DNA of 53,692 bases, taken from positions 86,465 through 140,156 of the forward strand of contig JAWAAW010000001.1 of the NCBI GenBank assembly GCA_038884975.1. Reading direction: 5' to 3'. Below are positions 1 through 53,692 of this stretch, in pieces (position 1 is the stretch's first letter; each line of letters opens with the position of its first letter). This stretch comes from Candidatus Woesearchaeota archaeon. GTDB taxonomy: Archaea; Nanobdellota; Nanobdellia; Woesearchaeales; ARS49. A program made the translations under genes and the position numbers. Below the pieces are notes generated by a model. The model worked only from the letters and a program-made list of their open reading frames with translations, was not told the DNA's origin and made no database searches.

Positions 1-3000
1 ACCAGTCAGTGTTTGCATTACACTTCATTCCATCATTGCAGCCAGGGCATTCTCCCCCGCAGTCAATGTCTGTCTCGCCGGCATCAACAACACCGTTACT
101 GCAGGCCGCAGGCATTTTTTCAACATCAATCGTCACGCCATCACTTACCATTGGCTCTCCCTGCAGCCCGACAATGTTTACAGGATAAACCTCAAACCGG
201 TACTTGTTACCATCAGTCAGGTTAAGCCCTGTCACGTAAAACGCAGTGCCATTAGTGTTAGTGCTCAAAGTCCAGTTAAGCACAGTATCATTTGCAAGGA
301 AAGTCAATAAGCGATAATAGTAAGCATTGACTTCGGTTTCATTATCATAGCCTAAGAAGCTTACCTGCAACTGGTTAAGGAAGTATGAATACTCAGGTTC
401 CTCAGGCAGGTTTGAACTGTCATTAACGTAAAGCATTTCAGGAGGGGTTGTGTCAACAATAACAGGAATTGCAATAGTTGCTATTTCGCTTCCTGCTCCA
501 GTGGTGCATTTCACATACCAGGTATAACTGCCTGAAGAATTTACCTCGACAGGATAAACATGTGCATAACCAATCTCGCCAACAAGGTTAAGTATTGTGT
601 CTTCGGTCTCACCAACATAACAGAATGCGCGCTTGTTTGTTTCAAAACGCAATGGGAATTCTGTCGTATTTGAATAAGGTGAGGTGTAACTCGTAATGCT
701 GAAGGGAATGCTTGTATCAACACTGAACTGAACAGGAACAGTGGCAGAAGATATTTCTGCAGTGTTTTTGCACGCAACATAATATGTATAGCTTGTTTTG
801 TCTTCTGTAACGTTTATTTCTGCTTCGTGAGACCTCTTCGGCAGCTCGTCGAATCCGGAGAACAGTCCTTTCATGAGCACAAAAGGCGTGTTTTCAGTGC
901 TGTACTTGCAGAATCCCTCATCATCAGTCTGCACTTTCAGGTATGTCGTGAATATGTCCTTGCCAGGAATCCTACGCTCAGCAATGATTCTTGGCTGGGC
1001 GTAAGCGGTCTTTATGACCGGTGGACTTGGGTCAACGCGCAAGTCAAAAGCCTCAACACTGATGTTGTTGCCAGCCTTGCAATAAACATGAAGCTTGTGA
1101 GGCTTGAGGTCGCCTGGCAGGATTTTATCAAAGCCAGGAATCTTGTGTATTACCTCTGTTTCCTGAGGGAATTCTGCAAGGAACTCATCAAATGCAGAAA
1201 CCGGCAATGGCGCTGGCAAGTCATAAGCATACTTGCACTTTGCACTGATTGAAGTGTCAATCACGATGTCAAAGGCATAAGTTGGGCTTACTCCCCAGCT
1301 TGGCTCGCGCATTCTCATCATCAAAGGCCCGGTGTTAATCCAGAAGCTTGACTTTCCTATTGCAGGATTGCCAGCAAGGTCCTCAGCCTCAACCCTAATG
1401 TTCTTCTTTCCGCCAAAAAGCTTGTCAACAGTGACCGTGTACAATGATTCCTCCCCAGAAAGCAAAGGAAGAAGGTCAATTATTGTCTTCCTTGCTGCGT
1501 ACTTGCTTGTCCATATCTCATTCTCAAGCACTGCCTTGAGGATTGTTGAGGGCTCACCGAAAATAATGGAGATGTCAACAGAGGTTTCATTGATTACTGT
1601 GCCATCAGGGGGCAAAATAGTGACGTCACCGGGGGTGGTATCAACAACAATAACCGCACTGCCTGGAAAGTCCATCAGCAAGCCATTATTGTCCCTTGCA
1701 TTGAATGTTAGCGTGTATTCGCCGTCATCAAGCGGCCTTACCGGAACAAACTGGTATTCGTAATTCGCACCGCTTCCAGGAGTTGCAGTGAGCGGAATCA
1801 CATTGTCGCCAATAGTCAGTGCAGCGCCTGTCAGGGTTGCGAGCTCGTTAAAAGAGACCGTAATCACAGGAATTTCGGAAATCGTGTAGAATTTCTCATC
1901 ATAAGTCCTGCTCGGCACTACAGAGATTTCAAGAACCTTCGGACCCTGACACTTGTTACAGGCAAGAATTTTCATTTCCTTGACAATTTCAGGATTCTTT
2001 GCAGCATCCACTCCATAAAACCTCAAAGTGTTCTCGCCAGGAACCATTGTTGCAATAACATCCCTTCCTGCCTGCAAAAACAAGTCATTGAAGTTAAGCT
2101 TTGAAAGATTTGTTTCAGAAAAAGTGATTGCATCAGCGCATTCACTTTCTTCATTTGCAACACAAACCCTTAACTTGTAGCCCGGCTTTCCTTCCATGAA
2201 AGTTCCATCATCTGTTGCATTCAGCATGTCAAACATTCTTACCAAAAGCCAGTCCATCCTGTCAGGCTTATAGGCAATTGGAACAAGGGATGTGTTTGGA
2301 GCAAAATAATCAAGCTCACACACCCGCCTTGTGGGAGAGTTCAGGTTGCAGTCAGAAACAATGTTGCCATCAGCATTCTTGAAGCAACCAGTTCCTGCCA
2401 CATACTGGCACACCCGGATATTGCACGGGTCAGTGCTTGCAGTTAGCAAAGAATTGTCAGGATTGAGCTTGATACCTTCAGGCGGAGAACCACACTCTGT
2501 TGCATTATAATCAATGCAGGCAGCTGCATCACAGGCGTTGCTTTCCTGCGAATCTTTGTCAAAAACACACAAATAATCAGGCACTGTCAAGGCAGCAGAT
2601 TTTTTCGCAGTGCACTGGTCAAAAACCTCATTGTACGCCTCATTATTCTCAAGACCCAAAGTGCCAATGCGGGAACACCACGCGCAATTCGGATACCTGC
2701 TGTCAACACAAACACCAATACCCAAGTCCGGGAATACGTTGTGCCAACTGCAGTTTCCTGCATGACAATTATCCCTCATGCAAGCTCCAGGAGTACGGTA
2801 ATCAATGCAGCTCATTCTCGGGCTGCAGGAATAACATTCATCAACATTCCCCTGCGACCTATCAAGAAAACAATATTTTTTATCACCAGAAGTGCCCTCG
2901 CAAGACTCAAGTGTTGGATAAAGCCCAAAAATCCCGCCCTTGTCGCAGGGAGTGGTTGCAAGACACATCACCACGTCATCATCAATAACACAATTCTCTC

Positions 3001-3772
3001 CTTCGCCGCATTTGGGTGCATTAGGCACAGGAGTCAAAAGGTTTGTTGCACTGCAAAAATAAGCATTGTTGAACTTTTCCTGAAAAGCATTTTCAACACC
3101 TAAAGAAAAATCAGCAAAAACAGAAGCAGGCATTTCCATATAACCATTTTCCTTCAAGTATGCCTTAAACCTTTCATAAGTAAATGGAGAAATGCAGAAC
3201 TTCTCATAACCCCTATACCAGCACTCAATATCACCAGTATTTCCTGTAGCAAACGCAGGCTCTGACAAGCCAGAAAACCTTGAAGTAAGAACGAGCTTGT
3301 AAGTGTAATCGGTTTTCCACAACAATTCAGGAGAGTAGTCTGCATATGTCCCTGTGGGTGCAACATGAGCAATCTCCTTAAAATCATCACAATCATCACC
3401 CTTGCAACGATAAATAGTGACTGCATAAGTTTGGTCAGGACAAGGCACCCTGTAAGTTATCCTCAAAGCCTTCTTTCCCTTAATTGGCTTAACCTCAACA
3501 CTTCCTGGAGAAGGCTTGTAAAGCGGCGAGTCACAACTGATTGGAGGAGTAATGTTTATCTCAGGAGCCAATTCGGCCTCACAAACATCATCACAAGTCT
3601 GACCAAGCTCAGGAAGTTCTGTTGTGAAAATATAATTTGAAGGACAATAAGCCCTGTCCTCAACAATGCTCCCATTACGAACAATTGGATCGCAACAACA
3701 TCCAGGCTCCTGAGCATAAACTGCGGTGTAAAGCAAAACCGCAACAACCGCGAACAAGAAAAGCTTTTTCAT
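1..3772 (-). CDS. Very large secreted Cys-rich / Ig-like surface protein, 3' end outside the window (>1250 aa)
   Basis: Translated by hand from ATG 3772, which overlaps the upstream TGA (ATGA): MKKLFLFAVVAVLLYTAVYA-QEPGCCCDP (Sec signal peptide). Cys-rich N-terminal region. The same frame is still open at the left edge with CSNGVVDAGETDIDCGGECPGC. Its absence from the ORF track is consistent with no stop inside the window. Confidence 0.85.
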   Translation of the reverse strand, partial: MKKLFLFAVVAVLLYTAVYAQEPGCCCDPIVRNGSIVEDRAYCPSNYIFTTELPELGQTCDDVCEAELAPEINITPPISCDSPLYKPSPGSVEVKPIKGKKALRITYRVPCPDQTYAVTIYRCKGDDCDDFKEIAHVAPTGTYADYSPELLWKTDYTYKLVLTSRFSGLSEPAFATGNTGDIECWYRGYEKFCISPFTYERFKAYLKENGYMEMPASVFADFSLGVENAFQEKFNNAYFCSATNLLTPVPNAPKCGEGENCVIDDDVVMCLATTPCDKGGIFGLYPTLESCEGTSGDKKYCFLDRSQGNVDECYSCSPRMSCIDYRTPGACMRDNCHAGNCSWHNVFPDLGIGVCVDSRYPNCAWCSRIGTLGLENNEAYNEVFDQCTAKKSAALTVPDYLCVFDKDSQESNACDAAACIDYNATECGSPPEGIKLNPDNSLLTASTDPCNIRVCQYVAGTGCFKNADGNIVSDCNLNSPTRRVCELDYFAPNTSLVPIAYKPDRMDWLLVRMFDMLNATDDGTFMEGKPGYKLRVCVANEESECADAITFSETNLSKLNFNDLFLQAGRDVIATMVPGENTLRFYGVDAAKNPEIVKEMKILACNKCQGPKVLEISVVPSRTYDEKFYTISEIPVITVSFNELATLTGAALTIGDNVIPLTATPGSGANYEYQFVPVRPLDDGEYTLTFNARDNNGLLMDFPGSAVIVVDTTPGDVTILPPDGTVINETSVDISIIFGEPSTILKAVLENEIWTSKYAARKTIIDLLPLLSGEESLYTVTVDKLFGGKKNIRVEAEDLAGNPAIGKSSFWINTGPLMMRMREPSWGVSPTYAFDIVIDTSISAKCKYAYDLPAPLPVSAFDEFLAEFPQETEVIHKIPGFDKILPGDLKPHKLHVYCKAGNNISVEAFDLRVDPSPPVIKTAYAQPRIIAERRIPGKDIFTTYLKVQTDDEGFCKYSTENTPFVLMKGLFSGFDELPKRSHEAEINVTEDKTSYTYYVACKNTAEISSATVPVQFSVDTSIPFSITSYTSPYSNTTEFPLRFETNKRAFCYVGETEDTILNLVGEIGYAHVYPVEVNSSGSYTWYVKCTTGAGSEIATIAIPVIVDTTPPEMLYVNDSSNLPEEPEYSYFLNQLQVSFLGYDNETEVNAYYYRLLTFLANDTVLNWTLSTNTNGTAFYVTGLNLTDGNKYRFEVYPVNIVGLQGEPMVSDGVTIDVEKMPAACSNGVVDAGETDIDCGGECPGCNDGMKCNANTDW

Positions 3773-5103
3773 TCCTGCGGGCACCCCGTCAAAGCAAGAA
3801 TCAATTCCTGCTCGTCTTCAATTTCACCACCATCAGAAGCATAAACATGCATTCTATAAGAATTGCCCGCACCCGAAGGGGGGACTTTACCAAACTCTCC
3901 AATCTTTCCGTCTTCCGGAGTGTACCTGAAAGTCACGTTGTCCTCATCAGGATCAATGGCTTCAAGCAAAGTGCTCCATTCATCAGTCGGGGACGCGGCA
4001 TAAATAATTTTCAGCATGTTTTTGTCAATCGAGATTGATGCCTTATCCTTGCACCTACCCATAGGATAAAAGACATACCTGCCAAGGCTTGTCTGATTGA
4101 TCCACACAAGGGCAGGATACCGATTGCCCCTCAAAATCCAGAACTCCAAAGGCCTTCCACGCAACATCGACGCAGTATCCTGCACAATAATGATGTCATC
4201 AGTTTCCTTTGTTTCAGGATTCACGAAAACACCCTTTTCGATGTAAACAGGCGTAGCATAAGTGCCTCCTGTCAACGGATTGAATGACGCATCATTAATC
4301 TCTCCTAAAATAATTCCCTGAATGAACAGATAAAACTTTGCAAGATGGACAGGATAACTAAGCGAGAACTCATTAAGCATTGTGTTGCCACTTGTTGTCA
4401 AGTCGGTAATATTAACCTGCCAATCAGCAAGAACAGTAAAGAACACCTCCGTCTCAATCTGCGTCTTGTTCTCTGCAATCATCACAGTTACATTTGGCTT
4501 TCCAGCAGTAATTGAAAGACCCTGATTTGCAAAAGTTTTCCAATCAACGCATTTTGGCAGGTTATTACTGATGTAGGATTCAAGCTGTTCCTGTATTGAG
4601 TTTTCGCCTGGCTTGAACAATGGAGGCAAAAAGGACCTTCCAAAATAACCGGTGTACAACGTCTTTGTTACCGACTTGTCTGTCTTGTTAAGCACGTAAG
4701 GAAATGAAGGCCACGGATAATTCGGTGGACTGGCAAAATAAAGCGTACCAATATCCTGCGCCGGCTTCTGAATAAGGTAACTGACATTATACCCCCCGTA
4801 CTCTACATATCTTTTCCCAAGGTCCTCTATCATATTAACGTCCGGCGTTAGTCCGCCTTGTGACTTGTAAACAACCCCTCCCTGCTTGCCCATTATCTCC
4901 AGCCCTGCCATAGTTACAAGGTCAAGGCAGTTCTGGATATAGTCCTTGACTGGCTGGACTGCGGCCTGCCTCATCCTTTGCTGTTCTGCAGCAGAAACTG
5001 TGCGTTTTGTCTCTGTCTGGGCGCCGAGCCAGATAACAATTCCAACAGCAATCAGCAACACGATTCCTGTAATTATCATAAGCGTGAGTTGTGCCTTCTT
5101 CAT
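3769..5103 (-). CDS. Surface protein with class III (pilin/archaellin-type) signal peptide
   Basis: Likely start MKKAQLTLMIITGIVLLIAVGIVIWLG (KKA/Q plus hydrophobic stretch). ATG 5103 overlaps the upstream stop (ATGA). C-terminal Ig/cadherin-like motif AIDPDED. Confidence 0.75.
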   Translation of the reverse strand: MKKAQLTLMIITGIVLLIAVGIVIWLGAQTETKRTVSAAEQQRMRQAAVQPVKDYIQNCLDLVTMAGLEIMGKQGGVVYKSQGGLTPDVNMIEDLGKRYVEYGGYNVSYLIQKPAQDIGTLYFASPPNYPWPSFPYVLNKTDKSVTKTLYTGYFGRSFLPPLFKPGENSIQEQLESYISNNLPKCVDWKTFANQGLSITAGKPNVTVMIAENKTQIETEVFFTVLADWQVNITDLTTSGNTMLNEFSLSYPVHLAKFYLFIQGIILGEINDASFNPLTGGTYATPVYIEKGVFVNPETKETDDIIIVQDTASMLRGRPLEFWILRGNRYPALVWINQTSLGRYVFYPMGRCKDKASISIDKNMLKIIYAASPTDEWSTLLEAIDPDEDNVTFRYTPEDGKIGEFGKVPPSGAGNSYRMHVYASDGGEIEDEQELILALTGCPQE

Positions 5104-6296
5104 GGTCTCAATTTTCCTGTCAGTGCAGGCCACACACCAACAATTGGACTACTCGTGTATGGGCAGTCGCTAATGTCAGCACCATCAGGACAACGGTGAC
5201 GTGCAATAACATTAAAGCCAGTGTCAGTCTGGTTTTCACAAAAAGCATTCGTGTCATACTTCTTGATAAGATTAAGGCAAGTAAGATTATGGCTGTCATC
5301 AATCTTTATACCCGGCGAATACCTGACCCCAATATAATCAAGCGGAATCGGGCTGGTTATGTTCTCACCCATCATAGTATATTCAGGCCTCAGGTTTGCC
5401 TCAAGGAATCCAAAGATTGAATTTTCCCCATTCTGCGCAACATACAAGTGGTTAAACAACCGCGTTCTTGGAAAATAAGCAAAGAACATTCCTGGATTTT
5501 CAGGCTTGTGCAAAACATCCATAACATAATTGCTCATCCTGAGCACAGGAAGAGTAATTTTTAGCGGGGTTTCTGATGTTGGAGGCAAAGCACTGCCCAA
5601 TGGCAAATAAATAACTGCATTAAGCCTTGGATTGTACCAAACAGGCTCTCCGCCACACCTTTGGAAAACACTTAATGCAGGACTAACCCCATTACATGCC
5701 TGATAGCTCTTTTCCAATGCCAAAAGGAATGAATGACTTGGGTCATTGACAGGAATATTAAGCGTGGTACCAACAGCAACAGTTTGAGGACTCCTCAGCA
5801 CGCAAATGCTGTTGACGCACGGAATTATTTTTCCCTTAAACTCGCAATTACTGCCAAGATATTCGCCAATGCCAAAGGCAAGCGAATACTGGTACTTGTT
5901 AAGCACCCTCTCATAAGAATCACAAAACAACGTAAAGTTTGTTGGACTGATTTCCTCAGCAATCCTAATCATTTGTATTGCCAAATATTTCGTGCGAGTT
6001 GTCCAGTTGCCATTCTCGCAAAGATAATCAAGGATGTTCTGGGAATCATTTATGCACCTCGGCCATTGCCTTACATCATCCATTCTAAACCATCTTTCTA
6101 CGTCACCGTCATAACTTTCATTGCCAAGCAGGTGCAAAAGACACTGGGTTTCATTAGAGCACACACCACCCATTGACCAGTCCCAAGAATAACTGACCAC
6201 TGTAGGGAACCATTCAGCACCCTCATCAATTGCCCCAACAAAAGGCAGGAGCAAGACTATGAATAAGAACAATGCTGCAACCGTTTTTATTACCAT
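5100..6296 (-). CDS. Secreted Cys-rich hypothetical protein
   Basis: About 398 aa; N-terminal signal peptide MVIKTVAALFLFIVLLLPFVGA; many Cys and N-x-S/T sequons. Confidence 0.75.
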   Translation of the reverse strand: MVIKTVAALFLFIVLLLPFVGAIDEGAEWFPTVVSYSWDWSMGGVCSNETQCLLHLLGNESYDGDVERWFRMDDVRQWPRCINDSQNILDYLCENGNWTTRTKYLAIQMIRIAEEISPTNFTLFCDSYERVLNKYQYSLAFGIGEYLGSNCEFKGKIIPCVNSICVLRSPQTVAVGTTLNIPVNDPSHSFLLALEKSYQACNGVSPALSVFQRCGGEPVWYNPRLNAVIYLPLGSALPPTSETPLKITLPVLRMSNYVMDVLHKPENPGMFFAYFPRTRLFNHLYVAQNGENSIFGFLEANLRPEYTMMGENITSPIPLDYIGVRYSPGIKIDDSHNLTCLNLIKKYDTNAFCENQTDTGFNVIARHRCPDGADISDCPYTSSPIVGVWPALTGKLRP

Positions 6297-6333
6297 TTTA
6301 TACACTCTTTTTATTCATTAAACATTTGTTCAG

Positions 6334-8253
6334 CTAAGGCTGTTGCACTGGTGGAGGGATTTCCTCGTGTGACTGTTCTGGAAGCTTGCAAATGAACCCA
6401 TCGTCCAAAACCCTGTAATAGCTTCCTAAAGGAACACACCTCATTCCATTCCAGCACTGGTCATAAGCACAACAACCACCAACCTTTATTCCTGGCGGAG
6501 CAATTTTTTCATCCCATTTAATTCTCTTGTAAATCGTGCCACCAGGTTCATCAGTAAACTTCCACAACCCACTAGGCTGGCAGACAGCATGAGGAAAATC
6601 ACCATAACGGGCATTTAGCAACACCGCCCCACAATAGCTTATGCTATTGTTAACAAGCCAGTCTGCGGGCTTATGATAGTCTTTTAATGCAAGGTAAGAA
6701 CTGTCTGTAATGTTGCACCCAAAGAACCTGCCCTTATAATTTATTATCCTGCCTTCAACGGCAAAATCACCTGACAGAATTGGAATTTTTTTCCAGCAAC
6801 CACCAGTAGCATTCGAAGCAGGGTCGTTATAGCTTTCTGCAACATCATCCGCCTCACTACAGCAATAAGTCCCTGTCCAAGTAAAACCTGCAGCTTCACA
6901 AGACTCTGCATCCTTGATATCAAGATCTGTTGTCCAGTCACCGTCAGAAGCACAATAATAAACCTCATCAGTAAAGCTCGGGTTTGTGCTGCCCATCTGG
7001 ATTCCGTTGTTTGTTGAGAATGCGCCCGTGTTCCCACTGCATTCATAAACAACTTTGTCCTTGCAAGAATATTCATGCCGCCGAGAGCCAGCAACAACAT
7101 TGCGAAAATCACCAAAAACCTCTGTGGCAGGAGTGTTGATGACCTGCGTGCTTCTCCACAAGTACGTCTTTTGAACACAAACGTTCTGGTAAGAACAGGA
7201 CTCACCAAAACCAAACCACGCAGGCGTGCATACTCTCTGCCTTTCTGTCTTCAAACAAACCTCATAAACATCAGCAGGAACAACATACGAAGAAATCTGG
7301 TTTCCACAACTGTAAAGAACAACACCGTCGGAAACAACAGACGCATTAGGCCATCCACGCAGGTCAACAATCTCGCCAAGCTCATCACCAGGAGCCCACT
7401 TCCACATGCCATCAGAAGTCTTTCCACAAATAGCATTCATACTCATATTGTTAACAACAGTAACTGAACGCCTGCATGTTCCTCTAAAGTCAGTCTCAAC
7501 ACACACATCTGTCAGGTTTACAGGCACTGACTTAACATAGCCCTCTGTGAAATTAGTGCCACAACAATAACCCCGGTACCAATCACCATTTGCCTTGTTC
7601 CAGCAGTCATTAGCGTCTGCCTCATTAACATCACAAACCCCGTTATTATTTGTGTCAGCGCAAACCATTACGTGCGCGTCCTTATCAAACGTCAACTGGT
7701 TAGTCTCACCAGTCTCATCATCAAAATAAACAAACAAATCACGCGACGGGCTTGTAATTCTGAAAGCATTACTTCGTGGAGCAGCATTAGTCAATTCACT
7801 CACATCGCCCAAATCAACAGGCTCTGAACTGCGCTCAATTGCGCCATACAGCATTACCGGCTTCATACGAACTTCAAAATACTCAAAACCCCAACTCTTG
7901 CTTCCAAGATAACCGCTCCACGTAAAATTGTCAGCAAGCGTATTGCCAAGAGAAACATTAAACTCAGGCCCAGTGCATTCTCCAACAGCAATTCTTTCCC
8001 AAGAAGCATTAAAAACATTAATGCCCTTATTGAAAAGTTTGAAAGCAAGCGCATTGGAAGAACTGTGGTGGTGAGCAATGCACGCCTTAAAAACAACACT
8101 CTCAAAAGGCTTCACTACACCAAACTCAATAGGGCTTGGAGGCCAGTATTTGCCATACCTGTACATCTCCTGAAGACCCAATTCATAAGGCAAAGCCAGT
8201 GCTGATGCTGACAAGGCACACACAACTATCACAACCACGAGTATTGCACGCAT
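6334..8253 (-). CDS. Secreted Cys-rich hypothetical protein
   Basis: 639 aa; signal peptide MRAILVVVIVVCALSASALA; dozens of Cys including CC pairs; DTNNNG Ca-binding-like motif. Confidence 0.8.
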   Translation of the reverse strand: MRAILVVVIVVCALSASALALPYELGLQEMYRYGKYWPPSPIEFGVVKPFESVVFKACIAHHHSSSNALAFKLFNKGINVFNASWERIAVGECTGPEFNVSLGNTLADNFTWSGYLGSKSWGFEYFEVRMKPVMLYGAIERSSEPVDLGDVSELTNAAPRSNAFRITSPSRDLFVYFDDETGETNQLTFDKDAHVMVCADTNNNGVCDVNEADANDCWNKANGDWYRGYCCGTNFTEGYVKSVPVNLTDVCVETDFRGTCRRSVTVVNNMSMNAICGKTSDGMWKWAPGDELGEIVDLRGWPNASVVSDGVVLYSCGNQISSYVVPADVYEVCLKTERQRVCTPAWFGFGESCSYQNVCVQKTYLWRSTQVINTPATEVFGDFRNVVAGSRRHEYSCKDKVVYECSGNTGAFSTNNGIQMGSTNPSFTDEVYYCASDGDWTTDLDIKDAESCEAAGFTWTGTYCCSEADDVAESYNDPASNATGGCWKKIPILSGDFAVEGRIINYKGRFFGCNITDSSYLALKDYHKPADWLVNNSISYCGAVLLNARYGDFPHAVCQPSGLWKFTDEPGGTIYKRIKWDEKIAPPGIKVGGCCAYDQCWNGMRCVPLGSYYRVLDDGFICKLPEQSHEEIPPPVQQP

Positions 8254-8354
8254 TGTATTCCCCTTTTACCGAGAAAGAGTATATCCTTGGTTTAAAAACC
8301 TTATCACAGGACAGTACCGAAAAATAAATATACGGCGCGTGGTTTGCAACGATT

Positions 8355-8741
8355 ATGAAAAAAAGCATTTGGATTCCACTGATAATACTGGCTATTGCTG
8401 GAGGAATTGCATACTACTTTTTGAAGCCAGCAGCATTGCCTGTAAGCATTGAAAACAGGCAAACACTAACAGAAGTCTGCATCAGCATGACCAAACAAAT
8501 GCTTTCTGACAAAACAAACCTGCCAGACACAACTGCAGAATGCACAAGGCAAGGATTGAAGCGCTTTGGATGCGAGGCAGCATTAAGGAACGACCGGGCA
8601 TACTTTACGTCAAGGCAATTGGAAAAAGACTGCGAACAGCTTGCACTCTTTGAGGCAGTGACAGAGAGCAATGACAAACGCAATTGCAAAATGCTCGAGA
8701 ATGCTGTTCTCAGAGAGGAATGCCTGACAATGCTTTCTTAG
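8355..8741 (+). CDS. Membrane-anchored small protein with Cys-spaced helical repeats
   Basis: N-terminal TM helix; C-terminal DKRNCKMLENAVLREECL; own promoter (CCGAAA at 8317, AT-rich TATA-like element). Confidence 0.7.
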   Translation: MKKSIWIPLIILAIAGGIAYYFLKPAALPVSIENRQTLTEVCISMTKQMLSDKTNLPDTTAECTRQGLKRFGCEAALRNDRAYFTSRQLEKDCEQLALFEAVTESNDKRNCKMLENAVLREECLTMLS

Positions 8742-9303
8742 CCTCAACAGGATGCATTCCAAGCACTCTAAAAAACGCCTGCAAATCATGAGGAGAACGC
8801 ATCTGCCAAGGATCATTTGCAAAACTGCCAATAACCATTTTAACCCCATATTTTTTGCAAAGCATAATGTTCTGCATCATCCGACCAAGCAATCGAGCCC
8901 GTTGAACACCCGATGCTGAAAGAATGTTTGAGAAACCAAAACCTATTGCCACATTGTTCTTTCTTGCGAGCCCGCACATAATGTGATTCAGCCCTGAACC
9001 GCGCTGATGCATGTAATCCTTAGGCATTGTGTTTTCCACATTGAATAATATGTCCGCACTGCCTTGTTCGAGAACAATCCTATCCCTCTCAGAAGACTTA
9101 ACAAAAACAAGCAAACCCTTCTTTTTCAACTGTCTTGCTACGACAGGCTCTGCAAGAACAGCAGTTCTCACCTTAAGACCTGCAGGACTGGTTATTTTTT
9201 CCTGTTGTGAGGAATAAACAAGCACAAGTCCGCTATATCCAAGCCTTTTTGCCATCACAAAAAACTCATTCTCATTATTTTCAGGAAAAACAACATCAAT
9301 CAT
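8710..9303 (-). CDS. rnp3: Ribonuclease P protein component 3 (Rpp30)
   Basis: PHP-like pattern: AKRLGYS, SGLNHIMCGLARKNNVAIGF, IGSFANDPWQMRSPHDL. Confidence 0.85.
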   Translation of the reverse strand: MIDVVFPENNENEFFVMAKRLGYSGLVLVYSSQQEKITSPAGLKVRTAVLAEPVVARQLKKKGLLVFVKSSERDRIVLEQGSADILFNVENTMPKDYMHQRGSGLNHIMCGLARKNNVAIGFGFSNILSASGVQRARLLGRMMQNIMLCKKYGVKMVIGSFANDPWQMRSPHDLQAFFRVLGMHPVEAKKALSGIPL

Positions 9304-9356
9304 GAAAAGGCATTACCGAGCATAATTATATAAACATTCGTATTAACGCAAGAGTC

Positions 9357-10067
9357 ATGGAAGAAAGAATCCAGAAAATAATAGCAGCAGCAGGAATCGC
9401 CTCAAGAAGAAAATGCGAAGAACTGATATCAGAAGGAAGGGTTACTGTCAATGGCAGGACAGCAAAGCTTGGTGAAAAAGCAGACCCTGAAAAGGACGAC
9501 ATACACGTTGATGGCGAAAGAATTGCAAAAGCAGAACTAAAAAAATATTACGTTGTGAACAAACCAAGGGGTGTTTTGAGCACAGTCAGCGATCCCTTTG
9601 GCAGAATGACGATTATGCAATTAGTCCCCCAAGGAGCAAGGGTTTTTCCTGTTGGCAGGCTTGACAAGGACTCAGAAGGGCTTGTCCTTATGACAAATGA
9701 CGGAAGAATTGCAAACATACTCATGCATCCAAGATACGAAACACCAAAAACATACAACGTAACCCTTGCAAGAGACATAACACAAAAAGATGTTAGAAAG
9801 CTGAAAAAAGGGGTGCGCATTGGCTGGAGAAGGGTTGTCCCTGAAAAAATCGCGGTGCACACAAGCAGGAACGTTGCAATAACAATCCACGAAGGAAGAA
9901 AACACATCGTCAAGATAATTTTCAAAAAGCTCGGATACAATGTTGTCAGGCTGAAAAGGACAAAAATGGCAAACATCACACTTGGAACCCTGCCTTCAGG
10001 AGCGTGCAGGGAATTAACCAAGGCAGAGCTTGCCGGGCTTCAAAGACTTGCCAGCAATGCCGAGTAA
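9357..10067 (+). CDS. RsuA/RluB-family rRNA pseudouridine synthase (bacterial type, S4 domain)
   Basis: ERIQKIIAAAGIASRRKCEELISEGRVTVNG (S4), NKPRG, catalytic GRLDKDSEGL, EGRKH. Confidence 0.92.
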   Translation: MEERIQKIIAAAGIASRRKCEELISEGRVTVNGRTAKLGEKADPEKDDIHVDGERIAKAELKKYYVVNKPRGVLSTVSDPFGRMTIMQLVPQGARVFPVGRLDKDSEGLVLMTNDGRIANILMHPRYETPKTYNVTLARDITQKDVRKLKKGVRIGWRRVVPEKIAVHTSRNVAITIHEGRKHIVKIIFKKLGYNVVRLKRTKMANITLGTLPSGACRELTKAELAGLQRLASNAE

Positions 10068-10922
10068 TTCACAAGCCTTGCAAATGTTATTGCTTGAAAT
10101 CTCACCGCAAAAACTGCAATAAGACCACTTCTGATTCTCATACATTTTTTTCAGTCCGCTCTGATTTTTCAAAAAGAACCGAACAATATTTTCCTTGATT
10201 CCGGGATTTTTGGTTTCTTGCAAATCAAGAAAGTCCCTTATTGCAAACCTGAAACCGTCAGAAGCACAGGGACAACGACAATACTTTACTGGAAACCCCA
10301 TAATTTTTGAATAACGCACAATCTCTGCTTCAGTGACATAATACAACGGCTTGACCCTGGGAACAAAAAGCTCATCGTTTACGCTGTCCACTGCAGGACC
10401 AAGCCTTGCATTAAGCTCAGGCCTGTTTTTCATCAAGTTCATGAGGATCGATTGCGCCTCATCATCAAGATTGTGACCAAGCACAAGCTTTTTTGCTTTT
10501 AACTCCCTTGCCTTTTTGTTAAGCAAATACCTCCTCAGGACTCCGCAAATCGTGCAGGACTTGTAAGAATTCCCCTTTGACCTGATGGAATCGCGCAAAT
10601 AGCACAATGATGCCCCAAAAATCTTCCTGAAAGAAATCTCATGAAGATTTATTCCAAGCTTTTTGCAGGTTTCCCGCAGGTTTTCAAGATTTTTCTGAGT
10701 GTAACAGCCGATGTGGGAATCAACCGTGATGGCTTCTATGTTGTAGCCAAGCTTTTGCAGGATGTAAAGCAGTGTTGTGCTGTCCTTTCCGCCACTAACA
10801 GCTACTGCAATTTTTTCTTTTTTTGAAAAAAGGCTGTATTTTATTATTGTGTTTAAAACCTTATTTTCAACAAATTCAAGGAATCTCTCATCCGGCAAGT
10901 CTTTCAAATTTTTTCCTTTCAT
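10014..10922 (-). CDS. ttuA: TtuA/Ncs6-family tRNA thiolase (TIGR00269-like)
   Basis: PP-loop SGGKDS, CTIC, GHNLDD, CPC and C-terminal CSFC...CKAC. Start chosen at ATG 10922 after AGGAG. Confidence 0.85.
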   Translation of the reverse strand: MKGKNLKDLPDERFLEFVENKVLNTIIKYSLFSKKEKIAVAVSGGKDSTTLLYILQKLGYNIEAITVDSHIGCYTQKNLENLRETCKKLGINLHEISFRKIFGASLCYLRDSIRSKGNSYKSCTICGVLRRYLLNKKARELKAKKLVLGHNLDDEAQSILMNLMKNRPELNARLGPAVDSVNDELFVPRVKPLYYVTEAEIVRYSKIMGFPVKYCRCPCASDGFRFAIRDFLDLQETKNPGIKENIVRFFLKNQSGLKKMYENQKWSYCSFCGEISSNNICKACELLGIAGKSLKPGKLCLG

Positions 10923-11736
10923 TCTCAATCTCCTTTTCATCCATTCCTGACAACGGACGAAGGACAAGCGCTTTGAGCGAAACAGCGCTTGTTTTGTTGA
11001 ATGCATCATTAAGCACAGCAGCCAATGCCTTTTGTTTCACTATTACGTCATCAAGCTCGCTGACACTGCTGATTTTTATTTGTCTTATTTCTTTACCGCA
11101 AGAAAACTTCCTGAGCAAACCAACATCAACATCATTCATCATTGCAAGAATGACATTGCATCCGCGCTTCATTATCATCAAGGCTGCAACAACAGAAGCG
11201 TCATCCTCAATCGCTACAACAACATCACCTTGGCAGCCAACAGGCATTCCGCCAGCACATTCCACACGCCCATTGAGCAAATAAATTTCACCACCAACAA
11301 TCTCGGTCTGAACATCAACAGCAGGGTTTTCCAGTCTAACCTTTGCTTTTGTTGACTGCCCCAGCTTTTCACCAAGCCTGGCACAAAACTCGCTCGACTT
11401 CAAAGGAAATCTTTTGTCAAGACGCTGGCAGGAAACGCGGAAAGAATCATTTTCAGAAAGTTTTTCAACAAGATTTTTTGCAATACTTGCTGCTTCATCG
11501 ACGGTTTTTCCTGCCTTGATTGCCTTTGAGAATGAAGCAATCCCAAAAACAGTCCTCAAGCAACTGCATTCATCAGCAGTTTCAATAATAATCCTGCCAT
11601 AAGCGCGCCTTACTTTAGTAAAAGCAACATCGTTTGATTTCAAGCAGGACTCTATGTTTCTAACAAGGATTTTCTCAAATCTCTCCCTGTTCTTTCCTTT
11701 TATCCCGATTTCTGCATACCTAACAAGCACAACCAT
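10888..11736 (-). CDS. thiI: ThiI-like THUMP-domain protein with degenerate PP-loop
   Basis: VRYAEIGIKGKNR N-terminus, THUMP domain, GGMPVG, MKRG and LRPLSGMD; SGGxDS is replaced by AIEDDAS. Confidence 0.8.
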   Translation of the reverse strand: MVVLVRYAEIGIKGKNRERFEKILVRNIESCLKSNDVAFTKVRRAYGRIIIETADECSCLRTVFGIASFSKAIKAGKTVDEAASIAKNLVEKLSENDSFRVSCQRLDKRFPLKSSEFCARLGEKLGQSTKAKVRLENPAVDVQTEIVGGEIYLLNGRVECAGGMPVGCQGDVVVAIEDDASVVAALMIMKRGCNVILAMMNDVDVGLLRKFSCGKEIRQIKISSVSELDDVIVKQKALAAVLNDAFNKTSAVSLKALVLRPLSGMDEKEIENERKKFERLAG

Positions 11737-11811
11737 AAAAAGTGCAAGACACACAAAACCTATTAAATATGCTCCGAAACCTTTTTAAATACCCCTCTGG
11801 AAGCAAAAACC

Positions 11812-12078
11812 ATGGTTGAAGGTAAAAGGCGTTCAAGAACTTTGAGAAGAATCCACATAAGGACTCCTGGAAACAGGAAGGTCATACATTATGTAGAAAG
11901 AAAAAAAAGCAGACCACACTGCTCAAACTGCGGCACTGTTTTGCACGGCATCAAAGCAATGACACCCAAACAAATGCATTCGATACCAAAAAGCAAGAAA
12001 AGGCCTGAAAGGCCTTACGGCGGCGTGTTGTGTTCTGCATGCATGCGCCGGCAAATAATAAGAAAGGCAAGACAATAA
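11812..12078 (+). CDS. rpl34e: 50S ribosomal protein L34e
   Basis: RTPG, CSNCG, RPERPYGGVLCSAC. Confidence 0.96.
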   Translation: MVEGKRRSRTLRRIHIRTPGNRKVIHYVERKKSRPHCSNCGTVLHGIKAMTPKQMHSIPKSKKRPERPYGGVLCSACMRRQIIRKARQ

Positions 12079-12080
12079 AA

Positions 12081-12120
12081 TGCTCTCGGGCAAACGGCGA
12101 CGTTCCCCATATGGAGAGCG
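12081..12120 (+). promoter_or_regulatory. GC-rich stem-loop with GNRA tetraloop directly before the rpl14e RBS
   Basis: GCTCTC/GAGAGC outer stem; GGG/CCC and AACG/CGTT closing a GCGA loop; GGAGG follows at 12120. Confidence 0.5.
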
Positions 12121-12131
12121 GAGGAAAAACA

Positions 12132-12548
12132 ATGATTGAGATTGGAAGGATTTGCGTGAAAACAGCAGGAAGAGATGCGGGAATGAAATGCGTCGTGGTT
12201 GATGTTCTTGACAATAATTTTGTCCTAATAGATGGTGAAACAAGAAGAAGAAAATGCAATGTCTTGCACCTTGAACCTCTTGACAAGACTGTTGAGATAA
12301 AGAAAGGCGCGAGCCATGAAGAAGTTACAAAAGTATTTGAAAAGCTTGGATACGCGGTCAGCACGCCAAAGACAAAAACCAAGAAACCCAGACCAAGAAA
12401 GGCAAGAAAGAGCAAGCTCGCAGTGAAACAACAGTCAACAACAAAAGCAGCAGCACCAAAAACTGCTTCAACAGAAAAGATAGAAATGCCGAAAGCGGCA
12501 GCGAAAAAAATACCTGCAAAAACTGCGATTCAAAAGACGCTTGCGTGA
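12132..12548 (+). CDS. rpl14e: 50S ribosomal protein L14e with Lys/Ala-rich C-terminal extension
   Basis: MIEIGRICVKTAGRDAG...RRKCNVLHLEP; GGAGG RBS. Confidence 0.95.
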   Translation: MIEIGRICVKTAGRDAGMKCVVVDVLDNNFVLIDGETRRRKCNVLHLEPLDKTVEIKKGASHEEVTKVFEKLGYAVSTPKTKTKKPRPRKARKSKLAVKQQSTTKAAAPKTASTEKIEMPKAAAKKIPAKTAIQKTLA

Positions 12549-12554
12549 GAAAAA

Positions 12555-14207
12555 TCAAGCCTTTTTCATGTGGTTGAATAATTCAGCAAGGTCTATCTCT
12601 GCAGCAGCAACAGGCATTTCCAGACCAAAGTTCGTTATAACCTGCGGGTGAATCTCGCCTATCGTGGCAATTGCGTGATTGTCAAGCTTGATTTGAGCAA
12701 CCCTGCCAGGAACAAAACTGCCGTGTTCTGTTTCCTCAAAAGCAACAGTAAGCCCAAGAACCCTGAACAAGCACTCAACAATTTGCCTGATTTCAGTATA
12801 ATCTGCCTTGGGATGCGCTGAAACAATACCAAGAACTGTTTTTTCCTCAACCATAGCGGGTGTTTTTGGGTTGGGGCTGAAGACAGTGCCAATCGTGAAA
12901 AACTTTTGCGGATAATCCTTCATCTTGTTGACCTTAAGCACTTCCAGCAGGGAGGGAAGCATCCACGCCCTAAGGGCATTGTAGTCAACAGTCAAGGCAT
13001 TCGCGAGTTCAATCACTTCTGCCTTGCAATTCATTGCTTTTGTCTGGACCGCCACATTTGTAAGGTGGTACGTGCTTGCCTCAAGCAGACCAAGCCCGAC
13101 AAGAAAGTCAGCAACAACATTCTGAAACCTAATAAAAGCATCTTCAGAACCTATTGTTGCAACACAAGGTATTTCTGGCCTGAATTTGTCATAACCATAA
13201 GCGATTGCAATGTCCTCTGCAAGGTCAACAGGATGCATCACGTCAGCGCGATAAGCAGGAACCAAGACAGTCCTTGCAGAATAGCCGTATCCCATACGCT
13301 CAAGCAATTTCTTGATGTCCGCTTCATTAAGGTCAAGACCAAGAAGCCTGTTGACAGCACCGAAATCAACCTTCATTTTCTTCGGCGACAAATCAGGGGT
13401 TGTAATTTTTTTCTTATACATCACATCAACAGAAACAATCCTTCCTCCCATATCTCCCAAAGCAGTAACTATTATGTTCAGCAAAGTTTTGAGAACACGC
13501 AAGTCAAAGCCAGAACATTCAATGAAAACATCCCTTGTTGAAACTTCAACTTTTCCAGTGGTCTGTGAATTGATTATTGGAGGCACGCTAAGAACCTGTC
13601 CCTTTGCATCAATAAACACAGGAAATTTTGGCTGTCCCTCAAGCAAATGCGCATAAGCCCTTCCTGTAGGGTGTTGCACAAGCAATTGGCTTGCATTCAT
13701 TTCACGCGAGCTTTCCAGCGGAACAAAAACAATATCCTGAGGCTTTTTTGCTGTGTAAGTGATTGGGAACTGTATTTTTTCCAACGGATAAATCCCAATG
13801 GCTGCCTTCTTGCGGTTCCTGCAGTATGTCGCGTGCAGCTTTTCCTGTATCTGAATTATTTCCCTGATTTTTTCATCATCAAACTTCAGCCCCTTCACAA
13901 CAGCGCACACAGTAAAAGGCCTTACCTGACTGACTGCCTTGTCCACAATAACATGATAACGCTCCTTTGCAACCTTATACTGCCTTAATCCCGTCTTCAC
14001 ACCAATGAATGAACTTAATGAACGCGCCAATCCCTGCTCGCTGAGCCAGTCAGGCCTGTTCGGCGAAATGTCCACCTCAAGCTCTGTTTCAAGAACAGCA
14101 TCGACAGGCGCGCCCATCATTGAAAGAGCATTGCTTAATTCTTTGTCGCCGAGCTTTTTGCCTACCGAGCGCAACAATTCCTGCTTGTTCACGATAATTG
14201 CAGACAT
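12555..14207 (-). CDS. pheT: Phenylalanine--tRNA ligase beta subunit
   Basis: PNRPDWLS, QEKLH, VPAYRADVMHPVDLAEDIAIAYGY, GEIHP; archaeal length. Confidence 0.97.
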   Translation of the reverse strand: MSAIIVNKQELLRSVGKKLGDKELSNALSMMGAPVDAVLETELEVDISPNRPDWLSEQGLARSLSSFIGVKTGLRQYKVAKERYHVIVDKAVSQVRPFTVCAVVKGLKFDDEKIREIIQIQEKLHATYCRNRKKAAIGIYPLEKIQFPITYTAKKPQDIVFVPLESSREMNASQLLVQHPTGRAYAHLLEGQPKFPVFIDAKGQVLSVPPIINSQTTGKVEVSTRDVFIECSGFDLRVLKTLLNIIVTALGDMGGRIVSVDVMYKKKITTPDLSPKKMKVDFGAVNRLLGLDLNEADIKKLLERMGYGYSARTVLVPAYRADVMHPVDLAEDIAIAYGYDKFRPEIPCVATIGSEDAFIRFQNVVADFLVGLGLLEASTYHLTNVAVQTKAMNCKAEVIELANALTVDYNALRAWMLPSLLEVLKVNKMKDYPQKFFTIGTVFSPNPKTPAMVEEKTVLGIVSAHPKADYTEIRQIVECLFRVLGLTVAFEETEHGSFVPGRVAQIKLDNHAIATIGEIHPQVITNFGLEMPVAAAEIDLAELFNHMKKA

Positions 14208-14208
14208 T

Positions 14209-15741
14209 TCAATTCACCCTGAGTCTTGCATCTCGCAGTTGCTGGACATCATTTTTGTAAATGTCACGAAGGTCTGTAATTTTATAATAGTCAGTAATTA
14301 TTCGTTCCATTCCTAACCCCCACGCAAGCACAGGAACCGCCCTTCCAAGCAATGGCTGGACAACTTCTGGTCGGAAAATTCCTGAGCCGCCGAGCTCAAC
14401 CCATTCGTTTTTTTCAGGATGCCAGACATCAACCTCCATGGATGGCTCTGTATAAGGAAAATGCGAAGGTCTCAACCGTATTTTTTCAAAACCCATCTTT
14501 TTGAAAAACTCCTTGAGGTAGCCCTGAAGGTTGGCAAGATTCGCATTAGGGTCAACAACAATTCCCTCTACCTGGTAAAATTCAAACAAGTGCTTCCAGT
14601 CAAGGGTTTCATTCCTGAAAACCTTCACGACACTAAAAAACTTTGCGGGAAGGTCCTTTTCCCTAAGTTGGGAGATTGCCTGCGCGCTCAGCACAGTGTT
14701 GTGTGTTCTTAGCAAAAGCTCCATTGCCTTTTCTTCACTCCACGGCTGCTGCCAGCCGGTGCTTCCTGTGTTTCCGCCATACTCATGCACTGCCTTGACT
14801 TTAGACACAAGCTCTTTCGGAAGCAACGCCTTGTTTGGATTCTTCAAAAAGAAAGTATCTTGCATTTCGCGCGCAGGGTGGTCCTGTGGGATATAAAGCG
14901 AATCCATGTTCCAGAAGGCAGACTGCACAATCGTGCCTGTCATTTCCCTGAAACCCATCTCAAGCCAAATTTTCCTTATTCGGTTAACTGAGTCGCTTAC
15001 AAAATGCCTCCTTCCACCAGCAATCTTAGGCACTTGGACTGTAACATCATAACGCCTGATTGGTTTCTTTTTCCATTCGCCTGACAGGATTATTTGAGGG
15101 GTTATTGCATCAATAATTTTTTCGTCCCTCACACCAATCTCAATAAGATGCTTTCCAAGAGGAAGGAGGGTAACGTGCTTTGTTTTTTGCTGTTCAACCC
15201 TAATTATGGCCTTTCTTTGTTTTAGCGCCTGGACTGCTGCTTTTTCCTCAGCAGCAAGCGCGCCAAGCTGCAGTGGAAATTCCTTTTTCAGCAAGGATTC
15301 CTCCAGGAATTCCTTTGCCGAAGCAATTTTTCCCTGTTCTGTCAGCTTGACCCTGAAGCCCTTGTCGTGCGAAATATGAATCAATGCCTTTTTTCTCAAC
15401 AAGCCGAGGCATATGTTAAGCTCATCGCGCGAAAGCCGTGCCTTTTCCGCAACATTGTTAACAGGCAATTCCTTGTCACTCAATGCCTGCAGGAACCTTC
15501 TTTCAGGAAGACCTTGCTTTTTGTACAATTCGCCATTCTTGTCAAGCAGAACGATGTCAGAAGAAGAAACATCAACCTTGACAATTTTCTTGTTCTCAAG
15601 CCACTGCAAAGCCCTGATTACCTCAACGTCCTTGAGCCCTGTGGCTGCACAAATCTCAGGAACAGAGGAATGCTTGTCCAGCACTGGAAGTACCTTTCGC
15701 TCCAGCGGGTGCAGGCTTTGCACGAGTTTGTCTAGGTTCAT
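14209..15741 (-). CDS. pheS: Phenylalanine--tRNA ligase alpha subunit
   Basis: PQDHPAREMQDTF, FRNE, FPYTEPS, GSGIFRPE, AWGLGMER. Confidence 0.97.
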   Translation of the reverse strand: MNLDKLVQSLHPLERKVLPVLDKHSSVPEICAATGLKDVEVIRALQWLENKKIVKVDVSSSDIVLLDKNGELYKKQGLPERRFLQALSDKELPVNNVAEKARLSRDELNICLGLLRKKALIHISHDKGFRVKLTEQGKIASAKEFLEESLLKKEFPLQLGALAAEEKAAVQALKQRKAIIRVEQQKTKHVTLLPLGKHLIEIGVRDEKIIDAITPQIILSGEWKKKPIRRYDVTVQVPKIAGGRRHFVSDSVNRIRKIWLEMGFREMTGTIVQSAFWNMDSLYIPQDHPAREMQDTFFLKNPNKALLPKELVSKVKAVHEYGGNTGSTGWQQPWSEEKAMELLLRTHNTVLSAQAISQLREKDLPAKFFSVVKVFRNETLDWKHLFEFYQVEGIVVDPNANLANLQGYLKEFFKKMGFEKIRLRPSHFPYTEPSMEVDVWHPEKNEWVELGGSGIFRPEVVQPLLGRAVPVLAWGLGMERIITDYYKITDLRDIYKNDVQQLRDARLRVN

Positions 15742-15784
15742 GTGAGTCCTGGCAAACCAACAAGGAAAAAAGAAAACACCGCCT

Positions 15785-16588
15785 TTACTTGGCGGGCTTC
15801 ATATTCTTCCAGGCAGTGTCAAACAAGTTTTCAAGCGCGCTCGCGAAGAACGGCGTGTTGACCCAGATTCCAACATCATAAGTCGGATGGACTTCCTTGT
15901 CGTCCAGGATCATGAACACAATGTCCTTGCCGTCAACAACGCAGAACCTTGCCTTTGAGTCCGTATGCCTTACTTCAGCAACCTCTGACACTTCCTTCAG
16001 CGCTTCCCTTGTTTCCTTTGTTATTGGTGCTGCAATGCGGACCTTTACGCCCTTGCGCTTGAGTTTTTCAAATACGGGCTTAAGCCCCTCAACCTTTCGC
16101 AGAAAACCCTGTGATGTTGTCATTATTGTAACGCTCTTTTCTGCATTCCTGATTGTCAGCTCGAGATGTGAATAAAGATTGTGTCTTCCACGCAATGAAC
16201 CAGAAAGGTCTGCAGGCTCAACAAGCTCAACTCCCTGCGTGTGCAGAAGGTTAAGCTCATTCAGCACATCTGTTGACTTGAGCTGTTCAAGGCGCTTGAC
16301 ACGCTCTTCAGCTTCTTCCTTCATATTTTTCTTGACGCGCTCAAGAACTTCCTGAGGCGGAACAGCAATGTACTTTATAGGCTTGCCAAGTTTCATCACG
16401 ACAAACCCCTTGCGCTCCAAGGATTCCAGAACGTCATAGCTCCTTGACCGTGGAACATTTGCAATGTCAGAAAGCTCACCTGCTGTCGCAACACCTCGCG
16501 AGAGCAACGCCGTCCAAATCTTGACCTCGTAGAGGTTCAAGGAAAAATACCGACGGAGCTTGCTCAAAAATTCCTCTTTGACAATCAT
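15785..16588 (-). CDS. TrmB-family (TrmBL2-like) DNA-binding protein, paralog 1
   Basis: LNLYEVKIW...ANVPRSRSYDVLESLERKG wHTH followed by PLD-like C-terminal domain; 267 aa. Confidence 0.9.
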   Translation of the reverse strand: MIVKEEFLSKLRRYFSLNLYEVKIWTALLSRGVATAGELSDIANVPRSRSYDVLESLERKGFVVMKLGKPIKYIAVPPQEVLERVKKNMKEEAEERVKRLEQLKSTDVLNELNLLHTQGVELVEPADLSGSLRGRHNLYSHLELTIRNAEKSVTIMTTSQGFLRKVEGLKPVFEKLKRKGVKVRIAAPITKETREALKEVSEVAEVRHTDSKARFCVVDGKDIVFMILDDKEVHPTYDVGIWVNTPFFASALENLFDTAWKNMKPAK

Positions 16589-16677
16589 GCTTACCTCCCC
16601 CCTTTTGTTGTTATGGGACTGGGGTAAATCGAAGCGGGTATTAAAATGTTACGATTTTAACCACCGCACAAGGGGGA

Positions 16678-16696
16678 TATTTACTCTTGAGTAGTG
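16678..16696. promoter_or_regulatory. Putative operator TACT-N4-AGTA (copy 1)
   Basis: TATTTACTCTTGAGTAGTG, 17/19 identical to 18979-18997; lies downstream of the minus-strand TATA (16712-16719) of trmB paralog 1. Confidence 0.5.
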
Positions 16697-16750
16697 CTTT
16701 TTGACTAAGAGGTATATAATGATTATTGTGTTTGAGAACAAGATTAAGCA

Positions 16751-17794
16751 CTAGAACATCTTGTATCTCAGTATTGCGCCAATGCCACCAAGACCATGCA
16801 AACGCTTTCCACCTTCGTGCTCTGTTGATATAATCCACACCTTTCCTTTCGTGCGGTCAACTGACTTCATTATCATGTCGAGCTCTGCGAACTTGTTTTC
16901 TTCCCTTAGTTTCTGGACAAGCCGGTCTGTGACAAGAAGATGGTCAACAGCCCCTGCCTCTGCTGCCTGCATTGTCTCAATCATACCATAAGCAGCATTG
17001 CCTGCCTTTGCAATCGCGTGAAAAAGTTCCTCAACAATTGCCATTTCCCTGCTCACTCTTTCGAGGCGCAATGCTTCCTGCGTTTCCTTCCTCTTCAAAA
17101 CTTCTGCGATTGCTGTTTCATCAACGCCAGAACAAGTTGCCTGGATGATTTTTTTCTTGAGTTCCTGGTTTGCCAGCACCTTGCAAAGCTCTTCCTTCCA
17201 GAAAGCAGGGCTTGCAAGAATTATCTTGTCAAGCTCAAACCGCCGGTCATACTCCTCCAATTGCTTTATTATCTCTCCGTAAAATGTTTCCTTGACCTTC
17301 TCAGGAATTGCTTTTTTTGCCACCTTTCCCCTTATTGTCGTGAGCATTTCATAGCCGTCGCGCGAAAGCTTTGCGAACAATGCTTCCTCGCGGTCAAAAA
17401 CGCAAATAATGATTTTCGGCGGCTTTACAGAGGTTGCCTCCTTAAGATAATCCAGCTGGTACTTCAGCCATTCCTTCTTGATGATTGAAATCGTGCTTCC
17501 AACCTCTATTGAGAATGTATGATAGCTGCCGTGAGGAACATCTTCAGGACCCTCTGTTACCTTTCCAGAAATCCTTAATTCTGTTGCAGTAAACTCAATC
17601 TTTTCAACCTGTATTGCAAGAAAAACCTTTTTCCTCTCGGCAGCGGCCTCTTCTGTTGCCTTTATTTTCCTTAAAGTCTTTCCCTTGACAATATCGCCTT
17701 TGTCGATGATGTTGTTTAGAAACCACAAGTCATCAGGATTCTCAACTAACACTTTTGCCTCTCCCTGCTTAAGCTTCAATGCAAGCTGCTTCAT
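16751..17794 (-). CDS. pelA: Pelota (Dom34) mRNA surveillance protein
   Basis: ENPDDLWFL, GSYHT, C-terminal EHEGGKRLHGLGGIGAILRY. Confidence 0.95.
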   Translation of the reverse strand: MKQLALKLKQGEAKVLVENPDDLWFLNNIIDKGDIVKGKTLRKIKATEEAAAERKKVFLAIQVEKIEFTATELRISGKVTEGPEDVPHGSYHTFSIEVGSTISIIKKEWLKYQLDYLKEATSVKPPKIIICVFDREEALFAKLSRDGYEMLTTIRGKVAKKAIPEKVKETFYGEIIKQLEEYDRRFELDKIILASPAFWKEELCKVLANQELKKKIIQATCSGVDETAIAEVLKRKETQEALRLERVSREMAIVEELFHAIAKAGNAAYGMIETMQAAEAGAVDHLLVTDRLVQKLREENKFAELDMIMKSVDRTKGKVWIISTEHEGGKRLHGLGGIGAILRYKMF

Positions 17795-17818
17795 AAACAT
17801 ACAAGAACAAGAATCAAT

Positions 17819-18451
17819 TTAATAATCCTCTTGTCTTATCACGCCATAGCCATAAAGCGGATATGGAGACCTCCTTGTGCCATACGGTTCATAATAAGGG
17901 TGCTTAGCCCTTGCGCGCTGCAGGTTAAACTTGTTGAAATCATCAGACTCAAAGAAATGATACCTGTACTTCCCAATCTTTCTTGATTCCTCCAAATGGT
18001 CATAATCAGTAAAATCAACGACCTCCCAACGGTCAAAAGCGTTGGTAACTGCAAACGCATTATAGTCCTTCAAGGTATAACATGCCCAAGCATCATAACC
18101 ATCATCAACGTCATCACGGTCAAGGGCATCATAAGGGTCTTCATCAACAATTCTCAACTGGTCAGCACGACGCAAGCGCTTAAGGTCATCCCTGTCAGCA
18201 CCCCCTGAATCAAGAACATCATACTTGTCAAAACTCCCTGCACGAGCAAAACTATTGTAATCACCCAAGGAAATGCAGTTGTACTTGCGGAAATCACCAA
18301 TTTCGTCAGGATCAACACCGCTAAAAGGGTGGCTTAATGCATAATTGACATTGTCCCTGTAATCAATCTCGTCAGAAAAATAAAAAACCTTTGCATAAGC
18401 TGAATCAAGCGCAACAAGTGCCACAATAAAAGCAAACAGAATCCTTTTCAT
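17819..18451 (-). CDS. Secreted Asp/Tyr-rich protein with internal duplication
   Basis: Signal peptide MKRILFAFIVALVALDSAYA; repeat CxxLxDYNxFA....FD..(D/E)V(L/V)D occurs twice. Confidence 0.7.
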   Translation of the reverse strand: MKRILFAFIVALVALDSAYAKVFYFSDEIDYRDNVNYALSHPFSGVDPDEIGDFRKYNCISLGDYNSFARAGSFDKYDVLDSGGADRDDLKRLRRADQLRIVDEDPYDALDRDDVDDGYDAWACYTLKDYNAFAVTNAFDRWEVVDFTDYDHLEESRKIGKYRYHFFESDDFNKFNLQRARAKHPYYEPYGTRRSPYPLYGYGVIRQEDY

Positions 18452-18453
18452 CG

Positions 18454-18966
18454 TCAATAATACCCATAAGGAATATAACCTGAATACCTTCCAATACGCG
18501 AATACCTGTACGGGTCATAATAAGGGCTTGTGTAGCCATACGAATAATAATCGCTGAACGGCCTGTAATCATATCCATAATTTGTGCCAACATCATAGTA
18601 TGGATAACGATAATCAATGCCGTCATAATAATATCTCACGTATGGATAACTGTAACCAGAATCGTAACGCCTGCTCACGCTCTCTGACTCTGACTTCCTT
18701 GCAAACTCATAAGTCCTTGACCTGCCATAATCATAATGATCAGTGGCATACCTGTATCTGCCTGACCTACCTGAAGATGAGTAATGCTCACTCTCTGACT
18801 CGCTAATCCTAACACTCTCAGAATTTCTTGAATAAGAATAGTCGCTTGAAAAAGCGTCATCATAGAGCGGCACGTCGTAATAATCGTATGCGTAAAAGTG
18901 CGCTGAAACGCTGAACGAGGCAAGAACCAATGCAACAATCACTGCGATAATGCTTGTATTTTTCAT
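18454..18966 (-). CDS. Secreted Tyr-rich low-complexity protein
   Basis: Signal peptide MKNTSIIAVIVALVLASFSVSA; about 40 Tyr in about 148 mature residues; G-rich RBS. Confidence 0.7.
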   Translation of the reverse strand: MKNTSIIAVIVALVLASFSVSAHFYAYDYYDVPLYDDAFSSDYSYSRNSESVRISESESEHYSSSGRSGRYRYATDHYDYGRSRTYEFARKSESESVSRRYDSGYSYPYVRYYYDGIDYRYPYYDVGTNYGYDYRPFSDYYSYGYTSPYYDPYRYSRIGRYSGYIPYGYY

Positions 18967-18978
18967 ACCAACCCCCAC

Positions 18979-18997
18979 TATTTACTTATGAGTAGTG
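18979..18997. promoter_or_regulatory. Putative operator TACT-N4-AGTA (copy 2) in a divergent promoter region
   Basis: TATTTACTTATGAGTAGTG, just downstream of the minus-strand BRE/TATA (CCGCAACCTTTTTAAG, 19005-19020). Confidence 0.5.
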
Positions 18998-19082
18998 AAG
19001 GTTGCTTAAAAAGGTTGCGGAAGAGGACGACAATACATTTATATATTTACGAATTTGCTTTCAGCTAAAAGAAGGTGACAAC

Positions 19083-20246
19083 TTGAGAAGACAAGGACAG
19101 GCAACAGGCGCGGCAGCAGCAACACTCATCGGCATCATTACGCTGCTCCTGATTTTTTACATACTCTTCCTGCCACCAGAAGAAAGAAAGGAACTGCTGA
19201 AAGAAGAAGCATTGCCTCCGGGAATAATCCCTGAAGGCGGCGAAATAATATTCAAAGCAGCACCAGGAAGACTCACATATGTCGGACAAACAGAATTTGA
19301 GCACGTCCTACCAAACATAATGCTAACAGAAGAAAGGCAGGCAAAAATACTTGCAGAAGCACCACCATTCACAATAAAAAAAGGGTGGTTCAAGAAACAA
19401 TTCAAGAACGTCACATTCTACCTTTCTGACCTTGAGACTGTTGACAATGTCTTCCTGAGCTTCCAAGCACCAGTGCGCAGGGGCAGGCTGAAAATAGTTT
19501 TCAATGGCGAACCAATATTTGAGGGCAACGTGAATGTACAAAACCCCAAGCCAGTGCCCATCCCAAAAAGCCTCTTGAAACTTGAAAACAGCGTTGACTT
19601 CCAAGTGTGGGGCTTTGGGCTAATATTCTCAAGGCAGTATAACCTTGAGGACGTAAAAATCATTGGCGAAATAATTGACGTGAAAAAGCAACAGGCAGCA
19701 AACGCATTCGGCATACCTGAGCTCGAGCACGAAAACATTGAGTCAGCGTATCTTGCATTTTTCCCAATATGCGACCAGAATGCAATCGGAACGCTTGAAA
19801 TAATGCTTAACAACAAAATAATTTATTCAGCAGTGCCTGTCTGCGACAGCCCTGCGCGTGAAGACCTTTTCAAGGAAGACTTTGTTGCAGGCAAGAACAC
19901 TCTTGGCTTTAGGCTTAAGTCAGGAACAGCACGAATAGAACAAATAAAGATAAAGACATTTGTCAAGCCAACAAAAGGATGGAGCGACTTCTTCTTCCTC
20001 AAACCAGAAGTCTACCATGCAATCATAACAGGAAAAGCGCACGCAATACTTGAGATTGAGTTTGTTGATGACGGAAAACTCAAGGAAGCCGCAACAAACC
20101 TCAATGGAAGGCTTGACGTGCTCTCGCAAAGAGACCCCAAGTACGTGCGCGACATTTCAGAAGTCGTGAGGGACGGCAACAACTTCATCGGCATAGAGCC
20201 AGGCGGCGACATAAACATAATGCGCCTGGCAGTGCGGGTGGAGTAA
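19083..20246 (+). CDS. Membrane-anchored beta-sandwich protein with class III-like signal peptide
   Basis: TTG start after AAGGTGA; MRRQG/QATGAAAATLIGIITLLLIFYILFLPP; repeated G.L.I..N...I and (G).N...F motifs. Confidence 0.75.
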   Translation: MRRQGQATGAAAATLIGIITLLLIFYILFLPPEERKELLKEEALPPGIIPEGGEIIFKAAPGRLTYVGQTEFEHVLPNIMLTEERQAKILAEAPPFTIKKGWFKKQFKNVTFYLSDLETVDNVFLSFQAPVRRGRLKIVFNGEPIFEGNVNVQNPKPVPIPKSLLKLENSVDFQVWGFGLIFSRQYNLEDVKIIGEIIDVKKQQAANAFGIPELEHENIESAYLAFFPICDQNAIGTLEIMLNNKIIYSAVPVCDSPAREDLFKEDFVAGKNTLGFRLKSGTARIEQIKIKTFVKPTKGWSDFFFLKPEVYHAIITGKAHAILEIEFVDDGKLKEAATNLNGRLDVLSQRDPKYVRDISEVVRDGNNFIGIEPGGDINIMRLAVRVE

Positions 20247-20248
20247 GC

Positions 20249-21781
20249 ATGGTTGCAGAAGCAGAAACTGCAAAAATCAAGGGTCCTACGGGATTTTTCG
20301 TGCTAGCATGCATAGTGCACGCTTTTGACATTCTCACGCGTTACGGAACAACACCTTTTACGATAGGCACAAACCCAGGCAACCCAATAATGTGGGTTGT
20401 GTTCTTCTTTTTTTACAGCATACTTTGGCTGATAGCATCAAAGGACGAATCACTCAAGCAGCTCGGCCAAAAAACACTTCTCGTGTGCGGAATCATTGCG
20501 TACATCTGGGGACCGTTATGGAGCATCATTCCCGGATACCTACCAGCACTCAAATACGTCAGTGCACTAATGCTCCTCATTGCCCCATTCTGGATTCTGG
20601 TGATTCTCTTCGGCACCGGAGCATTCCCAAGATTATCCCTTGTTTACTCAATCATCTGGCTTGGAATAATCACGTTTGCACTCTTCCCGCAAATACAAAC
20701 ATACTCAGAAGAACATGGATACCCGTTGCCAAACGCACTCAATCCAAAACTTGTTTTGCAATATGGAACAGAAAAAACAATTGAAGCAGCAAAAAACGCA
20801 TACGCATACCTTACAGGAATACAAAAAAAAGCAGTTGGCGAAGTAGAGCGTGCAATAAAAATGGCAAGTGGAGACTATTACACTGGCGAAGTTGACCAAG
20901 GCGCCAAAAAAAAGCTTGGAGTCTACCTTGAGAACTTCAGGACAGCAGAAAAAACATTCTACACAAACGCACCAGTCATTGCTTATGCCACGATGAAAGC
21001 AGAGACCCTTGAACGCGAACTGCCAATCCACATCGCCTGCGATACTGACAAGGGAATAAGCGCAAGCTCAATAAGACCAAAAGACTCATTCACAGTCCTC
21101 ACAACGGACCAATACGACATTGACTGCATTTGGAACCCGGGCACGCTAAATGCTGGCTTTCACAACCTGCGACTAATGGCAGAATTTGAGTTCTCAACAA
21201 GAGCATACCTAAAGACATATATGATGGACAGGGACAGATTGAGGGAATACAGAAAGCAAAACAAGGACCCGCTTGAAAACATACCCGACAAAAACCCAAT
21301 TGCTGTTTATACATCAGGACCTGTGCGAATAGGGATGGGAATCGGCCAGCAACCAATAGCAGTTGGAAGCGCAGGAGAATCACTACCAAGCATAGGAATA
21401 ACCCTTGAAAATGCATGGGAAGGAAAAATCATAGACATAATGGGAGTATTCTTCATCGTTCCTGAAGGAATTTCAATCCCGCATATAGAAGGTGTTGACA
21501 TTGTACAATCCAGCTGCAATGCTCTTCCTGAAGAAGAGCGCACTGCCTGCGATGACAACCTCGTAAACGTTTACTCACTCACTCCTGACGAGCTTAAAAA
21601 AGAATCTTACAAGAACCTAACCATCAAGACATTCAGGATCCCGCTTGAAATAACCAGCCCTGAGAAAGTGCTCGGCAATGCACCAATGAGCGTGCAAAAC
21701 TTCAAGGCAAGCGTGCAATACAGGTACCTGATAGAGCGCACCACCCCTGCAATAATAAAGGAGGTCCAACCAACAGAATGA
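20249..21781 (+). CDS. Polytopic membrane protein with large extracellular beta-sandwich C-terminus
   Basis: About 5 N-terminal TM segments, then a soluble region whose strand pattern parallels the downstream lipoproteins. Confidence 0.75.
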   Translation: MVAEAETAKIKGPTGFFVLACIVHAFDILTRYGTTPFTIGTNPGNPIMWVVFFFFYSILWLIASKDESLKQLGQKTLLVCGIIAYIWGPLWSIIPGYLPALKYVSALMLLIAPFWILVILFGTGAFPRLSLVYSIIWLGIITFALFPQIQTYSEEHGYPLPNALNPKLVLQYGTEKTIEAAKNAYAYLTGIQKKAVGEVERAIKMASGDYYTGEVDQGAKKKLGVYLENFRTAEKTFYTNAPVIAYATMKAETLERELPIHIACDTDKGISASSIRPKDSFTVLTTDQYDIDCIWNPGTLNAGFHNLRLMAEFEFSTRAYLKTYMMDRDRLREYRKQNKDPLENIPDKNPIAVYTSGPVRIGMGIGQQPIAVGSAGESLPSIGITLENAWEGKIIDIMGVFFIVPEGISIPHIEGVDIVQSSCNALPEEERTACDDNLVNVYSLTPDELKKESYKNLTIKTFRIPLEITSPEKVLGNAPMSVQNFKASVQYRYLIERTTPAIIKEVQPTE

Positions 21782-22698
21782 AAAAAACAATTGCGCTCGT
21801 TTTATTTCTTGTATTGCTTTCTGGTTGCCAGACTGGATTCTTGCAAAGAAAGGAAACAATGCATTTGCCAGAAGTAAAGACAGGCGTCCAAGGCCTTGAA
21901 TTGTACCTCACACCAGGAAGCCCACCGCCAGAAGTATATGAGAACAGCAAATTCAATGCGTTATTCGTGCTTTCCAACCTCGGCGCCCACGATATCGAAG
22001 ACGGAGTCTACTCAGTAAGTTATGAACCACAATACGTTTATCTCGCAAAACAACAAGCACAAGGCAGGTTTGCAGTGCGCGGAAAATCAGAATTCAACCC
22101 CCAAGGACAGGAAAGGCTCGTGAACCTCAATTTTGACACAAAACCCTTAGGGCAACAAATACAAGCATACACAACAACAATCACTTTCAACGCCTGCTAT
22201 CCCTACCAAACAAACGCCCTAATAATTGTTTGCATTGACACAGACATCACAGGCAAAAAACCAGGCAAGGTCTGCATTCCAAAAACACAAGCATTACCAG
22301 GAGGCCAAGGTGCACCTGTAGCAGTAACAATGATTGAGCAGCGAATGCTTCAATCAGACATGCCGGAAAGAGTTGTTCCTGAATTCGTACTAACAATCAG
22401 GAACCTGGGCAAAGGACAAGTAATGAAGTCAGAACTTTATCCAGAAGCCTGCTCAGGAAAACCGGTTGGCGAAGAAAACTGGAACGTTGTATCAGTTAGC
22501 GCAGCACTATCTGACGAAACATTGAACTGCACTCCAGAAAAAATAAAACTGAAATTGGGTGGCGACACAAAAATTGTGTGCAGGCTTGAAAAAGGAATTA
22601 ATTCAAGGCTTGGTACTTACACAGCACCATTGTCTGTAACACTTGATTATGGATACATGACTAGCATTTCAACACAAGTAAAGATAATGAAACAATGA
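21778..22698 (+). CDS. Putative lipoprotein, GGQGAP family paralog 1
   Basis: Lipobox LLSG/C; ACYPYQT...VCID; GGQGAPVAV; LDYGY; ATGA overlap with the upstream gene. Confidence 0.8.
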   Translation: MKKTIALVLFLVLLSGCQTGFLQRKETMHLPEVKTGVQGLELYLTPGSPPPEVYENSKFNALFVLSNLGAHDIEDGVYSVSYEPQYVYLAKQQAQGRFAVRGKSEFNPQGQERLVNLNFDTKPLGQQIQAYTTTITFNACYPYQTNALIIVCIDTDITGKKPGKVCIPKTQALPGGQGAPVAVTMIEQRMLQSDMPERVVPEFVLTIRNLGKGQVMKSELYPEACSGKPVGEENWNVVSVSAALSDETLNCTPEKIKLKLGGDTKIVCRLEKGINSRLGTYTAPLSVTLDYGYMTSISTQVKIMKQ

Positions 22699-22741
22699 CG
22701 ACCAAAGATTTAAATAATTCAAAAATCGTGCTTTAACAACA

Positions 22742-23668
22742 ATGCGAAAGACACTAATTGTGTTGGGAATATTGCTCATAATAATTCTTGCTGGCTGCAA
22801 AAGGGCAGCGCCACAGGAAAGACCCGCTTTTGTAGAGGAATTCAGGCGTGGGACCCAAGGACTTGTGATGCGCTTCACACCAAATATGCCACCAACAAAA
22901 CTCTTTTCAGGCGAGCAATTAGCCATTGTGCTTGAGGTTGAGAACAGAGGAACATATCCTGTAGGCGGGCCAGGAGACAGGATTTACATCTCAGGATTTG
23001 ACCCAAACATCATAAGCGGAATCTCACCGGCAGGAGAACCAATACCGCCCCTTGAAGGGAGAACACAATTCATCAGCCAAGGGGGCTTTGACACAGTCAC
23101 GTTCAAGGCAAACACACGAATACTGCAGGACAGATATCCTGTCACGCTCCTCGCAACCGCATGTTATGAATACAAGACTGTTGCAACAGGAAACGTATGC
23201 ATCGACCCCAACCCTTTTGCACCTGCAATAACACAAAAGGTCTGCGTGCCACAGAACGTCGGCCTTGCAGGAGGACAAGGAGCACCAATCGCAGTAAGCC
23301 TGATAGAAGTTGATGCAAGCCCCGGCAAAACAAGATTCAAGATACACGTTTCAAATGTTGGCGGAGGACAAGTTTTCAGGTCAGGGAGCGATACGCTCAA
23401 CAGGTGCGGTCCGGGAGGAATGCTGGGCTTTGACGAAATTGATTATGTGGAACTTGAAGACGTCATCGTCGGTGGCGTTTCAATAAGAGGAAGCTGCAAG
23501 CCCCTAGACATGGGACACATAAGACTGACAAACAGGCAAGGGGTTGTGTATTGCGAATTCGCAAGCCCAAGAGGCGACGCGGCATACGTGACACCAATGA
23601 CTGTCGTGCTAAGGTATGGCTACAGAGACTCATTAATACACAATATGGAAATCCTGCCAAGCATTTGA
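22742..23668 (+). CDS. Putative lipoprotein, GGQGAP family paralog 2
   Basis: Lipobox ILAG/C; ACYEYKT...VCID; GGQGAPIAV; LRYGY. Confidence 0.8.
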   Translation: MRKTLIVLGILLIIILAGCKRAAPQERPAFVEEFRRGTQGLVMRFTPNMPPTKLFSGEQLAIVLEVENRGTYPVGGPGDRIYISGFDPNIISGISPAGEPIPPLEGRTQFISQGGFDTVTFKANTRILQDRYPVTLLATACYEYKTVATGNVCIDPNPFAPAITQKVCVPQNVGLAGGQGAPIAVSLIEVDASPGKTRFKIHVSNVGGGQVFRSGSDTLNRCGPGGMLGFDEIDYVELEDVIVGGVSIRGSCKPLDMGHIRLTNRQGVVYCEFASPRGDAAYVTPMTVVLRYGYRDSLIHNMEILPSI

Positions 23669-23718
23669 TTACACCACACAGAAATGTTTATATATCAATT
23701 ATTCTCGGTCAGTGAATT

Positions 23719-24660
23719 ATGCGAAAGATAATTACTGTAATTGTTCTCTTAGTAATGATCACTGCCTGTGCGGGCGCAGGGAAGAAAGGAGAAAAAGTAG
23801 ACTTGGGAGCACCGTTTGTTGGAGGAACTGCAGGAGTTGTTGCGGAATTCATAGACTTTCGCAGTGAAGTTTTTGACGGTGGAAGAGACCCCTTTGACGT
23901 TGTCGTAAAACTTGAAAACAAAGGAGAAGCAACAGCAAGGCCTGAGCGCGTGCGCGTAAAGCTCTCAGGCATAAACCCTGCAGAGTTCGGCAAGCTTGAA
24001 GAAGACCTAAAGAAAAGCCCCACAGACGAATTGTTTGCAGTAACGAAGGACCCACAAGGAAACATTATTCCAGGAGGCCAGACGACTGTTGAATTCATTG
24101 GACTCAACCATTTTGCGCCAATAACAGGAGCGCAAGTAACGCTGCCTTTAAGAGCAGACATCTGTTACACGTACTCTACAAAAGCAGTAAGCAAGCTCTG
24201 CGTGCGCGAAAACCTGCTTGCCCCAGAACCAGGCGGAATATGCGAGATAAACGAAGACAAGCCAGTTGTGAACGCAGGAGCGCCAGTGCAAATGGGTGCA
24301 GTAAAGGAAACAGCACGTGGAAAGGACAAAATAAGCTTCAGCTTTGAAATCACGAACGTCGGCACTGGAAACCTGTTCAAGCAAGGAAGCACATGCGACC
24401 GCAGCACAAGGGCAAACGAGAATGTGATTTATTTGGTTGTTGACACAAAAATGCCAGGACTACAATGCACAGGACTTACAACAACCGGAACAAAAGCAGA
24501 GGGATACGTGACATTATACGACAAGAAAAAAACAGTAACTTGCACGCAAACAATAACCACAAGCACAGACTACGAACAACAAATAAGCATGGAAGCAACA
24601 TACGATTATGAGGAATACAAGCAAACACAAATAACAGTCAAGAGTTCTGGGGAAGAATAA
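23719..24660 (+). CDS. Putative lipoprotein, GGQGAP family paralog 3
   Basis: Lipobox ITA/C; ICYTYST...LCVR; NAGAPVQM; TYDY; own TATA (TTTATATA, about 23687). Confidence 0.8.
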   Translation: MRKIITVIVLLVMITACAGAGKKGEKVDLGAPFVGGTAGVVAEFIDFRSEVFDGGRDPFDVVVKLENKGEATARPERVRVKLSGINPAEFGKLEEDLKKSPTDELFAVTKDPQGNIIPGGQTTVEFIGLNHFAPITGAQVTLPLRADICYTYSTKAVSKLCVRENLLAPEPGGICEINEDKPVVNAGAPVQMGAVKETARGKDKISFSFEITNVGTGNLFKQGSTCDRSTRANENVIYLVVDTKMPGLQCTGLTTTGTKAEGYVTLYDKKKTVTCTQTITTSTDYEQQISMEATYDYEEYKQTQITVKSSGEE

Positions 24661-24743
24661 ACCACAGCTTCTAATACAATCCAATCTAAAAAAAATTGAG
24701 AATCCAAAAATTATGCAAGGTTCCAAGGACCCAAGAACAAGTT

Positions 24744-25706
24744 TTATTTTTTAACTGCAGAAACGTGCGCAAGCAAAGCTTCCAACTGTATGAACTCATC
24801 AGCACCCTCAACCATCCTGAATTCTATCTCGCCACACTTGTCAATCAAATGAACTTTTTCCCTGTTGCCAAGGTCAAGATTCCAAACTTCTTTCTGAATC
24901 TGACGAATGATGTCCAGTCCTGAAAGGCCATACTTGAGCATTGTGTCAAGCAAAACATTCCTTGCCTTCACAAAATCACCATCCAGCGCGGTTTTTAGAA
25001 GCATTGCAACTTCCTTGGGCTGAGCCATTGAAGCCATTGAAAACACAAGCTCAGGAGTCACGGTTTCCTGCATTGCAGCACAGCTTTGCAGGATGTTTTC
25101 CAAACGCCTGCAGTCACCCTCAGAAACATCATACAATGCCTTTTTTGCTTCAGTGGTGAGCTTCAATCCTTCCTGTTTTGCAATAGAATCAATGATTTTG
25201 AATACTTCCTCCAGAGGCAAGGGCTTGAAGCGGAAAACAGCGCAACGGCTCTGAATGGGATCGATAATCTTACTTGAGTAATTTGCTGCAAGAATGAAAC
25301 GGCAAGTGCTTGTGTAATTCTCCATTGTCCTCCTGAGCGCCTGCTGGGCTTCCTTTGTCAAGGCATCACATTCATCAAGAAAAATAATCTTGAAAGGTAC
25401 ATTGCCTATTGCCTTTGTCCTTGCAAAATCCTTCACCTTGACCCTGACAACATCAATGCCGCGTTCATCAGATGCATTAAGCTCAAGAAAGTTCTGGCGC
25501 CAGTTTTCGCCAAACAATTCCCTTGCAACAACCAATGCCAAAGTGCTCTTTCCAACACCCGGCGGTCCGGCAAAAAGCAAGTGCGGAATGTTCTTCTGCT
25601 CAACAAAAGACTTCACCTTGCTTACGACTGCATCCTGACCCTTGACCTCGCTGAAAGTCTTGGGGCGGTATTTCTCTGTCCAGATTACAGAATTTTCCTC
25701 AGCCAT
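24744..25706 (-). CDS. rfcS: Replication factor C small subunit
   Basis: WTEKYRP, GPPGVGKS, ELNASDERG, LDECD, IQSRC. Confidence 0.97.
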   Translation of the reverse strand: MAEENSVIWTEKYRPKTFSEVKGQDAVVSKVKSFVEQKNIPHLLFAGPPGVGKSTLALVVARELFGENWRQNFLELNASDERGIDVVRVKVKDFARTKAIGNVPFKIIFLDECDALTKEAQQALRRTMENYTSTCRFILAANYSSKIIDPIQSRCAVFRFKPLPLEEVFKIIDSIAKQEGLKLTTEAKKALYDVSEGDCRRLENILQSCAAMQETVTPELVFSMASMAQPKEVAMLLKTALDGDFVKARNVLLDTMLKYGLSGLDIIRQIQKEVWNLDLGNREKVHLIDKCGEIEFRMVEGADEFIQLEALLAHVSAVKK

Positions 25707-25758
25707 AAATCCCCCCGAACAGAACGAAAAGCCGCCAGTTTAAAAAGATTTAGGGAAA

Positions 25759-26025
25759 TCAGACAATGTCTTCTTCTGAGACAACCATAAAGTCGCCCAT
25801 AGCTATGACTGCGCTGAAAGGAATAAGCAGGTTACCTGCCTTGTCCTTTTCAAGCTCAAGCTTTTCTGTATAAGCGGTTGGGTTCTTAAGCACAAGGTGT
25901 ATTAATTCTCCTGACTTTGTCTCGAAAACAATGTCGCCGACCTCACCAAACCGCTTGCCAGACTTGCTGACAACAGTTTTGCCCATCAGTTGCTTTGAGA
26001 ATTTTTTTTCATCCGCAGTTGCCAT
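25759..26025 (-). CDS. PRC-barrel domain protein (CdpB-like)
   Basis: 88 aa; LMGKTVVSKSGKRFGEVGDIVFETKSGEL...IPFSAVIAMGDFMVV; GGTGA RBS. The longer ORF-track start is spurious. Confidence 0.85.
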   Translation of the reverse strand: MATADEKKFSKQLMGKTVVSKSGKRFGEVGDIVFETKSGELIHLVLKNPTAYTEKLELEKDKAGNLLIPFSAVIAMGDFMVVSEEDIV

Positions 26026-26119
26026 CAGTTCACCCTTATTTACTCCTGCCGAATGAGTGTAGGTTGTATTTAAATGTTTTCTTTTGTTCTGCAAGAAAGA
26101 TTTAAATAAAGACGGAGAA

Positions 26120-27208
26120 ATGAAGCAAAACATGAATGTTGAAGAAAGATTGGCTCTCATAAGGCAAGTAGGGGAGGAAATCATAACAGAAAACGAATTA
26201 AGGGAGCTTCTTGAAAAAAAGAAAAACCCAATAGCGTATGACGGGTTTGAGCCATCTGGAAAAATACACATAGCACAAGGACTCCTACGAGCAATAAACG
26301 TCAACAAAATGACAAAGGCAGGATGCAAGTTCATAATGCTCGTGGCAGACTGGCATGCGTGGCTAAACAACAAAATGGGTGGAGACCTTGATAAGATACA
26401 CACGGTTGGCAAGTATTTTGAAGAGGTCTGGAAAGCAACGGGAATGGACCTTGCTAACGTAAAATTCGTAAACTGCAGTGAATTCATCACCAAAGAAGAC
26501 TATTGGAAAAAGGTAGTGCAAATAACAAGACACACAACAATACAACGTATGCTGCGATGCGGGCAAATAATGGGAAGAAAAGAAAAAGAAATGCAGTACG
26601 CGGCACAAATAATTTATCCCGCAATGCAAGCGGCAGACATATTCCAATTGAATGCAGACATCTGCCAGCTCGGCATGGACCAGCGCAAGGTGAACATTCT
26701 CGCGCGCGAAATTGCGCCTAAGCTCGGCTGGAACAAGCCAGTAGCAGTCCACCACCACATGCTCATGGGGCTCCAGCAACCGCCCGCCACAACAAGCAAT
26801 GACAAGACAGAACGAACCATCGAACTAAAAATGAGCAAGAGCAACCCAGATTCTGCAATTTTCATGACCGACACAACAAACGATGTTGAGCGCAAGATAA
26901 TAAACGCATATTGCCCTCCAAAACAACTTGAAGAAAACCCAATAATCGAATATTGCAAATACATCATTTTTGAAAAACAAAAGGAACTTCTGATACAAAG
27001 ACCTGAAAAATTCGGCGGCGAACTTTTGCTGAAAGGATTTGAAGACCTGGCAAAGTCATACGCAACAGGCAAACTCCACCCAATGGACCTCAAAAAGGCA
27101 GTGGCGACAGCAATCAACACGTATTTGGAACCAATAAGAAAACATTTTAGCAAGGGAAAGCCAAAAGAACTGCTTGACCAAGTCAAAGGCTTTGAAATAA
27201 CACGCTGA
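26120..27208 (+). CDS. tyrS: Tyrosine--tRNA ligase
   Basis: YDGFEPSGKIHIAQG, YPAMQAAD, GMDQRK, KMSKS, LHPMDLK. Start is 26120 or 26132. Confidence 0.96.
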   Translation: MKQNMNVEERLALIRQVGEEIITENELRELLEKKKNPIAYDGFEPSGKIHIAQGLLRAINVNKMTKAGCKFIMLVADWHAWLNNKMGGDLDKIHTVGKYFEEVWKATGMDLANVKFVNCSEFITKEDYWKKVVQITRHTTIQRMLRCGQIMGRKEKEMQYAAQIIYPAMQAADIFQLNADICQLGMDQRKVNILAREIAPKLGWNKPVAVHHHMLMGLQQPPATTSNDKTERTIELKMSKSNPDSAIFMTDTTNDVERKIINAYCPPKQLEENPIIEYCKYIIFEKQKELLIQRPEKFGGELLLKGFEDLAKSYATGKLHPMDLKKAVATAINTYLEPIRKHFSKGKPKELLDQVKGFEITR

Positions 27209-27270
27209 AAAGCCCATTAAAAGCTTTGCCCACAAAATTTATAAACAATATTTGAGTCGGAAGAACCCAA

Positions 27271-28413
27271 ATGGTAATACGCAACACGGAAAAAACAGAA
27301 GACGTCAGTTATTCTTATGCAACAAACGTGAACGGGCTTGAAGAAGAAAACAGGTTCCTCAAGGAAAGCATTGACAACCTTGAAAAAGAACTTGAAAAAT
27401 TCAGGAAGGCACCCCTCATTGCCTGCGAGATAAGGGACATTCTTGAAGACAAGGCACTTGTAAGGCTTCCAAATGGCAACGAATTCCTTGTCGAAATAGC
27501 AGCCAATTGCGGCGAACTAATGCCAGGAGACAGTGCGCTGGCAGAACAAAAAAACCTGACAATACTCAAAAAAATGCCTGCCAGCAAAAAATTTGACGTA
27601 GAAAAATTCGTAATCCTTGAAAAGCCAGACATCAAGTGGGCAGACATAGGTGGGCTCTCAGAGCAAATCCAAGAAATAAAGGAAGTCATAGAACTACCCT
27701 TAAAAAAGCCAGAATTGTTCAAGCAAGTTGGAATCCAGCCACCGAAAGGAATACTCCTGTACGGACCGCCAGGAACAGGAAAAACGCTGCTTGCAAAGGC
27801 GGTTGCGGCAAGCACAAACAGCACGTTCATACAAGTCGTTGGCTCAGAACTCGTACAAAAATTCATTGGAGAAGGAGCAAAGCTCGTCAAGGAAATATTC
27901 CAGCTTGCACGCGAAAAAGCACCAAGCATAATATTCATAGACGAGCTTGACTCGATAGCGGCAACACGAATAGACATCGGCACATCAGGAGAAAGAGAAG
28001 TCCAAAGAACATTCATGCAGTTACTGGCAGAAATTGATGGATTCAAACCATTGGACAACGTCAAAATAATTGGCTGCACAAACAGAAGAGACATTCTCGA
28101 CACGGCAATACTAAGACCGGGAAGGCTTGACCGGCGCATATACGTGCCACTGCCTGACACTGATGCGCGCAGGGAAATATTCAGAATACATTCTGCCGAC
28201 GTAAACCTTGCAAAGCTAAACATAAATGATGTCGTTGCGGCAATGGAAGGATTCTCAGGAGCAGAAATAAAGGCAGTCGTGACAGAAGCAGGATACTTTG
28301 CAATACGCGAAGGAAGAACAAAAGTTACAGAAGAAGACATTTTGATGGCGATAGAAAAAGTAAGAAGCGGAAATCCTGTTGATGATGAAGACTATACGAG
28401 GATGTTTGGCTAA
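27271..28413 (+). CDS. pan: Proteasome-activating nucleotidase
   Basis: Coiled coil plus OB domain; GPPGTGKT, LVQKFIGEG, FIDELD, LRPGRLDR. Confidence 0.93.
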   Translation: MVIRNTEKTEDVSYSYATNVNGLEEENRFLKESIDNLEKELEKFRKAPLIACEIRDILEDKALVRLPNGNEFLVEIAANCGELMPGDSALAEQKNLTILKKMPASKKFDVEKFVILEKPDIKWADIGGLSEQIQEIKEVIELPLKKPELFKQVGIQPPKGILLYGPPGTGKTLLAKAVAASTNSTFIQVVGSELVQKFIGEGAKLVKEIFQLAREKAPSIIFIDELDSIAATRIDIGTSGEREVQRTFMQLLAEIDGFKPLDNVKIIGCTNRRDILDTAILRPGRLDRRIYVPLPDTDARREIFRIHSADVNLAKLNINDVVAAMEGFSGAEIKAVVTEAGYFAIREGRTKVTEEDILMAIEKVRSGNPVDDEDYTRMFG

Positions 28414-29228
28414 TTCTGCACAATAAAATCAACGCAAACCCTGTTCTGCCTGACACCAACCTGACCGCATTCAGTGACTTTAAGGATTTTGCACTTCTTT
28501 TTTGCTTTCTTGCATTCTTGCCTTACAATTTCTGCAGCAGCATTCCATTTGTCTTCTGGTTGAAAGTCATAAAAATGAAGAACAGTCCCCTTCTTTGAAG
28601 CCTTGAGGGCAACATCAAGAAATTTCTCTGCCTTTTGAGGCCAAGGCATTACTATACGGTCAAACTTTAATTTTGGAATTGTCTTTTTTGCATCACCCTT
28701 AATCAGTATTATCTTGTGGCCAAGCTTGTTTCTTTTCACGTTCTCAACAGCATACTTGTGCGCCTCAGGATTTGCCTCAATGCCATAAATTTTGTAAGCC
28801 CGTGACAATTTCGCAATCACAAGAGGATAAGGCGCAACACCAGAGAACATAACAAGAACAACCTCGCCGGGCTTGACTTGTTTTGCTATCCGTTCACGTT
28901 CATTGGCAAGCCTTGGCGAGAAATAACAGGACTCCACATTCAGCGCCATTTCAACACCAAACTCCCTATGCACTGTGGTTTTTCTTTTTTCGCCAGCAAG
29001 AATCTCAAGCGGTTGCTTCCTGAACCTGCCAATGTGGCCCCCTTTCTTCCTGACAGCAACCTTGAGGTGAGGCAACAAGTCGAGTAATGTTTTTGCAATG
29101 ATTTTTTTCTTTTTCTCCAAACGGCGGTCAATCTCGAGAATAGCAATGTCACCTATAACGTCAAAGCCCCTTAGCAATGAAAGTTCTTTTTCGCTGAGCT
29201 TTCCTTTTAGTGCTTCCTTCAACCTCAT
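28410..29228 (-). CDS. Trm5/Taw2-family tRNA methyltransferase
   Basis: FDVIGDIAIL, YFSPRLANER, MFSGVAPY, DRIVMP. Confidence 0.88.
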   Translation of the reverse strand: MRLKEALKGKLSEKELSLLRGFDVIGDIAILEIDRRLEKKKKIIAKTLLDLLPHLKVAVRKKGGHIGRFRKQPLEILAGEKRKTTVHREFGVEMALNVESCYFSPRLANERERIAKQVKPGEVVLVMFSGVAPYPLVIAKLSRAYKIYGIEANPEAHKYAVENVKRNKLGHKIILIKGDAKKTIPKLKFDRIVMPWPQKAEKFLDVALKASKKGTVLHFYDFQPEDKWNAAAEIVRQECKKAKKKCKILKVTECGQVGVRQNRVCVDFIVQN

Positions 29229-30256
29229 CAGAAATCACCAAGCCCTTTTTGCTGCCTTTTGCTGTGTTGCTCCTTCAGCTCAGCAAGAGTTTTTTCAACA
29301 CGCTCAATGCCAAAATCGTGCCCTTCAACAAGAAATTTCTTTATTCCATCAGCATCAGGCGCTTTGAAAACAAGCTTGTAATCCTTGGTCACAGGCATTT
29401 CCTTGAATAACTTAAATATTTCCTGCCAGGGAATGCTGCAATGTTCTGACCATTTTGCAGATAAAAATATTTTTTCAGGAGTCTTCTGCTCCTTTACCAA
29501 CGCCAATGATTTTTTTGGACCAAGACCCTTTATGCCGCCGGGATGATAATCGGTTCCAACAAGGATTGCAAGACAAATAAGCTGGTCCTGGGTAATGCCG
29601 AGCTCATTAAGCAGGTCTTTCAGCACAATAATCTCTGGCTTGACAACAACAGTGGCAAGGGCTCTTGTCTTTTTCCTCCTTCCTGCGATTGAAAGATTTT
29701 GTATAAGCCTGTCAGCGCCATGCAGCAAGGCATCATAATCCTGACTCACAACAGCCCAAGCATCTCCATTCTTGACAAGAAAAGCCGCCTGCGCGTCACC
29801 CTCGCAAGGGGCCTGAATCACAGGAACACCCATCAAAGCAAGAAGCTTTTTTGCATCCTCAACCATTTCCTTTGTGAGCCGCGCCGTTCTTGCAGCATAC
29901 TTCTGCATTGCCTCAACATCCTCTTCAGCAACAGCTTCTTCATACTTTTTTTGAGCTTCAAGCTTTGCCTCTGCGCGCTTCTCAATTTCACTGTGCTTGA
30001 GCTCAGGAACCTCACCATCAAAAACAAAAACCGGCTTCAAACCTTGTTTCAGAAAACTTGAAGTCCTTGAAAACAAACCAATAAGGTGAGATGTTATCCT
30101 TCCCTTGCTGTCAGTCAATAATCTTCCATCAGGAGTCCTTATTGTTGTAAGGAACTGATAAAGTATGTTGTAGCCGTCAACAGCAAGCACTTTGCCCTTG
30201 AGCTCTTCAAACGAAATCTCTTTTTTAGCAACAATCTCCTTAAGATTAACACCCAT
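29228..30256 (-). CDS. fen: Flap endonuclease 1
   Basis: AVDGYNILYQF, EGDAQAA, SQDYD, GTDY..GGIKGLGPK; C-terminal PIP-like QKGLGDF. Confidence 0.97.
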   Translation of the reverse strand: MGVNLKEIVAKKEISFEELKGKVLAVDGYNILYQFLTTIRTPDGRLLTDSKGRITSHLIGLFSRTSSFLKQGLKPVFVFDGEVPELKHSEIEKRAEAKLEAQKKYEEAVAEEDVEAMQKYAARTARLTKEMVEDAKKLLALMGVPVIQAPCEGDAQAAFLVKNGDAWAVVSQDYDALLHGADRLIQNLSIAGRRKKTRALATVVVKPEIIVLKDLLNELGITQDQLICLAILVGTDYHPGGIKGLGPKKSLALVKEQKTPEKIFLSAKWSEHCSIPWQEIFKLFKEMPVTKDYKLVFKAPDADGIKKFLVEGHDFGIERVEKTLAELKEQHSKRQQKGLGDF

Positions 30257-30263
30257 TTTCTGA

Positions 30264-31241
30264 TTACACCTGCTTAACAGTAAGCCCTTTAAGCTCCTTT
30301 AACAATTCGCTTGCCGGCTTTGTCAGCGTTCCAGGAGACAAAAAGAGCACTGGAAGCTTCCTGAGCTGACCCTGAACATAGGCGTGGCTAAGGTCTGCCT
30401 CCCCAACCTTTACCTTGTTCTTTGCCTTGCAATAATAATTGAGATTTCCAACGGGTGAAGACAGCTGTATGACAAAATCATACTCGTTCTTTTTCTTTAA
30501 AACAACCTGCTCGAGCACGGTGATGTTACTTGAGGCAAAAAACGCAATAAGCTTTTGAAGGAACGGGTCATCTGTTGACAATGCTTGTGATGCCGCCTCT
30601 GCGGGAACAACAGGCTTTGACTCTTCTGCTCTTGAAATTCCAGCAACAGGTTCTGACTTGGGCGCACTCACCTGCTGAACTGCCTGCTCGGCAGGAGCAA
30701 CGATTGTCTGCGGCGGCTCAACCTTCACTTTTTTTGCCCTTGGCTTCCTTGGCTTCTGGACTTTTGGAGCTTCTGCTGCTGGCGCCGGTGCCTGCTGCTG
30801 GAACGACTGCTTAATCACTTCTGCAGCCTCTTCGTCAGTCAAAAGGTAAAACTTCCAAAACAACAACTTGTTTCCATCCACAACCACGTCAAGAGGCTTT
30901 GCAAAATCCTTAATGCTCCTCAAAGAAACCCTTGTGAGCGGGTCAAGTGCGGCGTCATTAAGAACCTTTTTTTCCCTGAGAAGATACACTGTTTTCCTAT
31001 CCTTTTCATTAAGGTGCTGGACAAAATCAAGCAAATGCTCGGGATGGTCAGGATGATAATACAAAGGCGAGCTTCCAACCTTTAAATGAGAGACCTTCAG
31101 AAGGCCTTTTTCACTCATTTCAGAAAGCATTGCGCTTGCAAGCATTGAATCGGTCAACAATTCCTTTGCCACTTGCGTTGGCTGAACCGGTCTCTGCTCA
31201 ATCATTGCCCTAATCCTGTCACGATAATCAAGAGCACCCAT
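30264..31241 (-). CDS. Hypothetical protein: wHTH-like N-terminus, Pro/Ala linker, nuclease-fold-like C-terminus
   Basis: PTQVAKEL...ASAMLSEMSEKGLLK pattern; linker APAPAAEAPK; YDFVI...YYCKAK. Domain calls are tentative. Confidence 0.6.
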   Translation of the reverse strand: MGALDYRDRIRAMIEQRPVQPTQVAKELLTDSMLASAMLSEMSEKGLLKVSHLKVGSSPLYYHPDHPEHLLDFVQHLNEKDRKTVYLLREKKVLNDAALDPLTRVSLRSIKDFAKPLDVVVDGNKLLFWKFYLLTDEEAAEVIKQSFQQQAPAPAAEAPKVQKPRKPRAKKVKVEPPQTIVAPAEQAVQQVSAPKSEPVAGISRAEESKPVVPAEAASQALSTDDPFLQKLIAFFASSNITVLEQVVLKKKNEYDFVIQLSSPVGNLNYYCKAKNKVKVGEADLSHAYVQGQLRKLPVLFLSPGTLTKPASELLKELKGLTVKQV

Positions 31242-31284
31242 ACAATAAAGCCAGTAAACTGATGTATAAATAGGTTGTGCCAGC

Positions 31285-31815
31285 TCAAGGCTTTAGCCAC
31301 CGAACTTCCCAATAACTCACATCACCCTCATCATCTACAACGCAAATGAGCAAATTCTTTTTCGTGCTATGAGCCACCCTGTTCCTTGCAGCAAACTCCT
31401 GCCAAGTAAGCCCGTCATGCTCGCTCACAGGATAAGCAATCCACCTGGCGTGATCCTGACCTGGCTTAATGCCGCGGTCATAAACGCGGAAATCAGCACC
31501 AAACTTTAGCGCGGTCTTGACAATGTAACCCCGGTCACGCAAGTCCTTAAAAGTTGAATACCTCACCCAGAAATTTCTGTCCTTTTTCCTCGCCTTTGCA
31601 ATAAGAGCATCAAGTTTTATAGCCTTGTTTTTGTTGTCATAAACCTTCAGACGCTTCTTGGCAGTAAGATAAACAGCCTCTATGGGCGAAAGCTGGACCC
31701 TCCCATTATCAAGAAGGCCTCCAAAGCTGGCTTTATTGAAAAGCTCCCTTGCCTCATCAGTGTTCTCTGTCCTTACAACATCGCCCTCAAGCAATGCCTT
31801 TACTGGTGTTGTCAT
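31285..31815 (-). CDS. endA: tRNA-splicing endonuclease
   Basis: LSPIEAVYL, DLRDRGYIVKTALKFGADFRVY, DHA, RVAHSTKK; single-unit size (176 aa). Confidence 0.95.
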   Translation of the reverse strand: MTTPVKALLEGDVVRTENTDEARELFNKASFGGLLDNGRVQLSPIEAVYLTAKKRLKVYDNKNKAIKLDALIAKARKKDRNFWVRYSTFKDLRDRGYIVKTALKFGADFRVYDRGIKPGQDHARWIAYPVSEHDGLTWQEFAARNRVAHSTKKNLLICVVDDEGDVSYWEVRWLKP

Positions 31816-31870
31816 AATACAAAAAATAATTGAGAAGGTTTAAATACCTTCCGTCTTAAAAGCAAAAATT

Positions 31871-32767
31871 ATGGAAATCACGATATTGGGAACAGCAGGC
31901 TCAATGCCAACCAAGGAGAGAAACGTCCTTTCAGTATTCCTAAAGTACAAGGCAGAGGGACTGCTTTTTGATTGTGGGGAAGGCACGCAAAGGCAGATGA
32001 AAATGGCAGGAATACCCCTGTCAAAAGTCACAAGGATATTCATAACACACTGGCACGGAGACCACGTCATTGGGTTGCCCGGCTTATTGTTCAGCCTTGG
32101 ACTTACCGTGTATGATTTCTCGGGAACAATAGAAATTTACGGCCCTGTCGGCACAAGAGAAAGGCTTGGCCACCTTTTCAGCGCAATAGAAGGCGCCAGA
32201 AACATAAACATCAAAGTCCACGAAGTAAAGTCAGGAACAATCCTTGAAACAAAAGACTTCCGCGTTGAATGCGCGCCACTAAAGCACAGCGCACCAACAG
32301 TCGGCTACGCATTCATCGAAAACGACAAGAGAAAAATGGACGTAAAACTTCTCAAAAAACACGAAGTACCTATCGGTCCCCTTGTTGGCAAATTGCAGGA
32401 AGGCCACACCGTAACAATCAACGGCAAAAAAATAACCCCTGACCTGGTCAGCGAAATCGTTCCGGGAAAGAAAGTAGCTTACATAACAGACAGCGTCATG
32501 TGCGCAGGAGCCCAAAAGCTTGCAGAAAACGCAGACCTTGTGATTTGCGAGGCAACCTACACAAGCGAGCGCACAGAAGAAGCGCACGAATATGCACACA
32601 TGACAGCACAGGAAGCAGCACAACTCGCTTCTCGTGCAAATGCCAAAAAACTCATATTAATACACTTCTCAGCAAGGTACAAGAACGTTTCAGAGCTTGA
32701 GGAAGACGCAAGAAACATCTTTGACAACACACAGGCAGCAAAAGACCTGATGAAGATAAAGCTCTAA
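31871..32767 (+). CDS. rnz: Ribonuclease Z
   Basis: DCGEGTQRQ, THWHGDH, GP exosite arm, EATY, HFSARY. Confidence 0.96.
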   Translation: MEITILGTAGSMPTKERNVLSVFLKYKAEGLLFDCGEGTQRQMKMAGIPLSKVTRIFITHWHGDHVIGLPGLLFSLGLTVYDFSGTIEIYGPVGTRERLGHLFSAIEGARNINIKVHEVKSGTILETKDFRVECAPLKHSAPTVGYAFIENDKRKMDVKLLKKHEVPIGPLVGKLQEGHTVTINGKKITPDLVSEIVPGKKVAYITDSVMCAGAQKLAENADLVICEATYTSERTEEAHEYAHMTAQEAAQLASRANAKKLILIHFSARYKNVSELEEDARNIFDNTQAAKDLMKIKL

Positions 32768-32771
32768 AAAA

Positions 32772-32929
32772 CCGAAAAGCATAAGAATAACGCACCATTT
32801 CTTGCCCTTATGACAAGCAACCGGTAGTTTCATCGGCTTGTTTTGCTTAGTTTTCTTTTCATTTCCCTCCCAGTGTAACCTGTCTGGGAGTGGCAAAAAT
32901 TTAACAAGCCAAACAAGAGGCAAAACACC
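32772..32929 (+). promoter_or_regulatory. Promoter plus structured leader with 5-codon uORF (MTSNR) upstream of the ABC operon
   Basis: CCGAAA at 32772; ATG 32810 to TAG 32827; stems ACAAG/CTTGT with CCGGT/ATCGG, then a U-rich tract; CTCCCAG/CTGGGAG; GGCTTGTT/AACAAGCC. Confidence 0.5.
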
Positions 32930-33907
32930 ATGAACAACATAATCCAAGTAAAGGACCTGAAGAAGCAGTTCAAGACAATCAAGCGCGGACAGGGAATTAT
33001 TGCAGCCTTCAAGAGCCTTGTAAAGCCCGAGATAGAGTACAAACAAGCACTGAAAGGCATAAGCTTTGACATCAAAGAAGGTGAGATAGTCGGACTCGTC
33101 GGTCCGAACGGTGCGGGCAAAAGCACATTGCTCAAAATACTCTGCGGGCTTCTGTGGCCTGACAGTGGCGAAGCAAACGTAATGGGAATGAAGCCATGGA
33201 AAGACAGGATAAATTACGTGGCCAAGATAGGCGCAGTTTTCGGCCAAAAATCAAACCTGTTCTGGGACCTGCCGCCAATTGACTCATACTACCTTAACAG
33301 GGACATCTACGGCATACCACAAAACGAATTCCTGCCAAGGATGAAAAAACTCATCAAACTCCTTGAAATCGAGCAAATTTCAAGGACGCCAGTCAGGGAC
33401 CTCAGCCTTGGGGAAAGAATGCGGTGCGAGGTAATACAGGCATTGCTCCACAATCCGCGGCTCGTGTTCCTTGACGAGCCAACAATCGGGCTTGACATAA
33501 TCGCAAAGGAAAAGCTCAGGGACTTCTTACTCAAACTGAACAAGGAGCAGAAAATAACATTCGTAGTCACAACCCACGACATGCAGGACATAGAACGCCT
33601 GTGCGAGAGGATCATAATAATCAACCATGGAAAAATAATATATGACGGTCCGCTTGAGGAAATCAGGCAGAAATACCTTACGGACAAGCACATAGAAGTC
33701 AAGCTGGCAGAAAAAGCAGAAAAATTCTCATTCAAGGGCTGCAAGGTGATACGGCAGCAGGAATATGACCTTGAAATAGAGCTTGATACGAGGAAGGCAA
33801 AAGTTCAGGACCTTATCAATTATTTGCTGAAAAACTTTGACGTGGCAGACATCATTGTGGCTGACCCGCCAATTGAGGAAATCATTGCAAAAATTTACAA
33901 AACATGA
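32930..33907 (+). CDS. ABC exporter ATP-binding subunit
   Basis: GPNGAGKS, VFGQKSNL, LSLGERM, LDEPTIGLD, TTHD. Confidence 0.93.
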   Translation: MNNIIQVKDLKKQFKTIKRGQGIIAAFKSLVKPEIEYKQALKGISFDIKEGEIVGLVGPNGAGKSTLLKILCGLLWPDSGEANVMGMKPWKDRINYVAKIGAVFGQKSNLFWDLPPIDSYYLNRDIYGIPQNEFLPRMKKLIKLLEIEQISRTPVRDLSLGERMRCEVIQALLHNPRLVFLDEPTIGLDIIAKEKLRDFLLKLNKEQKITFVVTTHDMQDIERLCERIIIINHGKIIYDGPLEEIRQKYLTDKHIEVKLAEKAEKFSFKGCKVIRQQEYDLEIELDTRKAKVQDLINYLLKNFDVADIIVADPPIEEIIAKIYKT

Positions 33908-34695
33908 GCTTAAACCAGCAAATCGGGCTAGCACACGTGGGAATCAAGACCGCAATGCGCTACCGCTGGGAGGCAATCGCGGTAATAATCACAACCCCAA
34001 TCACGCTAATCATTTATTACTTTTTGTGGAAATCTGTCTTTGCATATACTGGCGCTGAAACAATACGTGGGTTTGCATTCAATGAAATGGTGCAGTATTA
34101 TGTCCTGTCAATGCTGGTTGGATTTTTTACTTGGTCAGAAGTGGACAAGTGGATGGAAAATGACCTTGTCCACGGATGGATCGTAAAAGGAATGCTAAAG
34201 CCTGTCGGGCTCATCCCGTGGTATCTTAGCTTTGAAATTGGAATCAATGCGTACAACATAGTCACGCAAATGATTCCTGTATTCTTGATAGGTGTTGTGT
34301 TTTTTGGTCTCCACATCGCCCCCGTACTGCCATTCCTCGGATTCCTTTTATCAATAGTTTTTGCATTCCTTATATATTTCGGAATGGCATTCCTGCTCGG
34401 TCTTGGCTCATTCTGGATGAAAAGAATATACGGCCTCAGAAGGGTCAGAAGGATGGTTGTTGCTTTTCTCGGCGGAAGCTTCATTCCGATCGCATTTTTC
34501 CCCCAATCAGTCCAGGCAGCTTCACACTTTCTTCCATTCCAATACGCAAGGTCAGTGCCAATCCTGATTTACCTTCAGCGCGCGCCGCTGGCAGAATCAT
34601 TGCTGGCACAGCTTGCATGGGTTGTTGTGCTTTACACAATAATTTATTTCGTGTCAAAAAAAGCTGCAAGGCGTTATGTGAGTGTGGGATTATGA
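33904..34695 (+). CDS. ABC-2 type permease
   Basis: Six-TM pattern; LGGSFIPIAFFP; LPFQY; ATGA overlap. Confidence 0.88.
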   Translation: MSLNQQIGLAHVGIKTAMRYRWEAIAVIITTPITLIIYYFLWKSVFAYTGAETIRGFAFNEMVQYYVLSMLVGFFTWSEVDKWMENDLVHGWIVKGMLKPVGLIPWYLSFEIGINAYNIVTQMIPVFLIGVVFFGLHIAPVLPFLGFLLSIVFAFLIYFGMAFLLGLGSFWMKRIYGLRRVRRMVVAFLGGSFIPIAFFPQSVQAASHFLPFQYARSVPILIYLQRAPLAESLLAQLAWVVVLYTIIYFVSKKAARRYVSVGL

Positions 34696-35477
34696 AATAC
34701 CCAAAGCTTGCCGGAAAAATGATGCAGGTCCAGCTGAACAAGGAATTTGCGTACAAGACAAACTTCATCATAACAATCATTGGAATGGCACTTGGAGACT
34801 TTATCGGGCCATTGATGGCAATGATAATTTATGGCACAACAGTCGGAATTCCAGGCTGGACCCTTGACCAGTTCCTTCTCTTTCAAGGAACGCTCATACT
34901 CGTGTTCGGGCTAGGCCACGCGCTCTGCATGAGCTTCTTTTGGGTCACATTAGAGGCAATCGAACGCGGGGACTTTGACAAATACCTGCTGAAGCCGTAC
35001 AATTCCTGGCTTTACATCACTGCAGCAGGAATTGACTGGGATGGATTCATTGAAGTAATATTCGGGCTGGTTTTGACAATTTACGCAATGATAAAACTGC
35101 AAATAAGCATTGCAAATACGGGGTTTTGCTATTATCTCGTGCTCATAGGAGCGGGGGTGCTGTTCCAGTCAGCACTCATAACGTTTGTAACAGCAGGAAG
35201 CTTTATCACTGTAAAAAACGAGGCATTATACAACCTGTTCATGAGGATGTTTGACTTTGCAAGATACCCTTTAACGGTTTATGGTGTTGGCCTGAGGATT
35301 TTTCTCACATTCTTTTTCCCTGTTGCAGTAAGCTCGTTTTATCCAGCAGAAGCGCTCATCAGGGGAATGGGAATTGCAGAACTGATAATGGTAATCACGC
35401 CTGTGATTGTTGTTTTTTGTCTTTCCCTGTGGGCGTGGCACGTGGCAATAAGAAAGTACACAAGCGCGGGCGGATGA
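34692..35477 (+). CDS. ABC-2 type permease (DUF990-like)
   Basis: IPGWT, RGDFDKYLLKP, FARYPLTVY, C-terminal KYTSAGG; ATGA overlap. Confidence 0.88.
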   Translation: MKYPKLAGKMMQVQLNKEFAYKTNFIITIIGMALGDFIGPLMAMIIYGTTVGIPGWTLDQFLLFQGTLILVFGLGHALCMSFFWVTLEAIERGDFDKYLLKPYNSWLYITAAGIDWDGFIEVIFGLVLTIYAMIKLQISIANTGFCYYLVLIGAGVLFQSALITFVTAGSFITVKNEALYNLFMRMFDFARYPLTVYGVGLRIFLTFFFPVAVSSFYPAEALIRGMGIAELIMVITPVIVVFCLSLWAWHVAIRKYTSAGG

Positions 35478-35520
35478 TTCAAAAGTTTATATAACAAATT
35501 TTAAATACAACTTTGCATTT

Positions 35521-35631
35521 ATGGTTTCAGAAATGCGCATATCTTTCAGGAGGCCCAAAGAACCTGTTTCTCCTGAACCAATACTTGTTTCTGAGGATGC
35601 AGAATCTGATCTTGATCGGAATGTTGCCTGA
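35521..35631 (+). CDS. Putative 36-aa small protein (or structured sRNA)
   Basis: MVSEMRISFRRPKEPVSPEPILVSEDAESDLDRNVA; TTTATATA at 35486; fills the intergenic gap; below the ORF-track cutoff. Confidence 0.4.
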   Translation: MVSEMRISFRRPKEPVSPEPILVSEDAESDLDRNVA

Positions 35632-35636
35632 AAGTA

Positions 35637-35858
35637 TTAAGCTGGCTTGGCTGCAAGCTTCACGTCACTTGCCTTCACTGTCTTTCTTCCTGCGTGCATT
35701 GCGAGCTTGACAGCACTCTGTGCTATCTTTTCAGCATATTCTTCCAATACTTCCTTTAATGCCGCCTTCGCCTTGTCAGAAACACGCTCTGCGCCTGCCG
35801 TCTTGATTATCTTTTCCATTGCAGCCAGAGGAATGAGCCTTTTTGATATTTGAGCCAT
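35637..35858 (-). CDS. Archaeal histone (HMf family)
   Basis: IPLAAMEKIIKTAGAERVS...HAGRKTVKASD; 73 aa; GGTGA RBS. Confidence 0.95.
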   Translation of the reverse strand: MAQISKRLIPLAAMEKIIKTAGAERVSDKAKAALKEVLEEYAEKIAQSAVKLAMHAGRKTVKASDVKLAAKPA

Positions 35859-35890
35859 AAAATCACCCCTTTTGTGCGAATGAAGGATAA

Positions 35891-35900
35891 TTATATATAA
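35891..35900. promoter_or_regulatory. Palindromic TATA element between the divergent histone and hjc genes
   Basis: TTATATATAA in a 64-bp divergent gap. Confidence 0.55.
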
Positions 35901-35922
35901 ACGTTGCGCTGGGTAGAGATAT

Positions 35923-36324
35923 ATGGGTGCAAAAACAAAAGGAACAGGCGCAGAAAGGGAACTAGTCCACTTGTTCTGGAAAAAAGACTGGGCAGCCTCA
36001 CGAGTGGCAGGCTCAGGAAGCATCAAGTACCCGGTGCCAGACATCATTGCGGGAAAAGACAAGCGAGTGCTCGCGATAGAATGCAAGACAACAAAAGACG
36101 ACTGCCAATACCTAACAAAAGAGGAAGTTGACGACTTGAAAAAATTTGCAAAAATAACAGGAGCAGAACCCTACGTTGCAGTAAGGTTTGCCCGCGAAGA
36201 ATGGCGTTTCTTGCACCCCGACGAACTTGACGTAACAATCTCGCAATTCGCCGTGAGCAAAAAACTGGCGCTTGAAGTGGGAAAACTTCTTGATGAAGTA
36301 ATTGGCACAACGAAAGCTATATAA
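35923..36324 (+). CDS. hjc: Holliday junction resolvase Hjc
   Basis: KGTGAERELV, RVAGSG, PDIIA, IECK. Confidence 0.93.
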   Translation: MGAKTKGTGAERELVHLFWKKDWAASRVAGSGSIKYPVPDIIAGKDKRVLAIECKTTKDDCQYLTKEEVDDLKKFAKITGAEPYVAVRFAREEWRFLHPDELDVTISQFAVSKKLALEVGKLLDEVIGTTKAI

Positions 36325-36353
36325 ACAACCACCAAACGTTTTTAAAGAAGAAA

Positions 36354-36911
36354 ATGGCAAAAAAGAAGGCACACAAAAAAACGGCCAGACAGAAAGTAGC
36401 AAAACCAAAAAGCAAAACAGATTTTCTCACAGAAGTCATTCGGGAGGTTGCGGGTGAAGACGTCCTGCCACTAGTCAAGGCACTGAGGAAGAAGAAAAAC
36501 GTTTCGGAATTCAAGCTCGCAGATGCAATAAAGAAGGAAATCAACCTGACAAGGAATATGCTTTACAGGCTATACGACCACCATCTTGTCACGTTCATAA
36601 GAAAAAAAGACAAGAAAAAAGGATGGTACATCTATTACTGGACATTCAACCCAAAAAGGGTTAAAGAACTTGCTTGGAACTTGAAGAAAAACAAAATTGA
36701 AAAACTAAAGGAGAGGCTTGCGCGCGAACAATCAACCAAATTTTTTGCGTGCGCAAACAAATGCATACGGCTCGACTTTGACCAAGCAACAGAATTTGAA
36801 TACAAATGCCCTGAATGCGGTGAAATGCTTCAGCAAGAAGATAACACAAAACTCATCGCAGACTTACAGAACGAAATCAATAAACTTGAAAAAGAGCTAA
36901 AACCTAAATAA
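36354..36911 (+). CDS. tfe: Transcription factor E alpha
   Basis: wHTH with RNMLYRLY and GWYIYYW; Zn ribbon CANKC...CPECG. Confidence 0.92.
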   Translation: MAKKKAHKKTARQKVAKPKSKTDFLTEVIREVAGEDVLPLVKALRKKKNVSEFKLADAIKKEINLTRNMLYRLYDHHLVTFIRKKDKKKGWYIYYWTFNPKRVKELAWNLKKNKIEKLKERLAREQSTKFFACANKCIRLDFDQATEFEYKCPECGEMLQQEDNTKLIADLQNEINKLEKELKPK

Positions 36912-37620
36912 TCCATTGAAAATCCTTCTTCACATTCGCAATGAAATCTTTGTGTGAATAAACACCATGCTCTGAAAGAATGCCAAGAACCAAGCCCGCA
37001 GGAACAATTTCGTTGTTTGTTTTTGTGTGCCATTTTGGAACAACATGCCACGCTGTTGCAACAGCATAAACAGGAATCCCACGAGCCGCCGCAAGTTCCG
37101 CTAACAGCCTTCCACCCTTCTTTACAAAAATACCCTCCTTCGTAACAGCCTCTGGCTCTAGCAACACCAAATTGGCATTGTCCAATGATTCTGCAGCAGC
37201 CAGTGGTTTGTAATACTCAAGTTTGTGGACGGGCAAATACTGAAGCGCTGACTGGTCTGCATGAATAAAACGTATACTTTTCGCGTTTTTTAAAAAAGCG
37301 GTGTTTGAAATTGCAAGTGGGTGGACAACAACCACTTTGTTCCTAAGCTTTTGAAGGACAAAATTAGTCATCTGGCTAAAGCAAAAATTAATGTGTTTTT
37401 TTGTCTGTATCGTCCTTGAAAGCAATTCCTTTGCGGGCTCGGCATGACCAGAAGGGTGAGCAACATAAAAAAGGGCGTTTGCGGTGACGACATCAAGTAT
37501 TTTGCCCTCAAGGTGCTTGGAGAAATTTAAGATTGCCTTATCAGGAGAATGCCGGCGCAATAACTCCATAAAGGTGTTCAAGTATGGATGTACCGGGCTC
37601 GAAGCGGTCGCACGAGCCAT
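36904..37620 (-). CDS. Degenerate eIF-2B / ribose-bisphosphate-isomerase family protein
   Basis: C-terminal pattern LVLLEPEAVTKEG..KKGG..LA..A...GIPVYAVA...ILSEHG matches the family layout, but GAD and NKIG are altered. Confidence 0.6.
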   Translation of the reverse strand: MARATASSPVHPYLNTFMELLRRHSPDKAILNFSKHLEGKILDVVTANALFYVAHPSGHAEPAKELLSRTIQTKKHINFCFSQMTNFVLQKLRNKVVVVHPLAISNTAFLKNAKSIRFIHADQSALQYLPVHKLEYYKPLAAAESLDNANLVLLEPEAVTKEGIFVKKGGRLLAELAAARGIPVYAVATAWHVVPKWHTKTNNEIVPAGLVLGILSEHGVYSHKDFIANVKKDFQWII

Positions 37621-37626
37621 TTTTCA

Positions 37627-37824
37627 TCAGCGCTTCCTGCGCAAACCCCTTTCTATTGCCTGTTCTTCTACGAGAATCTTGTGGGCAATGTTGTCTATGT
37701 GCTCCTCAATCCTTGCAACGCGGCGCTCCATCAGGATAAGCACGCGAATACTATACACGATGGCAGCCAAAGTTCCAACAATCACTGCAAGGGTAATCCT
37801 CAAGACCATATCATCAACAGCCAT
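37627..37824 (-). CDS. Small single-TM protein with coiled-coil tail
   Basis: 65 aa; GAGGTG RBS; one TM helix, then ERRVARIEEHID. Confidence 0.7.
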   Translation of the reverse strand: MAVDDMVLRITLAVIVGTLAAIVYSIRVLILMERRVARIEEHIDNIAHKILVEEQAIERGLRRKR

Positions 37825-37894
37825 AAAACATCCACCTCGTTTATTGATAACAATACAGAAAATTGATTTAATAAGAGTATAAAAAGGTTTGGTT

Positions 37895-38698
37895 TTACTT
37901 CACGGGCTTGCCAGAATCCCAGATTGAGTTGAAGATGTTCTCAAAGGATTTTGCAAACGGTTCTGTGTTAACCCAAACCCCAAAATCATAACTTGGGTGT
38001 GTACTCGCGTCGTCAAGCACCATAAATGTCACGTTCTTGCCGTCAACAACAACAAACCTTGCCTTTGCATCATCGATGTGCCTTACTTGGGCGTGATTTG
38101 AGAGTGACTTTGCGGCAGACTGGTTTTGTTTTGTTATTGGTGCCAGAATCCGTATCCTGACGCCCTTATCCTTTGCTTTTGAAATGACGTTGCCTAAAGA
38201 CTCAAGTTTCCTAAGCATGCCTTGTTCTGTTGTCATTATTGAGACGGACTTTGTTGCTCCTTTAATCATTGCTGCAAGGTGATTGTGAAGGTTTGTGTGT
38301 CCCTTGACGGCTCCGGTAAGGTCGGCCGGCTCAACAAGTTCAACACCCTGTTTGTGCAGTGTGTTAAGGTCACCAAGAACTTCGCTTCCTTTAAGGCTTT
38401 CAATCAATTGCACTTGTTTTTCTGCATCCTCAGAAATGTTTTTCTTGACGCGCTCCAAAACTTCAGTGGGTGGTATGGCGATGTATTTTATTGGTTTTCC
38501 AAGCTTCATTACAATAAAGCCCTTGCGTTCAAGGCTTTCAAGAACGTCGTAAGAACGCGACCTTGGCACGTTCGCGATGTCAGAAAGTTCACCTGCTGTT
38601 GCAACACCACGTGATAGTAAGGCTGTCCATAATTTTGCTTCATAACTGTTAAGGCCAAAATCTTTAAGTTTATTCAAAAAATCCTTTTGTACTATCAT
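37895..38698 (-). CDS. TrmB-family (TrmBL2-like) DNA-binding protein, paralog 2
   Basis: FGLNSYEAKLW...ANVPRSRSYDVLESLERKG; 267 aa. Confidence 0.9.
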   Translation of the reverse strand: MIVQKDFLNKLKDFGLNSYEAKLWTALLSRGVATAGELSDIANVPRSRSYDVLESLERKGFIVMKLGKPIKYIAIPPTEVLERVKKNISEDAEKQVQLIESLKGSEVLGDLNTLHKQGVELVEPADLTGAVKGHTNLHNHLAAMIKGATKSVSIMTTEQGMLRKLESLGNVISKAKDKGVRIRILAPITKQNQSAAKSLSNHAQVRHIDDAKARFVVVDGKNVTFMVLDDASTHPSYDFGVWVNTEPFAKSFENIFNSIWDSGKPVK

Positions 38699-38824
38699 TT
38701 TTGAGAGCCCCCTTCATAATTTTAATGTGCTCTTATTTTCATCAATATCTCCTCATTACAAGGGTGATGTATTTAAAGCTTTTGAATTTTTAGTATTGAG
38801 GAGTAACAACAAAATTAATGAGAG

Positions 38825-39094
38825 ACACCCTACCCTATTGTTTCGTGTGGAGATCGTCATTATTATGATTTAAATCTTTAAAATTATGTTTTTGTTATAT
38901 ATTATTAAATTGTTGTTTTTAAATATATCTTTTAAAAAGAGGTTGTTTTATTTATTTTTTATATTTAAATTAATTAATTTGTATATATGAAAATAATTTT
39001 TAAAAATAAATGTCGCAATATATATTTTTAAGTGAATAAAATCAACAAAAAACAAAACACATTTTAACACATTCCACAAGAAACCAAGGGGTGT
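38825..39094. other. Chromosomal replication origin (oriC): inverted ORBs flanking an AT-rich unwinding element
   Basis: ORB on - at 38825-38853 (TCTCCACACGAAACAATAGGG) and ORB on + at 39071-39094 (ATTCCACAAGAAACCAAGGGGTGT); about 210 bp of very AT-rich DNA between them; directly upstream of cdc6. Confidence 0.85.
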
Positions 39095-39152
39095 GTTATA
39101 GATTGTGTAAAAAAGAAAAGAATAAATACCACCATTTCACTTGGAAAAATAT

Positions 39153-40388
39153 ATGCGGGAAAAGGGGTTGATAGGTTTTTTTGAGAAATATTTAGACAAA
39201 AAATCAATATTCAAAAATAAATCAGTCCTACAATCAAACTTCAATCCACAAAACATCAAACACAGAGAAGAACAAATCAACAGCTTAGCAACAATACTAG
39301 CACCATGCTTACGTGGTGAGAAGCCATCAAATGTTTTCATTTATGGAAAGACAGGAACTGGAAAAACACTGGTTGTTCAACACACAACACAACAACTTTC
39401 ACTCGTGGCTGCTGACCGCGAAATTCCAGTCATACAACTTTATATCAACTGCAAAATGCGAAAGGTTGCAGACACCCAATACAGGCTCATAGCACACATC
39501 ACCCGTGAAAAATTTAATGAAAACCTGCCAATAACAGGGCTGCCCACAGAAGAGATATACGCCGCATTCCTAAGAGGTGTTGACAGCAAAAAACAAATCG
39601 TCTTACTTATTCTTGACGAAATAGACCAACTAATGGACAAGGAAGGGGATGATTTGCTCTATAACCTAACAAGAATCAACACAGAACTAAAAAATGCACA
39701 AATCTCAATAATCGGCATTTCAAACAACGCAAACTTCATCAACACACTCGACCCCAGAGTCAAAAGCTCATTATCACAAGAAGAACTTTTTTTCCCACCA
39801 TACAACGCATTGCAAATACAAGACATACTAAAAGAAAGATCGCGCGACGCATTCGTTACTGGTGCAATAGATGACGGAGTAATTGCAAAATGTGCGGCGT
39901 TTGCGGCAAGGGACCATGGGGACGCGAGAAGGGCAATAGAACTGCTTAGAGTTGCAGCAGAACTTGCCGAACGCTCAAACGCTTCAAAGGTAACGACAAA
40001 CCACCTTGACCAAGCAGAACAAAAAATAGAAACAGACAGGATTTTTGAAATAATCAAGACACAACCACAACAATACCAAGCCACACTTTATGCCATTTAC
40101 TTAATCTGCTCGAAAAAGAAAGAGCAGGTCTTCACAGGAGAGGTATACGAACTATACCAGTCGCTCTGCAACAAGGTCGGCCTAAGGCCGCTTACCCAAC
40201 GCAGAATATCCGACATTGTAGGGGAACTTGACATGCTTGGCATAATAAACGCAAAGGTGATTTCAAAAGGGCGTTATGGGCGCACCCGCGAAATCTCAAT
40301 ATCAACAACAGAGGAACTGACACCACGCATACTCCAAACATTGTCTGAAGAATTTTCCCTTACCCTTCCTGATGAACCAAGACACTGA
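39153..40388 (+). CDS. cdc6: Orc1/Cdc6 replication initiator
   Basis: GKTGTGKT, ILDEID, LDPRVKSSL, GDARRA, C-terminal wHTH SKGRYGRTR. Start is 39141 (TTG) or 39153. Confidence 0.96.
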   Translation: MREKGLIGFFEKYLDKKSIFKNKSVLQSNFNPQNIKHREEQINSLATILAPCLRGEKPSNVFIYGKTGTGKTLVVQHTTQQLSLVAADREIPVIQLYINCKMRKVADTQYRLIAHITREKFNENLPITGLPTEEIYAAFLRGVDSKKQIVLLILDEIDQLMDKEGDDLLYNLTRINTELKNAQISIIGISNNANFINTLDPRVKSSLSQEELFFPPYNALQIQDILKERSRDAFVTGAIDDGVIAKCAAFAARDHGDARRAIELLRVAAELAERSNASKVTTNHLDQAEQKIETDRIFEIIKTQPQQYQATLYAIYLICSKKKEQVFTGEVYELYQSLCNKVGLRPLTQRRISDIVGELDMLGIINAKVISKGRYGRTREISISTTEELTPRILQTLSEEFSLTLPDEPRH

Positions 40389-41859
40389 ATCGAAAAAAAA
40401 GGAAATAGTACGGTACCTCCTAAGCCAGCACGTTCTAGTCAAACCAGAACTTCTTGCGGCACTATCACAACCAGAACAAGTTGAGCATTGCCACCAGCAA
40501 ATATTGAGGGGGGCTCCAGTAGAACTGATAATGCAAAAAACAATGGGACGACAGGATGTTTGTGTGGGTGATGAAGCGACACACCAAAACTCTTTTGTCC
40601 CAAGAGTAAAGATCGTTTACCAATACAAAAACCAACCCAAAAAAATATCGCCGCAAGACTTTGTCAATTATTTTAATGCAAGATACAAGGCGATAGAACG
40701 ACTGCTACATAACAGACAGGAATTGCAAAATCTCACTTCAATAGGCCGGCTTACAAACAAGAAAGACCGCGAGACAATCTCGCTTATAGGCATGGTTGCT
40801 GACAAACAAACAACAAAAAACGAAAACATCATCCTTATTCTAGAAGACCCAAGCGGACAAATCAAGGTAATGGTACCAAAGAACAAGCAGGAAGTTTACG
40901 AAGCAGCCAAAGATGTTGTGCCGGATGAAGTCATAGGTATTGTAGGAACAACAGGCAACAACGTTGTCTTTGCCAACAGCATTGTTGTACCTGACATCCC
41001 ACTAACAGGCGAACTAAAAAAATCACCTGACGAGGTGTATGCAGTTGTCCTTTCGTGCGTGCACGTAGGCTCAAAACTTTTCCTAAAGGAATCATTTGAT
41101 AAATTCCTCCGGTGGATTTGTGGGGAAACAGGAAGTGAAGAGCAAAAAGCAATCGCCTCAAAAATTGGTTACGTATTCATCGTTGGAGACTTGGTTGATG
41201 GCGTCGGAATTTACCCCAACCAAGAAAAAGAACTTGACATAACAGACATAACACAACAATACAACCAAGCAGCAGCACTTCTAAGCAGGATTCCAAAACA
41301 CATTGCAATAATAATTTTACCAGGCAATCACGACGCAGGCAGGATTTCAGAGCCACAACCACCAATATCACCCAAGTACGCAAAAGCACTTTACGAACTG
41401 CCAAACGCAATCCTGGTAGGAAATCCCTCCATTGTCAACATTCACAGCTCAGAAACATTTCCCGGATTCAACATACTTCTTTATCACGGGTTTGGATTTG
41501 ACGATTACGGAGAAATAGTGCCTAGCATAAAGAACTCAGGAAAAAACGTTTCAGACAGGGCCCCACTCATAATGAAGTTCTTGCTCCAAAGAAGGCACTT
41601 GGCGCCAACACACACCTCAACACTTTATGTTCCAGATCCTGAAAGAGACCCGCTCGTACTCGACAAAATACCCGATTATTTCATTGCAGGACACATTCAC
41701 AAAAGCAACGCAGCAACGTATCGCGGAGTCGGCATTGTGCTCGCAAGCTGCTTCCAATCAAAAACACCATTCCAAGAAAAAATGGGTCACGAACCCGACC
41801 CTGGAAGGGTGCCCATAATCAACCTCCAAACAAGGACGGTCAAAGTGATACGGTTCTAA
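40372..41859 (+). CDS. polB: DNA polymerase D small (exonuclease) subunit DP1
   Basis: OB domain (LEDPSG), GDLVDG, PGNHD, YHG, RRHLAP, GHIH. Confidence 0.95.
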   Translation: MNQDTESKKKEIVRYLLSQHVLVKPELLAALSQPEQVEHCHQQILRGAPVELIMQKTMGRQDVCVGDEATHQNSFVPRVKIVYQYKNQPKKISPQDFVNYFNARYKAIERLLHNRQELQNLTSIGRLTNKKDRETISLIGMVADKQTTKNENIILILEDPSGQIKVMVPKNKQEVYEAAKDVVPDEVIGIVGTTGNNVVFANSIVVPDIPLTGELKKSPDEVYAVVLSCVHVGSKLFLKESFDKFLRWICGETGSEEQKAIASKIGYVFIVGDLVDGVGIYPNQEKELDITDITQQYNQAAALLSRIPKHIAIIILPGNHDAGRISEPQPPISPKYAKALYELPNAILVGNPSIVNIHSSETFPGFNILLYHGFGFDDYGEIVPSIKNSGKNVSDRAPLIMKFLLQRRHLAPTHTSTLYVPDPERDPLVLDKIPDYFIAGHIHKSNAATYRGVGIVLASCFQSKTPFQEKMGHEPDPGRVPIINLQTRTVKVIRF

Positions 41860-41860
41860 A

Positions 41861-44800
41861 ATGGCACAAACAAACGTAAGCCCAAGAATCAAGGAATATT
41901 TTGACAAAATACAAGCAGAAGTCAACAAAGTATTTGGTATCGCAAGCGAAGCAAGAAAGAAAGGATACGATCCCGAATGTGTCGTTGAAGTCAAACTGGC
42001 GGCAAACATGGCAGAGCGGGTTGTTGGGCTCATAAGCGTCGTTGCACCGCAGATAATAAATTCAGGTGTTGTGGAGCGCATCATAGAACTTGAAAAACAG
42101 TACGGCGCACTTGACTGGCGCGTGGCGCTCTCAATAGCGGGCGAAATTGCCCAACAAAAATTCTGCAAGTTCAAAGACCAGAAAGAAGCAATAGAAATAG
42201 GGATCAGAACAGGATTTGCCTATGTAACTGTTGGCGTGGTATCATCCCCACTTGACGGTCTTGTTGGAATAGACATCAAGAAAAGAATGGACAACAGGGG
42301 TGAGTATTTCTGCGTCAACCTTGCAGGACCAATAAGGAACGCAGGAGGAACCGCGGCAACAGTGTGCCTACTAATAGCCGATTATGTAAGAACACTATTC
42401 AAGTATGACGTTTACGACGCCCAAGAACTTGAAATCAAGCGCACCTACACAGAAATGGTAGATTATCGCGAAAAAGTCGCGCCAAGACAATATTTTCCAT
42501 CACCAGAAGAAATAGAATTCCTAATGAAACACATGCCCATAGAGGTGGGCGGAGAACCGTCTGAGAAATTTGAGGTTTCAAACTACAAGGACCTGCCAAG
42601 AATCCCAACAAATCTCATAAGAAGCGGATTCTGCCTCGTAATGACAGAATGCATTCCACTCAAAGCACCAAAAATCTGGGGAAAACTAAGCGTGTGGGGC
42701 AAGGACTTTGGAATGGAACACTGGAACTTCTTAGAGGAATATTTGAAAATCCAAAAGGCGGCAAAGGCAAAAGGCGAAGTCAAAAAAGAAGGAACAAGCA
42801 AGTTAAGCCCGGACTTCAGTTACATTGCGGACCTTGTTGCGGGCAGGCCAGTATTTGCGCACCCATTGAGAACAGGAGGATTTAGGCTCAGGTATGGCCG
42901 AAGCAGAATGTCGGGCTACTCAACAGACGCAATACACCCGGTAACAATGATGATAACAACAAATTATCTTGCAACGGGGACACAACTCAAAACAGAAAGA
43001 CCAAAAAAAGGAACAGCAATAACTGCGTGCGACACAATAGACGGCCCAATAGTGAAGCTCACAGACGGCTCTGTTGTTCAAATAAACAACGCAGCAACAC
43101 ACAAAGCGGTGCAAGGAAAAATAGCAGAAATACTCTTTTTAGGAGACATACTTGTGAATTATGGAGACTTTCTTAACAGGGCACACCCACTTGTTCCTGC
43201 AGGATACTGTCCTGAATGGTGGGTGCGCGAACTGGAAAAGGCAGCAACAGGATTACACAAAGAAGTAAGCGCACAAAAAATAGCAGAAACAGCAAAAATA
43301 CCAGAAGAACTCGCAAAATCCCTTCTCAAGGACCCACTACGCACGACGCCAACAGCAAACGATGCCATAAAAATAAGCACAACCTACGGCATCCCGTTAC
43401 ACCCCACCTACACGTATTATTGGAGCACAATACAACCACAACAACTACACTCACTGGTGAAGTGGCTTGACAAAAAAACAGTCCACACGCGGGAAGACAA
43501 CAAAACAGTTGCAAAAATCGTTTTACCATTAGAGTCAGAAGCAAAAAGAGCCCTTGAACTGATAGGATTGCCTCACATAGTTGTACTGAACGAAAATGTT
43601 GTTGTTGAGTCAGACCACGCACACGCATTACTCACAACACTCGGCTGGCCCACAAAAAACACAACAACACTGCTAGACATAATGGACAGGCATCCAGAAA
43701 AAAATTCATTGGAACTCATAAACCTGTTTTCACCGGTCGCGATAAGGGATAAAGCAGGAACCTTCATCGGTGCAAGAATGGGAAGGCCTGAAAAAGCCAA
43801 AATGCGCGAACTCACCGGCTCACCACACTGTCTTTTCCCTGTGGGAGAAGAGGGTGGGAGGTTCAGAAGCTTCCAAAGCGCAATAGAAAAAGGCACAATA
43901 ACCGCAGAGTTCGCAAGATATGTTTGCGAAAGATGCAACCACGAAACAGCACTACCGGTTTGCGAACAATGTGACAAGCCTTCCACGAGGACGTGGTACT
44001 GCAAGTCATGCAATGCATGGATAAAAGAACCAAAATGCGGCAAGCACGGCGAAACAACCGCTCACAAAGAAATGAAGCTTGATGCCAAAAAATACTTTGA
44101 AAGCGCAGCGAACAAGGTAAAAATGCGCAATTATCCAGAATTAATAAAAGGCGTAAAGGGCACGAGCAACAAAGACCACCTACCAGAACACCCCGCAAAA
44201 GGAATACTACGGGCAAAACACCAGATTACAGTAAACAAGGACGGAACAGTGCGCTATGATATGACGCAACTGCCAGTAACACACTTCAAGCCAAAAGAAG
44301 TCCGCACAAGCATTGAACGGCTTAAGAGTCTCGGATACGAAAAAGACATTTATGGAAAACCATTGGAGCACGACGACCAAACACTTGAACTCCTCCCACA
44401 AGACGTGATACTTCCTGATTGCGATGTTTCACCTGATGAAGGTTCTGCTTCTGCACTAATCAGGATAGCAAACTTCATTGACGACGAACTGGAAAATCTT
44501 TATGGTCTCAAACCATATTATAAAGTCAAAACGCCAGAAGACCTTGTCGGACACCTCGTTATCGGCCTTGCACCACACACCTCTGCAGGAATAGTGTGCA
44601 GGATAATTGGTTTCAGCAAGACGCAGGGGTTCTTTGCGCACCCATACGTGCACGCAGCAACAAGAAGAGATTGTGATGGCGACGAAGCATGTACAATACT
44701 TATCATGGACGCATTCCTAAACTTCTCAAAGCGTTACTTACCAAACACCCGTGGAGCGACAATGGACGCACCACTTGTGTTAACATCAATACTTGCGCCA

Positions 44801-45421
44801 GCAGAAGTAGACGACATGGTACTTGACCTTGACATTGTATGGCAGTACCCACTTGAGCTTTACGAAGCTGCCTTACAGTTCAAAATGCCTTGGGAAATAA
44901 AAATCAAACAAATCAAGCAAGTATTAAACACCCCAGAACAATACGAAGGGTTTGGATTCACACACGATTTTACAGACATGAACGAAACAGTCCGGTGTTC
45001 CGCATACAAGACCCTTCCATCCATGGAAGACAAGCTCAAAGGCCAGATGGAGCTTGCTGAAAAACTAAGGGCTGTTGATATGTCAGATGTTGCAAGATTA
45101 GTGATAGAAAAACACTTCCTAAAGGACACGAAAGGAAACTTGAGAAAATTTGGAATGCAGGAATTCAGGTGTGTCAATTGCAATGAAAAATTCCGCAGGC
45201 CGCCGCTCATTGGCAAATGTACTGCTTGTGGGGGAAGGTTGTTGTTCACAATATCAGAAGGCTCAGTAATAAAATACTTGGAGCCAACAATTTCTCTCGC
45301 AAAAAAATACAACGTCTCACAATATCTTCAGCAATCAATAGAACTGCTCCAGTACAGGATAGAGGGTGTTTTTGGAAAAGAAAAAGACAAGCAGACAGGA
45401 CTTGGAGCGTGGTTTGGATGA
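41861..45421 (+). CDS. polC: DNA polymerase D large subunit DP2
   Basis: GPIRNAGGT, GGFRLRYGR, IGARMGRPEKAK, catalytic RRDCDGDE; C-terminal Zn finger and PIP-like QTGLGAWF; no intein seen. Confidence 0.97.
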   Translation: MAQTNVSPRIKEYFDKIQAEVNKVFGIASEARKKGYDPECVVEVKLAANMAERVVGLISVVAPQIINSGVVERIIELEKQYGALDWRVALSIAGEIAQQKFCKFKDQKEAIEIGIRTGFAYVTVGVVSSPLDGLVGIDIKKRMDNRGEYFCVNLAGPIRNAGGTAATVCLLIADYVRTLFKYDVYDAQELEIKRTYTEMVDYREKVAPRQYFPSPEEIEFLMKHMPIEVGGEPSEKFEVSNYKDLPRIPTNLIRSGFCLVMTECIPLKAPKIWGKLSVWGKDFGMEHWNFLEEYLKIQKAAKAKGEVKKEGTSKLSPDFSYIADLVAGRPVFAHPLRTGGFRLRYGRSRMSGYSTDAIHPVTMMITTNYLATGTQLKTERPKKGTAITACDTIDGPIVKLTDGSVVQINNAATHKAVQGKIAEILFLGDILVNYGDFLNRAHPLVPAGYCPEWWVRELEKAATGLHKEVSAQKIAETAKIPEELAKSLLKDPLRTTPTANDAIKISTTYGIPLHPTYTYYWSTIQPQQLHSLVKWLDKKTVHTREDNKTVAKIVLPLESEAKRALELIGLPHIVVLNENVVVESDHAHALLTTLGWPTKNTTTLLDIMDRHPEKNSLELINLFSPVAIRDKAGTFIGARMGRPEKAKMRELTGSPHCLFPVGEEGGRFRSFQSAIEKGTITAEFARYVCERCNHETALPVCEQCDKPSTRTWYCKSCNAWIKEPKCGKHGETTAHKEMKLDAKKYFESAANKVKMRNYPELIKGVKGTSNKDHLPEHPAKGILRAKHQITVNKDGTVRYDMTQLPVTHFKPKEVRTSIERLKSLGYEKDIYGKPLEHDDQTLELLPQDVILPDCDVSPDEGSASALIRIANFIDDELENLYGLKPYYKVKTPEDLVGHLVIGLAPHTSAGIVCRIIGFSKTQGFFAHPYVHAATRRDCDGDEACTILIMDAFLNFSKRYLPNTRGATMDAPLVLTSILAPAEVDDMVLDLDIVWQYPLELYEAALQFKMPWEIKIKQIKQVLNTPEQYEGFGFTHDFTDMNETVRCSAYKTLPSMEDKLKGQMELAEKLRAVDMSDVARLVIEKHFLKDTKGNLRKFGMQEFRCVNCNEKFRRPPLIGKCTACGGRLLFTISEGSVIKYLEPTISLAKKYNVSQYLQQSIELLQYRIEGVFGKEKDKQTGLGAWFG

Positions 45422-45424
45422 GAC

Positions 45425-45721
45425 TTATTCATGCGTTATAACTGCCTGCGCATGAGGAATGCCTGCAATGGTTATGACGTGATCCTGCGTGATGACTTCC
45501 TCTTGCAAACCAAGCTTAACCGCGTTTTGACCAACAAGGTTGACAATATCTGCATTCCTTATGATGTCTCCAACCTCTTTTTCATCACGTTCTTCGCCCT
45601 TGTAGAAGTCGCTAGTGAGATCTAACTGCCTCCCGTTTTCCTCAAACTTCCTTCCAAGCAGGTCTGAGTCGCAAACAGCAACAACAGTCCTGCTCTCACG
45701 CTTGTGCACCTTAACAATCAT
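45425..45721 (-). CDS. DUF424 family protein
   Basis: VVAVCDSDLLG, FYKGE, IVNLVG, IAGIPHAQ; usual neighbour of aIF2-beta. Confidence 0.88.
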   Translation of the reverse strand: MIVKVHKRESRTVVAVCDSDLLGRKFEENGRQLDLTSDFYKGEERDEKEVGDIIRNADIVNLVGQNAVKLGLQEEVITQDHVITIAGIPHAQAVITHE

Positions 45722-45729
45722 CGTGAAAA

Positions 45730-46140
45730 CTAAATTTTTGACTTTACCGGCTGCTTGTGGCCACACGCATTGCATTTCAGGAAGGCAAACTCACCCTCCA
45801 TTATTATGTCTGTATCTGGTTTTCCATCCCGCGGGCAAAGCACAAACTCATAAGCATACTCACGTATTTTTTCATTCACGCGCGAAGCAGGCACTTTTGA
45901 GCCAAGCACCAAAAGCCCTGCCCTGTTTATTTCACCAGGCGTGGCGAGTTCCTTGAGAATGAACTTAAGCAAATGCTCCACAGGCCTCCTGAGTGTTGAG
46001 GCGATCTGGCTGAAATTACTTATTATCGTCTTGTTACCCTCAATATGCCCCTTCACCTTGGGTATTTCAAAACGCTCCCGCTCAACAACAGCAGGCGGAA
46101 GTCTTTCCCTTGCCCGTTCAAGCAGCTGCTCGTATTCCAT
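45730..46140 (-). CDS. eif2b: Translation initiation factor 2 subunit beta
   Basis: YEQLLERA, RFEIP, KELATPG, C..DGKPDT, CNACG. Confidence 0.95.
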   Translation of the reverse strand: MEYEQLLERARERLPPAVVERERFEIPKVKGHIEGNKTIISNFSQIASTLRRPVEHLLKFILKELATPGEINRAGLLVLGSKVPASRVNEKIREYAYEFVLCPRDGKPDTDIIMEGEFAFLKCNACGHKQPVKSKI

Positions 46141-46227
46141 GGCCTGAATAATCAGTTGCTGGTTTATAAAATTACTTGTTTTTTGAGAGCAAAAGGTATT
46201 TAAATCCAAGTGGCAGCCTTCACGACT

Positions 46228-47082
46228 ATGGTACTTGAGTCACTCCTAAATCCCCTAAGGGCAGAAAGGCAGCCGTGGGTTTTGGTTTTCTTGGGTTTCC
46301 TTTACGCATCACTTGCGCTATTCCTAAGCATCTGGATTTTTGAGGAGCAGGCAAGCATAGTGATGGTCTTCCTGACAGTAATGGCAGCACTGCCTCTTAT
46401 GTACCAGACGCTTCGTGTTGAAGAGGAAAAGGACGTAATTTTCTCACAGGAAAAAACACTTCTCAGGGAACACTCAAAGGCAATCCTGTTTTTCCTTGCG
46501 TTGTTTCTTGGATTTGTTATAGGATACACCATCTGCTATGTCATTCTGCCCAGTTCGCTTTCAGAACACATATTCTCAACCCAGACTCACACAATATCCA
46601 ATCTCAACCAGCAAGTAACAGGAAACGCCATGTTGCAAGTCGGGCTTATGAACAAAATTTTTCTGAATAATGTCAAGGTGCTCATATTCTGCATTCTTTT
46701 TTCATTCATTTACGGCTGTGGAGCAATTTTCATACTGAGCTGGAATGCAAGCGTCATTGGCGCTGCAGTAGGCAATTTCATACGCAATCACGTATCACAG
46801 GCAGCAGATGCTGTGGGGCTTACCAAAGTAAGCACCTATTTCCACGCAAGCTCATTAAGCATACTCAGGTATGCAATTCACGGAATCCCAGAGATTACCG
46901 CTTACTTCATTGCAGGACTTGCAGGAGGGATACTCTCAGTAGCCATAATCAGGCACGACTTTGGTACTGCAAACTTTGAAAAAATACTCCTTGATACTTC
47001 TGACTTAATACTTATCTCGATATTTGTCCTTTTTGTTGCTGCACTGCTTGAGGTATTTGTTACCCCTGCATTCTTTGCATGA
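46228..47082 (+). CDS. SpoIIM/DUF95-family membrane protein
   Basis: IFLNNVKV, WNASVIG, HGIPEI, AALLEVFVTP. Confidence 0.85.
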   Translation: MVLESLLNPLRAERQPWVLVFLGFLYASLALFLSIWIFEEQASIVMVFLTVMAALPLMYQTLRVEEEKDVIFSQEKTLLREHSKAILFFLALFLGFVIGYTICYVILPSSLSEHIFSTQTHTISNLNQQVTGNAMLQVGLMNKIFLNNVKVLIFCILFSFIYGCGAIFILSWNASVIGAAVGNFIRNHVSQAADAVGLTKVSTYFHASSLSILRYAIHGIPEITAYFIAGLAGGILSVAIIRHDFGTANFEKILLDTSDLILISIFVLFVAALLEVFVTPAFFA

Positions 47083-47721
47083 CTACTCAAGAATCTTCAG
47101 TCTGCCAGGACTAACCTCAAAGATGTCCCCATTCTGAAGAAGAAACCTGATTGTTTTTTCAGCATCAACAGCTCCAACACGCTCAATAACAGCATCAATC
47201 TCAGCACCATTGCCCTGATCAAGTGAACGTATTGCGCCCATCACACTCTCAGAAAGACCAAATGACTCATCAAGCACTTCCTCTGTAACACGTGTCTGCG
47301 ACTGGGCATTGACAGCAGGATTTATTTGTTGCCTTGATAATTCAAGCTTTCTGACTTCAATCCAGCCAAGGTTGTGAATTTTTCGCACAATTTCAGGAAG
47401 AACGTACGTTTCACCACCAAACTGCCTTGGCCTGCCTATCACGAGAACAACGTCTCCAATGCCAATCGCGCTTATCTGCGCATTCGGCTCAAAAGCCCTC
47501 ACATTTATCTTGCCTGTGCCATCGTCCACAGTAATTGCGGGCAGTCCTTCCACAGCAGACGAAACTACAACGCCAAGAATATTGATTCTTGCAGCTGTTG
47601 AATTGTCCTTGAGAATAATGTGGTTGGGCTTCAAACCCTCCTCTTTAACGTACGAGCCAGCCAGAATGTCTTTTATGCACAATTTCCGAGCAGTCTGGCG
47701 CTTTTGTTGTTCCTCCACCAT
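47083..47721 (-). CDS. RPA2 (RPA32)-like OB-fold plus wHTH ssDNA-binding protein
   Basis: RINILGVVV, VDDGTGKINVRAF, VLVIGRPR; C-terminal LLQNGDIFEVSPG. Confidence 0.8.
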   Translation of the reverse strand: MVEEQQKRQTARKLCIKDILAGSYVKEEGLKPNHIILKDNSTAARINILGVVVSSAVEGLPAITVDDGTGKINVRAFEPNAQISAIGIGDVVLVIGRPRQFGGETYVLPEIVRKIHNLGWIEVRKLELSRQQINPAVNAQSQTRVTEEVLDESFGLSESVMGAIRSLDQGNGAEIDAVIERVGAVDAEKTIRFLLQNGDIFEVSPGRLKILE

Positions 47722-47812
47722 AACCCTCTGCTTACTGTATTTGCGTGTTTTATATAGTTTTGTATTCGGCAAAGTTTATATACTCAGACAGAGCATTTTG
47801 GCAACAGAAAAA

Positions 47813-48967
47813 ATGGTGAACGGAAGCCTGAACGAATACATAAGGTTGCAGCTTGAAAGAGGCTACACTCCAGAAACAATAAGAGCTGCGTTATTGCAGG
47901 CAGGATACAACCCACAAGACATTGACTTTGCCCTTCGGGTGGCAAGACCCGCCCGAAAAAAAATCATCCTAACAGGCAAGAACCTGATTTTTACGCTTGC
48001 AGGAATTCTAGCAATAGCCCTGATTGTCTTTGCAGGAATTTTGGTCTTCAATCCCGCAGCCAAGGACATCAGTATATCAATGAGCATTACGCAGTCAGAG
48101 CTTTTCCCCGGAGACACGATCTCAATAACAACTATGTTTTCATCAGAACAAACGCGCACGGTTCCTGTGGCACTTGAGTATGTTGTGAGCGAAAAATTCA
48201 CGCGCAAATCAGTGACTAGCAGGCGCGCACAAATCAACGTGGGCGCAAGCACCATAAAAACAGAATCAATCCCGCTACCATCAAACATTGCACCGGGCGA
48301 TTATGAAGTCAAGCTTGTTGCGCGGTTTGAGCAATTGACAAGAGTGTCTTCTGTTGGCTTCACAATCTTGCAACCACCATCAGAAGCGGTTGTTCAGGAA
48401 ACTATTACAGAAGAGCTGAAACCCATAGAAGAAGCGCCCGTTGAGGGTGAACTTCCCTGTCCAGAAAGCTGCGACGACCTTAATCCAGCAACAGATGATG
48501 TTTGTGTAAGGGGAGCTTGCGAACACGTTCTCAAATCAAACTATTGCGGAAATGGGGAATGCGAACCAGGAGAAAACAAGATGCTGTGCCCTGAGGACTG
48601 TGGTGCAGCCCAAGACAAGACGGTTGTTATGCAACAAGCGCTTGAATTTGCAAAAACAAACACGGAAAAAGCAGCAACATTATGCAATAGCCTTGTGCTC
48701 CCACAAGACGCAGATCCATGTTTTGCAGCAATAGCCAACGCGAGCAGAAAGAGCGCTTTGTGCGCAAATATCCGGGATTTAAGGGCAAGAGACAACTGCC
48801 TATGGGAATTCACGAACTATGATGATTATTCTGTCTGCGAGCAAATGTCAAACAAATACTTAATGACAAGCTGCCTAAGTCTTGCAAGATTTTCAACAAT
48901 CTCAAGGGAGCAAAAGGAAGCAGAACAAACAGCACAGGAATTGCAACAAGAAATCAGTGCTGAATAA
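47813..48967 (+). CDS. Type II membrane protein with Ig-like and Cys-rich extracellular repeats
   Basis: MVNGSLNEYIRLQLERGYTPETIRAALLQAGY helical head, one TM, APGDYEVK Ig-like segment, CDDLNPATDDVC, CGNGECEPGEN...CPEDC, C..I.....RDNC repeats. Confidence 0.75.
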   Translation: MVNGSLNEYIRLQLERGYTPETIRAALLQAGYNPQDIDFALRVARPARKKIILTGKNLIFTLAGILAIALIVFAGILVFNPAAKDISISMSITQSELFPGDTISITTMFSSEQTRTVPVALEYVVSEKFTRKSVTSRRAQINVGASTIKTESIPLPSNIAPGDYEVKLVARFEQLTRVSSVGFTILQPPSEAVVQETITEELKPIEEAPVEGELPCPESCDDLNPATDDVCVRGACEHVLKSNYCGNGECEPGENKMLCPEDCGAAQDKTVVMQQALEFAKTNTEKAATLCNSLVLPQDADPCFAAIANASRKSALCANIRDLRARDNCLWEFTNYDDYSVCEQMSNKYLMTSCLSLARFSTISREQKEAEQTAQELQQEISAE

Positions 48968-51031
48968 TTAAATCCTGCTAATGAATCCGTGCCTTGGCTC
49001 AAAGATGTCTCCTGACTTCTTCAGGCGCTGGATAATATCCTCAATCTCTGACTCGGTCAAGCCCTTCGCTGAAGCGGCCTTCACAATATCCTCAATAGGC
49101 ACGACCTTTCCAACCTTGCTCTCAAGCTCGGCAATGATGTCCTTTATGGTGATTATTTTGTTGCGCTGAGACGCGGGCATGCTTGTTGCAATCCTGTCAA
49201 TGTCAAACTGACCAGTCTCCTCATCCATTGCCACCTGCCTGAGGCAATAATCAAGCAACTCAATAGCCCTTCTTGCATCCTTCTTAAGCACTTTATCGCG
49301 CAAATGCATTCTTGCCGAAGCCTCACTCAGCCTAACAAGACCCTCCAACTGCCTTGCAGAAATAGGGACTGCCTTAGCGCTCGCACCGGTACCCGCAGAA
49401 GCCCGCATCCTAATGAAATATTCTTTAAGCTCCTCAATAGCCCCATCAGTCAACTTTGGAAATATTTTCTTTGCATACGCAACATATTTTCTAAGAAGAT
49501 CTGTGCTTATTGGCGGTTCCTCAACATTGTTCTTGTGCAATTCAAGCATGAATGAAGCAAGCTTTTCATCCTTCTTCTGGTCAGGCAAGTCCTTTATGGG
49601 AAATATAAGGTCAAAACGGTTGATGAGAGTTGGAGGCAAGTCAATCTGGTTTGCAACAGTATCATAAGGGTCAAACCTGCCAAACTTTGGGTTTGCCGCA
49701 GCAAGAACCGTTGTTTCACACCGCAAAGTTGCCTGAATGTTCGCCTTGCTTATGGTAACCGTCTGCTGTTCAAGTGCTTCGTGCATTGCCCAAGTATCTT
49801 CCTTGCTCATCTTATCAAGCTCATCAATCATTGCCATCCCTTTGTTTGCCAACACAAGTGCACCCGCCTCAAGACTCCAGCCCTGTAGGAATTCGTCCTT
49901 GACAACGGTTGCAGAAAGGCCCGCGCCCGAAGCGCCCTTTCCAGTAACATACCTTGCCTTTGGAGCAACAACAGCCATGCGCTTAAGCAATTGAGACTTT
50001 GCGGCACCGGGGTCTCCAACAAGCATTATGTGAATATCGCCCCTCCGCGTTACGCCATCATCATGCTTTTTCCTGACCCCACCAAACATCTGCATCACCA
50101 ACGCTTCCTTTACCTGATCGTGGCCGTAAATACTTGGTGCAACAGAAGCAACGAGCTTGCGTACAAGCGCGGGGTCTTCAGCCAGTTCCTTAATCTTTTG
50201 CTCATCTTCAGGCGAAATCTGGACATCTGTAAATTCCTCCTGCACTGCCGTGACAGAATTTCCTTCCAGCAATAGGTCAAACCTTGTGCTTTGCGTGCCA
50301 GAACGCGTGATAATCGGCACTTCCTTTATGATTCCAACAATTATTATTCTTGATCCGGGGTTTGTCTTTTTTTCACTCAAGGGGCTAACAAGGTCATTCT
50401 TCAGAAAGACATTCATTCGTTTTGGCTGTTCACCACCCTCCAATTGCTCAGGAACCTCTTCAAGAACAAGCCCCTGGGCATCAACAAGAACCTTGCTCAG
50501 CAACCTGAACTTCCCTTTTCTTCCACAACTACATCTCGAAGGCTCCTTGAACTTATTATCCAGCTGAAGCATTGATATTGTGTTTCCACAACTTGGGCAC
50601 TCAAACTTTGCTTCAGTAACCTGGGGGCGAACGTCAGACTTTTGCCTCACTATGCCCTCAACAAAAAGAAGCTTGTTCAAGTGCACAGAACGAACGTTCC
50701 TTATCATAATCCTGCTTGATTCAGGCAGTCCGAAAAACCTCACCGCAAAACCCTTAACATCTCCGGGCACATCAAACTGCTCAATCGCAATCTCAGCAGC
50801 CTTGATGACTTCCTCAGGCATCTCAAGAAGAGCGTCAGCAACATCAGGATCAAACTTGCTTAAGGAAGAAAAGTCAACATGCAACCACTTTTGCCCCTTT
50901 CTTGCCTGCTCAACAAGCTCAGCATAACATTGCTGCTGAAAAAAATCATGCAGGTTTTGAATAAGCTCTGTGGCATCCAAGTGCTTGGCTACTGCCGCTT
51001 CTGACATTTCAAAGTACGAATGAGAGAGCAT
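48968..51031 (-). CDS. mcm: MCM replicative helicase
   Basis: CPSC...CSCG Zn motif, GDPGAAKSQLL, IDELDKM, AAANP, SARQLE; no intein seen. Confidence 0.97.
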   Translation of the reverse strand: MLSHSYFEMSEAAVAKHLDATELIQNLHDFFQQQCYAELVEQARKGQKWLHVDFSSLSKFDPDVADALLEMPEEVIKAAEIAIEQFDVPGDVKGFAVRFFGLPESSRIMIRNVRSVHLNKLLFVEGIVRQKSDVRPQVTEAKFECPSCGNTISMLQLDNKFKEPSRCSCGRKGKFRLLSKVLVDAQGLVLEEVPEQLEGGEQPKRMNVFLKNDLVSPLSEKKTNPGSRIIIVGIIKEVPIITRSGTQSTRFDLLLEGNSVTAVQEEFTDVQISPEDEQKIKELAEDPALVRKLVASVAPSIYGHDQVKEALVMQMFGGVRKKHDDGVTRRGDIHIMLVGDPGAAKSQLLKRMAVVAPKARYVTGKGASGAGLSATVVKDEFLQGWSLEAGALVLANKGMAMIDELDKMSKEDTWAMHEALEQQTVTISKANIQATLRCETTVLAAANPKFGRFDPYDTVANQIDLPPTLINRFDLIFPIKDLPDQKKDEKLASFMLELHKNNVEEPPISTDLLRKYVAYAKKIFPKLTDGAIEELKEYFIRMRASAGTGASAKAVPISARQLEGLVRLSEASARMHLRDKVLKKDARRAIELLDYCLRQVAMDEETGQFDIDRIATSMPASQRNKIITIKDIIAELESKVGKVVPIEDIVKAASAKGLTESEIEDIIQRLKKSGDIFEPRHGFISRI

Positions 51032-51131
51032 ACCCCCTCATTCATCCACCCCCATCTTTTTATACCCTACGTGAGCATGACCAGTGACTAGTGCACAACT
51101 GTTGTTGCCTTATGACCGCTCCCTTCTGCTC

Positions 51132-51722
51132 TCACTTACTCTTTGCCTTCTTCAGGTTTTCTATCAGCTTGTCCAAAGCCTTGTTTACCTCGTCTTCGCT
51201 CTTAGTGCCTGTGCATACCACTTTACCATTACTGAAAAGCAAGAAGGTTGCCTTCTGGTCAGGCAATTTGTAAACAAGCCCGGGGAACTGTTCTGGCTCG
51301 TACTCTGTGTTTTCAAGCTTCATTGCGAGCACGTTCAGGTTCAAGTCCATTCCAACACTGCCTGCAGCGACAATGTTCTGGATATTGACCTGTGGCTCAA
51401 CTTTTATCTTGACATTGATTTTTTCAAGACTCTTTATGATTTTTCTTATTGATTCGTGCACCTTGTCCATGCTCCTCGCGCCAGTGCAGACAATCTTTCC
51501 TGACGAGAAGATAAGGGCAGAAGTCTTGGGCTCCTTGATGCGGATAACCAGCCCTGGGAACTGTTCAGGATTGTATTCTGTATTGCTCAAAGTGGCAGCC
51601 ATTTTTTCAAGCGGAATATCATGCCCGAGACTTGCACTCACGACGATGTTAACAACTTTTATCTCGCGCTGTCCTGCCTTTGGAGCAGCACCTTTTGATT
51701 TCTTAGCGGCTTTTTTTGCCAT
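51132..51722 (-). CDS. tbp: TATA-box-binding protein
   Basis: Two repeats of NIV...EY(N/E)PEQFPGLV...F S(S/N)GK(I/V)VCTG. Confidence 0.98.
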   Translation of the reverse strand: MAKKAAKKSKGAAPKAGQREIKVVNIVVSASLGHDIPLEKMAATLSNTEYNPEQFPGLVIRIKEPKTSALIFSSGKIVCTGARSMDKVHESIRKIIKSLEKINVKIKVEPQVNIQNIVAAGSVGMDLNLNVLAMKLENTEYEPEQFPGLVYKLPDQKATFLLFSNGKVVCTGTKSEDEVNKALDKLIENLKKAKSK

Positions 51723-51820
51723 TATGTTCACACCCCCCATTTCAGGTGAACTGTTTTTAAAGGTTTAAAAGGGTGAGTATTTAAATACTTTTGTATTTAA
51801 ATATGGAAATCAGCGACGAT

Positions 51821-51845
51821 ACACCCCCACCATTTCCTGTGGAAT
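51821..51845 (-). promoter_or_regulatory. ORB-like element in the tbp / zinc-ribbon divergent promoter
   Basis: ATTCCACAGGAAATGGTGGGGGTGT versus origin ORB ATTCCACAAGAAACCAAGGGGTGT. Confidence 0.6.
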
Positions 51846-51884
51846 TCTGCTAATCTTTATATTCAGCCGAACTACAATATTACT

Positions 51885-52229
51885 ATGCCTTATTATGAAT
51901 ACAAATGCAGGAATGAGGAATGCGGATATGTTCAGACCGTAAAGGCTTCTGAACCGCTTGCTGGCAAGGCGCTGGATAATCTATTATGCGAAAAATGCCA
52001 TTCGCATATGGAACGCAAGCTCAGCGCATTCAGTATTATAAATGGCACAGAACCGCCTTCAAACCCGTCGCAGTCAATAGATGACAAAATATTCACCATT
52101 GGCAAAAACAAGGTCTTTATTGGTAAGAAAGTAAAAGAATCGCCTCCAATACCATTGCCCTGCGGTCACGGCTATGCAATAATCCTTCTTTACGAGGGCG
52201 AAATTAAAAAACAGACAGAGCTGAATTAG
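51885..52229 (+). CDS. FmdB-family zinc-ribbon protein
   Basis: MPYYEYKCRNEECG...CEKCHSHMERKLSAF. Confidence 0.8.
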   Translation: MPYYEYKCRNEECGYVQTVKASEPLAGKALDNLLCEKCHSHMERKLSAFSIINGTEPPSNPSQSIDDKIFTIGKNKVFIGKKVKESPPIPLPCGHGYAIILLYEGEIKKQTELN

Positions 52230-53425
52230 TCATTTTTCTCTTTTATTGCAAGATAAAGAAAAACAATAGGCATAAGGATTAATCCACCCAATGCGATTGC
52301 AAACCTTGGACCAAACAAATCGCCCAAAAACCCAACAAGAGGGCCGCTAAGGGCAAACCCTATGCTATAAAGCATGTGATTGAAAGAAACGGTTGTTGCC
52401 CGCATCCTCGACGGAACAAATTTCTGGAAATAACAGCCCATCAAAGGGTTGTAAATATCAGAGCCGAGCGTTATTAGTCCCATAATCATTATTGCGGCAA
52501 ACCATTTTCCTGTAAAAAGCACCGATATAAACAGCGCTATATGAAACACAGTTATTATTGTGAGAAGCGCCCTCTCTGTGCGTGCAATTTTCAATAACGG
52601 CTTTGCAAGGTAAGGGGCAAAAGCGCCTATCAGCATCAATCCTGAAAAAAGATAACCAAATGCATAAACAGGAAAGCCGAGGTTCTTGAGGAACGGCTGC
52701 CACATGAACTCACCACTTAATGTACCACACAATCCTTCAATAAGGACAATTGCAAACAGGAAAAACAAGACGCGGTGCGTTATGCCAAATCTTATTGACT
52801 TTTTCGACTAGTCATAAATCATCCGCAGGTTGTGCGGGCAGGTTAGCTTTACCCTTTTCTCACCAACAAAAGAAAGTATGATCCCAGAAGAAATAAGCGA
52901 AAACCCTGTGATGGGCCAGATAATCCCCAACCCAAAGATTTTGACAAGAAAAGCACCAACAAAACCAGCAACAAGCAATGAAAGCCTTATGAAACTGTGG
53001 GTCTTTATGTAATATTCCTTTAACAGCCAAGGCCTGCCCCTGAACTTGAGGTTGTCAGCAACCCACGCCTCCTGCGCGCCTGAAATAAAAGTGCCAGCAA
53101 TTCCCAAAAGCGTGAATATTACAAACAAAGACCAAAAATTTTTGAAGAAAAAGATTGAAACAACAAAGATTCCGCAAAGAAAATAACCAAGCAATGTAGA
53201 GAATTTCCTGCCAAAAATATCCGCAATCGCACCAGTGGGAATCTCAAAAAGGAAAGAGGCAACTGAAATCGGCAACATCAAAACGCCTATTTGAAACAAG
53301 GACAAGTTTATTGACTGAAAATACAAAACCCAAAAAGGCGGATAAATGAACAACAATGTTGACAGTATTGATTCTGCATAAAAAGGCCACAATAACTTCA
53401 GTTCATCCTTATGGAAAAAAGCCAT
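52226..53425 (-). pseudogene. MFS transporter interrupted by one in-frame TAG (52808-52810)
   Basis: N-half has FEIPTGAIADIFGRK and SGAQEAW. The frame continues after TAG as SKKSIRFGITHRVLFFL into the C-half with PSRMRATTVS. Confidence 0.75.
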
Positions 53426-53450
53426 TTTTAGGGTGATTTTTGCTTTCTGG

Positions 53451-53692
53451 TTAATAAACCTTCATCCATTTCCTGAGAATGCTGCTAAATATGATTGAGA
53501 ATATTATGTAGCTCCATATCCAGCTCAATGAGAACGAGCCGAGCTTGACGACCTTGACCTTTTCCTGAATGGTTTCAATTTGTTTAACAACACCATCCCT
53601 TATTGGCTTTAATGGGTTCACATATTCGCGCTTTGTTGTTATCTTAACTTCCTTGTAATACTCCTTGCCATTGACATTAAACATCAATCCTG
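53451..53692 (-). CDS. DUF106 / EMC3-TMCO1 (Oxa1 superfamily) membrane protein, C-terminal part
   Basis: Ends in LSWIWSYIIFSIIFSSILRKWMKVY; the 5' part lies outside the window. Confidence 0.7.
   Translation of the reverse strand, partial: GLMFNVNGKEYYKEVKITTKREYVNPLKPIRDGVVKQIETIQEKVKVVKLGSFSLSWIWSYIIFSIIFSSILRKWMKVY

Follow-up and report, generated by a model that had tools for sequence, protein, structure and literature searches.

What does a tightly packed group of five genes that match no characterised family do for a reduced archaeon? The window analysed here, a stretch of 53,692 nucleotides taken as a whole, comes from a hot-spring Woesearchaeal (DPANN) archaeon with a genome of 838 kb (99.95% complete), in agreement with an earlier description of the organism as reduced. 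Five open reading frames (ORFs), hereafter G1 to G5, span positions 19083-24660, all on the plus strand. G1 (19083-20246) encodes 387 amino acids (aa), with a prepilin-like (class III) N-terminus and an extracellular, all-beta-looking part of about 340 aa. G2 (20249-21781) encodes a 510-aa membrane protein, a short form of its family, and is followed by three genes for lipobox proteins: G3 (21778-22698; 306 aa), G4 (22742-23668; 308 aa), and G5 (23719-24660; 313 aa). The first-pass annotation had described five co-oriented genes with the first three tightly coupled, and both coordinates and spacings agree: only 2 nt separate G1 from G2, the start of G3 overlaps the end of G2 by 4 nt, and G4 and G5 follow after gaps of 43 nt and 50 nt, respectively.

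Called mechanically, the G1 ORF opens at 19002, which extends it over 19002-19082 beyond the TTG at 19083. The extension contains a TATA-box-like TTTATATA (19039-19046, plus strand), the putative operon promoter, and a GGTGA ribosome-binding-like motif (19074-19078, plus strand) 5 nt before the TTG, both read from the sequence. As these two elements lie inside the extension, we argue that it is noncoding; the TTG at 19083 is the likely start of G1.

None of the five proteins matched a sequence family in Pfam, NCBIfam, or the PDB, in keeping with the first-pass view that no component could be assigned to a characterised family. Homologues came solely from Woesearchaeota/Nanoarchaeia MAGs. Among 45 Woesearchaeota loci, 29 carry G1 to G5 in the same order and on the same strand; 13 more are cut by contig ends yet are consistent with this order, and the other three depart from it. 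Of 401 genomes sampled across the class, 331 (six of which are unpublished) yielded the lipoprotein family: 28/28 of the organism's own family, 245/249 in the rest of the order, and 57/123 in other orders. All five genomes that we examined from other orders contain G1, then a membrane protein and two lipoproteins. Conserved co-occurrence in related genomes, on which the idea of a cassette had hung, was thus borne out. The neighbourhood is also conserved, with pelota at 37 and RFC at 26 of the 45 loci, and the cassette is present in a single copy in the 838-kb genome. A search for RNA runs containing the locus found none.

G1 is the best-conserved component across the class, with E values of 1e-63 to 1e-78 in the five genomes from other orders. 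Its N-terminus, MRRQGQATGAAAATLIGIITLLLIFYILFLPP, carries a [KR][GA]Q motif followed by hydrophobic residues, and the class III arrangement of a short basic N-terminus, a [KR][GA] cleavage motif, and a hydrophobic helix is present (MRRQGQATGAAAATLIGIITLLLIFYILF). Of 41 homologues, 38 retain the motif, and the other three are cut or over-extended ORFs. The genome also encodes an A24 prepilin peptidase (PF01478, 57.4 bits; G000:C2:47865-48203). The resemblance to class III signal proteins noted at first pass therefore holds up, and from the conserved motif and the encoded peptidase a class III signal, with putative cleavage of G1, is plausible. Separately, G1 contains a conserved LFLPPxER motif, encoded 3' of the N-terminal helix, for which we know of no counterpart.

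The lipoboxes reported for G3 (LLSGC), G4 (ILAGC), and G5 (ITAC) are all present, each a cysteine-containing [LVI][ASTVI][GAS]C pattern after a hydrophobic N-terminal signal; LPAM_1 scored 17.5, 10.8, and 16.3 bits on the three proteins, all under the 20-bit cut-off. A lipobox-like cysteine after a hydrophobic N-terminus was found by pattern in 104 of 107 lipoproteins, and by eye in the remaining three (LASC, LLGC, and IAAC). AliA (arCOG02177), a component of the archaeal lipidation machinery, is described as present in DPANN (PMC12462473). By sequence comparison, G3, G4, and G5 are true paralogues (BLASTP E values of 3e-24 for G3/G4, 5e-13 for G4/G5, and 4e-8 for G3/G5), and G5 is the most divergent. 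Invariant columns of their alignment comprise G36, G39, C140, Y141, Y143, T145, A147, C152, G178, A179, P180, F203, N209, G211, G213, Y291, and Y293, and the ordered motifs that the first-pass annotation had picked out as common to the three fall among these. Invariant cysteines occur in every component family. The G4 model (pLDDT 88.6, pTM 0.79) predicts a fold of two Ig-like sandwiches, and a match of G5 to Pfam CARDB (PF07705) was under the gathering cut-off (E 0.058).

The AlphaFold model of G2 (pLDDT 81.7, with the ectodomain above 90) has about five transmembrane (TM) helices within residues 14-155; these are followed by a long helix (residues 166-206) and then by an ectodomain with a double beta-sandwich (residues 222-505). 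The TM part is poorly conserved, with D27 as its only invariant residue, and in other orders it is down to one to three hydrophobic segments by a crude hydropathy scan. Full-length homology, including the signature GDYYTGxVD ... LGxAPIAVQNFK, links G2 to 41 homologues (E up to 4e-92), and a search of a 50% library with E values of up to 1e-3 placed 1417 clusters in the family.

Many of these relatives are longer than G2 and end in an enzyme, a connection that the first-pass annotation had not noticed. In a Pfam scan of 44 G2 proteins from the loci, 12 had a hydrolase domain above cut-offs (SLT in nine, NlpC/P60 in two, and Amidase_2 in one), always C-terminal of the core. Among 116 long representatives drawn from the 1417 clusters, we found SLT (42), Peptidase_M23 (four), Amidase_2 (two), NlpC/P60 (two), Amidase_3 (one), Glucosaminidase (one), and Lysozyme_like (one); about half of the long forms carry no recognised hydrolase, and no enzyme class besides murein hydrolases appeared among the 116. 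Sister G2 proteins from loci L019 and L022 bear different hydrolases. The C-terminal murein hydrolase of G2 relatives thus comes in at least six interchangeable kinds. A Mur-ligase domain was not found in four of five hydrolase-bearing genomes, which may be incomplete, and the fifth had a lone match. The link to murein hydrolases provides a first functional handle on the family.

The G2 of the window has no such domain. With E values of up to 1 allowed, it matched nothing in Pfam, hence no SLT; since its relatives bear hydrolase domains, it belongs to their core family but lacks the hydrolase. SLT, NlpC/P60, and Amidase_2 were not found in the 838-kb genome, and phmmer with 123 long G2 representatives, the search through which M23, Amidase_3, and GH73 were covered, returned no ORF of the genome other than G2 itself. 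The protein falls in one single hydrolase-less clade, in which all five genes are well conserved, with identities of up to 87% for G4 and 70% for G2.

Does the G2 ectodomain hold a fourth copy of the lipoprotein fold on a TM anchor, as was first suggested? The suggestion leaned on a repetition of the lipoproteins' motif order in G2, and at the sequence level that match is not above chance. Comparison of G2 with lipoprotein profiles by hhalign gave probabilities of 0.07%, 0.6%, and 1.4%, which indicate no relation, and 1.3% when secondary structure was added; an HMM of 106 lipoproteins recovered no G2 at E up to 10. At the level of predicted structure, the idea fared better. Secondary structure elements follow one another colinearly in the G4 and G2 ectodomain models, with a score of 197 versus 135.8 +/- 18.5 for 200 block shuffles (z 3.3; shuffle maximum 176). 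Both models have two strands of 23-25 residues at equivalent places and have 19 of their top 50 structural neighbours in common, these neighbours being generic Ig-like domains. The ranges aligned to the common neighbours run from first to last strand in both. The models thus suggest that the G2 ectodomain and the lipoproteins may have an unusual double beta-sandwich architecture in common.

Complex prediction for G2 (219-510) with G3 (30-306) gave an ipSAE of 0.76 (runs of 0.76, 0.76, and 0.80), versus 0.00 for the best of three controls. The runs contained 107-112 contacts, of which at least 98% agreed between runs, with a partner pLDDT of at least 89. This score is the model's own confidence, obtained on self-built alignments for the single pair run, and of 157 solved complexes 116 attained the same mark, as did two of 215 mismatched pairs. 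The predicted interface uses G2 residues 475-484, the conserved LGxAPIAVQNFK stretch, and the reduced loci L019 and L022 retain precisely the G2-G3 pair. The hetero-oligomer proposed at first pass is therefore backed by a controlled prediction for G2 with G3, and its support is confined to that pair.

We consider the balance to be even on the proposal that the five genes encode a hetero-oligomeric complex, specific to its lineage, that serves cell-cell contact at the surface and in most lineages would breach bacterial walls. The genes, arranged as one operon, would give rise to a complex anchored to the outside of the cell membrane, with a stoichiometry that we infer rather than observe. G2 would be anchored by its roughly five TM helices and a helical stalk, G3 to G5 would be held by lipid on the lipobox cysteine, and G1 would be anchored by, or released from, its prepilin-like N-terminal helix. 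Rigid double Ig-like beta-sandwiches may make up the G2 ectodomain and all three lipoproteins and be arranged edge to edge through beta-strand pairing, which is predicted for G2-G3 only. The exchangeable murein hydrolase of most family members would sit at the far end of G2, and the complex would dock on a bacterial wall and open it locally. Because these archaea make no murein, the complex most likely acts at contact with other cells. In the hydrolase-less clade, including the window's organism, it may serve in docking or scaffolding only, perhaps with a partner that lacks murein. A broader version of the proposal, which we advance tentatively, would make the cassette a class-wide core machine of Nanoarchaeia that spans Woesearchaeales and Pacearchaeales-type orders, the latter with two lipoproteins. 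Here the G2 ectodomain, G3, G4, and G5 would polymerise head to tail by beta-strand augmentation into a rigid membrane stalk or ring of four double-sandwich subunits, with G1 as a cap or bridge. A murein-cutting "warhead" at the distal end of G2 would open a partner bacterium's wall to permit episymbiotic contact, and the hydrolase-less clade would have retooled the same dock for partners without murein.

A rather unlikely reading, that of a housekeeping envelope scaffold, such as a surface-layer anchor or base or a membrane-shaping complex that would take no direct part in contact with other cells and to which some lineages later added hydrolases, draws on the near-universal presence of the family in the order, the conserved core neighbourhood, and the good conservation of all five genes in the hydrolase-less clade. 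Given the single-copy core placement by pelota and RFC, housekeeping fits at least as well as a role in attacking hosts. However, murein hydrolases, drawn from at least six families, are the only enzymes seen fused to G2, and the organisms concerned lack Mur ligases, which a purely internal scaffold would hardly explain. In addition, the five proteins matched no S-layer family in Pfam or NCBIfam, and proteins so small (about 300 aa) and anchored by lipid or TM helices would be atypical lattice formers. The hydrolase domains of G2 relatives could also belong to an autolysin complex that remodels a murein-like wall of the archaeon's own, which is barely credible given the Mur-ligase counts above and the genome of the window's organism, which lacks SLT, NlpC/P60, Amidase_2, and a hydrolase-bearing G2.

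The conserved class-III-like N-terminus of G1 raises the question of whether it is a pilin or tip adhesin on PilB/PilC-like machinery, with G2 to G5 as anchoring or assembly factors of a type IV filament (T4F). The genome does encode, besides the A24 peptidase, a T2SSE ATPase (60 bits) that adjoins a weak T2SSF-like gene. These ATPase and platform genes lie at 38-40 kb of contig C1 and the cassette at 105.5-111 kb, so that the cassette and the genome's T4F genes lie about 65 kb apart or on different contigs, and phmmer with the ATPase, platform, and peptidase returned no hits among ORFs up to 6 kb on either side of G2 at the 45 loci. Pilin heads generally evolve fast, whereas the whole of G1, about 390 aa, is conserved across orders. 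T4F systems are moreover described as widespread in most archaeal phyla, with Nanobdellati and Prometheoarchaeati as exceptions (PMC13705601), and we regard a filament accessory as improbable. We think it very improbable that the lipoproteins are substrate-binding proteins feeding a channel made by the TM part of G2. For DPANN archaea the uptake of many metabolites is a necessity, and lipid-anchored extracellular proteins do adjoin a polytopic membrane protein here, but the predicted folds are Ig-like sandwiches rather than periplasmic-binding-protein folds, no ABC or other transporter family was matched in Pfam or NCBIfam, and the putative channel is the poorly conserved part of G2, reduced in other orders.

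Returning to a surface complex for cell-cell contact, several known systems are comparable. VirB1-like PrgK/TraG proteins (TM, SLT, and CHAP/NlpC) are membrane-anchored wall hydrolases found in the conjugative type IV secretion systems of Gram-positive bacteria. They resemble the long G2 forms in joining a membrane anchor to modular murein hydrolases (SLT, NlpC/P60, M23) for local wall opening in a cell-cell process, but they open the producer's own wall, which is lacking here, and have no sequence relation to G2; our search for secretion-type genes at the 45 loci covered the genome's own T4F genes. The giant SPEARE surface proteins of Nanohaloarchaeota, for which a role in breaching host envelopes has been proposed, likewise pair adhesion-type with lytic domains in a DPANN surface protein with a proposed host-contact role. 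Each, however, is one giant polypeptide with protease and nuclease domains from a different phylum, in contrast to five small proteins with murein hydrolases only. Archaeal class III signal proteins include pilins, archaellins, and the sugar-binding "bindosome" proteins of Sulfolobus; G1 has their N-terminal features and an encoded A24 peptidase but lies outside a T4F locus and has a 340-aa head conserved across orders. For the Ig-like MG/CARDB-type beta-sandwiches, the closest systems include the MG domains of complement C3/C4/C5, bacterial alpha-2-macroglobulin, domain III of HAP2/Fsx1, and the CARDB domain of PF1109.

SLT/GH23 surface proteins of Woese- and Pacearchaeota have been proposed to bind or degrade the walls of host bacteria (PMC8204110; Vigneron et al., 2022, PMC9723730). 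They agree with the long G2 forms in lineage, extracellular site, and SLT/GH23 domain, and the long forms are probably among them. In the consulted text of those accounts they figure as single proteins, and neither a conserved TM and double-sandwich core, nor exchange among six or more hydrolase families, nor the four constant partner genes that we find here appear. The G2 of the window differs further in having no SLT domain.

Few uncultured archaea are as widespread as Woesearchaeales and their relatives, whose small genomes cannot support independent life. Where earlier accounts, as far as their text is available, noted only isolated "large lytic transglycosylase proteins" in these lineages, such proteins can now be placed in a conserved five-gene putative surface module (four-gene in other orders), which almost all sampled genomes of the order contain. 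Its wall-cutting part can be swapped and, on a single occasion, was lost by a defined clade; the hydrolase fusions in relatives, that clade, and the predicted G2-G3 subunit interface are new. Whether a hydrolase is present, and of which type, could serve to predict if a partner is a bacterium, and the five small conserved proteins offer handles for locating the contact site, with the short-form clade as a natural comparison. The five-gene complex is thus a strong candidate for the structure that docks these archaea onto other cells, and it bears on how Woesearchaeales attach to their partners and who those partners are.

We identified the cassette as five co-oriented genes on the forward strand (19083–24660). 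The mechanical ORF of G1, which encodes a protein with a prepilin-like N terminus, opens at 19002. Since this extension contains a TATA-like TTTATATA (19039–19046) and a GGTGA (19074–19078), the likely start is the TTG at 19083, giving a 387-aa protein that begins MRRQGQATGAAAATLIG. The next gene, G2 (20249–21781), starts 2 nt past G1 and encodes a 510-aa polytopic membrane protein with a β ectodomain. Three lipobox proteins follow: G3 (306 aa), whose first 4 nt overlap the end of G2; G4 (308 aa), 43 nt after G3; and G5 (313 aa), 50 nt after G4. The flanking genes are housekeeping genes and include pelota (16751–17800, reverse strand), the RFC small subunit (24744–25706, reverse strand) and TyrRS. 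The genome (838 kb, 17 contigs) has a completeness score of 99.95%. A search of public sequencing runs found no RNA run containing 19000–24700 of the window; the sole run with this entire stretch was DNA, labelled hot springs metagenome and possibly the source of the sequence, and a metatranscriptome from the same study contained next to no words of it.

Several neighboring genes lie on the reverse strand. Two small secreted proteins of 212 and 174 aa (17819–18457 and 18454–18978), both with signal peptides, are encoded by genes that overlap each other by 4 nt and diverge from the cassette. They are extremely rich in Tyr, Asp, Ser, and Arg, with runs of YDY and RYRY, and their homologs adjoin the cassette in just eight of 45 loci, those of the closest relatives. 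A 267-aa gene adjoining pelota (15785–16588), a putative helix-turn-helix regulator judged from its N-terminal sequence, is kept near the cassette in 24 of the 45 loci, and two ORFs beyond it, putative PheRS subunits, in 15 and eight. The conservation of the 267-aa gene and these two ORFs shows that the core-genome neighborhood is stable.

As the first-pass annotation had claimed, G3, G4, and G5 all carry lipoboxes and are paralogous (BLASTP E values of 3e-24, 5e-13, and 4e-8), and the ordered motifs it described fall in columns that are invariant when the three are aligned. A G4-family profile matched precisely these three proteins in their own genome and nothing else. Among 107 lipoprotein homologs, a Cys follows the hydrophobic N terminus in 104 by pattern and in the remaining three by eye. 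The five proteins could not be assigned to any characterized Pfam or NCBIfam family, again as first proposed; these searches returned only sub-threshold noise (lipobox, CARDB, and short N-terminal signal-peptide matches). Sequence-profile searches of the PDB with G4, G2, and G1 gave best E values of about 1.

Homologs of the cassette came solely from Woesearchaeota/Nanoarchaeia MAGs, where they are annotated as hypothetical. Scanning one genome per species yielded the 45 loci, and the predicted co-occurrence in relatives was borne out: 29 have all five genes in the same order on a single strand, and 13 others end at contig edges yet fit this order. The three that deviate are L007, in which there is a 10-N gap and both G4 and G5 are missing, and the sister loci L019 and L022, which retain only the G2-G3 pair. 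Pelota adjoins the cassette in 37 of the 45 loci and RFC in 26. In L019 (9–3659) and L022 (5302–8931), G2-G3 is followed by an unrelated membrane protein of 656–665 aa; in L022, the 5 kb upstream contain no G1. The Woesearchaeal cassette is present in many records that bear the title "uncultured Methanosarcinales archaeon" (L004, L007, L015, L017, L021, and others), and L004 is nearly identical in the G2 tree to L005 ("Candidatus Nanoarchaeia"); these titles look taxonomically mislabeled.

We sampled 401 genomes of the phylum, all from one class, and the lipoprotein profile matched 331 of them; six of the 331 are unpublished (G242, G395, G321, G359, G243, and G332). Matches were found in all 28 genomes of the organism's own family, in 245 of 249 from other families of its order, as a rule three per genome, and in 57 of 123 from other orders. 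Five genomes from other orders have a strongly conserved G1 (E values of 1e-63 to 1e-78), with a 414–500-aa membrane protein and two lipoproteins after it. This membrane protein matched a G2 HMM weakly (1e-8 to 1e-16) in three of the five, and a genome profile search of the same five with A5, the long G2 profile, gave no match. The module is therefore a core feature of long standing in this class, passed on vertically, and not a mobile island.

Many G2 homologs are long forms, with a C-terminal extension beyond the conserved core. We scanned 44 of the 45 locus G2s against Pfam, leaving out that of L005, which is nearly identical to L004. Domains above the cut-offs were SLT (nine proteins), NlpC/P60 (two), and Amidase_2 (one), with two further sub-threshold cases (SLT and Glucosaminidase). 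Four others have Ig-like tails of the fn3/PKD type, all below the cut-offs, and no hydrolase or tail domain was found in the 16 short forms. A G2 profile search of 1.84 billion representatives returned 1417 clusters at E values up to 1e-3 and 874 up to 1e-30. The best 150 of the 1417 comprised 27 proteins of at most 560 aa and 123 longer ones; of these 150, we scanned 116 long representatives, leaving out seven long and all 27 short ones. SLT was present in 42 of the 116, Peptidase_M23 in four, Amidase_2 and NlpC/P60 in two each, and Amidase_3, Glucosaminidase, and Lysozyme_like in one each. The only other domains on these 116 were fn3/PKD/Pur_ac_phosph_N and one DUF4112, and no other enzyme class was found among them.

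In a quick maximum-likelihood tree of the G2 core (43 rows, with L020, L034, and L046 dropped for having fewer than 300 core residues), all 16 short forms fall on one side of a single branch (SH-aLRT 99). The hydrolase label requires at least four changes on this tree, and the sister loci L022 and L019 carry different hydrolases, Amidase_2 and NlpC/P60, respectively. The window's own genome contained no SLT, NlpC/P60, or Amidase_2 and, save for G2 itself, none of its ORFs resembled one of the 123 long forms. The longest G2s (1109–1125 aa; L034, L041, and L047) occur alongside an enlarged G1 of 559–565 aa, the L034 ORF being over-extended, and enlarged G3 and G4 of up to 431 aa. Because the covariation of gene lengths is weak and not independent (G2 versus G1, rho 0.44; G2 versus G3, rho 0.49; 25 loci), we gave it no weight.

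The first-pass annotation had also suggested that the soluble half of G2 is a fourth copy of the lipoprotein fold. At the level of sequence and profiles this relationship found no support: hhalign probabilities were 0.07–1.4% across local, global, and secondary-structure-aided modes, and an HMM built from 106 lipoproteins did not match any G2 at E values up to 10. Predicted structures are more suggestive. The G4 model (pLDDT 88.6, pTM 0.79) is all-β, as is the G2 model outside the membrane (pLDDT 81.7; ectodomain 222–505 mostly >90). The order and lengths of their secondary-structure elements are colinear, scoring 197 compared to 135.8 ± 18.5 (maximum 176) in 200 block shuffles; two strands of 23–25 residues occupy equivalent places (132–154 and 282–305 in G4; 303–327 and 480–504 in G2), and the aligned sandwich spans the first to the last strand of both models. 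The two models share 19 of their top 50 structural neighbors over the same chain ranges, although these neighbors are generic, and Foldseek searches of the PDB with both gave only generic tandem Ig-like matches (TM about 0.1–0.3). The models thus suggest that the G2 ectodomain may be a fourth copy.

For the proposal that the products form a hetero-oligomer, controlled complex prediction supports one pair, G2-G3. G2 (219–510) with G3 (30–306) gave an ipSAE of 0.76 (runs of 0.76, 0.76, and 0.80), a model confidence rather than a measurement; the highest-scoring of three controls reached 0.00. The prediction has 107–112 contacts, with at least 98% agreement between runs and partner pLDDT of at least 89. 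In the benchmark, 116 of 157 solved complexes attained this mark, as did two of 215 mismatched pairs, a comparison that is only roughly valid, as our own alignments were used. Since our searches found no solved look-alike, it is unlikely that the score reflects a memorized structure. In the predicted interface, G2 strand 475–484, part of a conserved LGxAPIAVQNFK stretch, pairs with G3 strand 79–86.

G1 plausibly carries a class III signal. The motif M..K[KR][GA]Q, followed by small residues, a hydrophobic helix, and LFLPPxER, is common to 38 of 41 G1 homologs, the three misses being cut or over-extended ORFs, and the genome encodes an A24 prepilin peptidase. A Pfam scan of 34 G1 homologs gave scattered non-significant matches only (including CBM_35, Glyco_hydro_2_N, and BcsB), and an ESM Atlas search returned only Woesearchaeota hypothetical clusters. 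A relationship of G1 to the lipoproteins or to G2 found no support in hhalign in local, global, or secondary-structure-aided modes.

One could read the cassette as part of a filament, and the genome does encode a T2SSE ATPase, next to a gene that matches T2SSF weakly. As no homolog of the ATPase, the T2SSF-like protein, or the A24 peptidase lies within 6 kb of the cassette at any of the 45 loci, G1 does not belong to a filament locus, and we consider this reading weaker. A minimal type IV filament set lies outside the window, on two contigs of the genome (G000:C1:37133–41577 and G000:C2:47796–48704): a 765-aa ATPase ORF adjoins a 740-aa platform-like ORF that matches T2SSF only weakly, and the A24 peptidase is on the other contig. 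Roles in uptake or as an autolysin are likewise weaker readings; a Mur-ligase domain was absent from four of five hydrolase-bearing genomes, and the fifth had one lone match. The strongest competing reading is an envelope scaffold with a purely housekeeping role; the universality of the module and its core-genome setting speak for it, and the exclusive association with murein hydrolases speaks against it.

Read most economically, these computational data point to a hetero-oligomer of Ig-like subunits that is specific to the lineage, is anchored in the membrane, and carries an exchangeable murein hydrolase in most lineages. In the portions of the literature covered, we found no account of the cassette or its partner proteins, nor of the exchange of modules or the clade of short forms; the "Module 98" supplementary tables (51 families; PMC8204110) may list some cassette families without a function. 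Since these organisms make no murein, the target of a hydrolase presented by the complex should be the wall of another cell. This agrees with earlier proposals that the large lytic-transglycosylase proteins found in Woese- and Pacearchaeota act on bacterial hosts (PMC8204110, PMC9723730), and with the prominence of peptidoglycan hydrolases in Nanoarchaeota (PMC12352652). In the organism studied here, which belongs to the hydrolase-less clade, the complex would act in docking or as a scaffold and would not cut.
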